The notes below the pieces were generated by a model, which made no database searches, had not been told where the DNA came from, and saw only the letters and a list, made by a program, of their open reading frames with translations. Below, piece after piece: positions 1-64,000 of a DNA stretch of 64,000 bases (its first letter is position 1; every line of letters begins with the position of its first letter). Source of the DNA: an uncultured Phocaeicola sp. (lineage in GTDB: Bacteria; Bacteroidota; Bacteroidia; Bacteroidales; Bacteroidaceae); assembly GCA_944320885.1 (NCBI GenBank), contig CALUJE010000005.1:39355-103354 (forward strand), written 5' to 3'. The position numbers and the translations under genes were made by a program.

Positions 1-581
1 TTGTAGAATATGTGATTAGTGAGCTTGTCCGTTTACTCCACGGCTTCGGTGGAGTACGCTGGCTGGATGAAAGTACGGAGCTTACCCGCCGCAAGGTTGG
101 AATCATCGGATTGGGAAAGACCGGACGCATGGTGGCCGATGCACTGAAGTTTCTTGGTGCGGATATCTTGTATTATAGCCGCACACGCAAACCGGAGGCC
201 GAAGATGCCGGAATGGCTTACAGAGAACTGGATGAACTGCTGACAGAAGCCGAAATCATATGTACCTGTCTGCCTCGTAACAATTACCTGTTGGGTGAGC
301 ATGAGTTCAGTCTTTTTGGTAACAGAAAAATTCTGGTAAACACTTCGGTTGGGCCTACTTTCCAGTTGGAAGCTCTTAAACAATGGCTGAAAGAATGTCC
401 GCAGAGTTTTTATCTGTGCGATGCTACCGGCATGGGAGCTTTGGCTGAAGACTTGAAAGATATTCCGAATGTGCTGTATACTCCCTATATATCCGGAAAA
501 TCAGTGCAAAGCGTAGAACGTTTGTCGCAGAAGGCACTGGCCAATATAAGAACTTTCTTTGAAGAGTCAGCGCAAAGATAA
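1..581 (+). CDS. D-isomer-specific 2-hydroxyacid dehydrogenase family protein, C-terminal part (5' end lies outside the window)
   Basis: Reading frame is open to the window edge. Rossmann motif GIIGLGKTGRMVA sits only ~33 codons into the ORF, where it is normally ~150 aa in, so the N-terminus is missing. Confidence 0.75.
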   Translation, partial: VEYVISELVRLLHGFGGVRWLDESTELTRRKVGIIGLGKTGRMVADALKFLGADILYYSRTRKPEAEDAGMAYRELDELLTEAEIICTCLPRNNYLLGEHEFSLFGNRKILVNTSVGPTFQLEALKQWLKECPQSFYLCDATGMGALAEDLKDIPNVLYTPYISGKSVQSVERLSQKALANIRTFFEESAQR

Positions 582-610
582 GCTTCAGAGAATACGGACT
601 TGCCGAGAAA

Positions 611-654
611 ATGCCGGATAATGCAATTGAGTGTTACGTTGCATTATCCGGCAT
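611..654. terminator. Bidirectional stem-loop between convergent genes
   Basis: ATGCCGGATAATGCAA (611-626) pairs perfectly with TTGCATTATCCGGCAT (639-654) around a 12-nt loop. It lies between the stops at 581 (+) and 675 (-). Confidence 0.6.
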
Positions 655-674
655 AATGTTTATGATGTGAAATC

Positions 675-1733
675 TTACTGTTCGTCGGCTGTTATCTTGA
701 CAATGCCTCCTGTAGTAGGATTGAATATAACCTGTGTGGTCGTTTTCTTGTCAAACAGCTTTTTATTCAGAATTTCCGTATTGCCGAACTGGGCAAATGG
801 GAATTCGCCTTCATAGTATTTTTCCTTTCCCTGGAAAATGCAAATCTGTGCCTTTCCGGGAATATTGTATACTACGCCTTCGAGTTTCTTTTTCGATTTT
901 TCTTCAGGATTCGGTTCCGGTACGTTCTTCAGGTTGGTCAGTGATACGTATACCGGCTCTCCGGCCAGGTTGTTTGCACCGACAACACCCAAAAGCTTTG
1001 AAAAACGGAATAACACGTCTTTTTCTATGTTTCCGGTAGGAGTAAGCTGAAGAGTGAATTTTCGCTCTTCCTTTACCGTTTTACCCTTAAACAGCTGAAG
1101 CAATGCTTCTTCCTGCGTATTCAGGTTGTCGAGCATTATTTTCAGTGATTCTCCGTCCTTAGGCATGTATTCTGACTGGCCGCGTGTCAGGCTGTTCTTG
1201 CTTTCGCGTATGTTGTAGATTTCGCGTGCGGTGAGTTCTGCCATTTTTGCCGTAGAACCCGCCATCAGAATATCTTCGGTCATGTAATCGCGTGGATTGA
1301 GCGTTTTCTCAGGAGCCTTGGGTGCTTCTTCTTCCGGTTCGTATTTGTTCGGATTATGTGTGTTGATAGCTTTTATTATGCCATCATTGGTAAGTTCCAC
1401 AAGAGGAGCAACTGTCTTGTCCTTGAGTTCTATCGTATAAGCCTGTGACTGGTTGGGTTGTCCTACGGGAACGACCTTGATACTTTTTATTTTCCACAAT
1501 TCAGAGGCTTTTGAAGAAATATCGGCCAGTCGCAGATATTTTTCTGCGTATCGGCAGAAGTCACCGGGTGTAAAGGTGGTCTTTTCTGCTTCGACCGTGA
1601 TGCGTAATGCCGTTGTAGGAAGAAAATAAGTGATTCCTTCCTCATTCTGCCCCGGAGCGTAATTGGTGACACGGGTCTGTGCACCAGCTGTGGCAGAGAG
1701 TAACAGTGTTAAAGCTAATAATCCGGTTTTCAT
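675..1733 (-). CDS. Hypothetical secreted protein with N-terminal signal peptide (possibly a Bacteroides-specific DUF family, not verified)
   Basis: 352-aa ORF. N-terminus MKTGLLALTLLLSATAGAQ is a typical signal peptide. No competing ORF of similar length. Confidence 0.7.
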   Translation of the reverse strand: MKTGLLALTLLLSATAGAQTRVTNYAPGQNEEGITYFLPTTALRITVEAEKTTFTPGDFCRYAEKYLRLADISSKASELWKIKSIKVVPVGQPNQSQAYTIELKDKTVAPLVELTNDGIIKAINTHNPNKYEPEEEAPKAPEKTLNPRDYMTEDILMAGSTAKMAELTAREIYNIRESKNSLTRGQSEYMPKDGESLKIMLDNLNTQEEALLQLFKGKTVKEERKFTLQLTPTGNIEKDVLFRFSKLLGVVGANNLAGEPVYVSLTNLKNVPEPNPEEKSKKKLEGVVYNIPGKAQICIFQGKEKYYEGEFPFAQFGNTEILNKKLFDKKTTTQVIFNPTTGGIVKITADEQ

Positions 1734-1761
1734 ATCTATTGTGTTTTTGGTAGCTGAATTT

Positions 1762-3330
1762 TTATTTGCTTATTGCCTTCCATGCCTGTGGCAGGTATTT
1801 CACGATGCTTGCTGCTGTCATACCCATCTGGCTTTCGGCATCGGCAGCCAGGTCACCGGCCAGTCCGTGTATATATACACCCAGACGGCATGCGTCGCCC
1901 GAACGGTATCCTTGGGCAAGCAGGGCAAGCAGGATTCCTGTAAGTACATCACCGCTTCCTCCGGTAGCCATTCCCGGATTTCCGGTAGGATTGAATGCTA
2001 CGTTTCCTTCGGGAGTGATAATTGCGGTCCATGCGCCTTTCAATACCACATATACATGCAGGCGTGCAGCCAGTTCCTTGGCTTTTGTAATGCGTTCGTA
2101 GGTATCATTGCATGTTCCGACAAGACGTTCCAGTTCCTTGGGGTGCGGCGTGAGAATGCTGTCGCGTGGAATCTGCTCAAGCCACGAACCGTTTAATGAC
2201 AGGATGTTCAGAGCATCGGCATCAAGCACCATTGGGGTAGAGGTAATCTGCAACTGCTCTATGAGGGCTTCGGCTGTTTCCATTTCCTTGCCTATGCCGG
2301 GACCTACGGCTACGGCCTCGAAAGAGTCGGCTTCGGTAGCTGTGGTGAAACAGTCGTCACTGTAGTCATGGTCAATCATGGCTTCGGGAACGCTGATTTG
2401 CAGAATATCGTTGTTGCGCAGAGGAGCGTGTATGGTCAGCAATCCTACACCGCTGCGCAGACAAGCCTGTGCAGCCAGAATGGATGCTCCTGCCATACCG
2501 GTCTTTCCGGCAATAAGCAGTGCATGGCCGTAAGTTCCTTTGTGTGAGAAACGGCTTCTTTTCTTAAGCAGTGATGCAACCTCATCCTTTTCCATCATAT
2601 GGAAAGGAGTTTGAGCTTCTTTCAGATATTCCGGATGCAGATTGATGTCTATGATTTCCGTTTCACCTAGAATCTCTTCGTTCTCGGGAAAGAGAAATGC
2701 CAGTTTGAGCTGTCCGATAGTAAGCGTCAGATCTGCTCTGACAATATGGTCATGGATGTTATATGTATTGTCTTCACACATCAGTCCCGAAGGAATATCT
2801 ATGGCGACAACCGTAGCCGGTGACTGGTTGATGTATTTTACCACTGCGGCAAATCCGCCGTTGAGCGGTTTGTTCAGGCCAGAACCGAACAGTCCGTCTA
2901 TCACTACGTCTTTTTCGCTCAGTTGAGGCGGAATGAATTGGGTGGTGATTTCAAAAAAGCTGACCTGCTGGCACATTTTCAGCAAGTCACGGTTGGTTTC
3001 ACAGTCTTCCGAAAGTTTGCCTGTCGTATTGAACAGGTAGGCTTCTATGTGATAACCTTTTTCTGAAAGCAGACGCGCTACTGCCAGAGCATCGCCACCG
3101 TTATTACCCGGTCCGGCAAAAACTTTAATCGGAGTCTGGTTGTTCCATCGGCGTGCAATGGCTTCGGTCAGTTGTTGGGCTGCACGTTCCATAAGGTCGA
3201 TGGATGAGATGGGTTCTTTTTCTATTGTATATTTATCCCATTCCTTGATTTGAGAATTAGTAAGTATTTTCACTTTTATAAAGTCTTTGGTCTTATTAGG
3301 GTGTAAAAATACTATTTTCAAAGGAATCAT
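1762..3330 (-). CDS. nnr: Bifunctional NAD(P)H-hydrate repair enzyme (epimerase / ADP-dependent dehydratase)
   Basis: N-terminal YjeF_N-like part (FAGPGNNGGDALAVARLL) plus C-terminal carbohydrate-kinase part (GPGIG, GGSGDVLTG). Start is uncertain: ATG 3330, GTG 3273 (VKILTNSQIKEWD) or the longest ORF at 3384. Confidence 0.9.
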   Translation of the reverse strand: MIPLKIVFLHPNKTKDFIKVKILTNSQIKEWDKYTIEKEPISSIDLMERAAQQLTEAIARRWNNQTPIKVFAGPGNNGGDALAVARLLSEKGYHIEAYLFNTTGKLSEDCETNRDLLKMCQQVSFFEITTQFIPPQLSEKDVVIDGLFGSGLNKPLNGGFAAVVKYINQSPATVVAIDIPSGLMCEDNTYNIHDHIVRADLTLTIGQLKLAFLFPENEEILGETEIIDINLHPEYLKEAQTPFHMMEKDEVASLLKKRSRFSHKGTYGHALLIAGKTGMAGASILAAQACLRSGVGLLTIHAPLRNNDILQISVPEAMIDHDYSDDCFTTATEADSFEAVAVGPGIGKEMETAEALIEQLQITSTPMVLDADALNILSLNGSWLEQIPRDSILTPHPKELERLVGTCNDTYERITKAKELAARLHVYVVLKGAWTAIITPEGNVAFNPTGNPGMATGGSGDVLTGILLALLAQGYRSGDACRLGVYIHGLAGDLAADAESQMGMTAASIVKYLPQAWKAISK

Positions 3331-3432
3331 GATGCTTCTTTCTCTGAAAAAGTGTAATTTTGCAGTGAATTTGATAAAATGCATATCGTATAGAGATAAT
3401 ATACATAATAAAAAGGTTTTAAAATAAAAAAC

Positions 3433-4002
3433 ATGTTGAACATTGTAATTTTTGGAGCTCCGGGTTCTGGTAAAGGTACTCAGAGTGAACGTATCGTTGA
3501 AAAGTTTGGTTTAAATCACATCTCTACAGGTGATGTGCTTCGTGCTGAAATCAAAAATGGTACTGAACTGGGTAAAACGGCAAAAGGATATATCGATCAG
3601 GGACAACTTATTCCCGATGCATTGATGATTGATATTCTTGCCAGTGTTTTCGATTCGTTCAAAGACAGCAAAGGTGTGATTTTTGACGGTTTCCCCAGAA
3701 CTATCGCACAGGCTGAGGCTTTGAAGCAAATGCTGAAAGACAGAAATCAGGAAGTTTCAATCATGCTTGACCTGGAAGTTCCGGAAGACGAGCTGATGAC
3801 CCGTCTTATCAAACGCGGACAAGAATCAGGACGTGCCGATGATAATGAAGAAACTATCAAAAAACGTCTGGTAGTTTATCATTCACAGACTGCACCTCTG
3901 ATTGACTGGTATAAGAAAGAAGGAAAATATCAGCACATTCAGGGAGTGGGAACAATGGATGCTATTTTCAACGACATTGTTGCTGCAATAGAAAAATTGT
4001 AA
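3433..4002 (+). CDS. adk: Adenylate kinase
   Basis: P-loop GAPGSGKGTQ, HISTGDVLR motif, 189 aa short (zinc-less lid) form. Confidence 0.97.
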   Translation: MLNIVIFGAPGSGKGTQSERIVEKFGLNHISTGDVLRAEIKNGTELGKTAKGYIDQGQLIPDALMIDILASVFDSFKDSKGVIFDGFPRTIAQAEALKQMLKDRNQEVSIMLDLEVPEDELMTRLIKRGQESGRADDNEETIKKRLVVYHSQTAPLIDWYKKEGKYQHIQGVGTMDAIFNDIVAAIEKL

Positions 4003-4019
4003 TTAAATATAATTTGAAG

Positions 4020-4070
4020 AACGCAAATTGCGCATTATTGAAAAGAATTGCGTAATTTGCGTTTGTTTTT
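4020..4070 (+). terminator. Rho-independent terminator after adk
   Basis: AACGCAAATTGCGCA (4020-4034) pairs with TGCGTAATTTGCGTT (4049-4063), one mismatch, followed by TGTTTTTATT. Confidence 0.6.
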
Positions 4071-4089
4071 ATTCAAGAACAGAAAAAAT

Positions 4090-5277
4090 ATGGCTGAATC
4101 AAATTTTGTAGATTATGTGAAAATATATTGCCGTTCTGGTAAGGGTGGAAGAGGCTCGGCACACATGCGACGTGAGAAATATATTCCCAATGGAGGCCCT
4201 GACGGGGGTGACGGCGGACGAGGAGGTCATGTCATTCTGCGTGGAAACCGTAATTACTGGACATTGCTTCACCTGAAATATGACCGTCATGTTTTTGCCG
4301 GACACGGAGGAAACGGCTCACGTAACAGAAGTTTCGGAAAAGACGGAGCCGACAAGGTGATTGAAGTGCCTTGCGGAACAGTGGTGTATAATGCCGAAAC
4401 GGGTGAATATATCTGTGATATTACGGAACATGAACAGGAAGTTATTCTTCTGAAAGGCGGTCGGGGAGGACTGGGTAACTGGCATTTTAAAACGGCTACC
4501 AGACAGGCGCCGCGATTTGCACAGCCCGGAGAGCCGATGCGTGAACTGACTGTTATTCTTGAATTGAAACTGCTGGCCGATGTGGGTCTGGTAGGATTTC
4601 CCAATGCCGGAAAATCTACACTCTTGTCGGTTGTTTCATCAGCACGCCCGAAAATTGCCAATTATCCGTTTACAACACTTGAACCGAACCTGGGTATTGT
4701 TTCATACCGCGACGGCAAATCGTTTGTAATGGCCGATATTCCGGGTATTATTGAGGGTGCAAGTGCCGGAAAAGGACTGGGACTTCGTTTCTTGCGACAC
4801 ATAGAACGAAACTCTCTGTTGCTTTTCATGGTCCCGGGCGATACGGATGATATCCGCAAGGAATATGAGATATTGCTCAATGAGCTGGCTACCTTCAATC
4901 CGGAGATGCTCGACAAGCAAAGAGTGCTGGCTATCACCAAGTGTGATATGCTTGATGAGGAACTGATAAGCATGCTGTCTGAAAATCTTCCGGAAAACAT
5001 TCCTCATGTATTTATTTCTTCTCTTACAGGTTTGGGTATTCAGCAACTGAAGGATATCCTCTGGACAGAGTTGAACAAGGAAAGTAATAAACTTGAATCT
5101 GTTTCTTCGGAAAAGATTGTACACCGTAATAAGGATATCAAATTGCTTCAGACCGAGTTGGAAGCAATGGGTGAAGATGAGGATATCACGTATGTAGACG
5201 AAGATGAAATAGAAGATCTCGACTATGAATACGAAGATGATTACGAGGAAGAAGATTGGGACGACGATAAAAAATGA
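4090..5277 (+). CDS. obg: GTPase Obg/CgtA with hyper-acidic C-terminal tail
   Basis: Obg fold start [24 protein letters not shown]1 [10 protein letters not shown]3 DIPG, G4 TKCD. ATG 4090 is preferred because the longer ORF start at 4048 falls inside the adk terminator stem. Confidence 0.95.
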
Positions 5278-6086
5278 GCAGATTAACTAGTAACCAGAGT
5301 TTGTTGGTCTACGACTTGCTCGCTCCTGGGAGCGGGGTTACGGCCTTCTCGACAACCCGTATGGGAGGTTGCAGTAAGGGACGTTATGCCTCGTTCAACT
5401 GTTCTCCTTACTGCGGAGACGACCCGCAGGCGGTAAAGGAGAATATGTTTCTGTTGTGTGATATGCTGCCTTCCATTCCCATCAAATGGATAATACCTCA
5501 TCAGATACATGGCACGGAGATTCTTTGTGTCGATGATGCATTTCTGAAACTGCCGCAGGAAGAACGTACCAAACGCCTTGGAGGGATTGATGCGTTGATA
5601 ACCGATAAGCCCGGATACTGTCTTTGTGTCTCTACGGCCGACTGTATTCCTGTATTGCTGTATGATGAAAAGCTGAAGGTGGTAGCCGTTGTACATGCCG
5701 GATGGCGTGGAACTGCGGCACGTATTGTAGAAAAGACCGTAATGCAGATGTGTACCCGATACGGTTCATCGGCCGAAAATATTGTGGCCGCAATAGGTCC
5801 AGGTATCTCACTGGAGGCTTTTGAGGTTGGTGTGGAGGTGTATGAGGCATTTCTTGAAGCCGGTTTCCCGATGGAAAAAGTAGCCCGCTGGTACCGGCCT
5901 TCGGCACGCTGGCATATTGACCTGTGGGAAGCCAATAACTGGCAATTGCAACAATGTGGCGTCTTACGTGAACACGTTGAGTTCTCAGGGGTATGCACCT
6001 ATTTGCAATGCGACGATTTCTTCTCTGCCAGAAGACTGGGCATCCAGTCTGGTCGTATATTGTCTGGCATCATGTTGGATATTTAA
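5274..6086 (+). CDS. pgeF: YfiH/PgeF family (DUF152) polyphenol-oxidase-like / peptidoglycan editing factor
   Basis: Family-typical HG..I, TADC.PV and VHAGWRG motifs. The start ATG overlaps the obg stop (ATGA at 5274-5277). Confidence 0.85.
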
Positions 6087-6099
6087 CGGATGAAAAAAT

Positions 6100-6285
6100 A
6101 TGAGTATTGAAAAAGTATTGACTGAAGGCATTGTGTTCAAGCCGTCTTCATCACAGTCATCCTCACAAAAAACGGGAGTGAAGACCAAGGCTAAGAAAAA
6201 GGCATACATTACCGGCAGCCACGGTTCCGGTTCTGCCAAGATGCAAGCCGAGTATCGCCGTCGCAGAGCGAACCGGCATAAATGA
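6100..6285 (+). CDS. Small basic hypothetical protein (61 aa)
   Basis: Starts 14 nt after the pgeF stop on the same strand. Ser/Lys/Arg-rich low-complexity sequence, with no recognisable family. Confidence 0.3.
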   Translation: MSIEKVLTEGIVFKPSSSQSSSQKTGVKTKAKKKAYITGSHGSGSAKMQAEYRRRRANRHK

Positions 6286-6451
6286 TTATGAAACGGGAGA
6301 TTTTTCTGTATAAGAATTACCGCATTTTTATAACTTATAAATTGGAAAAAGATGGCTATGAATTTTTTATTCATAACTTATAAATAATTTATTCCTCTTG
6401 ATTATTTAGGGATTTTATAGCCTTCTTTTTTTCTTTTATATCCTGTAAAAT

Positions 6452-6510
6452 AAAAAAAGAACAGGATTCAGTTGTCATCTTTACGGTGACTCTGAATCCT
6501 GTTCTTTTTA
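6452..6510. terminator. Bidirectional stem-loop between convergent transcription units
   Basis: AGAACAGGATTCAG (6458-6471) pairs with CTGAATCCTGTTCT (6492-6505). A-run on the left and T-run on the right. Confidence 0.5.
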
Positions 6511-6549
6511 TTTGTGAGCTATATAAAACTGAGTTTTTCCGTTTTACTC

Positions 6550-8133
6550 TTATTTACCGGGAAAATACGATTCTGCCAGGCTGTTCAGATATACCTCCAG
6601 GTTGGTATATTGCTTGTCGAGGTTGTATTTTGCACCGTCGGCTGCATTGTTGGGGTCAAGTCCTTTTTCTTTTTCCCAATAGTCGGGCATGCCGTCACCG
6701 TCAGTATCTGCCTGAGGAGTACCTTTTGCGTAAGCAGGCCATCCGCCAACTTCCGATGCGTCGTTTATAAATCCGTTGTTGCCGGCAGAGAAAGTTCCGT
6801 TACGCACTTCGTTTACAATACGCTTGTCTACTTCATCTCTGTTGTGTGAGGCACCGGCATATGTCAGGACTGACTCGTATGCGTCTTTGGCCGACTGGGT
6901 ATATTCTTCCGCATCTTCGGTAATAGAGAAAGGACTGCTGACCAATAGCTTGTCGGTCGTAATGAAACCGTTTTTGGCTACCAGACCTTTGGTATTGTCA
7001 TTGTTGACCTCTTCGCATGCGCTTTTCTTGGAGTCTTTGGTCAGAACAGAAGAGTCAAAATAGTTACCTCCTACGTAGAACTGGCCGTATTGTCCAAGTT
7101 CGTTTTGGGAGTTATTGCTTCCGTCATCGTCATAAGCAGTGAATATGCGGTTATAGCTGCTTCCACCTTCATTAAAGTATGCTCCCGGCTTGTAATAGTT
7201 GTTTATGAAATTGAACGAACCTCCCTGTCCTCCGTAAGCACCTTCGCCTTGCCAGTTGTAGATAACGTTGTTTCGGAAATCCACTTTCTCGGTGTCCGGC
7301 TTTCCGGAAGAACGGCTTCCGTCCATGCGCGGGGTACGGTTGGTATGGTGAGCCAGCAGATTGTGGTGGAATGTGCCGGGTGCGCCTCCCCAGATACCTC
7401 CGTAACCATGATCTTCCTTGCTGTGTTTTGATTTTGCCAGACTCTCACTGATGATGCACCATTGCAGGGTAAAGTTCTTGTTGTTGTAGAACGATGCACA
7501 TTCGTCTATGCTCCAGCTCATGGAGCAGTGGTCTACGATAACGTTGGAAATGCCTCGTCCCCAGAAAGTATCGGCTCCGTCAGCCTCTTCTCCGCTAATA
7601 TCATCGGCTCCCATGCGGAAACGGATAAAACGTACAATTACGTTATCTATTCCGGCTTTCAGTACTACCGGATGCCCTTTGATGCAGATACCGTTTCCCG
7701 GAGCTGTCTGTCCGGCAATGGTCAGGTCTCCGTTTATAATATCCAGTTCATCTTTCAGTTCTATGACACCACCTGTTGCGAAAACGATGGTACGTGCTCC
7801 AGACTGGTTCACTGCCCAGCGAAGTGTTCCCTCACTTCCGTCATCATCGAGCTTGGTTACGGTATAAACCTTACCGCCGGCTCCTCCAGTTACATATCGT
7901 CCGGCTCCCTGTGCATTGGGGAATGCCGGTATTGTAGAGCGGTCAGGGGTGGAATATTCGGGGAGCATAGATGAAGAATCATCATCGTCATCCTTGTCTC
8001 CGTCATCATCGCCCGACGGTGTACCGGGTGTCTGTTCGTTTGTTGTGGGGTCGTCATCAGAGCAGGCTGTAAATCCTCCCATCAGGGCAAATGTAAAAAG
8101 CCCGGCCCATATTGTAGTTTTCAGATATTTCAT
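6550..8133 (-). CDS. Pectate lyase (PL1-like), lipoprotein with acidic post-Cys linker
   Basis: Lipobox GGFTAC then SDDDPTT...DDDGDKDDDDD. Beta-helix core motifs IVFATGG, DLTIAGQTAPG, VIVRFIRFR, WIDECASF, LLAHHTNRTPR. Start ATG 8133 (MKYLKTT) is preferred over the ORF maximum at 8280, which would overlap the upstream gene. Confidence 0.9.
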   Translation of the reverse strand: MKYLKTTIWAGLFTFALMGGFTACSDDDPTTNEQTPGTPSGDDDGDKDDDDDSSSMLPEYSTPDRSTIPAFPNAQGAGRYVTGGAGGKVYTVTKLDDDGSEGTLRWAVNQSGARTIVFATGGVIELKDELDIINGDLTIAGQTAPGNGICIKGHPVVLKAGIDNVIVRFIRFRMGADDISGEEADGADTFWGRGISNVIVDHCSMSWSIDECASFYNNKNFTLQWCIISESLAKSKHSKEDHGYGGIWGGAPGTFHHNLLAHHTNRTPRMDGSRSSGKPDTEKVDFRNNVIYNWQGEGAYGGQGGSFNFINNYYKPGAYFNEGGSSYNRIFTAYDDDGSNNSQNELGQYGQFYVGGNYFDSSVLTKDSKKSACEEVNNDNTKGLVAKNGFITTDKLLVSSPFSITEDAEEYTQSAKDAYESVLTYAGASHNRDEVDKRIVNEVRNGTFSAGNNGFINDASEVGGWPAYAKGTPQADTDGDGMPDYWEKEKGLDPNNAADGAKYNLDKQYTNLEVYLNSLAESYFPGK

Positions 8134-8150
8134 TGTTCTTTCTGTTATGT

Positions 8151-9659
8151 TTATTTCTTTGGATATAAATGGTTCACAAGTCCGTTCAGATATATTTCCA
8201 GATTGGTGTATTGTGCGTCGAGATTGTATTTGGCACCGTCGGAAGCGTCGTTCGGGTTGAGGCCGTTTTTCTGTTCCCACTCATCGGGCATTCCATCCTG
8301 GTCAGAATCGGTAGGGGCAGGTTCAGACTTGTATTCCGGCCATCCTCCTACGTCTCCCTGATGGTCTATGATACCGTTTGTACTGCCGTTTGAGCCTTCG
8401 TAAGTATAATTGCCCTTGCGTGTTTCTTCTACGATACGTGTGTCTACAGCATCGCGTTTCAGTGAAGCTCCGGCAAATTCAAGTACAGACTGATATGCCT
8501 TGCGTGCAGATTGTAACGATGTGTGTTCGGCTATGTCAAAAGCTTCCTTGGCCAGAACTTCTTTTTCAGGTGCGAAGTCTTTCTTGATGACAAGTCCGTA
8601 TGCATTGTCACGCTGAACCTTGTAGATGGCCTCTTTCTGTTTGTCGGTAAGTTTTGAACAGGTAGCATCGATATAGTTGTCTTCAAAATAGAATACACCG
8701 TGTGTGCCGGCTTTGTTGTTGTTCTTTCCGTCATCGGCATAGGCTGTAAAAAGACGTTTGTACGATGACTTGGTTGCAGTATAAGGTCCCGGTTTATAAT
8801 AGTTGGCCAGGAAGTTATATGAACCGCCTTCTCCGGCATAAGCTCCGTCACTTCCGTAATTGTATATTACGTTGTTAAACAGTTCCACTTTCTCCAGTTC
8901 AGGCTTTCCCGTGTAACGGCTTCCGCAAAGACGCGGGGTGCGGTTGGTGTGGTGAGCCAGCAGATTGTGATGGAACGATGCACGTTGTCCGCCCCACAGA
9001 CCTCCGTATCCGTGAGAGCCTTTTTCATGGATAGAATTGGCCAGACTCTCGCTGATGATACACCACTGCATGGTGAAGTCCTGATTGTTGTAGAATGAAG
9101 CACATTCGTCGGTACTCCAGCTTACTGAGCAGTGGTCAATGATTATGTTGCGGTGATTCTTGAAACCGTTCATGGCATCGTCACCCTTTTGTTTGACTTC
9201 ATCTCCCATACGTGAACGGATAAAGCGTACGATAACATTATCTGCCGAAATTCCGAAAGTATAGTTTTTCAGACAGATACCGTCGCCGGGAGCAGTCTGT
9301 CCGGCAATGGTCAGGTCGCCGTTGTTTATTTTCAGCGGTGACTGCAGTTCAATGATACCGCTTACGGCAAAAACAATGGTACGCGGTCCTTTCTTGCGGA
9401 TGGCCCAGCGCAGTGTTCCTTCAGAGTCGTCATCTTTCAGTGAAGTCACTACATATACTTTACCTCCGGCTCCTCCTGTAGTATACTTGCCGGCTCCGTC
9501 AGCACCGGGAAATGCCAGTACCTTGGAACGGTCGGGAGCAGGATATTCATTTTTAGTTCCGTCGGGTAAAAGTGCTTCAGCTTTTACGTCGGCTGCAGAC
9601 TGTGCCATCAGGAAGACGGCTAATGCACTTGTTAAAAACTTGCTAGTCATATTTTTCAA
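8151..9659 (-). CDS. Pectate lyase (PL1-like), paralog with a classical non-lipoprotein signal peptide
   Basis: Shares the same core motifs as 6550-8133 (IVFAVSG, DLTIAGQTAPG, VIVRFIRSR, LLAHHTNRTPR, C-terminal D.D.DGMPD.WE...YTNLE.YLN). The signal peptide ends AQSAADVKA with no Cys. Confidence 0.9.
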   Translation of the reverse strand: MKNMTSKFLTSALAVFLMAQSAADVKAEALLPDGTKNEYPAPDRSKVLAFPGADGAGKYTTGGAGGKVYVVTSLKDDDSEGTLRWAIRKKGPRTIVFAVSGIIELQSPLKINNGDLTIAGQTAPGDGICLKNYTFGISADNVIVRFIRSRMGDEVKQKGDDAMNGFKNHRNIIIDHCSVSWSTDECASFYNNQDFTMQWCIISESLANSIHEKGSHGYGGLWGGQRASFHHNLLAHHTNRTPRLCGSRYTGKPELEKVELFNNVIYNYGSDGAYAGEGGSYNFLANYYKPGPYTATKSSYKRLFTAYADDGKNNNKAGTHGVFYFEDNYIDATCSKLTDKQKEAIYKVQRDNAYGLVIKKDFAPEKEVLAKEAFDIAEHTSLQSARKAYQSVLEFAGASLKRDAVDTRIVEETRKGNYTYEGSNGSTNGIIDHQGDVGGWPEYKSEPAPTDSDQDGMPDEWEQKNGLNPNDASDGAKYNLDAQYTNLEIYLNGLVNHLYPKK

Positions 9660-9757
9660 TTATATAGTTATAGGTCTTGTCTTGTAATATATTCTATATG
9701 GTTTTCCGCTTGAAGAAAACCATCCATGCCTGAATGGTTCAGATAAACTATTCCAGA

Positions 9758-9765
9758 CAAAGATA
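9758..9765 (-). promoter_or_regulatory. Candidate Bacteroides -7 box (TATCTTTG on the minus strand)
   Basis: Matches TAnnTTTG. About 100 nt upstream of the ATG at 9659, in the 123-bp gap after the CE8 gene. Confidence 0.3.
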
Positions 9766-9782
9766 GATTTTCTTTATTGAAG

Positions 9783-11525
9783 TTACAAAGATGCGGCCGG
9801 ACTTAAACTTCCGTAACGGTTGGCCGCACGTACGTCATAAGTGCCCTGCATGTCATCTACTTCACAAGAGTTTTCCGTTGTATTGGCTACGTATTGCCAT
9901 TTTCCGTTAACCTGCTTGAATATCAGATAACACAAGGCTGTGTTGCTGCCTTCCCATGTAAGGGTTGTTCCGTTAAGTTTAATGCTGCTTTTTACAATTT
10001 CAGGAGTTTCTGAATAAAACTCTTTCGGATTCCATCCGTCGGTACCCATGATGATGTTCTCATATGTATAAGACGATACGTCGTTCAGTACATAAGGCCC
10101 TTCGTAAGTAGCGTATACACCGTTTACCAGATATTCCTTTTTGATGTTTTCTTCTACGGCAATGTTCTGGTTATTATATAAGGTATTGTATTCGGCGTAA
10201 AGTTTCGGAAGGACACTCATGTCATCCCAGTGTCCGTCTTTGATAGGAGCGTTCAGGGTGGTGTTAATCCATACTGAAACAGGTTCGTTCTGCCAGGGAC
10301 GTCCCAATGACAATGTTGTGGTAGAGGAAGTCAGTCCTTTCAGTTCATCGTCACCGTCAACGGTACAGTTGAGCATTACATGTCCCCATTTGGTTCCGGT
10401 ATAGTGGCTTCCGGCAGTGATGGGACCTCCACCCAGATTGATTCCTTGCTCGTTGGTACGGGTTACATTGTAGAAAGTAGAATTCTCAACCAGCAGGTTG
10501 GCGTTTCCGTACAAGTAGTCTGTACGGCCTTCTATCCAGCAGTTGTCGGCATAGTTGCGTGCGTGAAGATATGTGTCTCCGGTATTCATGCGTACCCACC
10601 ATGTATCCTGATAGGAAACCATACGGCAGTTGTAGAAAGCTATTCTGTCTGAGCGTGTCATCAGGGCGTCTGCCTGTCCGTCTAGCAGCAATCCTCCGTC
10701 ATAACGTTCTCCGTCGGCACCGAAAAGGTTGATGATTGAGAGGTTCTCACCATAGAAATCCATTCCGGATGAGTTGGCCTTGATAAGCAGTACGGCCTCA
10801 TTGTCGGTAGTATAACCGGCCTGACGGGCAGGAGAGGCGCTGTTTCTGATAGAGTAAGCCCAAGCCTCGCTGGTTGCGCTTCCCTGTGTGCCGTCGCTGT
10901 TTCCTGTACGGTTCACGGCGTATTGGATACGTGTATTTTCGCGGCTCTGTCCTATAAGGTGGATATAGGGTTTTGAAACAGACAACATTTCGTTGTAGTT
11001 TCCGTCGGCCACGAAAATAAGATACGGCTCTTCGTTGTTTGTCGGGGCAGCGGCTATGGCCTGGTTGATTGTAGTATAATCACCATTACCGTTGGCATCG
11101 ACTACTGCATCGAAAAGCTTGCGTTTGATTTCCAATGAATATTGCAATGTGATACCTTCAAAAGCCTGATTGCCGTTCATGTCTGTCAAGGCTCCTGACG
11201 GAATCTTTATTGTCAGTTCGTCGGCATAAGGCAGTGCGTAATGACAGTATACCACATTGTTGGTAATGATGACACGGGTAGCTTTATCGTTGATTGTAAT
11301 TTCTGTTCCGGATGCCTGTCTTACATTCTTGGAGAAAGTCAGTATCACCGTTCCTTCGGAAGTGATGGATGTGCCGTTTTCAGGAGTGTAGGATAACAGC
11401 GTCAGAGCGCTGTTATCTACCTTCTTGTCATCATCATTGCAGGCTGCTGTTAAGAAAATCAGCAATATACCTAAAAGGCATCTATTTAAGATATATAAGT
11501 GTTTTGCATTCATATGTTTTTGCAT
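9783..11525 (-). CDS. Pectinesterase (CE8) with N-terminal Ig-like domain, lipoprotein
   Basis: Lipobox LTAAC followed by NDDDKK. CE8 signatures SYQDTWW, GRTDYLYG and LGRPWQ. Confidence 0.9.
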   Translation of the reverse strand: MQKHMNAKHLYILNRCLLGILLIFLTAACNDDDKKVDNSALTLLSYTPENGTSITSEGTVILTFSKNVRQASGTEITINDKATRVIITNNVVYCHYALPYADELTIKIPSGALTDMNGNQAFEGITLQYSLEIKRKLFDAVVDANGNGDYTTINQAIAAAPTNNEEPYLIFVADGNYNEMLSVSKPYIHLIGQSRENTRIQYAVNRTGNSDGTQGSATSEAWAYSIRNSASPARQAGYTTDNEAVLLIKANSSGMDFYGENLSIINLFGADGERYDGGLLLDGQADALMTRSDRIAFYNCRMVSYQDTWWVRMNTGDTYLHARNYADNCWIEGRTDYLYGNANLLVENSTFYNVTRTNEQGINLGGGPITAGSHYTGTKWGHVMLNCTVDGDDELKGLTSSTTTLSLGRPWQNEPVSVWINTTLNAPIKDGHWDDMSVLPKLYAEYNTLYNNQNIAVEENIKKEYLVNGVYATYEGPYVLNDVSSYTYENIIMGTDGWNPKEFYSETPEIVKSSIKLNGTTLTWEGSNTALCYLIFKQVNGKWQYVANTTENSCEVDDMQGTYDVRAANRYGSLSPAASL

Positions 11526-11535
11526 TATAGGTTAA

Positions 11536-13941
11536 TTATTGATTCCAACGTGAGTCGCCATAGGCTGCGTATTGAGAATCGGTTACCGTAAAGTCACCGC
11601 TTGCCGGAGCCTTGAACAGTCCGTTCGAATCGGTACTGATGGCAGTAGTCCATGTTCCTGCTGTTCCGCTGCAGTCACTGGTATGGAATACATTTTCAGA
11701 CTGTATGGCCAGACCGCTCGGACTTGTTGTCATCATACATTTGCCAAAGAGGGTATTGGTAACGCTTACTGACGGAGTGGCACTGTTGCTCAGTCTCAAC
11801 CAGTAACCGCTGCTGTTGCCTGTATTGTTGCTGTCATAGAACGTACAGTGGTCAATCTTGATATTTACGGTTGCAGACTGGTCGAGTCGGATAATGCAGC
11901 GGGTAAATCCGGAAGCTGTTGTATTGCTCATTGAAATGTTGTCAACCTGGCTGGTCGAAGCACTGCTTTCAGAGTGAACAAGACTGTAGTTACCTACGTC
12001 TTTTATGTTACAGTCATCAAATACGATGTTACGGATATGGGCTGCAGAAGCTCCGGCGTCACGCATGCTTACCAGTCCGCCACCGCTTAGGTTGGAGATG
12101 TTGCAGGAAACAAACTCAAAGCGTTCGATGGTACCTACCGTAGCATTTTCTCCCAAGCGGAATGCATAGTTGCCGTTACCGTCAATATTCAGGTTATAGA
12201 ACTCTATCTGTGTCTTGTCGCCTTCTACATCCCAACGCTGTACGCGCAAGCTCGGTTTGGCGCTGTCTTCCAGTTCCACTTCTTCACCGTTGCCTCCCCA
12301 GATAAGGAGTGAGGTGATTCTGGCAGGAATAATCAGATTTGATATTCCTTCAATCGTAGTTCCGACCGGAATCAGTACGGCAATGTTACCGCTGGCCTCA
12401 GAGTCATTGAGTATGTTGGTGAAGTCGCTTCCGGAACTGATGGTACGCACGTCATATCCAGCCAGCGGATTTACTTTTGTAGTAAAGGTGGTAGGATTGC
12501 TTATCTTGTTTCCTTCCTTGTCGAAGAGCACGAAAGTATAGGCTGTATTCGATTCCAGACCGTTTACGGTTACAGACCGTGCCTGCAATTCTTCTGAGGT
12601 AAGCACAAAATCACCGGTCGAAGGTTCGCTTCCGGCAGCATAACCGTAAGAATAGATATCTGCGTCGGTCTCTTCCCAGGTGAAAGTGACAGAGCTGATA
12701 GTCGATTCACCGCTCAGATCTATTTTATTCTCTTTTGTTCTGGCAGTGCTGATACCACGCAATACATCATGATCGCCATAGATACGGATGGTGTAGTTTG
12801 TGAGCGGACGTAATCCGGTAAGAGTTGCCTGTCCGGCCGATATCTCTTCTGCAGTCAGCTCATGCGAAACAGCTTCTTCTTCGTTATCTGCCTGATAAGT
12901 CAGATAAGTAACATTCTTTCCGTTGGCGGTCCATGTTGCTGTAATGGCACTTCCGGTTATGTTCTGGTCTTCTATGTTCAATATCTGTTCGGTTGTGGTT
13001 TTTGCAGCTCCGTATATAGAACTTTCATTGTAGATATAGAACGTATATTCCGTTCCCAGTTCCAGACCTTCTACCGTTACCTGTGACGCATCAAGGTCTG
13101 TTTCGGTTAAGGCTACTTTCACGGCTTCACTTTCACCGGCTTTGACATAACCGTAATGAGTCATTATACGACCGTTTGAGTTCCAGTGCAAAGTTACATT
13201 ACCTCCTACGATATCTTCTTCATTGATGGCGCTCATAATCTGTTCTGTGGTAGCTTCTGTCATACCGCGCAGATCTTCGTCATTGTAAATGTAGATAACG
13301 TAGTGTGTACCTGCCTGTAAATCTGTAAGCAGAGCTGTGCCTGCAGTCTTTTCTTCTTCGGTAAGGTCATGTGTAACCGTTTGTGTGGTTACATCGTCTC
13401 CCGCAGAAACTTGATATTCATATACCAGGTGAGTTACCGGTAATCCGGATGAGGTATCCCATGAAACCTGAATGGTGGTGCCGGTGATGCCGTTGTCGTC
13501 AACGCCGTTTTCCAGAATATTTTCTTCTGTTGTTTCAAAGCTGCCGTCTTTATAGCTCCATGCAGACTGCAGATTGCCTCCATAAGCCTTGACACGGATG
13601 TAATATTCGGTTTCTTTGGTCAGTCCCTTGATTACTGCCGGGGTACTGGTAATGGATTTGTCTTCACCGAAAACGATGGAGTTTGTTCCGGTTCCTAGAG
13701 CAATGTCATCGCTCAAAGGTTCGGTACTTACTTCTATTACGTAGTATTCTGCTCCCTGAGAGGCTGTCCAGCTTACAGAAGCCGTTTGTGCCGAAGGAGT
13801 GACTGTTATGTTGCTTACGCGGAACAGGGCAGCTTTCGATGCATCCGTTTCCCAATCGTTGCCGTCGGTGCAGGCTGCGCAAACAATCAGTCCGCATAAT
13901 AATGCGGCAAGTGTTTTCATTATATTATTCAGTTGTTTCAT
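11536..13941 (-). CDS. Surface lipoprotein with about five Fn3-like repeats plus a C-terminal right-handed beta-helix-like domain (SusE/F-position glycan-binding candidate)
   Basis: Lipobox IVCAAC. Repeated ~85-aa modules each end in a T.Y.(I/F).(I/V)Y pattern. C-terminal about 300 aa are rich in N/S/T repeats typical of pectate-lyase-fold domains. Sits directly downstream of susD. Confidence 0.8.
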   Translation of the reverse strand: MKQLNNIMKTLAALLCGLIVCAACTDGNDWETDASKAALFRVSNITVTPSAQTASVSWTASQGAEYYVIEVSTEPLSDDIALGTGTNSIVFGEDKSITSTPAVIKGLTKETEYYIRVKAYGGNLQSAWSYKDGSFETTEENILENGVDDNGITGTTIQVSWDTSSGLPVTHLVYEYQVSAGDDVTTQTVTHDLTEEEKTAGTALLTDLQAGTHYVIYIYNDEDLRGMTEATTEQIMSAINEEDIVGGNVTLHWNSNGRIMTHYGYVKAGESEAVKVALTETDLDASQVTVEGLELGTEYTFYIYNESSIYGAAKTTTEQILNIEDQNITGSAITATWTANGKNVTYLTYQADNEEEAVSHELTAEEISAGQATLTGLRPLTNYTIRIYGDHDVLRGISTARTKENKIDLSGESTISSVTFTWEETDADIYSYGYAAGSEPSTGDFVLTSEELQARSVTVNGLESNTAYTFVLFDKEGNKISNPTTFTTKVNPLAGYDVRTISSGSDFTNILNDSEASGNIAVLIPVGTTIEGISNLIIPARITSLLIWGGNGEEVELEDSAKPSLRVQRWDVEGDKTQIEFYNLNIDGNGNYAFRLGENATVGTIERFEFVSCNISNLSGGGLVSMRDAGASAAHIRNIVFDDCNIKDVGNYSLVHSESSASTSQVDNISMSNTTASGFTRCIIRLDQSATVNIKIDHCTFYDSNNTGNSSGYWLRLSNSATPSVSVTNTLFGKCMMTTSPSGLAIQSENVFHTSDCSGTAGTWTTAISTDSNGLFKAPASGDFTVTDSQYAAYGDSRWNQ

Positions 13942-13955
13942 AATTGTGCGTCTTG

Positions 13956-15896
13956 TTAGTTGGAATATCCGTATGAATTAGACAATACACCGTTAGAGGC
14001 AGAAATCGTGGTCGAAGCGATAGGCAGCAGATAACGGTTCTTTACGGAAACGGCATCTTTGCTTCCGGTAAGGCTGTTGCCTACCAGTCCGCTTGAAATA
14101 GAAGGCAGATTGGTATTCATCTGCGTATCATCTACCTTTCCCCAGCTGGAACGGCTACCCTGATAATTGCTGGCAGACATTCCTTCAGGAATACCGTAAT
14201 AGGTAATGCTGCTTGCGTCAATCTTGGTTTTTGCGTCATCACTGTAGTTGAAATAGAGCGTACTCTGGTACGTACCGTCGTTAACCTGTGATACATATGT
14301 CTGTTTGAATTCGATAATCTTGTCTACCAGCAGATTCCAGCGGATAAGGTCGTATTTGCGGAAACCTTCTCCGGCCAGTTCCCATGCGTTTTCATCAACA
14401 ATAGCCTCAAAGAAATCTTCTTTGCTTCTTGTTATCGTATTCAGATAAGTCTCTTCCGTTTCAGGATTCTCAAAAGAACGGTTGTGTACTTCGGCCAGTG
14501 CTTCCTGGGCTGTGATACCGGCATCGTTGGTATAGCTGCCGGTCGGTCCGGCCAGTTCGTTCATTACCTCGGCATACATCAGCAATACCTGCGGATAACG
14601 CATGCGTACTACATTGATACCGCTCATCCATTTGGAATCCGGGTCGTAGGTTGCAACCAGGTTGGCCAGTTCGTTGTCGAATTTACGGACATCCCATTTT
14701 CCCACATAGATGGCGAAAGGAGAATTGCCGAGCAACTGCTCTTTCGCCACTCCGTCAGTTTGGCGGATATCAAAGTTTGCACAGGTAATGTCTCTGCGCT
14801 GGTCACCCTTGTGGAAAGAATAGAGGTAAGGAGCGGTCAGTTTCATTTTTCCGCTGGAATTGTGGCCATAAGAAGTATTTCCGTTCATACGTACGCCAAC
14901 CGTATAGCCTAACTCACCGGTAGCTCCCATACCCATTGGAATTTCGAAGATATTTTCGTGATAGGTATTGTCGAGTGTACGCTGGTTGATCAACAGCCAT
15001 TGGTTTTCTACCGACGGATTGAGCTGATGTGTTTTGTTGGTGATGATTGCAGAAAGGTGGAGCAGTGCCAGTTCATACATCTGCTTGCGGGTTGCATCAT
15101 CACATCTTTGGGTAGGATATACGGCATCGCTGTATTCGGCTGTAACATATCCTTCCTTGGCTTTTTCGCGGATCATCCATCCAGAGCGTGTAAGGGCAAT
15201 GTTGGCCAATAAGGCATGAGCATATCCCTTGGTTACGCGTTCGGTTGTATAATCGGATACCTGACCGGCCCACGGCAATAATTCTATAGCCTCTTCGAGG
15301 TCGGTAATCAGTCTGTCCATAATCTCATCGCGGTCGGTCTTGCTTAAATAAACGTTGCTCAGGTCTGATTGTGAAGGTTCCATTTTCATGGGTACATCAC
15401 CGAAGATACGGATTAAGTCGAAATAAATCATGGCACGGATAGTCAGTGCTTCGCCCTTGTAGCGGAGCATGGTCGTGCGGTTTTCATTACCTTTGGCAAT
15501 GAGCGGACTTTTTTCTATTCCGTCAATAGCCAGATTGGCGTTTTCGATAATTCCGTACATGGCATCCCACATTTTGGCAATGTCGCTCCATCCCGGGCTT
15601 ACATTGTAATTCATGGCACCGCGGTTGTGTGCCGTATTCTGCGTGTCACTGCCCAGACCGTCTACCAGTTCGCAGTCGGAGTTCAGTCCCCATATGATGG
15701 GAAGGTATTGTGAATAGGTCTCATCCTGAGCCATGTCACCATACAATTTGTTGATGGCGAAACCTGTGTAGGCCACAGATTCGAAAACACTGTTTTGCGG
15801 CAGTTCTGATGGAGCCGTCTGGTCTAGGAAGTCTGAACAGGACGTTGTGCTGAGAATACCGATGGCCAGACAAAATGTTTTGATTATATGTTTCAT
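13956..15896 (-). CDS. SusD/RagB family nutrient-binding outer membrane lipoprotein
   Basis: Lipobox STTSC then SDFLDQ. 646 aa, directly downstream of the SusC-like gene. TPR-like N-terminal region typical of the family. Confidence 0.92.
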   Translation of the reverse strand: MKHIIKTFCLAIGILSTTSCSDFLDQTAPSELPQNSVFESVAYTGFAINKLYGDMAQDETYSQYLPIIWGLNSDCELVDGLGSDTQNTAHNRGAMNYNVSPGWSDIAKMWDAMYGIIENANLAIDGIEKSPLIAKGNENRTTMLRYKGEALTIRAMIYFDLIRIFGDVPMKMEPSQSDLSNVYLSKTDRDEIMDRLITDLEEAIELLPWAGQVSDYTTERVTKGYAHALLANIALTRSGWMIREKAKEGYVTAEYSDAVYPTQRCDDATRKQMYELALLHLSAIITNKTHQLNPSVENQWLLINQRTLDNTYHENIFEIPMGMGATGELGYTVGVRMNGNTSYGHNSSGKMKLTAPYLYSFHKGDQRRDITCANFDIRQTDGVAKEQLLGNSPFAIYVGKWDVRKFDNELANLVATYDPDSKWMSGINVVRMRYPQVLLMYAEVMNELAGPTGSYTNDAGITAQEALAEVHNRSFENPETEETYLNTITRSKEDFFEAIVDENAWELAGEGFRKYDLIRWNLLVDKIIEFKQTYVSQVNDGTYQSTLYFNYSDDAKTKIDASSITYYGIPEGMSASNYQGSRSSWGKVDDTQMNTNLPSISSGLVGNSLTGSKDAVSVKNRYLLPIASTTISASNGVLSNSYGYSN

Positions 15897-15917
15897 TGTT
15901 ATTGTAGTCTTTAAATA

Positions 15918-18900
15918 TTAGAATGTTACATTAATACCACCTACGAAAGAACGGCTTTTCGGATAAGCCGCATAATCTACTCCGGGAGTCATGAGATTGC
16001 GTTTGCTGCTGGTATCTACTTCCGGGTCGGTTCCCGAGTAATTGGTGAATACCCAGAGATTGTATCCGGTAAAGTAAATACGGACGTTTTCCATAAACCA
16101 TTTCTTTATCCAGGTCTTGGGCAGGGTATATCCCACGGTGATATTGTTCAGACGTAAGAAAGAAGCGTCTTCTACTGCATAGTCAATGAGCTGCATGGTT
16201 GTAACTCCTGCCGGATTCCATATGTTGGCATTGGCATTCAGTTCATTCAAACGGTTTATCAGGCCCTGTTCGCCTCCGTATTGTTCTATGGTTGTACTGC
16301 TGTTTATTTTTCCCAGATTCAATCCGTTTTCGGGGTCAATCCATGTGTAGCGGTTAGAGAGCTTGAAATCTTCGTTCAAGTTGTATGCTCCGCTTGAGCC
16401 CGCATTGAAGGAAGTGGCCAGTTTGGTTCCGTTTATCAGCTTGTTGCCGATAGAATAGTTCATGAATACCGAAAAGTCAAAGTTTCCTGCCTGTCCGTCA
16501 AAGCCGAATCCGCCAACTACCGGTGCGATGGTATTGCCCAGTTTCTGTTTGACAGGATTACCGTTTTCGTCACATTCCACTTTCAGTCCACCGGGATAAT
16601 AAGAACCTCCGGTCAGTGCGGCACTGTTGTCTTTTACTCCGTCTTTAAGAGTCCATGTGCGGCCGTCGTCAGCCAGAATCAGTTCACCGGCAGGATTGGT
16701 TACTGGGTCGTAAGCTGTATAGAATCCGTTGGTCTTGTAACCCCAGATTTCTCCCAGGCTACCACCTTCATGAATGTAGAAGTCTTCATATTGTGAAATG
16801 ATTGAGCCTCCCCAGTTACTGTTCTGCCATGAATTCTGGTTGTTGAGCTTGTCGATGTTGTTTTTATTGTATGCAATATTGAAGTTGAAGTTGATTCCAA
16901 ACTTTTTGGTATCGGCCAGAATGGCTTTTAAGGTCAGTTCAACACCCTTGTTTGAAGTCTGTCCGAAGTTCTGGTACTGATAATTGTAACCGGACATGGA
17001 AGGAACTTCGGTACGCATCAGCAAGTCGCGTGTCGTATTCCAGTAAAAATCCAAAGTTCCTGAAATGCGGTTACCCCAGAAGCCATAATCAACACCGAAG
17101 TTACGGGTTATGGTAGTTTCCCATTTCAAGTCAGGATTGTATAAATAGGTTCCATGCTCTAACATTGCAGTGCGGTCTTCTCCGAAATAAGGATATTTTC
17201 CGGATGTGCCGGATATGGTATAAGTTGTGGAAATCAGTCCGGAACTGATACGGTTGTTACCGGCAGTACCGTAGCTTAAACGGAGTTTCAGGGATGAAAG
17301 CCAGTTTGCAGTGCTTTGCATGAACGGTTCGTCAGAGATGCGCCATGCGAAGGCAGCTGACGGGAAGAATCCCCAACGGTTATTTTCTGCGAATTTGCTG
17401 GAACCGTCGGCACGTGCTGTTACGGTAAACAGATATTTATCCTTTAAGGTATAATTGACACGTCCGAAGAATGACAACATTGTCTCTTTGGCGGCAATAT
17501 CAGACTCGGCAGCATACAGTTCGCCTGTACCGATTTGTGCCAGAACTTCGCTGGGCTCCATTTGTGAAGGGAAGTTCACGTAGGTATTTGTCACGGCTTT
17601 CTCCTGGCTGCTGCTTACTTCATGTCCTAAAAGGATATTGAGGCGGTCACGTCCGTTGAAAAGCTTTTTGTTGTCATAAGTGATGGTGTTGGCATTGCGC
17701 CAGTTGCGTGTATCATCACTGATGATGGCTGCCTGCGGTTGTCCGTTGTATGCCAGATTGGAGTTTCGCGTAGCGTCAGAGCCCCATGCCTGGTTGGTAT
17801 CGTCCATACGCCATCCGTAACCGAATTCAGAACGTATGGTGATGTTCTTGAAAGGTTTCCAGTTTACGCCAATGTTATAGTTCTGTCGGAATGAACGTTT
17901 TTGCTTGTATGTAGCCAGCAAACGCTCCAGTGGTGTTGCTGTCTGTGCAGAGCTGCCTTCGTCGGTATCATCGCTGTTGTCGTCGGAAGCGTTCAGGTAT
18001 TGTACGGGACGGAAGCGTACGGCATTTGTCACGATAGAGTTGGTAGCGTTTGATTCGTTGGTATCAGAACCGCTGCCCAGACCATCGGTTACAGCATTGC
18101 TTAAACGTGCCTGGAAATCTATTGAAATCCATTTGTTCAGTTCCGTATTGATTTTTGCGTTGATGTTGTCTTTGCGGTAGCCTGAACCCAGCATGATGCT
18201 TTCTTCATCATTGTGTGAGTAGTTGATGTTGTATTTCAGCTGTTTGGTTCCTCCGCTTATGTTGACGTTGTATTGCAACTGATTGCCGGTACGGCCGAAA
18301 ATCTCATCCTGATAATCTGTTCCTGCGATGGATTTGTAAATGTCGAAGTCTTCAAAAACGCCGAAGTTGCCTTCGCCGTTAACTTCATAATTGTAGTATA
18401 CAAAGTCGTACGGACTGAGTACTTTGGTGAGCTTTGTTGCCTGCTTGAACGCATAAGATGCTCCGAAGTCTACCTTTGTCTTTCCCTCAGTACCGCTTTT
18501 TGTGGTAATTATCACTACACCGTTGGCACCGCGTGCACCGTATATGGCAGTAGAAGAAGCGTCCTTCAGCACGTCTACCGATTCGATTTCGCTTGGTGAT
18601 ATGTCACCGATGCTTGATACGGGAAATCCGTCGACGATATAAAGCGGTGAGTTGTCCTGTGAAAGTGAACCTCCACCACGGATACGTATGTTCACGTCTC
18701 CGTCAGGCGAGCCGTCGGTAGTGGTTACGCTGACACCGGCCAGTTTTCCGGTCAACGCTTCAGATACACTGGTTACCGGTACGGCAGCCAGGTCTTCTCC
18801 CTTTACAGATGCGACCGAACCGGTCAGGTCACGTTTGTTTACGGTTCCATAACCGATGACCACAACTTCATCCAGTACTTTGGTATCTTCATTCATGATA

Positions 18901-19181
18901 ACGTCGAGGTGCTTTTGACCATTCACCTTGACTTCTTTGGTTACATAACCCACATACGTAAAAACCAGGACGGAAGACTTGTCAACGGATGGTAATGAAA
19001 AATTACCGTCGAAGTCTGTTATCACACCCGTCTTTGTTCCTTTTACCAGTACACTTACGCCGATCATGGGTTCGCCGTTCGTGTCTTTCACAGTACCCTG
19101 TATCTTGTCTTGCGCATAAGACATCATACAAAGCATGCTCATCAAGAGCCATGAGACAAACTTTAGTTTTTTCTGATGCAT
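15918..19181 (-). CDS. SusC/RagA family TonB-dependent outer-membrane transporter
   Basis: 1087 aa. Signal peptide, carboxypeptidase-regulatory-like domain (GTVKDTNGEPMIGVSVLVKGT), plug (VVIGYGT), C-terminal ...GINVTF beta-barrel end. No N-terminal STN/anti-sigma signalling domain. Confidence 0.95.
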   Translation of the reverse strand: MHQKKLKFVSWLLMSMLCMMSYAQDKIQGTVKDTNGEPMIGVSVLVKGTKTGVITDFDGNFSLPSVDKSSVLVFTYVGYVTKEVKVNGQKHLDVIMNEDTKVLDEVVVIGYGTVNKRDLTGSVASVKGEDLAAVPVTSVSEALTGKLAGVSVTTTDGSPDGDVNIRIRGGGSLSQDNSPLYIVDGFPVSSIGDISPSEIESVDVLKDASSTAIYGARGANGVVIITTKSGTEGKTKVDFGASYAFKQATKLTKVLSPYDFVYYNYEVNGEGNFGVFEDFDIYKSIAGTDYQDEIFGRTGNQLQYNVNISGGTKQLKYNINYSHNDEESIMLGSGYRKDNINAKINTELNKWISIDFQARLSNAVTDGLGSGSDTNESNATNSIVTNAVRFRPVQYLNASDDNSDDTDEGSSAQTATPLERLLATYKQKRSFRQNYNIGVNWKPFKNITIRSEFGYGWRMDDTNQAWGSDATRNSNLAYNGQPQAAIISDDTRNWRNANTITYDNKKLFNGRDRLNILLGHEVSSSQEKAVTNTYVNFPSQMEPSEVLAQIGTGELYAAESDIAAKETMLSFFGRVNYTLKDKYLFTVTARADGSSKFAENNRWGFFPSAAFAWRISDEPFMQSTANWLSSLKLRLSYGTAGNNRISSGLISTTYTISGTSGKYPYFGEDRTAMLEHGTYLYNPDLKWETTITRNFGVDYGFWGNRISGTLDFYWNTTRDLLMRTEVPSMSGYNYQYQNFGQTSNKGVELTLKAILADTKKFGINFNFNIAYNKNNIDKLNNQNSWQNSNWGGSIISQYEDFYIHEGGSLGEIWGYKTNGFYTAYDPVTNPAGELILADDGRTWTLKDGVKDNSAALTGGSYYPGGLKVECDENGNPVKQKLGNTIAPVVGGFGFDGQAGNFDFSVFMNYSIGNKLINGTKLATSFNAGSSGAYNLNEDFKLSNRYTWIDPENGLNLGKINSSTTIEQYGGEQGLINRLNELNANANIWNPAGVTTMQLIDYAVEDASFLRLNNITVGYTLPKTWIKKWFMENVRIYFTGYNLWVFTNYSGTDPEVDTSSKRNLMTPGVDYAAYPKSRSFVGGINVTF

Positions 19182-19241
19182 AAAAATATTAAATTAAGAG
19201 ATTTTTTCTTAGTGGACCTTAGAGTTATCAAAAGGGCGCGG

Positions 19242-19249
19242 CAAATATA
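19242..19249 (-). promoter_or_regulatory. Candidate -7 box for susC (TATATTTG on the minus strand)
   Basis: Matches the Bacteroides TAnnTTTG consensus. About 60 nt upstream of the susC ATG at 19181. Confidence 0.4.
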
Positions 19250-19533
19250 AGGTAAGTGCGCGCATAAAAAAACAGGCGGATTCTGATTGGCGAAAAAGTG
19301 CTAACTTTTGCACATTTTGTCTTTATGATTAATCTCTGTATCTTGTCTGTCAGGCAGAAAGATGTACTGAACAGGAGGTGAAGTGAACAGTTTTTGCGTA
19401 TCTATAGGCCGGGAGTTCTTATTTATTCCGAAGATGTCTGTATCAGTACAGAGGCTGGTGTATTGAAGACGGGAGCCGTTTTTATTCTTCAAAGACCAAG
19501 CTTGAATCTCCAAGAGACAGCCCGCATGTTTTT

Positions 19534-19615
19534 TGCATCGGGCGATGCAGCGTTGTGCACCGGGCGGTGCAGTGTTGTGCATGCCGCGATGCAAAGTTGT
19601 GCATCGGGCGGTGCA
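19534..19615. repeat. Four tandem 22-bp units, each with a 16-bp GC-rich palindrome (TGCAYCGGGCGRTGCA)
   Basis: Units start at 19534, 19556, 19578 and 19600. Palindromes 1 and 2 are perfect 7+2+7, number 4 has one mismatch, number 3 is degenerate. Spacers are GCGTTG, GTGTTG and AAGTTG. Confidence 0.85.
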
Positions 19616-19681
19616 CTAAATATTTCCGGTGATATTTTTCTGTTTTCTCCTTTGGTATTCGGTTTGTCTGTGTAAGAAAAT

Positions 19682-22600
19682 TTACTGGTTTCGCTTGTCC
19701 TTGTATTCCGTAGGACTCATACCTGTTTTTTTCTTGAAGCACCGGCCAAAATAGTTGGGGTCTCCGAATCCGGTCATGTAGGCTATCTGTGCCACAGTGT
19801 ATGAGTCGTCGTCCATAAGCTGCAGTGCACGTTTCAATCTTATTTCGCGTATGAACTCTACAGGCGTAAGTCCCGTAATGCTTTTCAGTTTGCGGTAGAA
19901 TACGGTTCTGCTGAGGCAGAGATGCTCTGCAAAGTCTTCAATCTTAATGTCGGGGTTGGCTATATTCTGCTCAAGAAACCCGATAACCTGATGTATGAAT
20001 TGCTCGTCGAGCGAAACCAGTGACGGCTTGGAAGGTTCATACTCGGTTTTGCCGTTTGCGGCGGCCTTTTCTTCCGTATTGCTGCCGGCTGATGCCTGCA
20101 GGCGTGCCATGTATATTTCCTGCAACTGCTTTTGGCGTCGCAGGAGTGAGGCTATGCGCGTTTTCAGGTATGTGGCACTGAATGGTTTGGTAATATAATC
20201 GTCAATACCTTCTTCGAGACTGGCTATACGGTCATCGAGCGATGCCTTTGCAGAAAGGACAATGATAGGGATATGGCAAACGTTGATGTCCAGTTTCAGT
20301 TGTCTTACCATTTCGAGTCCGTCCATAACGGGCATCATCACATCGGTAATGATGAGGTCGGGGATAGACGAACGCGCTTTTTCTACTCCTTCACGGCCGT
20401 TGACAGCTTCGATAACCTGATATTGTTCAGACAATATGTTGTTCAGGAACTGCCGTAACTCATTGTTGTCTTCTACTACCAGTATTGTGAGGCGTTCCTT
20501 ATTTTCGTCTGTAGCGGGAGGCAATGTATTCTTTTTGTTTTCCGGGGTAGAATTATCTGATACATTTGAAGAACCATCATTTAATATGAACTCGGCATTC
20601 TTGTCCTCGTCGTATACAGAACGTTTTAACGGCAGGTATACAGTAAAACAGCTTCCTTTGCCCGGAGTGCTTTTGAGTTGTATGGAGCCGTGCATCAATC
20701 CTGTCATTTCTTTAACCAGAGAAAGTCCGATGCCCGAAGACGGCTTCCAGAAATCGGTATCTTTTCTTGGGATATTTTCAAAGCGTTTGAAAATCCGTTC
20801 CTGTTTGGACGGTTCTATGCCGATACCTTCATCCTTTACGCTTATCTCGGCATAATTTCCGGTTGTACGTACTTCTACGCTTATGCTTTTGCCGGCAGGG
20901 GTGTACTTGAATGCGTTTGATATGAGATTGAAGAAAATCTTGTCAGCCTTGTCGCGGTCAAGCCATATGGAGAGCTCCGGAAGTTCACTTCGAAGCTGGA
21001 ATGAAATGTTCTGTTCAGTAGCGAGCGACTGGAAATTGGTCATGAGCTGTCTGAGGAAACCAATCAGTTCTATTTTCTCTACTACGACTTTCATTTTCTG
21101 GTTCTGTATTTTACGGAAATCCAGAATTTGAGTCATCAGGCGCAGCATCCTGACCACATTGTTGTGTGCCAGCATCAGGTTCTCACGTGACTTCTGTGAC
21201 AGGGTCTGGTCTTGAAGGACTTCGTCAACCGGTCCGGAAATGAGTGTAAGCGGGGTGCGCAGCTCGTGCGAAATATCCGTAAAGAATCGCAGCTTGATGT
21301 CGGCAAGCTGTTGCTCCATGTCAATGCGGTGACGCAAACGGTATATATAAAACAGAACCAGCATGATAACGGCTGCCAGTATTATCAGTAACATGGCATA
21401 AAGCAATTTGGCCCAAATCGTCTCTCCAAAGGTCGGTTTGACTACCAGTTTCAGGCTTCTGACATTGTCCATCCAGATACCGTTGTTGTTGGTCGACTTT
21501 ATTTCGAGCGTGTAGGTACCTACAGGCAGTTTCATGTAAGCGGCCGCACGGGTTTTGCCTACGTTGTTCCAGTCTTTTTCCAGTCCTCGCAGGCGGTAGG
21601 CATACTGTATGTCTTGTGAGCCTACCATATCAATGGCAACAAACGAGAATATAATGTTGCGCTGTGATGGAGAGAGAGTTATCTGTGATATCTTGTTCGG
21701 ATTGTCTTGCAACAGATTGCCTTGTATACGTATGTCATTGAACAGTACCGTAGGAACGTAGTTGTCTACCTTCATCTTTTCCGGGTTGATTTCGAGAACT
21801 CCCTGATTGGTTCCTATAAGTACCCGTTGTCGGGATATGGACAAGGGGATGGCTTCGGAGAATTTTATTTGAGACCGGAAGGTATTGCTGTTATAGTTTA
21901 TGAACAGCCTGGAGTGAGGGTCGTATTTAGAAAGCATATTCTCAAAGATAATCCACAGATTGCCGTCATTATCCTCAAACATGGAATGTACCAGATTGGA
22001 AGGTAATCCTTTCATCTGCTCAAAATGGATGGAGTCGCTTAATAAATTATCTGATACAACGCGATTGACACCTCCGGTAAAGGTCGATACATAGATTTCC
22101 CCCTTGCTGTTTCGGAAGATGTGCATGACGTCATTGCCATTTAAGGAATGTGCTTCGTTGGCCTGGCGCTGGTTGCGATAGAAACGAATGTCGGCAGGAT
22201 TCTCAAAACGGGTTGAAAGTGAGATAAGTCCTTCCTGAGTACCGACAAGTAAAATATCATCGGGAGTTGTTGTGATAAAGCGTACCTTTAGTCCGGTGTC
22301 GGGATATGTTTTTTTCCAGTCGTTACCACTATGGATAAAGCGTGCGTGTCCGTCCTGCCACGTCAGCAGGTTGAGTCCTCCTTCAAAAGTTCCTATCCAG
22401 ATTCGGCCCTGACGGTCTTCATGCAGGGAATAGACCTGGTCACTTCCCAGGCTGTATGGCTCTTTTGATTTATGCCGGTATTGGGTTACTTTAAACCGGT
22501 CGGCAGATACAGGTTCCAGGCAATAGAGTCCCTTTCCTTTTGTTCCTACCCAGATATTTCCTCTTTTATCCTGAAGAATGGCATAGGCTCCGGATGAAAA

Positions 22601-24025
22601 CTTGCATTTCTTCGAAGTAATTTCTCCGTTGGCAGAGAGGTATCGGGGTGTTTTTTCCTTTTGGTCGTATACATATATGATACCCGACTGTGAGCCTATC
22701 CAGGTTCGTTGCATCTTATCCTGAAGAAAAGCTCTGGTATCCATGTTCTTTTCATGCATCTGCAGATTATAGAAATGCGGCAGACAAGACAGCTTTGTTA
22801 CACCACTGTGTGATGCAAACCAGAGATTTCCTTGCCGGTCGAATGTATAGAAACGGATATATGGGGCAAAGTTGGAATTCGGATCGTTCGGATTCTGCAG
22901 GTAAAGCTTGAACTCATCGTCCGCTTCGTCGTAATAACACATGGAACCGACGGAAGGGATGACCCAGAGAGTTGAATTCTTGTCTTCGAAAATGACACAA
23001 CGCCCTTTTCGCTGATCGGTTGTATGTGGAAAATCCGGAAGCCGGTAATCCTTTCGTTCCAAAGTATACAGATTGATGCACAGCATGTGTGAGTCGGCTG
23101 TCAATACCCAACATTCTTTGTCGTTATAATGTAAGGCTATAAAATCGTCTGATGAGCCCGGAGACGAATATCGGGTGAACGATTTCCCTTTGATGGAGTA
23201 TAGCCAGAAACCCTGTTTGCTTGTCAATCCCAGATAGCCATTGGGTAGTCCTGCTACAGAATTCAGATTCTTGCATTCGGCAGGCAGTTTCCGACATTCA
23301 GTCTTGTCGGTATTCTTATCGTAAATAACCATGCATCCGTCATCGGAAAAGAGAAAGATATTATTGCTTTTTTCTTTGAAGAAGCGGAAACTTTTTTCGT
23401 ATTCCAGATGCTTCTTGCCAATGATTGTTACGCCATTATTGGTAAGAACCCATTCGTTCCCTTCTTTGTCTAAGGAAACATTATAAATGATTTCTCCCTT
23501 GAGTGTATTGTTGGAAGTACTGTATAGCCTTATTCCATCTTCTTCAGTATAATGTGATTCATCTACTCTGAAGTTGAGTCCGTCACGTCCTATAAGCCAG
23601 GTTACCCCATTGCGCAGCGTATAAAGCCGTTCTATGTATATCGTTTCTTTCAGTTTCTGTTCGGCCTTGGCCAGCATGTCAATAAAGGTGCGTGTCTTCT
23701 TGTTGAATAAATATATGCGTCCGTCATAGGTTCTGCACCATATGTCGTCAGACGAGGTAGGTGATATGATGGTAATACGATTGGTTGTCAGAGCCTTTCC
23801 GCCTTCGGCCGACATGTTGTAATTGGTAAAGGAATATCCGTCATAACAGTCCAGACCGTTCCATGTGCACATCCATAATAATCCGTCGTTATCCTGGAAC
23901 AGGCGTTGTACCAGACTTTGTGACAAACCGTCGTTTGTATTGTATGTCTGTATTTTGCATATGGGTTGTGCCTGTATGCTCCAATGCAAACATTGGAATA
24001 TGAACAGCAGTAACAGATGTCTCAT
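19682..24025 (-). CDS. Hybrid two-component system sensor kinase / response regulator with AraC-type HTH (HTCS)
   Basis: Periplasmic beta-propeller repeats, TM helix (LLYAMLLIILAAVIMLVLF), HisKA (FFTDISHELRTPL), HATPase, receiver (ILVVEDNNELR...DVMMPVMDG), C-terminal AraC HTH. Start at MRHLLLLF (24025), or ORF maximum 24055. Confidence 0.95.
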   Translation of the reverse strand: MRHLLLLFIFQCLHWSIQAQPICKIQTYNTNDGLSQSLVQRLFQDNDGLLWMCTWNGLDCYDGYSFTNYNMSAEGGKALTTNRITIISPTSSDDIWCRTYDGRIYLFNKKTRTFIDMLAKAEQKLKETIYIERLYTLRNGVTWLIGRDGLNFRVDESHYTEEDGIRLYSTSNNTLKGEIIYNVSLDKEGNEWVLTNNGVTIIGKKHLEYEKSFRFFKEKSNNIFLFSDDGCMVIYDKNTDKTECRKLPAECKNLNSVAGLPNGYLGLTSKQGFWLYSIKGKSFTRYSSPGSSDDFIALHYNDKECWVLTADSHMLCINLYTLERKDYRLPDFPHTTDQRKGRCVIFEDKNSTLWVIPSVGSMCYYDEADDEFKLYLQNPNDPNSNFAPYIRFYTFDRQGNLWFASHSGVTKLSCLPHFYNLQMHEKNMDTRAFLQDKMQRTWIGSQSGIIYVYDQKEKTPRYLSANGEITSKKCKFSSGAYAILQDKRGNIWVGTKGKGLYCLEPVSADRFKVTQYRHKSKEPYSLGSDQVYSLHEDRQGRIWIGTFEGGLNLLTWQDGHARFIHSGNDWKKTYPDTGLKVRFITTTPDDILLVGTQEGLISLSTRFENPADIRFYRNQRQANEAHSLNGNDVMHIFRNSKGEIYVSTFTGGVNRVVSDNLLSDSIHFEQMKGLPSNLVHSMFEDNDGNLWIIFENMLSKYDPHSRLFINYNSNTFRSQIKFSEAIPLSISRQRVLIGTNQGVLEINPEKMKVDNYVPTVLFNDIRIQGNLLQDNPNKISQITLSPSQRNIIFSFVAIDMVGSQDIQYAYRLRGLEKDWNNVGKTRAAAYMKLPVGTYTLEIKSTNNNGIWMDNVRSLKLVVKPTFGETIWAKLLYAMLLIILAAVIMLVLFYIYRLRHRIDMEQQLADIKLRFFTDISHELRTPLTLISGPVDEVLQDQTLSQKSRENLMLAHNNVVRMLRLMTQILDFRKIQNQKMKVVVEKIELIGFLRQLMTNFQSLATEQNISFQLRSELPELSIWLDRDKADKIFFNLISNAFKYTPAGKSISVEVRTTGNYAEISVKDEGIGIEPSKQERIFKRFENIPRKDTDFWKPSSGIGLSLVKEMTGLMHGSIQLKSTPGKGSCFTVYLPLKRSVYDEDKNAEFILNDGSSNVSDNSTPENKKNTLPPATDENKERLTILVVEDNNELRQFLNNILSEQYQVIEAVNGREGVEKARSSIPDLIITDVMMPVMDGLEMVRQLKLDINVCHIPIIVLSAKASLDDRIASLEEGIDDYITKPFSATYLKTRIASLLRRQKQLQEIYMARLQASAGSNTEEKAAANGKTEYEPSKPSLVSLDEQFIHQVIGFLEQNIANPDIKIEDFAEHLCLSRTVFYRKLKSITGLTPVEFIREIRLKRALQLMDDDSYTVAQIAYMTGFGDPNYFGRCFKKKTGMSPTEYKDKRNQ

Positions 24026-24376
24026 TTTTATTTTTATACTTCTTTTCAAGTACATGCCAATAAATAGAAGTTTATCCCTAACAGGTTGATAAGTAAAGTC
24101 TTTCCTTTGTGTTATGCTTTATTAATCATACAATGTAAGGAATGCTTCAATCCTTATTTGTAAACATTAATTTGGAAAAACTTCATAAAGATAGTAATTC
24201 GTCTGAAATAATAAATAAGGTTTTTGGAAAAAATAAGTATCTTATTCAAATGTAAAAGAATGATATTCAGTGAAGAATCGGTGTATGACTTTCAGTATAT
24301 GCATATGTATTTTGTTCGGATTATCATTAATACCGTTATAAAAGCCGGTGGAATTGTTTGTTGCAAGATGTTCCGA

Positions 24377-24421
24377 TAAAAAAGCAAAAGACCAGACAGT
24401 GATTTTGAAAACTGCCTGATC
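24377..24421 (-). terminator. Rho-independent terminator after tmRNA
   Basis: On the minus strand GAUCAGGCAG pairs with CUGUCUGGUC (G-U wobbles included), followed by UUUUGCUUUUUU. Confidence 0.5.
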
Positions 24422-24430
24422 TTTTGTTTT

Positions 24431-24827
24431 GTGGACCTGGAGGGAGTCGAACCCTCGTCCAAACGAGGAAACCATATGCTTTCTACATGCTTATCTCAGC
24501 CTTCGGTTTTCGTGCATAAGCAAGACCTGAGCCACCCACTTATGCCTTATCCTCTAAAATTTCATCAAGACCGCGAGGAAAGATCCTGACTATCCCCGAT
24601 ATAACTGCACCACTATGCCAGAATGCTTCGGAGCAACAGCTTCTGAGTGATGTCTCGTTTCCGCACCTTGTGCAGAAATAAAGTTAATCTACTGTTCTTC
24701 GATTAAGCAGCGAGAGCGTAGTTGTTTTCGCCAGATAATTGTTTGGTAACTGTGATTATAGTGCAAATCACCGACGCACTGCATGCTTACATACCATTTC
24801 TGCCCGCTGTCAAATCCAAACAAGCCC
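24431..24827 (-). ncRNA. ssrA: tmRNA (transfer-messenger RNA)
   Basis: 3' tRNA-like end CGAGGGTTCGACTCCCTCCAGGTCCAC. 5' GGGCTTGTTTGGATTTGACAGCGGG. Internal tag ORF GGCGAAAACAACTACGCTCTCGCTGCTTAA encodes GENNYALAA* (24703-24732). Confidence 0.9.
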
Positions 24828-24835
24828 AAATAATA

Positions 24836-24861
24836 TAGCCCTTTTCCTCTGAAAAGGGCTA
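24836..24861 (-). terminator. Stem-loop after the rny stop, immediately upstream of tmRNA
   Basis: TAGCCCTTTT pairs with AAAAGGGCTA (10-bp stem, 6-nt loop), followed on the minus strand by TATTATTT. A TATATTTG -7-like box (24862-24869, minus) abuts it, so it could instead lie in the pre-tmRNA leader. Confidence 0.45.
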
Positions 24862-24908
24862 CAAATATAGATGGTTATGAAATAATATCCAAAAAATAGA
24901 CCGATTTT

Positions 24909-26444
24909 TTATTTAGCAAAGCTTACGGCACGTGTTTCACGAATAACTGTAATCTTCACCTGTCCCGGATAAGTCATTTCATCCTGAATCTTCTTGGCAA
25001 TTTCGGTAGAGAGTTGTTCAGTCTGCTTGTCGTCAATCTTGTCTGCGCCGACGATTACACGAAGTTCACGTCCTGCCTGAATTGCATAGGTCTTGGTTAC
25101 ACCCGGATAAGAAAGAGCCAGTTGCTCCAGGTCATTCAGACGCTTGATATATGCTTCTACAATCTCTCTGCGTGCACCCGGACGTGCTCCGGAAATAGCA
25201 TCGCAAACCTGTACGATAGGAGCGATAAGCGTTTCCATTTCCGCTTCATCGTGGTGAGCTCCGATAGCATTGCAGATATCAGCTTTTTCCTTGTATTTTT
25301 CAGCAAGTTTCTGTCCCAGCAGTGCGTGTGGCAATTCCGGTTCTTCATCGGGCACTTTTCCTATATCGTGCAACAGACCGGCTCTCTTGGCCTTTTTCGG
25401 ATTCAGTCCAAGTTCAGAAGCCATGATGGCACATAAGTTGGCTGTTTCACGGGCATGCTGAAGCAGGTTCTGTCCGTAACTTGAGCGGTATTTCATTTTT
25501 CCGATAAGTCGGATAAGTTCCGGATGCAAGCCATGGATACCAAGATCTATGGTGGTACGCTTTCCGGTTTCTACGATCTCGTCTTCTACCTGCTTGCGAA
25601 CTTTGGCAACAACCTCTTCGATACGTGCCGGGTGGATACGTCCGTCAGTAACCAGCTGGTGAAGAGCCAAACGGGCAATTTCGCGGCGCACGGGGTCAAA
25701 GGCAGAAAGTACGATAGCTTCCGGAGTGTCATCAACAACGATTTCTACACCGGTTGCAGCTTCGAGTGCGCGGATGTTACGTCCTTCGCGTCCGATGATT
25801 CGTCCTTTTACCTCATCCGAGTCGATGTGGAATACAGTAACAGAGTTTTCAATAGCCGTTTCGGTAGCAACTCGCTGTATGGTTTGAACAACGATGCGTT
25901 TAGCTTCTTTGTTGGCTGTCATTTTTGCATCGTCCATTATGTCGTTGATATAAGACTGAGCCTGTGTCTTGGCTTCTTCTTTCAAAGACTCAATAAGCTT
26001 CTCTTTTGCCTCTTCAGCCGAAAGTCCGCTCAAAGCCTCAAGCTTTTCTCTTTCCTGTGACTGCAGTTTGTCCAGTTCTTCCTTTTTCTTGTCAATAACT
26101 ACAAGCTGTGCTTCCAGATTTTCCTTGATAGCCTCAGCTTCATTGCGTTTGCGCTGAACTTCTTCCTGGCGCTGGTTCAAGACAAGTTCTCTTTGTTTCA
26201 GCTTGTTTTCTGCCTGTTGGATACGTTGATTGCGCTGCGCAACCTCTTTTTCCAAATCAGCCTTTTTGTTAAGGAACTTTTCTTTTACTTCCAGCAGCTT
26301 GTTTTTCTTGATAACTTCAGCTTCTGTTTCAGCCTCTTTCAGAATGCTGTTATACTTTGATTTCATTACGTATCTGAAAACCGTATATCCAGCAATGAGT
26401 CCTATGACAAGAGCAATTAATGATGTTACTATAGTTAAACCCAT
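24909..26444 (-). CDS. rny: Ribonuclease Y
   Basis: N-terminal TM helix, long coiled coil, KH domain ([15 protein letters not shown]), HD domain (LLHDIGK...GAHH). Confidence 0.95.
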
Positions 26445-26462
26445 TTTATTTATAATTTTATA

Positions 26463-26521
26463 ATAAAAAAATGCACTACTTGTTTCAGAAGAACACTTCT
26501 CTTCTGAATACCAAGTAGTGC
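26463..26521 (-). terminator. Long stem-loop plus U-run between zapA and rny (terminator or attenuator)
   Basis: GCACTACTTG (26473-26482) pairs with CAAGTAGTGC (26512-26521), with an inner TTCAGAAGA/TCTTCTGAA pairing. The minus strand continues ATTTTTTTATTA. It ends about 19 nt before the rny ATG. Confidence 0.5.
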
Positions 26522-26552
26522 GCGAATATCTTTATTCAAAAAAATGTATACC

Positions 26553-26870
26553 TCAAATACCCTCTTTTTGTTCTTCTTTTTGAAAGAGCTCTTCCATTTC
26601 TTTGGTAAGCTGTTCCAATTTGTCCTTATAGGGCTGTGTATCGTTCCGGTATTCGGAGTTGACAACTTTAAAAGCAAAGTCAAAAGCTACCATTCTTAAA
26701 TGGTCAAGCATGGCACCCTCCGGTCTTCTTTCGCGATACATATTTAATTTGTCATTTATCTCTTTTGCAGCCTTTCTATACAACTCTTCATCTTTCCGAT
26801 TGATGGTCATTGAGTAGATGCTGTCTGCAATCGACAAATGAATCCTCATTTTTTCGTTATTATCCATCAT
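26553..26870 (-). CDS. zapA: Cell division protein ZapA
   Basis: 105 aa. The family-typical N-terminal beta segment (RIHLSIADSIYSMTI) followed by a helical coiled-coil tail. Confidence 0.85.
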   Translation of the reverse strand: MMDNNEKMRIHLSIADSIYSMTINRKDEELYRKAAKEINDKLNMYRERRPEGAMLDHLRMVAFDFAFKVVNSEYRNDTQPYKDKLEQLTKEMEELFQKEEQKEGI

Positions 26871-26879
26871 ACATCCGTT

Positions 26880-27182
26880 TTATCCATTTAATAAAGCGAT
26901 GCATTTATCGATTTCACGCACCAGTTTGGCTAATCGCTGTTTGGTATCTTTCGATTCGTTATCGTTGATACTGATTATTCTGGCGGCTTTTAGGTCTTTG
27001 TAATTTATTTCGGCCTGTCGGCAACGTTCTTCCAACTCTTTTATTTTTTCATCCTTTTGGAGCAGTTCCCGAGTCAAAATGTCGTTTTTTTGTTTTATCT
27101 GCTCATAAAGATAAAGCAAATGACGAAATCTTGCTTCAAAAATGCTGAGTTGTCTGTTGTCTTCTTCCGTCATATTATACAA
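26880..27182 (-). CDS. Small coiled-coil protein upstream of zapA (ZapB-like architecture, function unverified)
   Basis: 100 aa, heptad-rich (LLQKDEKIKELEERCRQAEINYKDLK). Only 9 nt separate it from zapA on the same strand. Confidence 0.7.
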   Translation of the reverse strand: MYNMTEEDNRQLSIFEARFRHLLYLYEQIKQKNDILTRELLQKDEKIKELEERCRQAEINYKDLKAARIISINDNESKDTKQRLAKLVREIDKCIALLNG

Positions 27183-27253
27183 ATCCTACACAAATATAGC
27201 TTTTCTTTACGAATAGCAAAAGTTTTTTTGTTTTATTTTATGAAAAACTATTC

Positions 27254-27868
27254 TCAATCTTCGTTTTTGGGTTTCGGCTCTTTTTTGGCCAGAATAACGA
27301 TATTATATACGTATTCGGTCATCCATTCACCGGAATAACCCAATGTATGTTGATATTTGCGTATGTTGCTGCATGTCTTTCTTACGGCATCATCTTTCCA
27401 GTCCGTACGGGTCAGTACATCATTAACGGTTTTTGCAGTCAGTTGGTAAAGAGTCTTTTTGAAGATGTTCGGAATACGGAATTTCCATTTCATCAGGTTA
27501 CCCATTAACACCATTAAATCCTGGCTGAATCCCTGAAACATGAATAAATAGTTTTTTATATCATTGATGCTGCGGCAGTTCTTTTTGATAGACATGTCCA
27601 CTTCCTTGAAAAAGTTATCGCTCATGCCGTATATCTCCTTCAGCATCTTTTTGCAGCGGCTTTTCTCGGCGATACCCAGCTTGTTGTTTTGTGTAGCTAT
27701 TTTTAAAGAGCGTTTGAATGCTGCCATATCCGGAAGGAATGCCAGGTTTGTTATGCCCAGGTTGCATGCCATCACTGACTGATAATATACTCGTATCAGT
27801 GTCATGAAGTCTTCCATTCCTCCTACATTCTCTTTTTCTTTTTTGGTAAATATGCTAAATAATCCCAT
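27254..27868 (-). CDS. Hypothetical cytoplasmic protein (204 aa)
   Basis: Clean ORF with a -7 box upstream. No signal peptide, TM segment or recognisable motif. Lys/Pro-rich C-terminal end. Confidence 0.65.
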   Translation of the reverse strand: MGLFSIFTKKEKENVGGMEDFMTLIRVYYQSVMACNLGITNLAFLPDMAAFKRSLKIATQNNKLGIAEKSRCKKMLKEIYGMSDNFFKEVDMSIKKNCRSINDIKNYLFMFQGFSQDLMVLMGNLMKWKFRIPNIFKKTLYQLTAKTVNDVLTRTDWKDDAVRKTCSNIRKYQHTLGYSGEWMTEYVYNIVILAKKEPKPKNED

Positions 27869-27908
27869 TTTTTTATTGATTTTAAATTTATAGATTTGTT
27901 CAATCTCG

Positions 27909-27916
27909 CAAAAGTA
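27909..27916 (-). promoter_or_regulatory. Candidate -7 box (TACTTTTG on the minus strand)
   Basis: Matches TAnnTTTG. About 41 nt upstream of the ATG at 27868. Confidence 0.4.
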
Positions 27917-27981
27917 AAGTATTCTGTCTAAATAGGCAATTTTTTATGTTACTAAATTCTGTTGTTTTGCCAGAAACAGCT

Positions 27982-27989
27982 TATCTTTG
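27982..27989 (+). promoter_or_regulatory. Candidate -7 box (TATCTTTG) for the GH2 gene
   Basis: Matches TAnnTTTG. About 24 nt upstream of the ATG at 28013. Confidence 0.4.
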
Positions 27990-28012
27990 TTATGAAAATA
28001 ATCTAATATCCA

Positions 28013-30067
28013 ATGAAAACGAATAACTTGTTAATCTATTTGGCATTTGTAGCCTTTCTTTTTCCTTACATGGGATTTGCTGAAGACGGACCGCGTGTTT
28101 CCGTATTGTTGAATAAGGGATGGGAATACAAACCTATCCGGATAACAGATAAAAATATACCTTATACGCAGGTAACAATACCTCATACATGGAATGCGTC
28201 TTATCTGAAGGGTACTACCGATTATAACCGTGAAACAATGGTGTACCGCCGTGACCTGGAACTGCCTTTGCAAACAGCAGGAAAACGTTTCTTCCTTTAT
28301 TTTGAAGGTGTGAATTCCGTTGCGGATGTTTTTATCAACCATCGTACGGTAGGACAGCACCGTGGCGGATATACGGCTTTCTGTCTTGAGATAACGGATT
28401 TTGTTCAGGGAGGAAAAAACTTGCTGGAAGTATGGGCCAGCAATGCTTTCCGCACGGATGTGCTTCCTATCAGTGGCGATTTTAATGTATATGGCGGAAT
28501 CCACCGTCCGTGTCATCTGATAGTGACAGACGAGAACTGTATATCACCTTTGTTTTATGCCTCTCCCGGAGTATTGATTCATCAGGACAGCGTTACCGAC
28601 AATAAGGCTGAATTTACCGTTGAAACGATATTGTCTTTGCGAAAGCCGTCGGCAGAACTGTCTGTCAAGACAACCGTATTTGATGCCAAAGGAAAAATTG
28701 TGGCAGAGAAGAGTGGTGCAGTTACTGAAGAACACGTAAAACACTCCTTGCAGATAGATAATCCGATATTGTGGAACGGAAAAGAAAATCCATATTTATA
28801 CAGCGTCAGGGTCGAGTTGTTTGAAGACGGAAAACTGATAGACTGCGTAAAACAGGAAACTGGTTTTCGTTACTATACCGTTGATGCCGACAAAGGATTC
28901 TTTTTGAACGGAAAACCTTTGAGTCTGTATGGCTTCTGCCGTCATGAGGACTTTGCCGGAAAAGGAAGTGCCTTGTCTGATACGGAATATGCAAGAGATA
29001 TGGAGTTGATTAACGAAGTGGGAGCAACGGCCATGCGTCTGGCACACTATCCGCATGGAGAAAAAATGTATGATTTGTGTGATAAAAACGGTATTATACT
29101 GTGGACCGAGATTCCGATGTGCGGACCGGGCGGCTATGATTATACGGGATATCTGCACAATCAGGGATTTGAGGAAAATGCCCGTCAGGTGACCAGAGAA
29201 CTGGTTTATCAGAAGTACAATCATCCGTCTGTCTGTTTTTGGGGTATCTTTAATGAACTGCTGATATCCGATGGAGTAAGATTCCAGGAGTACGACAATC
29301 CGGTAGCCTTTGTGAAAGAAATAAATGCATTGTTCAAGGAGCTGGACCCTTCCCGTCTGACGGCCTTTGCCACCTGCGTGGACCAGAGTCATTATCTGGG
29401 ATGTGCCGATCTGGTAGCATGGAATAAATATTTCAGTTGGAAAGATTCCTATAAACAGGCCTCCGACTTTTTTGATGAGGCACGTGCCACCTCAAAAGGT
29501 TATCCTGTAGGAGTATCGGAATATGGTGCTGCCGGCAGTGTGAATCATCATGCATGTATCATAGACGGAAGTGTAGAGCTTACGAGCCGTATGCATCCGG
29601 AGGAGTATCAGGCTGTTTGTCATGAAGGATACTGGAAAGCATTCACGGAGCGTCCTTTCCTGTGGGCTAAGTTGATATGGCAGTTCTCTGATATGCAGTC
29701 ATCCATCCGTAAGGAAGGCGATACGGACGGTATGAACGATAAAGGAGCTGTTTCGTATGACCGTAAAACGAAAAAAGATATCTTCTATTTTTACAAGGCA
29801 AACTGGAATCCCGAACCTATGCTATATATAACCAGTCGCCGCTTTACACAGCGTGACAAGGCTGAGACCTGGGTCAAGCTATACAGTAATCTGAAGAAAG
29901 CTACATTATATATTAACGGTGTAAAAATAGGAACGCAGGTAAACGATGGAATGAACCGGATGATATGGCCGAAAGTTCTTTTGAATAAAGGAGAAAATCA
30001 GATTCGTGTTGAGGGACGGAACGGAAAAAATACCATTGTTGACACTTGTACGTGGTATCTTGAATAA
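28013..30067 (+). CDS. Glycoside hydrolase family 2 protein (beta-galactosidase/glucuronidase-like)
   Basis: Signal peptide. GH2 sugar-binding region (FEGVNSVADVFINHRTVGQHRGGYTAF), acid/base NHPSVCFWGIFNE, nucleophile region VGVSEYGA. Confidence 0.9.
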   Translation: MKTNNLLIYLAFVAFLFPYMGFAEDGPRVSVLLNKGWEYKPIRITDKNIPYTQVTIPHTWNASYLKGTTDYNRETMVYRRDLELPLQTAGKRFFLYFEGVNSVADVFINHRTVGQHRGGYTAFCLEITDFVQGGKNLLEVWASNAFRTDVLPISGDFNVYGGIHRPCHLIVTDENCISPLFYASPGVLIHQDSVTDNKAEFTVETILSLRKPSAELSVKTTVFDAKGKIVAEKSGAVTEEHVKHSLQIDNPILWNGKENPYLYSVRVELFEDGKLIDCVKQETGFRYYTVDADKGFFLNGKPLSLYGFCRHEDFAGKGSALSDTEYARDMELINEVGATAMRLAHYPHGEKMYDLCDKNGIILWTEIPMCGPGGYDYTGYLHNQGFEENARQVTRELVYQKYNHPSVCFWGIFNELLISDGVRFQEYDNPVAFVKEINALFKELDPSRLTAFATCVDQSHYLGCADLVAWNKYFSWKDSYKQASDFFDEARATSKGYPVGVSEYGAAGSVNHHACIIDGSVELTSRMHPEEYQAVCHEGYWKAFTERPFLWAKLIWQFSDMQSSIRKEGDTDGMNDKGAVSYDRKTKKDIFYFYKANWNPEPMLYITSRRFTQRDKAETWVKLYSNLKKATLYINGVKIGTQVNDGMNRMIWPKVLLNKGENQIRVEGRNGKNTIVDTCTWYLE

Positions 30068-30167
30068 GTGTTTACTAAAATTAATCTTTTTTCTTATTCT
30101 GCAGTTGAACTTTTACACTTAATACATGGTCTGCTATACAGATTGATTATTAAGGAGGAATAAACTT

Positions 30168-30671
30168 ATGAAGAAAATTATTTTAGTATTGTTAGCCGTA
30201 TTTATGTATGGATTTGCGGCAGAAGCACAGCGTCCACAACGTCCTCAACGTGAAAGAATGGACCCGGAAAAGATGATCGAAATGCGTACGGAGCGGATTG
30301 TGAAAAAGTATAATCTCTCGGAAGAGCAAGCTTCGAAACTGTTGGCCCTGAACAAGTCACAGGCAGAAAAGATGAAAGCCATGCAACCCAAGCCTCTTCC
30401 TAAAGATTCTCTCGATGCGATGAGCAAGGCTGCACGAAAGGAATACAAGAAACAGCAAAAAGCCCAGCGCGAGGAAATGCAGAAAGTCAGAGAACAGAAT
30501 GAAGCCGACTTTGAGGTTGAGTTGAAGAAAATATTGACTTCAGATCAGTTTGCCCAATACCAGAAAGATGAACAGGCCCGTAAGGAACGGATGGAAAACC
30601 GCAGACGAGGCGGTAACATGGGAGGTCCGCGCGGTGGTGACGGATGGGGTCGTGGAGGCGACGACTTTTAA
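30168..30671 (+). CDS. Periplasmic Spy/CpxP-like (LTxxQ-type, DUF4890-like) protein with RGG-rich tail
   Basis: Signal peptide ending AAEAQ. QRPQRPQRE repeat. LSEEQASKL and LTSDQFAQY motifs. C-terminal RRRGGNMGGPRGGDGWGRGGDDF. Confidence 0.75.
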   Translation: MKKIILVLLAVFMYGFAAEAQRPQRPQRERMDPEKMIEMRTERIVKKYNLSEEQASKLLALNKSQAEKMKAMQPKPLPKDSLDAMSKAARKEYKKQQKAQREEMQKVREQNEADFEVELKKILTSDQFAQYQKDEQARKERMENRRRGGNMGGPRGGDGWGRGGDDF

Positions 30672-30700
30672 TGATTGATATTGCATATAAAGCTTGTATA

Positions 30701-30746
30701 AGACAACAGATGTCCTTTCTGCTTCAAGAAAGGACATCTGTTGTCT
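30701..30746. terminator. Bidirectional terminator between convergent genes
   Basis: Perfect 19-bp stem: AGACAACAGATGTCCTTTC pairs with GAAAGGACATCTGTTGTCT around an 8-nt loop, followed by TTTAT. Confidence 0.75.
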
Positions 30747-30770
30747 TTATATATATTCTTACTCCTTTTT

Positions 30771-33266
30771 TCAGTCCAAGTCTACTACGGTAATGCCGGC
30801 GCCGCCAAACTGAACGTGTTCATCCTGAAAATGGCTTACTCCGGGAACAGTTCTCAGGTAGTCACGTATAAGTGTGCGCAAGATTCCGTTTCCTGTACCA
30901 TGCAGAATACGTACCCGGCTTACTCCCAGAAGAATAGCATCGTCAATGAAGTAAGTTACAGCCTGTATGGCTTCGTCTCCTCTCATGCCTCTGACGTCAA
31001 TATCCTGTTTAAACTGGAGTTTTTTCTCATATACATTATCTTGCGTCTGAGTGCTTACAAACGATGAACTCTGCATCGTATTGCTTGTTCGCGGAGCTTC
31101 GGCTCTTTCCAGACGTTCCAGCTTGACAGTCGTTTTGATAACCCCGAATGTGACTGTTGCGTTCTTTCCGCTTATATCCAGCAGCTCACCGACTGAAGTC
31201 TGTCCTTTGATACGCACGGTGTCGCCTTTCTGCAAGGGACGCTCCGCTTTTGGGACAACAGGCACATTGCCGGTCTTCTGTTGCTTCTTGCGTTCCTGCT
31301 TTCTCTTTTGCTTTTCGAGGAGCTGTTCCATTTTACGTGCAATCTTCTCGTCGGTCTGCTTCTTGTCTATCTCCTCTACGTCAGCCTTAAACTCATTCAG
31401 TTCCTGACGTGCATTGCGTGTCTTTTCCTTTTCGGCCTGTGCCTCCTTAATGGTTCGTATCGTGTTTTCGATGCGGGCGTTCGATTCTTCCAGCAGATGA
31501 CGTGCTTCTTCTTTGGCATTGCGCAGTATTTCCTTGCGGCTCTTGTCCAGTTCGTTGAGCTGTGCCTCATACCGTGCAATCGTTTCTTCCATCTGTTTTT
31601 CGCGCTTGCGTATATTCTGGCGTTTGCTTTCCCAGTAACGCTTGTCGCGTACGATGTCCTGCAGATATTTGTCGGCGTTGATATATTCGCTTCCCACAAT
31701 TTCCGAGGCATCGGCAATCACATCTTCCGGAATACCTATCTTTCGTGCAATTTCTACGGCAAACGAGCTGCCCGGGTTACCTATTTGCAATTGGAACAGC
31801 GCCTGCATGTGATGACGGTCATACAGCATGGCACCATTAACCACCCCTTCGTGTTCATCGGCAAAATGCTTCAGATTCTGATAGTGCGTGGTGATAACTC
31901 CAAATGCCCGTTTGTTATTGAAACGTTTCAGTACGGCTTCGGCAATGGCACCTCCGATTTGAGGTTCTGTTCCACTACCGAATTCATCAATCAGGATAAG
32001 ACTCCTTTCATCACAATGCTTCATGGTATTCTTCATGTTCAGCAAGTGTGATGAATAAGTACTCAAATCATTTTCTATACTTTGTTCATCGCCAATATCA
32101 ATAAATATGCTGCCGAAAATACCCGCATGACTTCTTTCGTGAAGCGGGACAGGCAGTCCGCATTGAAGCATATATTGCAGAAGCCCCACAGTTTTAAGAC
32201 AAACCGATTTACCTCCGGCATTCGGTCCGGAGATGATAAGCAGTCGCTGTGACTTGTTCAGCTCAATGTCGAGCGGAACCACTTTTTTCTCATGGCGTGC
32301 CAGCGAGAGTTGCAACAATGGGTGTACCGCCATCGTCCAGTCTACCACCTGCGTGTTTTCTATTACAGGCTTGATGGCATTGATATTGATGGAGAAACGT
32401 GCTTTAGCCCTGATAAAATCTATTTCGGCCAGAAATTCATACGATTGCAGAATTTCCGGTATTTGCGGCCGTACGGTGTTTGAAAACTCTGTCAATATGC
32501 GGATTACCTCCCTCCGTTCTTCTCCTTCCAGTTCGCGTATCCGGTTATTGGCTTCCACCACTTCGGCCGGTTCTATAAAGACGGTCTTTCCTGTGGCCGA
32601 CTCATCATGTACAATACCTTTTATTTTCCGTTTCAGACCCGGAGCCACGGGGATAACCAGACGGCCGTCACGCATGGTAGGAGTGACATCCTTATCTACA
32701 TATCCTTCCGACTGGGCGTTTCGCAATATGGCGTTCAGGCTGCGCGAAATACCGCTAGTGGTCGATGTTATCTCCCGTCGGATTCGTAGCAGTTCGGCCG
32801 AAGCATTGTCTTTTATCTTACCGTACTTATCGAGAATACGTTCTATTTGTCCGATGAGTTGTGGAAACACAGCTACGTCTCCGGCCAGATTTTGCAGGGC
32901 AGGGTAGGGATATTCACCGCTTTCCTGTTCTTCCCAATGCAGAAAACGTACGATGCTGTGTATGGTTTCGAGTGAGCGTCGCAGGTCGAACACCTCCTGC
33001 TCGTCAAGATACAGTCCTTCTACCCGTATGCGGCGCAGCGAGGGGCGTACGTCGAAGAAATATTGATCCGGAAAATTATCTTCTTCCTGAATAATCCGTA
33101 TGAATTCTGTTGTCTCGTTCAGCAGACGGTTTATTGTTTCAGCATTATCGGTAAATTCCATGCTGTCAACTCGTTCTTCTCCCAATGAGCTTAAACATTG
33201 TTCCTTTAATAAAGTACGGATTTGGTCGAATCCTATTTTCTGTTCAAAGTTCTGTGGATATATCAT
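30771..33266 (-). CDS. mutS2: Endonuclease MutS2 (MutS domain V ATPase plus C-terminal Smr domain)
   Basis: Walker A ISGPNAGGKS, DEFGSGTEP, long coiled coil, and a C-terminal Smr domain (DVRGMRGDEA...HGTGNGILR). Confidence 0.95.
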   Translation of the reverse strand: MIYPQNFEQKIGFDQIRTLLKEQCLSSLGEERVDSMEFTDNAETINRLLNETTEFIRIIQEEDNFPDQYFFDVRPSLRRIRVEGLYLDEQEVFDLRRSLETIHSIVRFLHWEEQESGEYPYPALQNLAGDVAVFPQLIGQIERILDKYGKIKDNASAELLRIRREITSTTSGISRSLNAILRNAQSEGYVDKDVTPTMRDGRLVIPVAPGLKRKIKGIVHDESATGKTVFIEPAEVVEANNRIRELEGEERREVIRILTEFSNTVRPQIPEILQSYEFLAEIDFIRAKARFSININAIKPVIENTQVVDWTMAVHPLLQLSLARHEKKVVPLDIELNKSQRLLIISGPNAGGKSVCLKTVGLLQYMLQCGLPVPLHERSHAGIFGSIFIDIGDEQSIENDLSTYSSHLLNMKNTMKHCDERSLILIDEFGSGTEPQIGGAIAEAVLKRFNNKRAFGVITTHYQNLKHFADEHEGVVNGAMLYDRHHMQALFQLQIGNPGSSFAVEIARKIGIPEDVIADASEIVGSEYINADKYLQDIVRDKRYWESKRQNIRKREKQMEETIARYEAQLNELDKSRKEILRNAKEEARHLLEESNARIENTIRTIKEAQAEKEKTRNARQELNEFKADVEEIDKKQTDEKIARKMEQLLEKQKRKQERKKQQKTGNVPVVPKAERPLQKGDTVRIKGQTSVGELLDISGKNATVTFGVIKTTVKLERLERAEAPRTSNTMQSSSFVSTQTQDNVYEKKLQFKQDIDVRGMRGDEAIQAVTYFIDDAILLGVSRVRILHGTGNGILRTLIRDYLRTVPGVSHFQDEHVQFGGAGITVVDLD

Positions 33267-33479
33267 AATGCCAATAATAATCGGTATGTCTTTAATCTAA
33301 TTGTTGTGTTTGTAGAGTCGGTCTATGTTATCGATTTAAAAATCATGCAAAGTTAGCAGGTTTGTTTTTGTCACACAAATTTTGAGCCTGAACGTTTTCT
33401 ACGGAGCATTTAAATAATGATTCTGGAGGAAATATTTAGAAAAAGTGTCGATAAATTTGGTAAATTCAATAAGTCGTCA

Positions 33480-33487
33480 TATCTTTG
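33480..33487 (+). promoter_or_regulatory. Candidate -7 box (TATCTTTG) for tRNA-Ser
   Basis: Matches TAnnTTTG. About 40 nt upstream of the tRNA 5' end. Confidence 0.4.
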
Positions 33488-33526
33488 CATCGCTTTTGAA
33501 AAGAAGTACTTCTACAAAGGAGTTTT

Positions 33527-33611
33527 GGAGAGGTGGCAGAGTGGTCGATTGCGGCGGTCTTGAAAACCGTTGTGCTGCGAGGCACCCGGGGTTCGAATCC
33601 CTGTCTCTCCG
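33527..33611 (+). tRNA. tRNA-Ser (anticodon UGA)
   Basis: Cloverleaf read by eye: acceptor GGAGAGG/TCTCTCC, anticodon stem CGGT/ACCG with loop CTTGAAA, long variable arm, T-arm CGGGG-TTCGAAT-CCCTG. CCA is not encoded. Confidence 0.93.
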
Positions 33612-33617
33612 CTGATA

Positions 33618-33660
33618 AAGGATGTAAATCAAGTAATTACGAGATTTACATCCTTTTTTT
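33618..33660 (+). terminator. Rho-independent terminator after tRNA-Ser
   Basis: AAGGATGTAAATC pairs with GATTTACATCCTT (13-bp stem, 12-nt loop), followed by a T-run. Confidence 0.75.
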
Positions 33661-33730
33661 ATACTCTGAATTAAGGCTGAAAAGTGTTTTTTCGGTTGTT
33701 TAAAACTACTTGTTAAAATATTAAGTTTAT

Positions 33731-34417
33731 CTATATTTTATATAAAGAATCTGCTAGCAGTTCTTTTCCGTCATTTATGTTGTTGCATATTTGCTGTATT
33801 TCATTGATAAGTCTTGATACATGAAATCCGTCACAAACGGCATGATGCACTTGTATGGAAAGAGGTATAAGGCATTTGTTGTTTTGCTGAAAATATTTTC
33901 CATAGGTGAAAATGGGCAACAAGTAACTTCCGTCAGTGAATATGTTCAGATTAAATCCTGTAAATGTGGTCCATGGTAATGAAGATAGAGGAAAGGTATT
34001 AGCTGGTGTATTGGGCTTTGCATTTATATTGTAATTATAGCCAAACAGCCTGATATCTTGTTCATAGTTGAATAGAAAAGTTTTCAAATCATTATTCCAT
34101 TCAGTCCAGAGATTGGAAAAACTTTTGTTCTCCTTATGAAATATAGTGTAGCATGGCGATAGTTTCTCCCATACACCTAATTCTCCTTTGTCGTTGATGG
34201 CCGTTCTGAATTTTTCATGATTGTTTACAGCTTTTGTTGTCGCATAAATTAGGAGAGGATAAAGTTTGATATGATAATTTTCCTTGAACAATATGAGTTG
34301 AGAAATGTCAATATTTACAGTAATACTATAAGTACATCGTATTTGATTGAAATAGTGCTCAAAATACGGTCTCCTTTTCCAAGTTTCTTTATTTATAAGA
34401 TGAAACATAATAGTCAT
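33731..34417 (-). CDS. cat: Type A chloramphenicol O-acetyltransferase family protein
   Basis: Aligns by eye along its full length with classical CATs: ETWKRRPYFEHY, SSLPWTTFTGFNLNI, catalytic IQVHHAVCDGFH. The true start is probably MFHLINKETW (34408). Confidence 0.9.
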   Translation of the reverse strand: MTIMFHLINKETWKRRPYFEHYFNQIRCTYSITVNIDISQLILFKENYHIKLYPLLIYATTKAVNNHEKFRTAINDKGELGVWEKLSPCYTIFHKENKSFSNLWTEWNNDLKTFLFNYEQDIRLFGYNYNINAKPNTPANTFPLSSLPWTTFTGFNLNIFTDGSYLLPIFTYGKYFQQNNKCLIPLSIQVHHAVCDGFHVSRLINEIQQICNNINDGKELLADSLYKI

Positions 34418-34439
34418 TCTTTTTAAATTAAAAATATTT

Positions 34440-35773
34440 TTATTTTTCTGTAGACATTATCTTGTCTGTCAGATAGACAAAACTTGTAATCATTGCAGAA
34501 GAACGGTTGATTGTCTCTTTGTTTACTAAAGACATATTGTCAACTTCAGAATGGTGAATAGAGAAATAATTTTTTCTTTCCGCCATATAAAAGTATACAG
34601 GAACTTCTTTTTCTGAATTAAGTGGCCAGAAAGTAGCATCTTTTAATGGCATTCTTTGTAAATTGGATGTAAAATGAAGTGAATCTGAAAACGCTCTTAT
34701 TTTGTCATAAACCGTTTCTGTCTCAAATAAGGTAAACCCCGATGGTTCTTCTGCACCAGAATCGATTTCAAGATTGTATAAATGGCAGTCATTTCCATAT
34801 TTCTCTATATATTTTTTCATTCCGGACATGGAAATTTCTTCATCCTGATAGATAAGGACCCTGATTGTGTTTTGAGGATTAATTCTTCCTTTATGAAATA
34901 TTCTTAGTATTTCAATTGCTTGGGCACATCCTGTTGCATTGTCTTGAGCTCCTTGGCTATTGAACCACGAATCGATGTGTGCAGATATAAGTATTACCTT
35001 TTCCGGGTTCTTTACTCCTGTTATTTCTCCTATAAGGTTGAATCCTGTTGTGGAACCTTTCCATTCGGAAGTAGAAGATAGACTTATTTTCATATTTGGA
35101 TTCTTGGCTATTTTTTCAGATAAGAGATCAGCATCATTAGTGGATATAGCCAAGGCTGGAATTTTTTTATGCCATTCTCATATCTGAGTGTTCCTGTTCT
35201 CGGAAAATCATCAGATATGGGAGAGAGTGCTCTGGTTATTACTGCCTCTGCTCCTTTTTTAGCAGCCATAGAGGCACCAAACATTCTTTGCCACCCTGCT
35301 TTTGAATATCCGTTTTCTGTTGAATCCATTTTTTCATTAAAGAACACGGCATAACCTTCCAAAGAAGACGCCTTTTCAAAATCAGCTTTGCTTGTAAACT
35401 CTACAACCTTAAGATTTAAAATTTTACCATTTGTTCCTACAGAAAGTCCTAAAGGTATTGCATTTAAGTTTTTCTTGCCGTTTTCGTCTGTGTAGTATAG
35501 AGTAGATGTACCCGGTAACCATAATGGTACATTTACAGAATCGATTTTTACATCAATACAGAATTTTTCCATTTCATTTTTCAAGAAATAAATGGCCTTT
35601 GTATTGTTTTCACTGCCAGACATTCTTGCCGGATATTTTTCTGACAGAGTTTTTATACATTCAAAACATTTGCCTCTTTTAGAAATGTTTTCAATTTGCT
35701 CTAAAGGATCTTTATCTGTTTGGCAACTAGTTAAAAAGCATATTACAACGAAAAGTATATATTTCATATCCAA
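34440..35773 (-). pseudogene. M28 family (PA-domain) aminopeptidase lipoprotein, split by a frameshift in a homopolymer
   Basis: Two overlapping ORFs (35108-35773 and 34440-35153) carry the N- and C-terminal halves. Lipobox FLTSC. Zinc-site motifs ISAHIDSW, AQDNATG, QDEEISMSG, HHSEVD. The frames join if the A7 run (T7 at 35162-35168 on plus) were A8. Confidence 0.8.
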
Positions 35774-35797
35774 CCTATAAAAAGTCTATATTATTAG

Positions 35798-36244
35798 TTA
35801 TAAAAGATTTACAAAGATATTTTCTTTCTCCCAATTTCTTGCTGCCCGATTCATCATCTGTTTGCAAAGAAGGGTATGAAAGGGACGGATAAAGAAGAAA
35901 TAGATTCTTCCCAATGAATTATGATAGTTGACAAAGGTGCTTATTCTGATGGTTTGTTGATGTGTTGAAGCATTGAAAGTATCACATTGCAATAATATCC
36001 GAAAATTCAAATGTTTATCTGATTTACAGATGATTACTTTGCTGTCATCTTGCTCAGTAATTAAATCGGTGAATCCTCCTCCCGATTGCAATCCGAATGG
36101 TTTTACCAGCCAGTCTCTTAATCGAAGCAGATATAATACGGGTTTGGGATAGTGAACGAATATCTGTTGGAACAGAACTTTGGCAGTCATGGGACAGGTG
36201 CTTCGGACAGTCGTAATATAGGTGTCTGAATAGTCTGCTTTCAT
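35798..36244 (-). CDS. Hypothetical protein (DUF2867-like, assignment from memory)
   Basis: 148-aa ORF, 4 nt downstream of the preceding gene on the same strand, AT-rich codon usage like its neighbours. Confidence 0.6.
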   Translation of the reverse strand: MKADYSDTYITTVRSTCPMTAKVLFQQIFVHYPKPVLYLLRLRDWLVKPFGLQSGGGFTDLITEQDDSKVIICKSDKHLNFRILLQCDTFNASTHQQTIRISTFVNYHNSLGRIYFFFIRPFHTLLCKQMMNRAARNWEKENIFVNLL

Positions 36245-36248
36245 AAAT

Positions 36249-36605
36249 TCATCTCTTTTTCATGGTTTGTGCTTTCCGTTGGGTCATCTCTTCCGCAAAA
36301 GCCTTATATCCGTTTATCTGGATGTAGTGGATACATGCTGCTCGGTCTGAATTGAACAGGAAAGCGAAGATTTTTCCTATCACGTTGTTGTGTATCTTGC
36401 AGTCTTTTACATTCATAGTGCAGTCGGCACAACTGTGAAATCCTTTTTCTATACAGCATTGGCGAATCTTACACCATGTTGCTTTTTCGTTTTGCCGGCA
36501 TCCCGGACATTTCCCATTGAGGTATTTGCGACATGCTCCGCAATACAGACCGCATGCAGCAATGTGCTCTGTGGAGGCAGTAATAGGCTTTACTTCGTTT
36601 TTCAT
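36249..36605 (-). CDS. Cys-rich DUF3795-like protein
   Basis: CGLYCGACRKYLNGKCPGCRQNEKATWCKIRQCCIEKGFHSCADC, a multiple CxxC pattern typical of that family. Confidence 0.7.
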   Translation of the reverse strand: MKNEVKPITASTEHIAACGLYCGACRKYLNGKCPGCRQNEKATWCKIRQCCIEKGFHSCADCTMNVKDCKIHNNVIGKIFAFLFNSDRAACIHYIQINGYKAFAEEMTQRKAQTMKKR

Positions 36606-37457
36606 TTGTACTTAATCCTTTTTTTCATTCTCCAGTTCCCACAAGGATGTCTTTAAAATGTGCAGAAGCGTGGAACTGCGATGCCACGTCTTAACTTGAA
36701 GGTCGTAGGAAACCATAGATGCAGATGTAACAATAACAGCCCACGCTGTATGCGTGAGAATCACTACGCTATCCTTGCATCCGGTTGAAAATTTCCTATG
36801 TTTTCAAGTTACAAGATAAGCATAACGCTTTTTCTAATTATAATATGTCTTGGAAAGAGTTTTATCAAGACATTGGTAAAGATACACAATTTCATTGATA
36901 ATCGGCAAAATAGAGTCGTAAAACTATCAAGTTTACATTCAGAATCCTCTATATTTCTTATCTTCCCGTATAGTAGACCGTATGGGTTGTTGTGTTCTTG
37001 TTTTTCTCTCATTGAACCCATCATAAATTGATACCTTATTTATGGTTAGTATAAGTTTATTGCTATCGGTAAGATTGCTTCTTTATTCTGAAAATATCAT
37101 TTCTGAAGTCAAACTTCTATTGTATTCTTCAGAATAAATTTTGCTACTTTTTTATTATTCAATAGGCTTTTTATCATATTTCTGGCAAATCTGATGGCTA
37201 CACATAGTTTTCTAAACATCTCTTTTGAGTAAAGAAACTGGTTGAATACTTTTTCAACTATGGTATTCAGGCGTAATATTTGTTGTAATATTTTCGGTGA
37301 TAATCAGTTTTGAGTATTAATCTGAATAAAAAATTATAAGTTATAAATTTTTTATTTATAGCCTTCTTTTCTATGATTATAGGCTATGATTTTAAAAATC
37401 ATCAGTTATAAATCTAAAAAAGAAGGCCATTGTTTTTGTATTTATAATCGGATAAAT

Positions 37458-38090
37458 TTATTCTTGTAGGTTTGATAATCCATCAATGTCTCCGATAGTA
37501 AGATAAGGTAGACTCTTTCGGATTTTCTCATATGGCCAGTCCCACCATTTTGAGGTTTGCAGTTTTTGTATGGTCTCTTCATCAAAACGCTTCCTGATCG
37601 GCTTGGCAGGAATACCGCCTACTATGGTGTAAGGTGGTACGTCTTTAGTGACAACAGCTCGGGTGGCAATGATTGCTCCGTTTCCGATATGTACCCCAGC
37701 CATTATTATTGCTTCATAACCTATCCAGACATCATTACCTATTACGATATCTCCTTTGTTATCCCATGCATCTGAAACATTGGATTTCTCCAAATTCCAA
37801 TCTTCATAAAACAAAGGGAATGTATAGGTTGATAAAGATCTTAATGTATGGTTGGCACAATTGAATAGAAATTTTGTGCCGCAAGCAATGGAGCAAAATT
37901 TACCTATTATTAATCGCTCGTGATTTATTGGATAATGATACAGTACATTATTCTGTTCAAAAAGTAGCGGATTGGATACAAAATCATTATAGATTGTATA
38001 ATCTCCGACTTCTATAGACGGATCTTTTATAACTGTATTCAGGTAAACAGTCTGTTTATCTCCTGTACGAGGATATATTTTTTTCATCAT
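37458..38090 (-). CDS. vat: Vat family streptogramin A O-acetyltransferase (xenobiotic hexapeptide acyltransferase)
   Basis: Shares blocks with Vat(D)/SatA across its length: [44 protein letters not shown]...GG.PA, RFD..TI..L...KWWDWP. Confidence 0.9.
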
Positions 38091-38101
38091 GATTTAAATG
38101 A

Positions 38102-39391
38102 TTAATAGTTCTTGAATTTAAGATAGATAATGGAAAGCACTCCAAGCAATATTACATATAAGTATTCTGCTGTCCAATATACAGACAGGGATGTGCTGAA
38201 ATTGTTTATCGTCCATAAATAAATCTGGTAGGCTATAATGGTTACAGCTTGGAAAATGAAAGTTGTACGTGTGGCACCTGTCCCTGTGACAGCATTCATA
38301 TATACATAACCAGGTAAGGCAAAGGCATAATTCAAAAGAGCTACTGTAAATGGTAGCTGTGCTATTTGCATTAGGCTCTCATTATCCGAATAAATATTGA
38401 AAAGTGGATTGAAACAGATTATAGAAAGGATAATAAGTGGGAATCCCACGGCGTATCCCAAACTGATAACCCGGTTACATAACGGGAAAATCTGATTCTT
38501 TTGTCCTGCTCCCAACAGATTACTTACCAATGAGCCGGTTGTTGCTGCCAATGAATTGACAATAACAAAAAACAAGGTAGATATGCTGCGTATGACATTT
38601 GTCGCTGCCAGTTCCAACTCGCCCAAATGTTCAATGGCTACGAAGAAGGCAAACCATGAGGCTACACCAATAAACGGATTGAACGTGCTCCAGATAGATA
38701 CACGGCAGACATGATGGAATATGTTTTTATTAAACTGCCAGTTCAGACCATAAACCTTTCTGTCCATTTTTCGTAAAACATGGATAGACAATATTATTAA
38801 TGAGCACAATTCTGCAAATGAAGATGCTATAGCAGCACCGGCTATTCCCATATCGAAATAAAATATGAGAAGCCAATTACAAGGTATATTCACTAATACT
38901 GCAGTGAAGGCTGCTTTGTTCAAGGGCTTTGTAAGTGTGATACCGACCAGAAAAGATCGCAATGCGAGAAATGGAAATGAAAACATCAATCCCCAAATGC
39001 GCCAGTCCAAATAGTCTATAATAGCAGAATATACTTTCTCAGATGCAATCAGATTGCTCAGAATCATGGGAGATAATATTTTAGAAATAGCGCACAGTAG
39101 AACTGCTAAACCCGACAGAAAAAGCAGTCCTTGAAAGAATGTCCTACCTGTTTCTGAATATTGTTGTTCGCCATTACGCCGTGCAATGACAACCTGTAAA
39201 CCTATACTGAATCCGAAACCGAGCATATAAATGGCAAGGTACCAGATTCCGGCGAGTGCAGATGCCCCCAATTCTATTTCACCAACATGACCTAAGAAGA
39301 TAGCATCAGTTATATTAATAAGTTGTTCGATAAGGATGCTCATCATAACCGGAAAGTTGATGAGCCATATGTTTTTATATGTATAATTCAT
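38102..39391 (-). CDS. MATE family efflux transporter (AT-rich copy)
   Basis: 429 aa, about 12 TM segments. N-terminal motif LINITDAIFLGHVGEIELGASAL and ARRNGE loop. Paralogous to 40521-41843. Confidence 0.9.
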   Translation of the reverse strand: MNYTYKNIWLINFPVMMSILIEQLINITDAIFLGHVGEIELGASALAGIWYLAIYMLGFGFSIGLQVVIARRNGEQQYSETGRTFFQGLLFLSGLAVLLCAISKILSPMILSNLIASEKVYSAIIDYLDWRIWGLMFSFPFLALRSFLVGITLTKPLNKAAFTAVLVNIPCNWLLIFYFDMGIAGAAIASSFAELCSLIILSIHVLRKMDRKVYGLNWQFNKNIFHHVCRVSIWSTFNPFIGVASWFAFFVAIEHLGELELAATNVIRSISTLFFVIVNSLAATTGSLVSNLLGAGQKNQIFPLCNRVISLGYAVGFPLIILSIICFNPLFNIYSDNESLMQIAQLPFTVALLNYAFALPGYVYMNAVTGTGATRTTFIFQAVTIIAYQIYLWTINNFSTSLSVYWTAEYLYVILLGVLSIIYLKFKNY

Positions 39392-39656
39392 TGTTCAGCA
39401 TGATAAAATACAACAAGTTCTGTCAACTGGTGACATAACTTATTTGTAAAGTAATTATTTGATATAATGGCAAAATAAAGAAATACAGATCTGTATAATA
39501 AGTCTGTATATTAACAATAGCTTGAATTGAGAATGCTATCTTTTATGCGTAGCTATATGCACAATTGCCATTTCATGTAGTTGAACAATCTTTGTTTTTA
39601 ATATCCTAGGTACAAAGGTAATAAAAATAGAAATAGATTAATGCTTTTCTGTATTT

Positions 39657-40223
39657 TTATAATCTTCCATTGTCATTCCATTCTCCGTAAAGAAGTCCTT
39701 TTCGGGTATTTTCTATGAATTTGTTCAGGCGACTTTCAAAAAGTTCGGGTTGGTTCCTCTTGATTTGGATGGTATCAATCCTGATTCTCTTGTATAAATC
39801 AGGAAATTGGCAGAAGTTGTTCCACACTAACGGATCGGATTGTAGCCTGTGTAATATATCCTTGTCTATGGTAAAACCATTGGGCGACATATCCGGCAGA
39901 ACAGCTCTTCCGGCATCTGTCATCAGTCCTAATCGTTCCATTCTTCGGCATCTTTCTTTATTGAGTTCGGACCAATTGCTTCTTGGCTTTCTGGGGCAAA
40001 GTTTCTGGGCTGTTACATCTTCTGCTATTTTCTTAGTGGTACTGTCTATCCAACCGAAGCATAAGGCTTCTTCTACAGCATCAATATACCAGAAAGTATT
40101 GTCATCTGTAGGTCTTCCGCGTTTCACCACTACCCAGCATTCTTTCTCTGTTTTATGGTTGTTAATAAGCCATTCACGCAGTTCGGTTCTTGATTTGACA
40201 TCCAGTAAGTTATGTATTTCCAT
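39657..40223 (-). CDS. ydeI: YdeI/OmpD-associated family protein
   Basis: REWLINNHKTEKECWVVV...ALCFGWIDS...SNWSELNKERC, the typical pattern of this family. Confidence 0.8.
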   Translation of the reverse strand: MEIHNLLDVKSRTELREWLINNHKTEKECWVVVKRGRPTDDNTFWYIDAVEEALCFGWIDSTTKKIAEDVTAQKLCPRKPRSNWSELNKERCRRMERLGLMTDAGRAVLPDMSPNGFTIDKDILHRLQSDPLVWNNFCQFPDLYKRIRIDTIQIKRNQPELFESRLNKFIENTRKGLLYGEWNDNGRL

Positions 40224-40241
40224 TGTCTGTTATCTTAGTTG

Positions 40242-40249
40242 CAAAGATA
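40242..40249 (-). promoter_or_regulatory. Candidate -7 box (TATCTTTG on the minus strand) for ydeI
   Basis: Matches TAnnTTTG. About 19 nt upstream of the ATG at 40223. Confidence 0.4.
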
Positions 40250-40472
40250 ATCAACTTCTTTGACTATGTTTTTATACAGCCATTTTTTAATTCAGCTTTC
40301 CCTCGGCCAATACTTCACGACAAAGGCTCTTGATTAGTTTCAGTTAAGTGAAAATTTATTTTCCCTTTGCTGAAACTTTTGTTTCACGCCGTGAAACGTA
40401 TGCTGGGAAGCAGTCCGCCGTTTGCGTGGTATCTGGTGGCAGCGGAAAGCGGCTTTTTCGCTGAAAAATTGC

Positions 40473-40480
40473 TACCTTTG
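40473..40480 (+). promoter_or_regulatory. Candidate -7 box (TACCTTTG) for the MATE gene at 40521
   Basis: Matches TAnnTTTG. About 41 nt upstream of the ATG. Confidence 0.4.
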
Positions 40481-40520
40481 TACGTCTGTTTTTGTTATTT
40501 AATAAAATCATTTTGTTATT

Positions 40521-41843
40521 ATGTATACGAATAAGGAGATATGGAATGTTACCTGTCCGATATTTCTGGGACTGCTTGCGCAAAATGTAATCAATGTGAC
40601 AGATACGGCGTTTTTAGGACACGTGGGCGAAGTGGCTTTGGGAGCGGCGGCTATGGGAGGATTGCTGTATATTTGTGTTTATACGGTAGCCTTCGGTTTC
40701 AGCGTTGGTTCACAGATTCTGATGGCACGCCGCAACGGTGAAGGAAACTATCGTGCGGTAGGGCCTATCATGTGGCAGGGTACGGCTTTCAGTCTGGCTA
40801 TGGCCGTATTGCTTCTGGCGGTCATGTCTTTCTGTGCAGCTCCGCTGATTCGTATGCTGATAACTTCGGATGTTATTTATGAAGCAACCTACGAGTTCTT
40901 CACATGGCGAATATGGGGCGTACTGTTTTCGTTTGTCAACGTGATGTTCCGTGCCCTGTATATCGGTATAACCCAGACGCGTGTACTTACGCTGAGTGCG
41001 GTGGTAATGGCTGTGGTCAATGTATTTCTTGACTATGTGCTGGTGTTTGGCGAATGGGGATTCCCGGAAATGGGAGTGAAGGGAGCTGCTTTGGCATCAG
41101 TCATAGCCGAGGCTTCGTCGGTTATTTTCTTCTTTGTGTATACTTATTGCAAGATTGATCTTAAGAAATACCAGCTCGACCGTTGGGGAGTATTGGATTT
41201 AAATCTGATTTTCCGTATCTTGCGCATATCCTGTTTCACAATGGTGCAGTATTTCCTGGCTTTGGCCATCTGGTTCGTGTTCTTTATGGCGTTGGAGCGG
41301 TTAGGACAGCGTCAGCTTGCCATCGCCAATATAGTACGCAGTGTGTATATCGTGTTGCTCATTCCGGTACAGTCACTGGCTACTACGGCCAATACGCTGG
41401 TGAGCAACCTGATAGGCTCGGGCGGAACATCGAAAGTTGTTGCATTGTTGCATAAGATAGCCAGAATATCTTTCTGTATTATGATAGTCTGTGTGTTGCT
41501 TTGCGTTATGTTTCCCGATGCCATCCTGTCAATCTACACCAATGATGGAACGTTGCTCGATGAGTCGGTTTCGGCACTGTATGTGGTTTGTGCTTCCATG
41601 CTTATTGCTGCCTTTGCGAATATTTACTTCAATGGTATCTCAGGTACCGGAAACACGCAGGCAGCCCTGGTACTGGAGCTTTTCATACAGGCCTTTTATG
41701 CCCTTTATATCTTTATAGTGGGCATGTGGCTTCAGGCGCCGGTAGACATCTGTTTTACTACAGAAGTGGTTTATTACATTCTTATGCTTTCGGCCAGTCT
41801 GCTGTATTTGAAAAAGGCCCGTTGGCAGAACAAGAAAATTTAG
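40521..41843 (+). CDS. MATE family efflux transporter (GC-normal copy)
   Basis: 440 aa, about 12 TM segments. VINVTDTAFLGHVGEVALGAAAM and ARRNGE loop. Confidence 0.9.
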   Translation: MYTNKEIWNVTCPIFLGLLAQNVINVTDTAFLGHVGEVALGAAAMGGLLYICVYTVAFGFSVGSQILMARRNGEGNYRAVGPIMWQGTAFSLAMAVLLLAVMSFCAAPLIRMLITSDVIYEATYEFFTWRIWGVLFSFVNVMFRALYIGITQTRVLTLSAVVMAVVNVFLDYVLVFGEWGFPEMGVKGAALASVIAEASSVIFFFVYTYCKIDLKKYQLDRWGVLDLNLIFRILRISCFTMVQYFLALAIWFVFFMALERLGQRQLAIANIVRSVYIVLLIPVQSLATTANTLVSNLIGSGGTSKVVALLHKIARISFCIMIVCVLLCVMFPDAILSIYTNDGTLLDESVSALYVVCASMLIAAFANIYFNGISGTGNTQAALVLELFIQAFYALYIFIVGMWLQAPVDICFTTEVVYYILMLSASLLYLKKARWQNKKI

Positions 41844-41878
41844 TTGGTAATGTTTTGAATTTTGAGTTTTAATAGAAT

Positions 41879-43201
41879 ATGAAAGAAATAAAATGTCCTA
41901 AATGTCAGAGTGTTTTCCAGGTTGATGAGGCTGATTATGCTTCAATCGTCAGCCAGGTGAAGAATGCGGAGTTCAACGCCGAAATCAAACGGAGAATAGA
42001 GGAGCTTGAAAGGCAATATCAGGCCGAGCAGCGCGTCAATATCCTGAAGTCGGAACAGACTTTGAAAGACAGACTTTCTGCCCAGGAGCTGGAGATGGGA
42101 AAGAAGGAAAATGAGATAGAGCAGCTGAAAGCTCAAATCAGAAACATGTTACAGACCAAGCAGCTGGAATTGGGAACGGAACTGGCCAAGAAGAATGAGG
42201 AGATTATGCAGCTGAAGGCTACCATAGCTCAAAGCAGGAATGCCTGTCAGATAGCCGTGCTTGAGGAACAGCGCAAGTCGCAGGAAGCCATAAGGGAAAA
42301 GGAAAACAGAATCGTTGAGCTGACAGGACGGGTGAATCTGGAGAAGAATGAGGCTGCCTTGCGTGAAAACAGTCTGAAAAAGGAATTCGAAATCCAGTTG
42401 CGTCAGAAGCAGGAAGAGGTGAATTATTATAAAGACCTGAAGACAAAGATGTCGACAAAGATGGTGGGAGAGACGTTGGAAATTCATTGCAGTACGGAGT
42501 TCAACCGTATGCGTCCGCTTTTCCCGAATGCCTATTTTGAGAAGGACAACGATGCTTCGGGCGGAAGCAAGGGCGATTTTATCTTCAGAGACTATGACGA
42601 TGGATTTGAATACATCTCCATCATGTTTGAGATGAAAAACGAGATGGACGAAACGGCTACCAAGCATAAGAATGAAGACTTCCTGAAGAAGCTGGATGAC
42701 GACCGCAAGTCGAAGAAATGCGAATATGCCGTGCTGGTATCTCTGCTCGAACCGGAAAGCGAGTTGTATAATTCCGGCATCGTCGACATGTCACACCGTT
42801 ATCCCAAGATGTACGTCATACGTCCGCAGTTCTTCATGCCGCTTATTACCTTGTTGGTACAGACCTCGAAGAAGAGTATCGAATATCAGAAGCAGTTGGC
42901 CGTGGCACGCAGTCAGTCGGTGGATGTGACAAATTTTGAGAATCAGTTGAATGAGTTCAAGGAAAAGTTTGCCAATAACTACCGTCTGGCCAGTGAGAAG
43001 TTCAAGACGGCCATTGACGAGATAGACAAATCCATTCTTCACCTTCAGAAGATAAAAGACGCGCTGGTGGGCTCGGAGCGAAACCTTCGTCTGGCCAATG
43101 ATAAGGCCGACGGACTTACCATCAAGAAGCTTACCCGTGACAATCCTACCATGAAGGCAAAATTTCAGGAAGCCCGTCTTATGAATGAATCACAAGACTA
43201 G
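41879..43201 (+). CDS. DUF2130 family protein: Zn-ribbon, long coiled coil, PD-(D/E)xK-like C-terminal domain
   Basis: [12 protein letters not shown] at the N-terminus, about 150 aa of heptad repeats, then GDFIFRDY...[10 protein letters not shown] (a D...ExK pattern). Confidence 0.85.
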
Positions 43202-43233
43202 GCTAATATGATTGTCTGAGAGACAACAGACTG

Positions 43234-44193
43234 TTACAGGCTGTTGTTTCTCAGATACTCTCTGATGGATTCAATCAGTTTCATCGATTTGAAATCATTG
43301 CCTCCGAAGATAGCCATGCTGAAATTTTCTGCCAGCACTTCTTCCGGATTGATGACATAATCCGTATTACGGCCTACCTTGTCGAAAAAGTCAGTAGCGT
43401 CGGAAAGCTTGTATACTTTGGTCTTTCCGTTTTCCGATACCACTTTTCCGTCTTTTACGGGTAGCAGGCCGATAGTGAGGTATTCAAAAAAACTTCCTCC
43501 GTTATATGGTTTTGAAGAGAAGATAGCCATGGTGCAGTCGGTCGGTTTTCCCTGAATGTTGAATGTGGCATAGCTGTCAAAACGGTTCACGTCGGGATTG
43601 GTTATTCTCTTGTCGGCCAAATCGGCGGGAAACTCAAACTCCTTGTCGGCAATCTTGAATCCGATTAGCGCATACATGTCTTTTCTGAATGCCGGGCAGC
43701 GCCGGGTCAGGACATGAAACAGTTCGTGTGCCAGCAGCAGTTCTACGTCTTTGGGGTCCGATTTGTCCAGACCGCTCTGCAGAACGATGAAATCCTCGCG
43801 GGTGTATCCTCCGGCTCCTCCTTCTTCCATCATGGTGGTCTTCATCACCTTCACCTCCTCAGGCACAGGGAGGTTGTATCCTTCGGCAGTCACAATTCGG
43901 TTCAGTTTCTGCCATGCGTCCGATACGGCTTTCTTTTCGGCATCGGTCCAGTCCAATGCCTGTTCGGTCACGAACTTTACAAGTTCCCGTTTGTTTCCTC
44001 CTGTTTTTCCCAGTCGGGCATCGCAGTCAAACTGGCTCCATTGGTGCACCATGATATCGTCATGTCCTAGTAACTTTTCAGCCTCTTTCTTGTTACAGAA
44101 AACCAGTTCCAATTCATTCTTGCAGCTCCCGTATGCGTAGTTGCTTATCATGGCAATCAGGGCCATGAACCAGATTAGTTTCTTCATATTCAT
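43234..44193 (-). CDS. Secreted hypothetical protein with an HExxH zinc-metallopeptidase motif
   Basis: Signal peptide MKKLIWFMALIAMISNYAYG. LLAHELFHVLTR motif. No family recognised. Confidence 0.75.
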   Translation of the reverse strand: MNMKKLIWFMALIAMISNYAYGSCKNELELVFCNKKEAEKLLGHDDIMVHQWSQFDCDARLGKTGGNKRELVKFVTEQALDWTDAEKKAVSDAWQKLNRIVTAEGYNLPVPEEVKVMKTTMMEEGGAGGYTREDFIVLQSGLDKSDPKDVELLLAHELFHVLTRRCPAFRKDMYALIGFKIADKEFEFPADLADKRITNPDVNRFDSYATFNIQGKPTDCTMAIFSSKPYNGGSFFEYLTIGLLPVKDGKVVSENGKTKVYKLSDATDFFDKVGRNTDYVINPEEVLAENFSMAIFGGNDFKSMKLIESIREYLRNNSL

Positions 44194-44328
44194 AGTGGTT
44201 TAGGTATTGCTCTTTTTCGGAGTGCAAAGATAGCTCATATTCACTGATAGTGTATATGGGTGGTGCTTATTATTGTGAAAATGATGATAATACGGGGATT
44301 TTGATGTGGTCGGAAAACTGGATATCAG

Positions 44329-44415
44329 CGGAAAGACAGGGATTCGAACCCTGGGAACAGTTACCCGTTCACCGCATTTCGAGTGCGGCCCGATCGACCA
44401 CTCCGGCATCTTTCC
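44329..44415 (-). tRNA. tRNA-Ser (anticodon CGA)
   Basis: Minus strand GGAAAGATGCCGGAGTGGTCGA...CCGCA-CTCGAAA-TGCGG, long variable arm, T-arm CCAGGGTTCGAATCCCTG, acceptor TCTTTCC. Confidence 0.92.
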
Positions 44416-44475
44416 TTTGGGTGTTGCAAAATAAATACTTTTTCAGATTGGTTGTTACTTTTTTTATGACTTTTT

Positions 44476-44566
44476 TAAACCACGTGTGCTCTCGAAAAAA
44501 CGACGTGTGCTTTTCTTGAAGAGTACGCGTGCTTTTTTAAAAAGCATGGGTGCTTGCCGGAACACG
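44476..44566. repeat. Four phased 21-22-bp direct repeats with core ACGYGTGCT(TTT)
   Basis: Cores at 44482 (ACGTGTGCT), 44503 (ACGTGTGCT), 44525 (ACGCGTGCT) and 44546 (ATGGGTGCT). Each is preceded by an A-run and followed by a T-run. Confidence 0.75.
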
Positions 44567-44644
44567 GAAAAATGTATAGTATTTATTCTGTATTAAAGAT
44601 GTTATTTCTTGTTCAGTAGCAGTTTGCTATATGGAAGAAAAGTG

Positions 44645-44652
44645 TATATTTG
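44645..44652 (+). promoter_or_regulatory. Candidate -7 box (TATATTTG) for hflX
   Basis: Matches TAnnTTTG. About 34 nt upstream of the ATG at 44686. Confidence 0.4.
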
Positions 44653-44685
44653 CATCTGTCAAAAAATGTATATTATAGGTATAGA

Positions 44686-45951
44686 ATGAAAGAATTTGTG
44701 ATATCAGAAGCGCAGACTGAAAAGGCTGTGCTGGTGGGCTTGATTACGCGTTTGCAGGATGAGCGCAAAACGAATGAATATCTTGATGAACTTGAGTTCC
44801 TGGCCGATACTGCCGGAGCACAGGTTGTAAAACGTTTTACACAGAAACTGGATACTCCCAATTCTGTGACTTATATAGGTAAAGGTAAGTTGGATGAGAT
44901 ACGGGAATATCTGGCTTCGTTCGAAGAAGATCCCGAAAATGAAATCGGTATGGTGATTTTTGACGATGAATTGTCGGCAAAACAAATCAGAAATATTGAG
45001 AAAGAACTGAAAGTGAAGATTCTGGACCGTACGTCACTTATTCTTGATATATTTGCCATGCGGGCACAGACAGCCAGTGCCAAGACACAGGTGGAACTGG
45101 CACAATATAAATACATGCTTCCACGATTGCAACGTTTGTGGACTCACCTTGAACGTCAGGGAGGTGGTTCCGGTAGCGGAAAAGGAGGCTCGGTTGGTCT
45201 GCGTGGACCGGGTGAAACCCAGCTGGAAATGGACCGTCGTATCATTTTGAACCGGATGTCACTGCTTAAACAGCAGCTTGCTGAGATTGACCGTCAGAAG
45301 TCTACTCAGCGCAAAAACCGCGGACGGTTGATTCGTGTGGCACTGGTAGGATATACCAATGTGGGAAAATCTACATTGATGAATCTGTTGGCCAAGAGTG
45401 AAGTGTTTGCCGAGAACAAGCTTTTTGCTACACTCGATACTACCGTACGAAAGGTGATTATAGAGAATCTGCCCTTCCTCTTGTCGGATACCGTAGGATT
45501 TATCCGTAAGTTGCCGACCGATTTGGTCGATTCGTTCAAATCAACACTCGACGAGGTGCGTGAGGCTGATTTGCTGGTGCATGTGGTAGATATATCACAT
45601 CCTGATTTTGAGGAGCAGATTAAGGTCGTAGAAAAAACTTTGGCCGATTTGGGATGTGCCGAAAAACCGATGATTCTGGTGTTCAACAAGATTGATGCGT
45701 ATACTTATGTCAAGAAAGATGAGGATGACCTTACTCCCAAGACTAAGGAAAACATTACGCTTGAAGAACTGATGCAGACCTGGATGGCCAAGATGAGCGA
45801 TAACTGCATATTTATTTCTGCACGTAACAAGGTGAATATGGACGAACTGAAGACAATGTTATATAAGAGGGTAAAAGAATTGCATGTGCAGAAATATCCA
45901 TATAATGATTTTCTTTACCAGACTTATGATGAAGAAGAAACGGAAAAATAA
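44686..45951 (+). CDS. hflX: GTPase HflX
   Basis: HflX N-domain, then GPGETQLE, G1 GYTNVGKST, DTVGF, NKID. Start at MKEFVISEAQ is preferred over the ORF maximum at 44650. Confidence 0.93.
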   Translation: MKEFVISEAQTEKAVLVGLITRLQDERKTNEYLDELEFLADTAGAQVVKRFTQKLDTPNSVTYIGKGKLDEIREYLASFEEDPENEIGMVIFDDELSAKQIRNIEKELKVKILDRTSLILDIFAMRAQTASAKTQVELAQYKYMLPRLQRLWTHLERQGGGSGSGKGGSVGLRGPGETQLEMDRRIILNRMSLLKQQLAEIDRQKSTQRKNRGRLIRVALVGYTNVGKSTLMNLLAKSEVFAENKLFATLDTTVRKVIIENLPFLLSDTVGFIRKLPTDLVDSFKSTLDEVREADLLVHVVDISHPDFEEQIKVVEKTLADLGCAEKPMILVFNKIDAYTYVKKDEDDLTPKTKENITLEELMQTWMAKMSDNCIFISARNKVNMDELKTMLYKRVKELHVQKYPYNDFLYQTYDEEETEK

Positions 45952-45963
45952 TTGTTTGAGAGT

Positions 45964-47847
45964 ATGACAAGTGATTACAGGAAACTTACGGAGAGAGAGA
46001 TAGAGGTATTGCGATTGCAGGGATGTACGGCTGAAAGTTGGGAACGGATTCTGGTAAAGGAAGGCTTTTCTCCCGACAATATAGCTCATGTACGTTTCTA
46101 TGGAAATATACGTCTGGGTATCTATGATAAGCTCCATGATTATGGCGGCATAAAGAGAAAGGCTGGTGTTCGTAATGCCGAACTTCATGATGTGACGGTA
46201 GGTGACAACGTACTGCTGGAGAATATCGGAAGTTACATATCGGCTTATGATATAGCCGATGAAGCATATGTTTCGGATGTAGGCTACATTTCCATGACAG
46301 GCGCATCTTCTTTTGGAATTGGAACCAGAGTGGCTGTATTGTGTGAAGGTACGGAAATGTTTGAACTGCCTTTGCATGATAAGCTTACAGGACATGAGTT
46401 CTATTTCCGTTACATGTATGCCGAAGGCAGGATAGATTCGGCATGTAATATCCCGGTATATATTGACCGTCTGGTGGAAAATCGTGTTGCTGCGGTTACT
46501 TCGGACAGAGGATACATCGGAAAAGCCAGCACGGTAGTGCATACCCGGATGATTGAGGATGTATGGATTGGCGATGAGGCCGAAGTAAGAGGGGCTGAGG
46601 CTTTACGGAACTGTTTCCTGTGCAGTGCATCAGTAGGAAAAGTCAGGGTAGGAGCCGGAGCGATATGCCGGAACGTGGTGATTCAGGCTGGAGCTGATGT
46701 GTATGACGAGGCGAAAATTACTGACTGTCTGGTTGGGCAGTGCGTGCATATCGGAAAAGGATTTTCGGCAGAATCTTCCTTGTTCTTTGCCAACAGCTAT
46801 ATGGATAACGGAGAAGCCTGTGCCATATGTGCCGGACCTTATACCGTAAGTCATCATAAGGCAACTTTGCTCATTGGAGGCATGTTCTCATTTATGAATG
46901 CGGGTTCGGGCACAAACATGAGTAACCATATGTATAAGTTGGGACCGCTTCATTACGGAGTGATGAAACGTGGTTGCAAGACTGCCTCGGGTGCCCATCT
47001 GGTATGGCCGGCAAGAATCGGGGCTTTTTCGATGGTTATGGGAAAAGTTGATGCGCATGTTGATTTGGATGCTTATCCTTTTTCATATGTTTTCGGTAAT
47101 GACAGGAGCGTACAGCTGGTGCCGGGAGTGAATTTCGCATCGGTTGGAACGTATCGTGATGTACGCAAATGGGAGGCACGTGATAAGAGGAAACCTTGTG
47201 ACGGAATGCTGGATTACATTTCAACTTATTCTGAACTGAATCCTTACATAATAAGCAAGATAGTGAAAGGTCGCAAGAGACTGGAAATGTTGCGCCGTTC
47301 GCAAGGTGACTGTAACGAATATCGTGATGGAAACATTGTGATATCACGCAAGGCTTTGGAGCGCGGTATCTGCCTGTATAACAAGATAGAACAGCTGTAC
47401 GTGGTATTGTCGGCCGTAGCCTTGTCCGGATTCAAGAAGGTTTCGGAAAAGAAATATACTGAATGGGTAGACATGCTGGGACTGATTGTTCCTCAGGAAT
47501 ATGTGATGGATTTATGTCATGACATGGAAGAGGAGAAAATCACTTCGGTAGATGACTTGTGTGTCTATTGGAAAAAATGGAAAGAAGACTATCCGTTACT
47601 GCTCAAGCAGACGATAGAATGTCATTATACCCTGGACCGGGTGGTTGAGGCTCTGATGAATTATGAACCGAACATTCATTGTTATTATGAAGCTCTTTAT
47701 GCTGATATAAGGAAGGAGGAAGAGCTGGGAGATTCTTCGTTGAGCAGAATATCGTCTGGTTTTGTGGAAATGTTGCAGCATGACTGTGACGAACAACTAA
47801 AGAAAGCTAAAGAACGGTTATCTTCACTCCTGAAAGAACTTAAATAA
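45964..47847 (+). CDS. DUF4954-like protein (predicted left-handed beta-helix), function unknown
   Basis: About 628 aa. Starts 12 nt after the hflX stop. The central region has a hexapeptide-like periodicity (VGDNVLLENIG..., IGDEAEVRGAE..., VGKVRVGAGAI...). Confidence 0.8.
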   Translation: MTSDYRKLTEREIEVLRLQGCTAESWERILVKEGFSPDNIAHVRFYGNIRLGIYDKLHDYGGIKRKAGVRNAELHDVTVGDNVLLENIGSYISAYDIADEAYVSDVGYISMTGASSFGIGTRVAVLCEGTEMFELPLHDKLTGHEFYFRYMYAEGRIDSACNIPVYIDRLVENRVAAVTSDRGYIGKASTVVHTRMIEDVWIGDEAEVRGAEALRNCFLCSASVGKVRVGAGAICRNVVIQAGADVYDEAKITDCLVGQCVHIGKGFSAESSLFFANSYMDNGEACAICAGPYTVSHHKATLLIGGMFSFMNAGSGTNMSNHMYKLGPLHYGVMKRGCKTASGAHLVWPARIGAFSMVMGKVDAHVDLDAYPFSYVFGNDRSVQLVPGVNFASVGTYRDVRKWEARDKRKPCDGMLDYISTYSELNPYIISKIVKGRKRLEMLRRSQGDCNEYRDGNIVISRKALERGICLYNKIEQLYVVLSAVALSGFKKVSEKKYTEWVDMLGLIVPQEYVMDLCHDMEEEKITSVDDLCVYWKKWKEDYPLLLKQTIECHYTLDRVVEALMNYEPNIHCYYEALYADIRKEEELGDSSLSRISSGFVEMLQHDCDEQLKKAKERLSSLLKELK

Positions 47848-47901
47848 AAAGGAGATTTGTATTTTTGTATCGTACTAATTTAATAATAAAAAATTGTGAT
47901 T

Positions 47902-49542
47902 ATGGCAGTAACTCCGTTTAAGTATGAAGCTCCTTTCCAACTTGGAGAGGACAATACAGAGTATTATTTGTTGACGAAAGATTATGTGTCGGTTAGTGAA
48001 TTCGAAGGAAAGCCTATTCTGAAAGTTGAGAAAGAAGGACTTACAGCTATGGCTAATGCTGCTTTCCGTGACGTTTCGTTTATGTTGCGCCGTTCGCACA
48101 ACGAACAGGTAGCCAAAATATTGAGCGACCCTGAAGCCAGTGAGAACGATAAATATGTAGCGCTTACTTTCCTGCGTAATGCGGAAGTGGCTTGCAAGGG
48201 AGTGTTGCCTTTCTGTCAGGATACCGGTACGGCTATCATACATGGTGAGAAAGGTCAGCAGGTATGGACCGGATATTGCGACGAAGAGGCTTTGTCATAC
48301 GGTGTATACAAAACTTATACTGAAGAGAATCTGCGCTACTCACAGAATGCTCCGTTGAGCATGTATGAGGAGGTAAATACAAAATGTAACCTGCCTGCAC
48401 AGATTGATATCGAGGCTACCGAAGGTATGGAATATAAATTCCTTTGTGTAACCAAAGGTGGTGGCTCTGCCAACAAGACTTATCTGTATCAGGAAACAAA
48501 GGCAATCCTGAACCCGGGTACACTGGTTCCTTTCCTGGTTGAAAAGATGAAGACTCTAGGAACAGCTGCTTGTCCGCCTTATCATATTGCTTTCGTTATT
48601 GGCGGAACCTCTGCAGAAAAGAATCTGCTTACCGTTAAGCTTGCATCAACTCATTATTATGACAACCTGCCTACTACAGGTAGTGAAGGCGGACGTGCAT
48701 TCCGTGATATCGAACTGGAAAAACAAGTGCTTGAAGAAGCTCACCGTATCGGATTGGGTGCACAGTTTGGTGGTAAGTATTATGCACACGATGTGCGCAT
48801 TATCCGTCTGCCGCGTCACGGTGCTTCTTGTCCGGTTGGCTTGGGTGTTTCTTGTTCTGCCGACCGTAACATCAAATGTAAGATCAATAAAGACGGTATC
48901 TGGATTGAAAAACTCGACAGCAATCCGGGTGAACTGATTCCTGAGGCATTGCGTCAGGCTGGTGAAGGTGATGCTGTGAAGATTGACCTGAACCGTCCGA
49001 TGAGTGAAATCCTGAAGGAATTGTCTAAATATCCGGTAGCTACCCGTCTGTCACTGAACGGTACTATCATCGTGGGCCGTGATATTGCACATGCCAAACT
49101 GAAAGAACGTCTTGACCGTGGTGAAGACCTTCCGCAGTATATCAAGGATCATCCTATCTATTATGCTGGTCCTGCCAAGACTCCGGCAGGTATGGCTTGT
49201 GGTTCGATGGGCCCGACTACCGCAGGACGTATGGACCCGTATGTTGACTTGTTCCAGAGCCATGGCGGTAGCATGATTATGTTGGCTAAGGGTAACCGTA
49301 GCCAGGCTGTAACCGACGCCTGCAAGAAACACGGTGGCTTCTATCTGGGCTCAATCGGTGGTCCGGCTGCAATCCTTGCTCAGAACAACATCAAGAGCAT
49401 TGAGTGTGTAGAATATCCTGAATTGGGTATGGAAGCTATCTGGAAGATTCAGGTAGAGAATTTCCCGGCATTTATCCTCGTTGATGATAAGGGTAATGAT
49501 TTCTTCAAACAAATCAAACCGACTCCACTTTGCAAGAAATAA
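47902..49542 (+). CDS. fumB: Class I (Fe-S, FumA/FumB-type) fumarate hydratase
   Basis: [21 protein letters not shown] matches the FumA/B N-terminus pattern. CQDTGTAI and KGGGSANK motifs. 546 aa. Confidence 0.93.
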
Positions 49543-49569
49543 GTCTGAACCTGTAAGATTATAAAAAGA

Positions 49570-49610
49570 CTGCCGGCGTTTTTACTTTTCAGCAAGTAAA
49601 ACGCCGGCAG
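49570..49610. terminator. Bidirectional terminator between fumB and the TlpA-like gene
   Basis: CTGCCGGCGTTTT(T)ACT pairs with AGTAAAACGCCGGCAG. A-run on the left, T-run on the right. Confidence 0.75.
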
Positions 49611-49632
49611 ATTTTTTTATAAAGGTATGTCT

Positions 49633-50727
49633 TTATTTCTTGAGTGGGAGAGCCATCAGATCTTCGATTTCAGGGTTCTGCATTATGATTTTTCCATCCG
49701 GGTCAATAAGGAACATGGTAGGCAGCTGACTTACTTTATAGTCGGCCGCAATGGTGTTTTCCTTAAACGGTTTCAGTTCTCCCGTATTGGTCCATATTAT
49801 TCCGTCTTCTTTGGTGGCTGCTTCCCATTGTGCCTTATTTTCATCCATACTCAGCCCGCATACGGTAATGCCGCGCGTCTGAAGCTGGTCATATATGGCT
49901 TTTAGTTCAGCAGCACGCTGTCGGCATGGACGGCACCAGCTGGCCCAGAAGTCAAGTAACAGGTATTTGCCCTTGAAATCGCTCAGGCGTACTTCTTTTC
50001 CCTTCAGATCGTGTGTTACAAAATCTGGAGCGGGCATATCCTGTATCCATGTGCTTTGAGTTTTGACTAGATTCTCCTTGAACCGTCGGTAGTCATATGA
50101 ATAGGCATAGGTTACCGTATCAATGATTTCAGAGATTTCCTTTAGTTCCGGATAAGTATACAAAAGCAGATTTCCAGCCAGATGGCAGGCTGTAAAACTT
50201 TTGGGGTATTTCTTTATGAACTCCTTGGTTGCATTCTCACGTTCTTCAAAGTTAAGGCTCATCAGTTTCTGGATAGAGTCTGTCGTTGCTTTGTCGGTTT
50301 GTGGATTGATGTTGCTGAACATGGTAGCCAGTTGGTTGCCTTTGTCTTCCATAGGCTGCATATGCGTCTGGTATTCGTTCAGAATCTTTTGCTCGTTTCC
50401 TCCTTTAATGATTTCTATGTTACCCTCATGTGCATCGTTCATGCTGACTTTATATTCACTGTTGGGCTCTACTATAAGTGATATGTCATGTTGACGCGGA
50501 GAGGTGGTAAGGTTGCAGAATTCCGGATTTTCAATGATACCTTTGAGCTTGAAGTTCGTTTCGGCATTGAGTGTAACGGAGTCAATCCGTGTATAGCGGT
50601 CTTTTACGCAGGTGAGGTAAACCTTTCCGGTAAAGGGTTGGGGAAGTGTACCTTCAATGATATACTCTTTTTCAGACTGGCAGGCTGCGGTAAGCAGTGT
50701 GCATAATAAAAGATGATTCAGTTTCAT
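49633..50727 (-). CDS. TlpA/AhpC-TSA family thiol-disulfide oxidoreductase lipoprotein with an N-terminal extra domain
   Basis: Lipobox LLTAAC. C-terminal thioredoxin fold with WASWCRPCRQ active site. Confidence 0.88.
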   Translation of the reverse strand: MKLNHLLLCTLLTAACQSEKEYIIEGTLPQPFTGKVYLTCVKDRYTRIDSVTLNAETNFKLKGIIENPEFCNLTTSPRQHDISLIVEPNSEYKVSMNDAHEGNIEIIKGGNEQKILNEYQTHMQPMEDKGNQLATMFSNINPQTDKATTDSIQKLMSLNFEERENATKEFIKKYPKSFTACHLAGNLLLYTYPELKEISEIIDTVTYAYSYDYRRFKENLVKTQSTWIQDMPAPDFVTHDLKGKEVRLSDFKGKYLLLDFWASWCRPCRQRAAELKAIYDQLQTRGITVCGLSMDENKAQWEAATKEDGIIWTNTGELKPFKENTIAADYKVSQLPTMFLIDPDGKIIMQNPEIEDLMALPLKK

Positions 50728-50750
50728 GATAATAAGATTTATGATTGCCG

Positions 50751-50758
50751 CAAATATA
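50751..50758 (-). promoter_or_regulatory. Candidate -7 box (TATATTTG on the minus strand) for the TlpA-like gene
   Basis: Matches TAnnTTTG. About 24 nt upstream of the ATG at 50727. Confidence 0.4.
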
Positions 50759-50813
50759 GCTTTTTGATTTGGAGAAAGAAAAGAAATGCCTCATATCTTT
50801 GAGGAGTGCGGAC

Positions 50814-50846
50814 ATAAAAAAAGGAGCGTCGTAAAACGCTCCTTTC
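50814..50846 (-). terminator. Rho-independent terminator of the nuo operon
   Basis: On the minus strand AGGAGCG-TTTTACGA-CGCTCCT is followed by TTTTTTTAT, 40 nt after the nuoN stop. Confidence 0.65.
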
Positions 50847-50887
50847 TATAGTTGTGATAACTTGTTCACAAATGAAGTTCCGGTTTT

Positions 50888-52309
50888 TTACATACCGAAT
50901 GCATACAGGTTCAGTCCGTCATATACAGCGCTGATAATACCCAATGCTAGGATACCGGCAGTACAGATAGCAAGACTGATTTTTGTACTGCAGTCGCTGC
51001 TGAAGTAAGCAATCGGTTTGTCATTGGGGATAATATACATTGCTTTTACTATACGCAGGTAGTAGTAAAGTGAAATGATGGTGTTGACCAAAGCAATGAA
51101 TACCAGCAGGTAGAAACCTTCGCTGAATGCAGCAGCAAAGATGAAGAATTTGCTGAAGAATCCGGCAAACGGAGGAATACCGGCCAATGAGAACAATGCC
51201 AGAGTAAGCAGGAAGCTTAACTTCGGATTGCTTTGGTAAAGACCGTTGTAATCATTCATTTCAATCTTTCCGGCTTTCTGTTCTATAACGTTGATTACAC
51301 CAAATGCACCCAGGTTGGCTGCAATGTAAACCAATACATAGAATACCAGTGAAGTCATACCTTGTGCGTTGCCGCTGATTACAGCCAGCATGATGTAACC
51401 GGCCTGTGAGATACTACTGAATGCCATGAATCGTTTCAGGTTGTCCTGTTTCAAGGCAAACAGGTTGGCCAGTGTGATAGTGATAACGATTACTACATAA
51501 AGAAGCAGTTGCCAGTTTTCAACCATCGGAGCAAATACTTTGGTAAGGATTACCATCAGTGTAAATGCTGCAGCACCTTTAGAGATTACAGAAAGGTATG
51601 AAGTTACAGCTGTAGGAGCTCCCTGGTAAGTATCGGCTGTCCACAAGTGGAACGGAACGAGAGAAATCTTGAATCCTAATCCGGCAAAGAAGAATACCAT
51701 GGCCAGAATCTGCATGGGAGTACCTTCGAGTGCAGTAGGTATGTCATTGAAGTAAAGTGTACCTACGGTACCGTAAATGAATGAAATACCATAAAGCATG
51801 AGTCCGGTAGAGAACATGGCGTTCATGATATATTTTGCACCGGCTTCGGCTGATTCATGTTTGTATTTGTCGAATGCAGCGAGGCATGCCATCGGAATAG
51901 ATGCGAGTTCAAGACCGATGAAGAACATCAGGAAGTTACCTGCGCTCATCATGAAGTTCATACCCAGAAGGGTACATAATGTAAGAATGTAGAATTCGCC
52001 TTCCTTGTGGCGGGTGTCGTCACGGCGTAACCAGTTCTTTGCCTGCAGGAATACAAGCAGCGTACCGATAGAAAGAATGGTCTTTACAATGTCGGTCATT
52101 GCATAAGCCTGATACATGCCACCAAACAGTTCCCTGTCTTGTCCGGGGAAGATATTCAATACTGTGTGGATACCCAGCAATATGCATGTCAGGGTATGGA
52201 AGCCGCGACGCTCCTTGCCTTCAGTAAACAGATCGTAGAAGAATACGATCAGAATCAGAACAATGAGGCTGACTTCCGGTGTCATATCTAAAAATTGAGA
52301 ATAATTCAT
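50888..52309 (-). CDS. nuoN: NADH-quinone oxidoreductase subunit N
   Basis: 473-aa polytopic antiporter-like subunit, last gene of the operon. Confidence 0.9.
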
Positions 52310-52317
52310 ATCTTTAT

Positions 52318-53811
52318 TTATTTAAGTATTGAGAGGTGAGCACTTAAAATTGTATTAACACTGTCATGGAGCATGTCGCTTACCCAGAAAGGAGCCATAC
52401 CCAATCCTGCTACTGCAATGATGAGGCAGATAACGGCAAAGCGTTCGTCCCATGTAGCATCGGTCAGTTCAAGATGGTGCGGGTTCTTTACTGTGTGGAA
52501 CAGAATCTTGCCCACAACGCGCAAAATATAAACTGCGGTGATTACGATACTTGTGCAGGCAATGATAGTGCAGACACGGTGGAATGTGTCAGCATTCTCA
52601 AATGAACCTACGAAGATGGTCATTTCTGCAATGAAACCGCTCAATCCCGGTAAACCAAGGTTGGCCAAACCGGCAATCACGTAACCTACACTGAGGAATG
52701 GCATGATTTTCATCAAACCGCTCATCTCACGAATGTCACGGGTGTGTGTACGGCCGTATATCATACCGATGAGGGCGAAGAATAGAGCTGTCATCAAACC
52801 GTGGCTTAACATTTGGAGGATAGCACCTGTACAGCTGGTACGGGTCATCATCAGCAATGCGAACAATACAAGACCGCAGTGTGAAACAGAAGAGTATGCA
52901 TTGATATATTTCAAGTCGGTTTGTACTACTGCACTGAATGCTCCGTATACAACACTGATAGTAGTAAGTACCAGGAAGATCCATCCGAGTTCCTGAGTTG
53001 CTTCAGGCATCAGGTACATGGCTACACGGAAACATCCGTAACCTCCCAGTTTCATCAATACTCCGGCGTGAAGCATTGATACGGCGGTAGGTGCAGAAGC
53101 GTGACCGTCGGGGCTCCATGTGTGGAATGGGAACAAGGCACCCAATACACCGAATCCCAGGAAAGTAAGCGGGAAGAAGATGCGTTGCAAGTCAAGAGGA
53201 ATGTTATGCAAGGCTGCAATTTCAAGTACATTCATGGTCTGTGCGCCACTTCCGTAGTAGATACCCAGGATACCGCAAAGCAGGAATGCAGAAGCTCCCA
53301 TCAGCATCAGGGTAAGTTTCATGGCAGAATATTCTTTGCGGCCGCTTCCCCATACACCGATAAGCAGGTACATCGGAATCAAAGCTACCTCATAGAACAT
53401 GAACATGGTGAACAAGTCGGTTGAGATAAAGAATCCGAATACACCCAGTGACAACAGGGTAAACCACAAGAAGTATTCTTTAGTAAGAGGTTTTAATTTC
53501 CATGAAGCAAATGTTCCGGTGAATACAATGATACCCGAAAGCAAAAGCATGGCTACTGATATGCCGTCTACACCGATAGAGTAGCAGATGTGCAAGGGAG
53601 CATACCACATGTAACTGTCGGTATAAAGCATCTCCTCTGTGGCACCGGCGCTACGTAGTCCGAGATAGTCGATTGTCAGATATATGGACAGCAGCAACAA
53701 TGCTGATGAACCGACCACCATTACCCCACGAACCTGATTCAGACTGCGGCTTAACCACAATCCCAGTAACATCAGCAAGGGGATTAATACGAAAAAACTT
53801 AATATATTCAT
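52318..53811 (-). CDS. nuoM: NADH-quinone oxidoreductase subunit M
   Basis: 497-aa antiporter-like subunit, with [28 protein letters not shown] typical of NuoM/ND4. Confidence 0.92.
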
Positions 53812-53834
53812 ATTGTCTTAATAGTTTCGTTCAA

Positions 53835-55727
53835 TTACACTAATAATAACATAACTGTAAAGGCCAGTGCTCCGATCAGGAACCAGATACAGTAGCTTTG
53901 TATCTTACCGCTCTGCATGCCGCGTACTTCGTCAGCACTTGCATTTGCACTCCATGCTGTGAAGTTGAAGAACTGGTCTACTGCGTGACGGTCAAACCAT
54001 GCAAGCGGAGTAGAGATGCAGCGGAAGATGATTTTCTTGGTCACAAACATCCAGATTTCGTCCATATAGAAACGGCGGTATGCCGCACGGTGCAATGTCT
54101 TGAATGTTGCTGCAAGCTTGTCGGCCACCGGTTGCTGTTCTTTCATATACATGAATGTAGCAAGTACAATGGCTACGATGGCGATACATACACTGGTAAT
54201 GGCTACCTGAGCATTCAGGTGGATATCATATGCCTGACCGTTGCTGCTTACGAAGTGTCCGAAAGGAATAAATCCTGAAACGCAGGTTACAGCGGCAAGG
54301 AACATCAGCGGGAAGCTCATGCTTAATGGTGCTTCATGCGGAGTGTGGTGTGCGTGAAGCTCTTTGTTCTCTTTTCCCCAGAAGATACCGTAGTACAGGC
54401 GGAACATATAGAATGCTGTCATACCTGCAATGATACTCATCATCCATCCTACAACCGGACTGAACTGGAAGCAGGCAGCAAGGATTTCGTCTTTACTGAA
54501 GAATCCGCTGAACGGAGGTATACCTGCAATGGCCAGACAGGCAATGAGGAATGTGATATGGGTAATAGGCATGTATTTGCGAAGACCTCCCATAGCTGAC
54601 ATCTCGTTGCTGTGAACAGCGTGGATGATAGCTCCGGCTCCAAGGAAGAGCAATGCCTTGAACATAGCGTGTGTAAACAAATGGAACATACCGGCCATGT
54701 ATCCCAGACCTTCGTGTGTATCGGCACCGATGCAAACGCCCAGTGCAACAACCATGAAGGCAATCTGTGAAATGGTAGAGAACGCGAGTACGCGTTTGAT
54801 ATCTGTCTGTACGCAGGCTACTGCTGCTGCATAGAATGCGGTGAGTACACCCAGATATGCTATCCAGTGAAGAACTTCAGGAGCGTATGCTATAAATATA
54901 GGGAACATACGTGCTACCAGATATACACCGGCAACAACCATGGTTGCTGCATGGATAAGTGCACTGACAGGAGTAGGACCTTCCATTGCATCCGGCAACC
55001 AGATGTGGAGTGGGAACATGGCACTCTTTCCGGCACCACCCACAAACATCAGTCCTAATGCCCAAGGCATCATACCGCCAGCGGCAATCAGCATCTGGGT
55101 TTCAGGCTCAAAGGTAAATGTGCCTGCATAGTAACCGTAGATGAGGATACCGATGAGGAAGCCCAAATCGGCAAAACGGGTTACGATGAATGCTTTCTTG
55201 CTGGCAGCCACAGCTTCGGGCTTGGTATAGTAGAAACCGATAAGCAGGTATGAAGATACACCCACAAGCTCCCAGAAGATATACATTTGGAAAATGTTGG
55301 TTGCAACAACCAGACCCAGCATGGAGAAGGTAAAGAGGCTCAAGAATGCATAATAGCGTTGGAAACCTTTTTCACCTTTCATGTAACCGAATGAATAGAT
55401 GTGTACCATGAGTGATACGGTAGAAATCACAATCAGCATCATTACTGAGATAGGATCAAGCAAGATTCCCAGGTCAATGTGCAGATTGCTGGTGAATGGC
55501 AACCATTCGAAATTATAAGGCATCAGCTTCTCATAGGTACCGTCGGCCGAACGTCCGTTGCCGAAGTAAAAGTAAGCAGTCGCATACGACAATACGGCTA
55601 CGATGCCCAGTACTGCAGTACCGATAGCACCTGCCACTTTATGCTGCATACGCATACCTGCCAGTCCCAGCACAATAAAACTGAGCATGGGAAGAAGTAA
55701 TATCAGTATCGTATATGAATAATCCAT
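53835..55727 (-). CDS. nuoL: NADH-quinone oxidoreductase subunit L
   Basis: 630 aa, WLPDAMEGPTPVSALIHAATMVVAGVYL, with the C-terminal lateral-helix extension. Confidence 0.93.
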   Translation of the reverse strand: MDYSYTILILLLPMLSFIVLGLAGMRMQHKVAGAIGTAVLGIVAVLSYATAYFYFGNGRSADGTYEKLMPYNFEWLPFTSNLHIDLGILLDPISVMMLIVISTVSLMVHIYSFGYMKGEKGFQRYYAFLSLFTFSMLGLVVATNIFQMYIFWELVGVSSYLLIGFYYTKPEAVAASKKAFIVTRFADLGFLIGILIYGYYAGTFTFEPETQMLIAAGGMMPWALGLMFVGGAGKSAMFPLHIWLPDAMEGPTPVSALIHAATMVVAGVYLVARMFPIFIAYAPEVLHWIAYLGVLTAFYAAAVACVQTDIKRVLAFSTISQIAFMVVALGVCIGADTHEGLGYMAGMFHLFTHAMFKALLFLGAGAIIHAVHSNEMSAMGGLRKYMPITHITFLIACLAIAGIPPFSGFFSKDEILAACFQFSPVVGWMMSIIAGMTAFYMFRLYYGIFWGKENKELHAHHTPHEAPLSMSFPLMFLAAVTCVSGFIPFGHFVSSNGQAYDIHLNAQVAITSVCIAIVAIVLATFMYMKEQQPVADKLAATFKTLHRAAYRRFYMDEIWMFVTKKIIFRCISTPLAWFDRHAVDQFFNFTAWSANASADEVRGMQSGKIQSYCIWFLIGALAFTVMLLLV

Positions 55728-55759
55728 AGTTTTATTTTTTATAAATTATTGACCACGTT

Positions 55760-56071
55760 TTATCCCTTCATTTCATCAATGTTGTCTGTCTGAATATTAC
55801 GTATATTCCGATAGATATTGATAATGATGGCAATGGCTACGGCTGTTTCGGCCGCTGCGATACCAATACCAAAGAGGGCAAAGAAGTGACCTTCGAATAC
55901 ATCAGGAAACAAATAACGGTTGAACACGGCAAAGTTGATGTTTGTTGCATTCAGTATCAGTTCCACAGAAATAAGAACTGCAAGCAGGTTCTTACGGGTA
56001 AAGAATCCGTATATGCCGGCAAACAGCATGATTGTACTTACAATCAGATAATATACTACATGTATTTCCAT
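55760..56071 (-). CDS. nuoK: NADH-quinone oxidoreductase subunit K
   Basis: 103 aa, three TM helices, conserved position between J and L. Confidence 0.9.
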   Translation of the reverse strand: MEIHVVYYLIVSTIMLFAGIYGFFTRKNLLAVLISVELILNATNINFAVFNRYLFPDVFEGHFFALFGIGIAAAETAVAIAIIINIYRNIRNIQTDNIDEMKG

Positions 56072-56083
56072 AAGTCCCTCCTT

Positions 56084-56596
56084 TTATCTTTTACGTGCAA
56101 TTAACAAGCCTCCTATCATACAAGCCAGCAGGAGCACACTCACTATTTCGAACGGAAGTACGTACTGGTATTTGTCCATACCGATTAAGTCACGTCCGAT
56201 TTCTTTCAAACCTATTTCACTGCATTCAGGAATTGCATTCAGAGCGAATCCGTTGGTCCAGATAAGGAACAGTACCAGAGCTGCACCGATAAGAACTGTG
56301 GCCAATACGGCAAACAGTTTGCTTTTGCAAATCTTCTGGTTGATGCTCTTGTCTGAATTGGTCAGCAAAATCGAGAATACATACAATACGACGATACCGC
56401 CGGCATAAACCATCAATTGTACGGCACCCAGGAAGGTGTAGCCCAAGATGAAGTATATGGCAGCTGTACCGAAAAGCACAAACAGCAGGTAAGTAGCCGA
56501 CCGCAATATGCTTCCGCTAGTAACAGTCATCACTGAAAATACGCTCATCAGGATGGCCACTACGTAAAAAACTAATTGTTGAAGTGTTATATCCAT
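56084..56596 (-). CDS. nuoJ: NADH-quinone oxidoreductase subunit J
   Basis: 170 aa, five TM segments, position between I and K. Confidence 0.88.
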   Translation of the reverse strand: MDITLQQLVFYVVAILMSVFSVMTVTSGSILRSATYLLFVLFGTAAIYFILGYTFLGAVQLMVYAGGIVVLYVFSILLTNSDKSINQKICKSKLFAVLATVLIGAALVLFLIWTNGFALNAIPECSEIGLKEIGRDLIGMDKYQYVLPFEIVSVLLLACMIGGLLIARKR

Positions 56597-56603
56597 ATTG
56601 TTT

Positions 56604-57074
56604 TTACTTTTTTACAACTGATGAACCTTCGTGGTTAAGTTTCAACACGAGCTTGTTTCTTTGATAAACGGCATTTTCAAAGTCATTGCTGAAACGGATT
56701 GCATTATGCGGACATGCGTTTACACACAATTCGCAGAACATGCATGAACCGAGGTCATATTCATATTTAACCAAAACTTTTTTCTTCTTACCGTCTTCAC
56801 CTTCTACCATTTCGGAAGTTACCTTGATGGTATCGTTCGGACAAGCCATCTGGCAAAGTCCGCAGGCAATACAGTGGTGCTGGTTGTTCTCGTCATGAGG
56901 CATTACCAGCATGGCACGGTGGCGCTCAGGAATGTGCAAGGTGGTGTGGCGGTTTTCAGGGTATTGCTCTGTTACTCCTTTGCGAAGGTATACTCTTAAG
57001 GAGGTACGCATACCAATCAGCAAACTGTCGAGTCCTGAAAAATATCCTTTTATGTAATTACCAAATTTACTCAT
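56604..57074 (-). CDS. nuoI: NADH-quinone oxidoreductase subunit I (2x[4Fe-4S])
   Basis: Two ferredoxin motifs, CIACGLCQMACP and CMFCELCVNACP. Start at MSKFGNYIKG is preferred (ORF maximum 57110). Confidence 0.9.
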   Translation of the reverse strand: MSKFGNYIKGYFSGLDSLLIGMRTSLRVYLRKGVTEQYPENRHTTLHIPERHRAMLVMPHDENNQHHCIACGLCQMACPNDTIKVTSEMVEGEDGKKKKVLVKYEYDLGSCMFCELCVNACPHNAIRFSNDFENAVYQRNKLVLKLNHEGSSVVKK

Positions 57075-57116
57075 TTTATTTTTGTTTTTAATTTGCCGTT
57101 CGAGGCGCATTAATCA

Positions 57117-58217
57117 TTAAAATACCAGCCCAAATACTTTGAGCACAACCATTAACACAAGGATTAAAAGTGATGTAGGCATTAAATATTTCCACTCGAA
57201 GGTAAGTATCTGGTCGATACGCAAACGTGGGAATGTCCACTTAATCCACATCAGCAACCATACTACAAAGAAGGTCTTGATAAAGAACCATCCTACACCG
57301 GGAATATAGTCCATAATGTTGTTGAATGCATCAAGGCCTGCTATGTGGAACGGCATCCATCCTCCCAGGAAGAGGGTTGAAGCTATACCGGCTGTGATAA
57401 ACAGGTTCAGGTATTCGGCCAGGTAGAAGAATCCGAAGTGAAGACCGGAATATTCGGTATGATAACCGGCTGTCAACTCCTGTTCTGCTTCAGCAAGGTC
57501 GAACGGACCACGGTTGGCTTCGGCGTTACCTGCAATGAGGAATACTACGAATGCCAGAATTGCGGGAATGTGACCTTTGAAAATGTTCCATCCGTTGGCT
57601 TGCGCTTCAACAATACCGCTGATGCTGGCTGTTTCGCTCAATACTACCATTGCCAGAACGGTAATACCCATTGAAAGTTCGTAGCTGATAATCATGGCTC
57701 CACTACGAACGGCACCAATCATGGTATATTTGTTGTTACTACTCCAACCGGCAAGCAGGATACCTACTACACCAATGGAAGAAGCGGCCAATACGAACAG
57801 TACGCCAATGTTCATGTCGAGAATCTGTGCACCCTTGTTCCATGGCAGACATGAGAATGTCAGGATTGAAGCCAGGATTACCAGATAGGGAGCCAGGTCA
57901 TACAAAAAGTTATCCGAGTTTTTCAGACGGATAATTTCCTTGGTAAGGATTTTCAATACGTCGGCCGGTACTTGCAGCAAACCGCCTTTACCACCTACAC
58001 GGTTCGGTCCGATACGGCATTGGAAAGCTGCACAGACTTTACGCTCCATATAGATAAGTACAATAGCGAGAACAGCATACAGTGCCACGACGATAACGCC
58101 TATTACTACACACTCGATAAAGATGGCAAGAGCTTCGGGCATAACGCTGCATAAAGTCTCGTGAATCCAGTTGGTAACAGGCTGAATGCTATAATAATCT
58201 AAAAATGAAGTATTCAT
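57117..58217 (-). CDS. nuoH: NADH-quinone oxidoreductase subunit H
   Basis: 366 aa, [18 protein letters not shown] and [17 protein letters not shown] signatures. Confidence 0.93.
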
Positions 58218-58259
58218 TGTTCTTGTTTTTACAATCTAAATTCATTATTCTTTTTCCGT

Positions 58260-59879
58260 TTATCGGTCGATATCGGGAATTACGAAGTCCATACTTGCAC
58301 CGATGGCAATCAAGTCGGCAAGCTTCTCGCCTCGGCAAACCGAATCAAGAGCATGTACCAGCGGCAAACCGGTAGAACGGTAGTGCAGACGGTAAGGACT
58401 CTTGTCACCGTGGCTCTCAAGGAATACGCCAAATTCACCACGGCTGCTTTCAACCGAAGCTGAATAGTTTCCTTCAGGAATACGGATGATAGGTTTCGTC
58501 TTGACGCGATATTCACCTTCTGGAATGTTGTCAATCAATTGCTCGATGATGTGCATAGACTCCATGATTTCGTCCATACGAACCATGTAACGGGCAAAGC
58601 TGTCACCTTCTGTATAAACGATTTCCTTAAAGTCTACCTTGTCATACATTGCATACGGATGATGCTTACGCACGTCGTTTGACCAGCCTGAAGCACGTCC
58701 GGTACCACCGGTTGTAGCATAAGAAATAGCGTCTTCGCGACTCAGCACACCAACACCTTTCAGACGGGTAGTAGCAATAACGTTTCCGGTAAATATTTCA
58801 TGATATTCGTGGATGATGCCACGCATATGCTTGATGAACTCTTTTACTTTCTTCTGGAAATCCGGATGAAGGTCTGCCTGTACACCACCAATCATGTTGT
58901 AGTTCTGTATCAGACGTCCGCCGGTAGTTTCTTCAAAGATATCAAGTACCATTTCACGTTCACGGAATCCGTAGAAGAACGGAGTAAATCCTCCCATATC
59001 AAGTACCAGACAAGAATAGAACAGCAAGTGTGAGTCAATACGTTGCAGCTCATCCATGATAGTACGTATATACTGGGCGCGCTCAGAGATTTCGATACCT
59101 GCAGCCTTTTCAATACACATACACAGTGCATGGCGGCTCTGGTGTGCGCTCAAGTAGTCCAAACGGTCGGTAAGTGCCAGTGTCTGGGGGTAGGTGAGGC
59201 TTTCGTTCATTTTTTCAATACCGCGGTGGATGTATCCGCATACGGGATCTACTTTCTTTACGGTTTCGCCGTCGAGAGCAGTACGCAAGCGAAGTGCACC
59301 GTGAGTTGAAGGGTGCTGAGGACCTATGTTGACAACGAAATCTTCCGGATTGAATACCACATTGTGTTTGCAGCTGAGAGTGCCGTCAGGATTGAGGCTG
59401 TATTCTTCAGTTGTATCGGCATTCACCTCGTTGCTCATGTTGAGCTCGTTTGATTTCAAATCGTAATCTTTACGCATGGGGAATCCTACCCAGTCTTCAC
59501 GCAGGAAAAGACGGCGCATGTCCGGATTTCCGATAAACTTGATACCGAAGAAGTCGAATGCTTCACGTTCTTTGATGATGGCGGTTTTCCACAGATCACT
59601 TACGCTGGGCAACATCGGGTTCTCACGGTCAGAAGTTTCCGTTCTCAATACGATTCTGTTGTGCGAGGTGGTTGATTCGAGATAGTAAAGTGCACCCAAT
59701 GTCTCACCCCAATCCATACCAACGATTTCACGCAGGTAGTCCATTGCATCTTCCTTGTCATAACGGAGTGCTTCTGCCACTTTGTGTAGTGAGTCGGCCG
59801 GAACAACGGCAATCAAATCGCCTTGTTCTTTAAATTCCGCATTAGGAACAATGTTCGAAATTTTATTTTTAATATCCAT
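58260..59879 (-). CDS. nuoCD: Fused NADH-quinone oxidoreductase subunits C and D
   Basis: N-terminal NuoC-like part (EREAFDFFGIKFIGNPDMRRL) joined to NuoD (NIGPQHPSTHGALRL...DFVIPDIDR) in one 539-aa ORF. Confidence 0.92.
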   Translation of the reverse strand: MDIKNKISNIVPNAEFKEQGDLIAVVPADSLHKVAEALRYDKEDAMDYLREIVGMDWGETLGALYYLESTTSHNRIVLRTETSDRENPMLPSVSDLWKTAIIKEREAFDFFGIKFIGNPDMRRLFLREDWVGFPMRKDYDLKSNELNMSNEVNADTTEEYSLNPDGTLSCKHNVVFNPEDFVVNIGPQHPSTHGALRLRTALDGETVKKVDPVCGYIHRGIEKMNESLTYPQTLALTDRLDYLSAHQSRHALCMCIEKAAGIEISERAQYIRTIMDELQRIDSHLLFYSCLVLDMGGFTPFFYGFREREMVLDIFEETTGGRLIQNYNMIGGVQADLHPDFQKKVKEFIKHMRGIIHEYHEIFTGNVIATTRLKGVGVLSREDAISYATTGGTGRASGWSNDVRKHHPYAMYDKVDFKEIVYTEGDSFARYMVRMDEIMESMHIIEQLIDNIPEGEYRVKTKPIIRIPEGNYSASVESSRGEFGVFLESHGDKSPYRLHYRSTGLPLVHALDSVCRGEKLADLIAIGASMDFVIPDIDR

Positions 59880-59888
59880 AATTCAAAA

Positions 59889-60476
59889 TTACTCTTCAAC
59901 AGGTTTGGGTTGTTTACGGTTCACACCGCCAAAGAAATTCTCCAGCTTGATTTTACGTTGCAACTGCATCAGTCCGTAATAAAATGCTTCCGGACGTGGA
60001 GGGCATCCTGGAATGTATACGTCTACCGGAATGATTTTGTCTATTCCGTTCACAACGTGATACGATTTGCGGAAAGGTCCTCCTGATATGGTACATCCAC
60101 CTACAGCTACCACATACTTAGGCTCGGCAATCTGGTCGTACAAACGCTTCATCAGCGGGGCCATCTTGTTGGTGATGGTACCCAATACCAGCATGACGTC
60201 GGCCTGACGTGGAGAGTTACGGGTAACCTCAAAACCAAAACGGGCCATGTCGTAACGTGCTGCACCCAGTGTCATGAACTCAATGGCACAACAACTGGTA
60301 CCCAACAGGAATGACCAGATGGAGTTGCTTCGTCCCCAGTCAATCAGTTGGTCGGCTGTAGTAACTACTACGTTCGTGCCGTTAGCATTCAGTTCTTTGA
60401 CCATTTCTTCGAGGTAGTCATTGTTCTTGAACTCCTCGTACTTCATGCTTCTGATCTTCGGTTCTCTCATTCCCAT
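59889..60476 (-). CDS. nuoB: NADH-quinone oxidoreductase subunit B
   Basis: N2-cluster cysteines in GTSCCAIEF, ...GGC... and PGCPPRPE. Overlaps the nuoA end by 10 nt if the longest start is used. Confidence 0.92.
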
Positions 60477-60817
60477 TTCAACGCTCCTTTCTTCCAGGCA
60501 TAAGCCAGACCTAAGATTAATACTACTAAAAAGAAAATAACGCTTACCAGGCCATAAATACCTACTTCACCTACCACGGCTGCCCATGGGAAGAGGAATA
60601 CTGTTTCGATGTCGAACATCAGGAACAGTATGGCAAACAGGTAATAACCAACTTTGAATTGCATTTGTGAACGTCCGCGTGTAGGAAGACCACACTCATA
60701 AGGTTCCGCTTTCTGTTTGTTATAAGAGCGCGGAGCTATCAGTTTGGCAACGCATACACCGGCTGCTACCAATGCAAACGCAGTTAAAATTACGGTAATT
60801 AATAATGTAAAATACAT
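60467..60817 (-). CDS. nuoA: NADH-quinone oxidoreductase subunit A
   Basis: 116 aa, three TM segments, YECG and FDIE..FLFPWA motifs. Confidence 0.92.
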
Positions 60818-60881
60818 GTTTTAATTATTAGGTTATTGATAAATAATTAACGAATAGAATAGTGTGTTTGCTATGATGATT

Positions 60882-61202
60882 CTAAATCAGATAGCAGCAG
60901 TAAAGTATAAACTGGTTCTTTGAGATGAAGTTGCCGTATGTATGTAGCAGATAGTTGATGGATGAAGAATGGCAACTTCTATACTGATAATTAAAAAATC
61001 GTTGGATATAGCGGCTGTGATGGGCTTCCAGAATATTTTTCAGCTGATTCAACTGGCCTGCCTGGGTTATCACATGTTGGTTTGTAGTGGGAGATAAAGG
61101 CTTGTTGTATGGGTATATAGCACGTTGCTTCCCTATTGATATGCTTGTTATAAGCAACAACAGGAAACCGGGCAATAATAAATATTTAACGCCTTTGACC
61201 AT
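60882..61202 (-). CDS. Hypothetical small protein with one N-terminal TM segment, upstream of nuoA
   Basis: 106-aa ORF. LLLPGFLLLLITSISIG hydrophobic segment. A consensus -7 box lies 23 nt upstream. 64 nt separate its stop from nuoA. Confidence 0.45.
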   Translation of the reverse strand: MVKGVKYLLLPGFLLLLITSISIGKQRAIYPYNKPLSPTTNQHVITQAGQLNQLKNILEAHHSRYIQRFFNYQYRSCHSSSINYLLHTYGNFISKNQFILYCCYLI

Positions 61203-61224
61203 CTCTACTACTACATTTGAGTCG

Positions 61225-61232
61225 CAAAGATA
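61225..61232 (-). promoter_or_regulatory. Candidate -7 box (TATCTTTG on the minus strand), possible nuo operon promoter
   Basis: Matches TAnnTTTG. About 23 nt upstream of the ATG at 61202. No such box was seen in the 64 bp directly upstream of nuoA. Confidence 0.4.
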
Positions 61233-61449
61233 GGCACTAATATTGAATTAGCATATTAAATTTTTCGTTTTTTTTATAGGAAGAACCGTTTTTTATTGAA
61301 TACATTTTGAAAAAGAAAATGCTCTGGGAATACTCCTTTTTATTATAGGATATTGTTTTTTTATTTTTATATGTTTATTTTTCGAAGCATTTTGTCATTT
61401 TTATAAGAACTTTTTGATTGTATTTTTAGTATGAATACTTCATTTTTTA

Positions 61450-61457
61450 TAAATTTG
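61450..61457 (+). promoter_or_regulatory. Candidate -7 box (TAAATTTG) for the acyltransferase gene
   Basis: Matches TAnnTTTG. About 36 nt upstream of the ATG at 61493. Confidence 0.4.
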
Positions 61458-61492
61458 TAGCTGATGTCTAACATTGTTATGATTTGGTAAAA

Positions 61493-62140
61493 ATGAATGT
61501 TCTGAAGACGATTTTGATAAACTTAAAACTTTTTTCTATTCCCATTGCATTACGCTTTCCTATAAAGGTTTATGGAAATATAAAACTATCGGTTGTTCGT
61601 CGAGGAAGTGTTGTCTTTACTTGTCCTGTTAAAGCTGGTATTATTAAGTTGGGACAGAATTATGTTGGTACAATAGATGATAAGTATTTACGTACAGTGT
61701 GGATGGTTGGTGGTACTATTATTGTACATGGAAAGGTTAATGTAGGAGCAGGATGTGCTATTAATGTTGATGGAAATGCAGTTCTTGAATTAGGTGATAA
61801 ATTTTTTATTACGGGTCGCTCTACAATTATAGCCCGAAAAAAAGTAGTTTTTGGAAAGCAATGTCTTGTTTCATGGAATGTTCAGATAATGGATACTGAT
61901 TTTCATTCCATTTTTGATTCATCTTCTTTATATATTAATGAAGATAAGCCTATTTATGTGGGAAATAAAGTGTGGATAGGATGTAATAGTAGCATATTAA
62001 AAGGAGTTACTATAGGCAATGATGTTGTGATAGCGGCGGGTACAGTTGTAACTAAAAATATATTGTCTTCAGGTGTTGTATATGGAGGAGTAGGAAAAGA
62101 TGGAAATATACTGAGAATGGGTATAACGTGGAAACCATAA
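61493..62140 (+). CDS. Hexapeptide-repeat (LbH) O-acyltransferase, sugar/xenobiotic acetyltransferase-like
   Basis: Hexapeptide repeats: VGNKVWIGCNSSILKGVTIGNDVVIAAGTVVTKN. AT-rich gene flanked by AT-rich non-coding DNA. ATG 61493 (ORF maximum TTG 61484). Confidence 0.8.
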   Translation: MNVLKTILINLKLFSIPIALRFPIKVYGNIKLSVVRRGSVVFTCPVKAGIIKLGQNYVGTIDDKYLRTVWMVGGTIIVHGKVNVGAGCAINVDGNAVLELGDKFFITGRSTIIARKKVVFGKQCLVSWNVQIMDTDFHSIFDSSSLYINEDKPIYVGNKVWIGCNSSILKGVTIGNDVVIAAGTVVTKNILSSGVVYGGVGKDGNILRMGITWKP

Positions 62141-62314
62141 TAAGAATTCTTTGAAAATATTATCAAAAAGCCATTTAGATTTTAATAATATCTTAATTTT
62201 TGTGGTTGTAGTTTTTATCAGTCTGTATATAATATTGGGAAAGAGATTATTATGCGATTTTTAATATAATTGAACATTTATTCTCTAAAAAATATTGGTA
62301 TCTAATTAGTCCTT

Positions 62315-63769
62315 TTAATGCTTCTTCCAAAATTCGGGACTTAAAATCAGCAGAACAGAAAATATTTCCAGACGTCCTATCAACATCAGAGCCGAGCATC
62401 CCCATTTGGCTGCATCGGGGAGAGCGTTCCATGTATAGGCAGGACCGTATTTTCCCAGACCCGGTCCTACGTTTCCCAAGCTTGAAAGGGTGACGCTGAA
62501 AGCTTCCATAAAGTTAACGCCTACCGTGAGCATATACAACCATCCAAACAGGAAAATGGTGATATATACAAAGAAGAAAGCCAGCAAGGAGTTTTTTATT
62601 TCAGCCTGTATGACTATACCGTTTACGCGAAGAGGCAATACGGCATTGGGATGAAGCATGTGTTTGAAATGATTCTTGACTATCTTGAACAGCATGGCTA
62701 TACGTATGCATTTGATAGCACCCGTAGTAGACCCGGCACATGCTCCGATAATCATCGCAAAACATAGTACCAGCCAGGTACACGACGGCCATAGCATGTA
62801 ATCTGCAGTTCCGAATCCAGTTGTAGTCTGAAGACTGACAACCTGAAATGCAGCCAGTCGGAAACACTGTTCAAGATTCATTGATGTAGAAAGCATCAGT
62901 GCAATGGTAATAAACGCAATAAAAGAACCGGCGCTTCCCATGTACCAGCGGAATTCCAGATCTTTCAGCAGTTTTACAGGCTGTTTCTTCAGAGTTGCTA
63001 CATATAATAAGGTAAAGTTGATACCCGATATGAACATGAACAAGGTTACAATGTACTCAATATAAGGTGAGTTGTATGCGGCAATACTGTTTTGTCTGAC
63101 AGAATATCCGCCGGTTGCGGCTGTTGACAATGAAGTACATATGCTGTCAAACCAAGGCATGTCTCCGGCAAGCAGCAACACGGTTTCAAGAATGGTTATG
63201 GTTATGTAGATAGTCCATATCCACTTGGCGGTAACGTCCAGACGCGGATGCAGTTTGCTGTGGGTGGGACCTGTTGTTTCTGCCGCAAACATTTTTATTC
63301 CACCGGAACCGAAAATAGGCAATACGGCGATGGTGAAAAATACAATACCCAAACCGCCCAGCCATTGGGTCAGGCTTCGCCAGAACAATATGCCGTGTGG
63401 CAGAGATTCAATGTTGTCAAGTATGGTGGCACCGGTAGTGGTAAATCCTGACATCGTTTCAAAAAAGGCATTGGCAACACTTTGGGTGTAATTTCCTATT
63501 ACGTAAGGCAGCATACCCAGTGTGGTAAATGACAGCCATGACAGTGTGACGATGATATATCCGTCTTTGCGGCTGATCTTATTGCTCGCGTTTTTTCCAA
63601 TAAAAAACAGTATAAGGCCAATGAAAGCCGTGATTCCAGCCGATACGACAAACGGAACCAGGTCATTCTCTTTATAGTAAAGGGGAAATGCTGCACATCC
63701 CAGCAAAAACAATGCTTCGATGGACAACAGTATGCCCAATATTTTTGATACGATTTTCAGGTTAATCAT
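62315..63769 (-). CDS. trkH: TrkH family potassium uptake protein
   Basis: 484-aa polytopic protein with repeated selectivity-filter-like TTGF/TGG segments (SGFTTTGAT, AATGGYS, TTTGFGT, LGNVGPG). Confidence 0.92.
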   Translation of the reverse strand: MINLKIVSKILGILLSIEALFLLGCAAFPLYYKENDLVPFVVSAGITAFIGLILFFIGKNASNKISRKDGYIIVTLSWLSFTTLGMLPYVIGNYTQSVANAFFETMSGFTTTGATILDNIESLPHGILFWRSLTQWLGGLGIVFFTIAVLPIFGSGGIKMFAAETTGPTHSKLHPRLDVTAKWIWTIYITITILETVLLLAGDMPWFDSICTSLSTAATGGYSVRQNSIAAYNSPYIEYIVTLFMFISGINFTLLYVATLKKQPVKLLKDLEFRWYMGSAGSFIAFITIALMLSTSMNLEQCFRLAAFQVVSLQTTTGFGTADYMLWPSCTWLVLCFAMIIGACAGSTTGAIKCIRIAMLFKIVKNHFKHMLHPNAVLPLRVNGIVIQAEIKNSLLAFFFVYITIFLFGWLYMLTVGVNFMEAFSVTLSSLGNVGPGLGKYGPAYTWNALPDAAKWGCSALMLIGRLEIFSVLLILSPEFWKKH

Positions 63770-63806
63770 AGTTTATAGCTTTTTGCGTTCTTTATAGTGT
63801 TGTATT

Positions 63807-64000
63807 TTATATAAAGAACTTTTCTATTTTCTGCATGGTCATTCCAGTACAGAATACCACAACATGGTCTCCCGCCTGTAACTGGGTATTACCGGTTACC
63901 AGCGAACCTACTTTTTTGCGAATTACACCACCGATGTTTACACCTTTGGGGAGTCCGCAGTCCTTTACCAGATGTTTGGTTATTTTCGAACCTTCCTTTA
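63807..64000 (-). CDS. trkA: Trk system NAD-binding protein TrkA, C-terminal end (5' part outside the window)
   Basis: Minus-strand frame open to the window edge reads ...LPKGVNIGGVIRKKVGSLVTGNTQLQAGDHVVVFCTGMTMQKIEKFFI*, a TrkA_C/RCK pattern. The stop lies 37 nt upstream of trkH. Confidence 0.75.
   Translation of the reverse strand, partial: KEGSKITKHLVKDCGLPKGVNIGGVIRKKVGSLVTGNTQLQAGDHVVVFCTGMTMQKIEKFFI

What the first reader, a model, noticed from the sequence alone, without database searches (positions are those of the whole stretch)
19534..19615. Phased array of four 16-bp GC-rich palindromes (22-bp period) between the HTCS gene and susC
- **Array:** Units start at exactly 19534, 19556, 19578 and 19600.
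- **Palindromes:** TGCATCG-GG-CGATGCA (perfect), TGCACCG-GG-CGGTGCA (perfect), TGCATGCCGCGATGCA (degenerate), TGCATCGGGCGGTGCA (one mismatch).
- **Spacers:** A conserved NNGTTG spacer separates the palindromes.
- **Phasing:** A 22-bp period is about two helical turns, so all sites face the same side of the DNA.
- **Position:** The array is a GC-rich block in an otherwise AT-rich 500-bp intergenic region. It lies 67-148 bp downstream of the HTCS stop and about 350-430 bp upstream of the susC ATG. It is also upstream of the candidate -7 box at 19242.
- **Why unexplained:** Nothing in the coding annotation accounts for it. It is too short and spacer-less to be a CRISPR array. No U-run follows it on the strand that is transcribed into it.
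- **Possible roles:** A cooperative operator for a dimeric regulator of this pectin PUL (either the HTCS AraC output domain or a global carbohydrate regulator). A REP-like palindromic element. Stacked RNA hairpins that stabilise the 3' end of the HTCS mRNA.
Basis: partly seen in the sequence, partly recalled or inferred. Interest (0 to 1): 0.7.

Follow-up and report, generated by a model that had tools for sequence, protein, structure and literature searches.

The report
Phased TGCA palindrome array, not PUL-specific
The four evenly spaced GC-rich palindromes between the pectin sensor gene and its transporter gene are real and under selection, but they belong to a small family of similar arrays scattered behind unrelated genes in related gut bacteria, so they are probably a docking array for an unknown DNA-binding protein and not this locus's own on/off switch.

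Summary
Four 16-bp units lie at 19534, 19556, 19578 and 19600 with an exact 22-bp period, 66 nt past the HTCS stop and about 350-430 bp upstream of the susC ATG.

The pectin-PUL operator reading is not supported:
- One sister lineage has an identical HTCS DNA-binding domain and a conserved susC promoter block, yet has no array.
- Arrays of the same family, sharing a 28/29-nt identical module, lie in non-PUL intergenic DNA. One sits between ppiD and rprY. Another sits upstream of an ECF sigma gene.
- A close relative lacks the ppiD array.

Selection acts on the TGCA tetramers and their 12/10-bp phasing:
- Window versus a relative with 75% HTCS identity: 0/32 TGCA positions changed, against 7/24 centre and 12/18 spacer positions.
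- Extended hairpin pairs are not kept.
- No U-tract follows the array.

Best reading (confidence about 0.4): this is a low-copy, patchily gained and lost, REP/BIME-like tandem palindrome array. It most likely works as a one-face docking site for an unidentified sequence-specific dimeric DNA-binding protein.

Rivals are 3'-UTR hairpins, a neutral minisatellite, and an accessory HTCS site. Interest is moderate.

The parts
19534..19615 (.). The whole array: four head-to-tail 22-bp repeats, each a 16-bp unit plus a 6-bp spacer. The centres are G-rich on the + strand and C-rich on the HTCS/susC sense (-) strand.
   Evidence: The array is identical in six other assemblies of the same species apart from one spacer SNP.
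19534..19549 (.). Unit 1, TGCATCGGGCGATGCA. It is a perfect palindrome except for the central GG.
   Evidence: As RNA on the - strand it forms a 6-bp stem with a 4-nt loop, -6.5 kcal/mol.
19556..19571 (.). Unit 2, TGCACCGGGCGGTGCA.
   Evidence: Hairpin energy is -8.5 kcal/mol.
19578..19593 (.). Unit 3, TGCATGCCGCGATGCA. Only the outer 5 bp on each side are palindromic. The same odd unit type sits at the matching position of the L042 array.
   Evidence: Hairpin energy is only -2.9 kcal/mol.
19600..19615 (.). Unit 4, TGCATCGGGCGGTGCA. Together with its spacer and tail it reads AAGTTGTGCATCGGGCGGTGCACTAAATA, which matches the end of the ppiD-rprY array in L104 at 28 of 29 positions.
   Evidence: Hairpin energy on the sense strand is only -1.8 kcal/mol.
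19520..19533 (.). Flank: GCCCGCATG followed by a T-run. GCCCGCATG is a partial inverted copy of a unit half and can pair with the first half of unit 1. On the sense strand the array therefore ends in an A-run, not a U-run.
   Evidence: The pairing appears in the minimum-energy fold.
19182..19360 (-). Conserved promoter-proximal block upstream of susC. It includes the -7 box TATATTTG at 19242-19249. This block, not the array, is the better candidate for the HTCS operator and promoter.
   Evidence: The block is 73-79% identical across all lineages, including those that lack the array, while the intergenic stretches on either side of the array are 38-61% identical.
19682..24025 (-). Hybrid two-component sensor/regulator (HTCS) gene. 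Its stop codon lies 66 nt before the array.
   Evidence: The Pfam architecture is Reg_prop/Y_Y_Y/HisKA/HATPase_c/Response_reg/HTH_AraC.
15918..19181 (-). susC-like TonB-dependent transporter gene. It is the first gene of the pectin PUL operon downstream of the array.
   Evidence: The pectin context (pectinesterase, DUF5123, SusD) is.

Best explanation
**What it is.** The array is one copy of a low-copy family of 22-bp tandem repeats found in Bacteroidales. Each repeat carries TGCA-N8-TGCA. The consensus unit is the near-palindrome TGCAYCGGGCGRTGCA.

**How the family behaves.** The arrays sit in intergenic DNA, and in four of the five loci examined just past the 3' end of a gene. They are gained or lost between closely related species. 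Once resident, they are kept under purifying selection. This is the behaviour of a REP/BIME-type extragenic palindrome cluster, not of a locus-specific operator.

**Inferred mechanism.** Selection falls on the TGCA tetramers and their alternating 12/10-bp spacing, which places one TGCA per helical turn on one face of the DNA. It does not fall on hairpin stability. The most likely mechanism is therefore sequence-specific recognition of duplex DNA. In this reading, dimers of an as yet unidentified protein each bind one 16-bp unit, side by side every two turns.

**Role at this locus (inferred).** The array would act as a boundary or insulating site between the HTCS transcription unit and the separately promoted susC operon.

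**Shown versus inferred.** Shown: the anatomy, the family, the patchy distribution and the selection pattern. Inferred: protein binding, the identity of the protein and the physiological role.
For: **Real and phased.**

**A family at unrelated loci.**
- L104 carries 4 units between convergent ppiD and rprY. The array starts 41 nt after the ppiD terminator (-19.7 kcal/mol plus U7). Its end is 28/29 identical to the window's, including spacer and tail.
- The L104 array is identical in three further contigs.
- L090 carries 3 units about 270 bp upstream of an ECF sigma gene.
- Related TTGCA-N8-TGCAA arrays in L143 and L123 lie behind a two-component operon. Their centres are neither palindromic nor G-rich.

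**Patchy distribution.**
- The array is absent from L040/L041/L185 at the HTCS locus.
- It is absent from L189 at the ppiD locus, although the ppiD terminator there is conserved.

**Selection on TGCA.**
- Window versus L042: 0/32 TGCA positions changed, 7/24 centre and 12/18 spacer (Fisher p = 2e-6).
- All 18 TGCA in these two arrays, which were found without using the pattern, are intact.
- Within the species: 0/64 unit positions differ against 18/200 flank positions (p = 0.006).
- Array identity between window and L042 is 76%, against 58-61% for the flanks.

**Hairpins not conserved.**
- Inner pair 6-11 is kept in 3/4 window units but 0/5 L042 units.
- Unit energies range from -1.7 to -8.5 kcal/mol.

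**No catalogued element matches.** No known RNA family matches. There is no match in plasmids or phages.
Against: - No binding protein is identified, and nothing here shows binding.
- A short hairpin, whether RNA or extruded DNA, also needs the outer 4-5 bp. Purifying selection on a stem would conserve TGCA over modest divergence, so the case for sequence-specific recognition rests on the absence of any alternative complementary tetramer among about 30 units. Part of that sample was pattern-selected.
- The G-rich/C-rich strand asymmetry of the unit centres is not expected for a symmetric dimer site.
- Copy number per genome is unknown.
- The orthologous locus functions without the array in one lineage, so any role is dispensable.
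Confidence: 0.4

Rival explanations
1. The array acts as stacked hairpins at the RNA or single-strand level. Read through from the HTCS gene, it would form stem-loops, or one long composite hairpin. These would protect the 3' end of the HTCS mRNA or attenuate read-through into susC.
For: - The array is the first structured element after the HTCS stop. No promoter motif flanks it, so read-through transcription is its likely source.
- Units 1 and 2 fold at -6.5 and -8.5 kcal/mol.
- The arrays fold better than shuffles: z = -2.7 for the window sense strand, -5.0 for L042 and -2.5 for L104.
- In a Paraprevotella MAG, an inverted pair of near-identical 16-mers forms a textbook terminator after an Mrp-like gene (-33.3 kcal/mol followed by U5). 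This unit type can therefore serve as a terminator stem.
Against: - No U-tract follows the array on either strand, and the terminator scan finds nothing there.
- Hairpin strength is not conserved. Five of nine orthologous units (two in the window, three in L042) fold at -3 kcal/mol or weaker, and the inner pairs are lost in L042 without compensation.
- The TTGCA-N8-TGCAA relatives have essentially no hairpin potential.
- In L104 the array lies beyond the ppiD terminator and about 280 bp beyond the rprY terminator, in DNA that is probably little transcribed.
- The orientation relative to the upstream gene differs between loci.
Confidence: 0.25
2. The array is a neutral or selfish minisatellite. 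It would be a remnant of a small mobile or slippage-prone palindromic element (REP-, MITE- or BrickBuilt-like) with no host function at this locus.
For: - Presence or absence differs between close relatives at both loci studied.
- Unit number varies: 4 versus 5 at the HTCS locus and 2 versus 4 in L123/L143.
- A near-identical 29-nt module occurs at non-orthologous loci in different species.
- There is a Bacteroidales precedent. BrickBuilt in P. gingivalis is an intergenic MITE with a 23-nt minisatellite (PMC4596501).
Against: - The substitution pattern is strongly non-uniform, with 0/32 changes in TGCA and 19/42 in centre plus spacer. The array is also invariant within the species against 9% divergent flanks. 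Both argue for constraint.
- Positional orthology of individual units between window and L042 argues against simple homogenisation.
- There are no leader or tail sequences, no terminal inverted repeats and no GTAG/CGTC tag.
- Only one array occurs in 64 kb.
Confidence: 0.2
3. One reading: the array is a cooperative operator for the adjacent HTCS (AraC-type output) or another regulator of this pectin PUL, acting on susC from a distance.
For: - Published HTCS motifs are direct repeats about 21 bp apart on one DNA face, for example 16-bp sites with a 5-bp spacer (PMC3878776).
- BT4124 footprints show pairs of half-sites 21-22 bp apart, four in a row (PMC13292587).
- The array lies between the HTCS gene and susC and is conserved with a relative that has 75% HTCS identity.
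Against: - The L040/L041/L185 lineage has the same PUL and an identical DNA-binding domain across both helix-turn-helix motifs. Its promoter block is conserved, but it has no array.
- Same-family arrays sit at non-PUL loci.
- No further unit occurs anywhere else in the PUL or the 64-kb window.
- The array is 353-434 bp from the ATG, against -126 to -34 for the mapped HTCS sites.
- The Cur consensus does not match.
- No sigma-54 promoter is nearby, and the NtrC dyad is 17 bp, not 16.
Confidence: 0.1

Closest known systems
REP elements and their clusters (BIMEs; GTAG/CGTC-tagged palindromic repeats, Di Nocera et al. 2013, PMC3733652)
   Same: - Short GC-rich imperfect palindromes in extragenic DNA.
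- Typically found at 3' ends of genes or between convergent genes.
- Sometimes reiterated head-to-tail.
- Variable between related genomes.
- Proposed to be protein-binding, to stabilise mRNA, or both.
   Different: - There is no GTAG or CGTC tag.
- The units are only 16 bp.
- All units are head-to-tail with a rigid 22-bp period, whereas BIMEs alternate orientation.
- Only one array occurs in 64 kb, so high copy number is not shown.
- No RAYT gene was seen.
- Conservation is concentrated on TGCA and does not extend across the whole stem.
Tandem half-site operators of Bacteroides hybrid two-component systems (Ravcheev 2013, PMC3878776; BT4124 footprints, PMC13292587)
   Same: - Direct repeats with a 21-22 bp period on one face of the helix.
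- Up to four in a row.
- Located next to an HTCS gene and upstream of susC.
   Different: - Known sites lie within about 130 bp of the start codon, whereas this array is more than 350 bp away.
- The array is missing in a lineage with an identical DNA-binding domain.
- The same repeats occur at non-PUL loci.
- The units are palindromes, which is not expected for a monomeric AraC-type half-site.
BrickBuilt MITE/minisatellite of Porphyromonas gingivalis (Klein et al. 2015, PMC4596501)
   Same: - A Bacteroidales intergenic tandem repeat of similar unit size (23 nt versus 22 nt).
- Variable repeat number.
- Dispersed at several loci.
   Different: - BrickBuilt has long leader and tail segments with IS5-type terminal inverted repeats, and 19 copies per genome.
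- Here the flanks are unrelated beyond about 7 nt.
- Here the units are palindromic.
- Copy number appears low.
Arrays of palindromic operators or centromere sites bound cooperatively by dimers (lambda/434 OR-OL operators; F sopC; hipBA operators). This comparison is from general knowledge and was not tested here.
   Same: - Three to twelve 14-17-bp dyad sites.
- Conserved half-sites with variable centres.
- Spaced about two helical turns apart.
   Different: - Those arrays sit in promoters or on plasmids and phages, next to the gene of the binding protein.
- Here no cognate gene is evident.
- Plasmid and phage searches were negative.

Membership tests
HTCS (AraC-type) operator of this PUL | Direct repeats about 21-22 bp apart on one DNA face | tested here: met
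   The period is exactly 22 bp. Published spacing is in PMC3878776 and PMC13292587.
HTCS (AraC-type) operator of this PUL | Lies in the promoter-proximal region of the regulated susC | tested here: not met
   The array is 353-434 bp from the susC ATG and about 285-366 bp from the -7 box. The mapped BT4124 sites lie at -126 to -34.
HTCS (AraC-type) operator of this PUL | Co-conserved with the regulator's DNA-binding domain across orthologous loci | tested here: not met
   The DNA-binding domain is identical in window, L039, L040, L185 and L042, but L040/L041/L185 lack the array.
HTCS (AraC-type) operator of this PUL | Confined to the regulon (PUL promoters) | tested here: not met
   Same-family arrays lie between ppiD and rprY and upstream of an ECF sigma gene. 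No other unit occurs in the PUL.
HTCS (AraC-type) operator of this PUL | Bound by the HTCS output domain | not testable with these tools
   This needs EMSA or footprinting.
REP / BIME extragenic palindromes | Short GC-rich imperfect palindrome capable of forming a stem-loop | tested here: met
   The 16-bp unit is shorter than the 20-40 bp typical of REPs (PMC3733652).
REP / BIME extragenic palindromes | Unpaired GTAG or CGTC tag at one end | tested here: not met
   The column profile of 16 units shows T-T-(G/T) before the unit and no GTAG or CGTC.
REP / BIME extragenic palindromes | High copy number per genome | tested here: inconclusive
   One array occurs in 64 kb, and none elsewhere in about 150 kb of related loci. 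No whole-genome scan of the host was possible. The strict genome-collection scan found no other Phocaeicola hit.
REP / BIME extragenic palindromes | Extragenic, at gene 3' ends or between convergent genes, and variable among relatives | tested here: met
REP / BIME extragenic palindromes | Association with a RAYT (IS200/IS605-like) transposase | not tested
   No such gene turned up in the 20 window ORFs scanned against Pfam, which cover about 1-16 kb and 26.5-36 kb. The rest of the window and of the genome was not examined.
Intrinsic (Rho-independent) terminator | GC-rich hairpin immediately followed by a U-tract | tested here: not met
   Hairpins are present, but the array is followed by an A-run on the sense strand and by CTAAAT on the other. 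The terminator scan finds nothing there.
CRISPR array | 24-48-bp repeats separated by unique spacers of similar length | tested here: not met
   The units are 16 bp and the spacers are 6 bp and similar to one another.
NtrC-type enhancer (UAS) for a sigma-54 promoter | 17-bp dyad TGCACCAnnnTGGTGCA, with a TGGCAC-N5-TTGCW promoter within reach | tested here: not met
   The units are 16 bp, so the half-sites are one base closer (PMC8743547). No sigma-54-like promoter lies near the array.
BrickBuilt-type MITE with internal minisatellite | Tandem ~23-nt repeats flanked by conserved leader and tail segments that carry terminal inverted repeats | tested here: not met
   The tandem 22-nt repeats are present, but the flanks of the window, L104, L042 and L090 arrays share at most CTAAATA (PMC4596501).
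Cur/BT4338 binding site | Match to wwwTATGTTnTAnAACATAwww | tested here: not met
   The consensus is from PMC6989115. The unit sequence bears no resemblance to it.
Any Rfam RNA family | Covariance-model hit at or near the gathering score | tested here: not met
   Only chance-level hits were found (E about 1).

The most novel reading that the evidence does not exclude
Bacteroidales carry a previously undescribed class of phased TGCA-N8-TGCA (TTGCA-N8-TGCAA) arrays with a 22-bp period, placed just beyond gene 3' ends and between convergent genes. These arrays would be the chromosomal loading or wrapping sites of a dedicated, still unknown DNA-binding protein. That protein could be a transcription-unit insulator or roadblock, a topology factor analogous to gyrase or IHF at BIMEs, or a reader of TGCA methylation. 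The HTCS-susC array would be one such boundary element.
Probability: 0.3. Interest if true: 0.7.

Novelty: new variant of a known kind. Interest (0 to 1): 0.45.

Why it matters
Very little is known in gut Bacteroidales about non-coding chromosomal elements other than promoters, invertible switches and a few sRNAs.

- **If the best reading holds.** A conserved, phased array under clear purifying selection that recurs behind unrelated genes would be a concrete handle on an unknown DNA-binding factor. It could also reveal how neighbouring transcription units, here a constitutively expressed sensor and its inducible transporter operon, are insulated from each other.
- **A practical caution.** The 22-bp tandem architecture mimics the published HTCS operator pattern. 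Regulon-prediction pipelines could therefore mistake such arrays for PUL operators.
- **If it is only a minisatellite.** It remains a useful strain or species marker, but it would be biologically ordinary.

Tried and rejected
1. **Strict collection scan.** I scanned 185,579 species genomes for two adjacent units with pure G/C centres. It gave 38 loci. Almost all were chance hits in high-GC genomes. The one Bacteroidales hit (L027) is an ordinary terminator built from an inverted pair of similar 16-mers. The pattern was too strict to find relaxed units, so this scan says little about how far the family spreads.
2. **Relaxed metagenome scan.** Only about 7 of 120 loci were relevant.
3. **Phage or plasmid origin.** Three viral-contig scans and BLAST against plasmids and phages gave only chance hits. 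Rejected.
4. **Known RNA family.** Rfam at gathering and at permissive thresholds found nothing.
5. **Sigma-54 enhancer.** I considered this because TGCACC...GGTGCA resembles the NtrC dyad and one related array follows an NtrC-type operon. Rejected because the spacing differs (16 versus 17 bp) and no sigma-54 promoter is present.
6. **Cur/BT4338 site.** The consensus is unrelated.
7. **RbpB/FopS sRNA system.** I found nothing linking it to the array. Its binding motif and its PUL target sites (around the susC start codon) differ from the array's sequence and position, and Rfam, where the FopS structure was deposited, gave no hit.
8. **Restriction avoidance of TGCA.** TGCA is not depleted in the window (0.87 of expectation).
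9. **A 21-bp direct repeat in the conserved promoter block, as the 'true' HTCS site.** A crude offset search found none. This is left open.
10. **More distant HTCS homologues (about 50% identity; L180-L182).** These loci are not syntenic and carry no array.
11. **Small ORFs across the array.** The 22-bp period is not a multiple of three and these ORFs overlap both strands, so I treat them as spurious.

Full report
**1. The observation**

The region reads exactly as described. Four 16-bp units start at 19534, 19556, 19578 and 19600. They are separated by GCGTTG, GTGTTG and AAGTTG.

- Tandem Repeats Finder gives period 22, 3.7 copies and score 101, the strongest tandem repeat in the window.
- The motif is far above chance: 9 hits against 1.2 expected, with 0 of 100 shuffles reaching 9. 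TGCAY-N6-RTGCA occurs 5 times against 0.43 expected, and four of those are the array.
- The array is the densest TGCA cluster in 64 kb, with 8 per 100 bp against a mean of 0.5.
- It is a GC-rich island: GC is 0.57-0.61 in the array against 0.33-0.44 in the windows of the spacer that do not overlap it.

Both flanking genes are on the minus strand. The HTCS gene is 19682-24025 and susC is 15918-19181. The locus is a pectin PUL with pectinesterase, a DUF5123/fn3 protein and SusD. The host is a Phocaeicola species: its adenylate kinase clusters with P. plebeius and Ca. P. gallistercoris at 90% identity or more.

On the transcribed strand the array lies 66 nt after the HTCS stop. It ends in an A-run, not a U-run. 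The only Bacteroides-type -7 box in the spacer is TATATTTG at 19242-19249, about 60 nt before the susC ATG.

**2. Orthologous loci**

The HTCS has close relatives at 99%, 84% and 75% identity, and then nothing above about 50%. I aligned the HTCS-susC spacers.

- **Same species.** All seven assemblies (two haplotypes) have four units. The 64 unit positions never differ, and one spacer base differs. The flanks differ at 18 of 200 positions (Fisher p = 0.006).
- **The 75% relative (L042).** It has five units in the same place. Individual units correspond by position, including the odd third unit.
- **The 84% lineage (L040, L041, L185).** It has no array at all. The distal ~270 bp of its spacer is unrelated.
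- **The proximal block.** The proximal ~180 bp (window 19182-19360) is conserved at 73-79% in every lineage.
- **The DNA-binding domain.** The AraC-type domain of the HTCS is identical through both helix-turn-helix motifs in all five lineages.

The regulator's specificity is therefore unchanged where the array is missing. The shared promoter block, not the array, is the natural operator candidate.

**3. What selection preserves**

I compared the four orthologous unit pairs between the window and L042.

| Position class | Changed / total |
|---|---|
| TGCA | 0 / 32 |
| Y/R positions | 1 / 8 |
| Centre | 7 / 24 |
| Spacer | 12 / 18 |

TGCA against centre plus spacer gives p = 2e-6.

- The inner base pair that makes the window units 'perfect' palindromes (positions 6-11) holds in 3 of 4 window units but in 0 of 5 L042 units, with no compensating change.
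- Unit hairpins range from -8.5 to -1.7 kcal/mol.
- The arrays as a whole fold better than shuffles (z = -2.7, -2.3, -5.0 and -2.5). This follows automatically from repeated self-complementary ends.

The conserved feature is TGCA(Y)-N6-(R)TGCA every 22 bp. That places a TGCA at alternating 12- and 10-bp steps, about once per helical turn on one face.

A profile of 16 units from four arrays gives the consensus (T-T-K)TGCA-Y-S-G-G-G-C-G-R-TGCA. The centre is G-rich on one strand.

**4. The same repeats elsewhere**

A strict scan of one genome per species found nothing useful. Its one Bacteroidales hit is a Paraprevotella terminator made of an inverted pair of near-identical 16-mers (-33 kcal/mol plus U5).

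It nevertheless recovered clear relatives in other contexts.

- **L104.** Four units lie between convergent ppiD and rprY/rprX, 41 nt beyond a strong ppiD terminator (-19.7 kcal/mol plus U7). The rprY terminator is about 280 bp away on the other side. The array's last unit, spacer and tail (AAGTTGTGCATCGGGCGATGCACTAAATA) match the window at 28 of 29 positions.
- **L090.** Three units lie about 270 bp upstream of an ECF sigma gene.
- **L143 and L123.** These are orthologous loci with four and two units of TTGCA-N8-TGCAA. They lie behind an NtrC-type two-component operon and before a convergent gene. Their centres are neither palindromic nor G-rich.

The ppiD array is identical in three more contigs of that species. 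It is absent from a relative with 89% identical PpiD whose ppiD terminator is conserved.

The family is therefore intergenic and, in four of the five loci examined, lies just past a gene's 3' end. It is patchily present among close relatives and stable once present. It is not on plasmids or phages. It matches no Rfam family.

**5. Interpretation**

*The PUL-operator reading.* The 22-bp tandem geometry does mimic published HTCS operators. Those are direct repeats about 21 bp apart (PMC3878776), and BT4124 footprints show half-sites 21-22 bp apart (PMC13292587). It fails on four counts:
- the position is more than 350 bp from the ATG, against -126 to -34 for the mapped sites;
- the array is absent in a lineage with an identical DNA-binding domain;
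- no further units occur anywhere else in the PUL;
- the same repeats occur at non-PUL loci.

The Cur/BT4338 consensus is unrelated. The resemblance to the NtrC dyad TGCACCAnnnTGGTGCA is off by one base in spacing, and no sigma-54 promoter is present.

*The RNA-hairpin reading.* It is weakened for three reasons. Hairpin strength is not conserved. No U-tract follows the array. In L104 the array lies outside both flanking terminators.

*The neutral-minisatellite reading.* It explains the patchy distribution and the copy-number changes. It does not explain the sharply non-uniform substitution pattern or the within-species invariance.

*The reading I favour.* The array is a REP/BIME-like extragenic palindrome cluster whose selected property is sequence-specific recognition of the phased TGCA pairs in duplex DNA. 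This is most simply explained by dimers of an unidentified protein bound side by side every two turns. At this locus it would mark or insulate the boundary between the HTCS unit and the susC operon.

Protein binding, the identity of the protein and the physiological role are all inferences. I put this reading at about 0.4, RNA or ssDNA hairpins at about 0.25, a neutral repeat at about 0.2 and an accessory HTCS site at about 0.1.

**6. Comparison with known systems and novelty**

The element shares its location, GC-rich palindromy and variability with REP/BIME elements. It lacks the GTAG/CGTC tag (PMC3733652). It also lacks alternating orientation and demonstrated high copy number.

It shares unit size and dispersal with the P. 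gingivalis BrickBuilt minisatellite. It lacks that element's leader, tail and terminal inverted repeats (PMC4596501).

I found no description of TGCA-N8-TGCA 22-bp arrays in Bacteroidales in the literature I could search. I rate it a new variant of a known kind (extragenic palindromic repeat cluster or multi-site protein-binding array). Interest is moderate at 0.45. It is real and under selection, but its function is unproven and it is dispensable at this locus in one lineage.

**7. Limits**

- The copy number per genome could not be measured.
- The relaxed scan was truncated.
- Part of the family sample was selected by the search pattern. The window and L042 arrays, on which the selection test rests, were not.
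- The taxonomy of the other loci is only approximate. For L104, the nearest named PpiD is from Phocaeicola barnesiae at 57% identity.

Noticed in passing
window 44480-44555: A second, different tandem repeat: period ~21, units around ACGTGTGCT/ACGCGTGCTTTT, 2.8 copies. It lies between a tRNA gene (44329-44415, minus strand) and the promoter region of the + strand gene starting near 44650. The units contain CACGTG/ACGCGT-like dyads.
   Followed up: partly
window 19182-19360 (minus strand): About 180 bp directly upstream of susC is conserved at 73-79% in all lineages, while the intergenic stretches on either side of the array are 38-61% identical. It contains AAAGACAAAATGTGCAAAA...GCACTTTTTCGCCAATC and the -7 box TATATTTG. 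This block is probably the real promoter plus HTCS operator. A crude search found no obvious 21-bp direct repeat in it.
   Followed up: partly
whole window: GATC occurs at 0.21 of its Markov expectation (45 observed against 212 expected). CTAG occurs at 0.27. The other 4-bp palindromes lie at 0.67-1.05. This suggests strong selection against GATC, for example from a restriction system or mismatch-repair signal.
   Followed up: no
L104 7579-7763 versus L186-L188: L104 carries a ~156-bp insertion inside the rprY terminator hairpin. It is bounded by 18-bp inverted repeats (AGAGGCTGTCTCAAAATA / its complement). The insertion is absent from three other contigs of the same species. It looks like a small MITE-like insertion into a terminator stem.
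   Followed up: partly
L027 2757-2806 (Paraprevotella MAG): The terminator after an Mrp/ApbC-like gene is built from an inverted pair of 16-mers (TGCATGGCCCGATGCA / TGCATCGGGCCATGCA) that are nearly identical to the array unit. It folds at -33.3 kcal/mol and is followed by U5. This hints that the unit may derive from, or be co-opted as, a terminator stem.
   Followed up: partly
L159, L172-L175 (IMG/VR and metagenome contigs, GC ~0.62); L097/L169/L170: Other 22-bp tandem arrays with TGCAC-N6-GTGCA-type dyads occur in viral contigs, for example TTGCACAGGTGAGTGCACTGTG x3-4 and TGCACGGGGGGGTGCA. Two of them (L172, L175) lie within about 70 nt of the end of the fetched stretch. They may be phage operator, iteron or centromere-like arrays. 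They are unrelated in sequence to the Bacteroidales family.
   Followed up: no
L040 5969-6050: In the lineage that lacks the array, the HTCS stop is followed by a different inverted repeat, TGCAGCAGA-N16-TCTGCTGCA. L185, a second contig of this lineage, does not keep this repeat intact.
   Followed up: no
window 24429-24827 (minus strand): A tmRNA gene (135.6 bits) lies between the HTCS gene and the RNase Y gene (24909-26444). It is followed by a 13-bp-stem terminator-like hairpin at 24863-24834.
   Followed up: no
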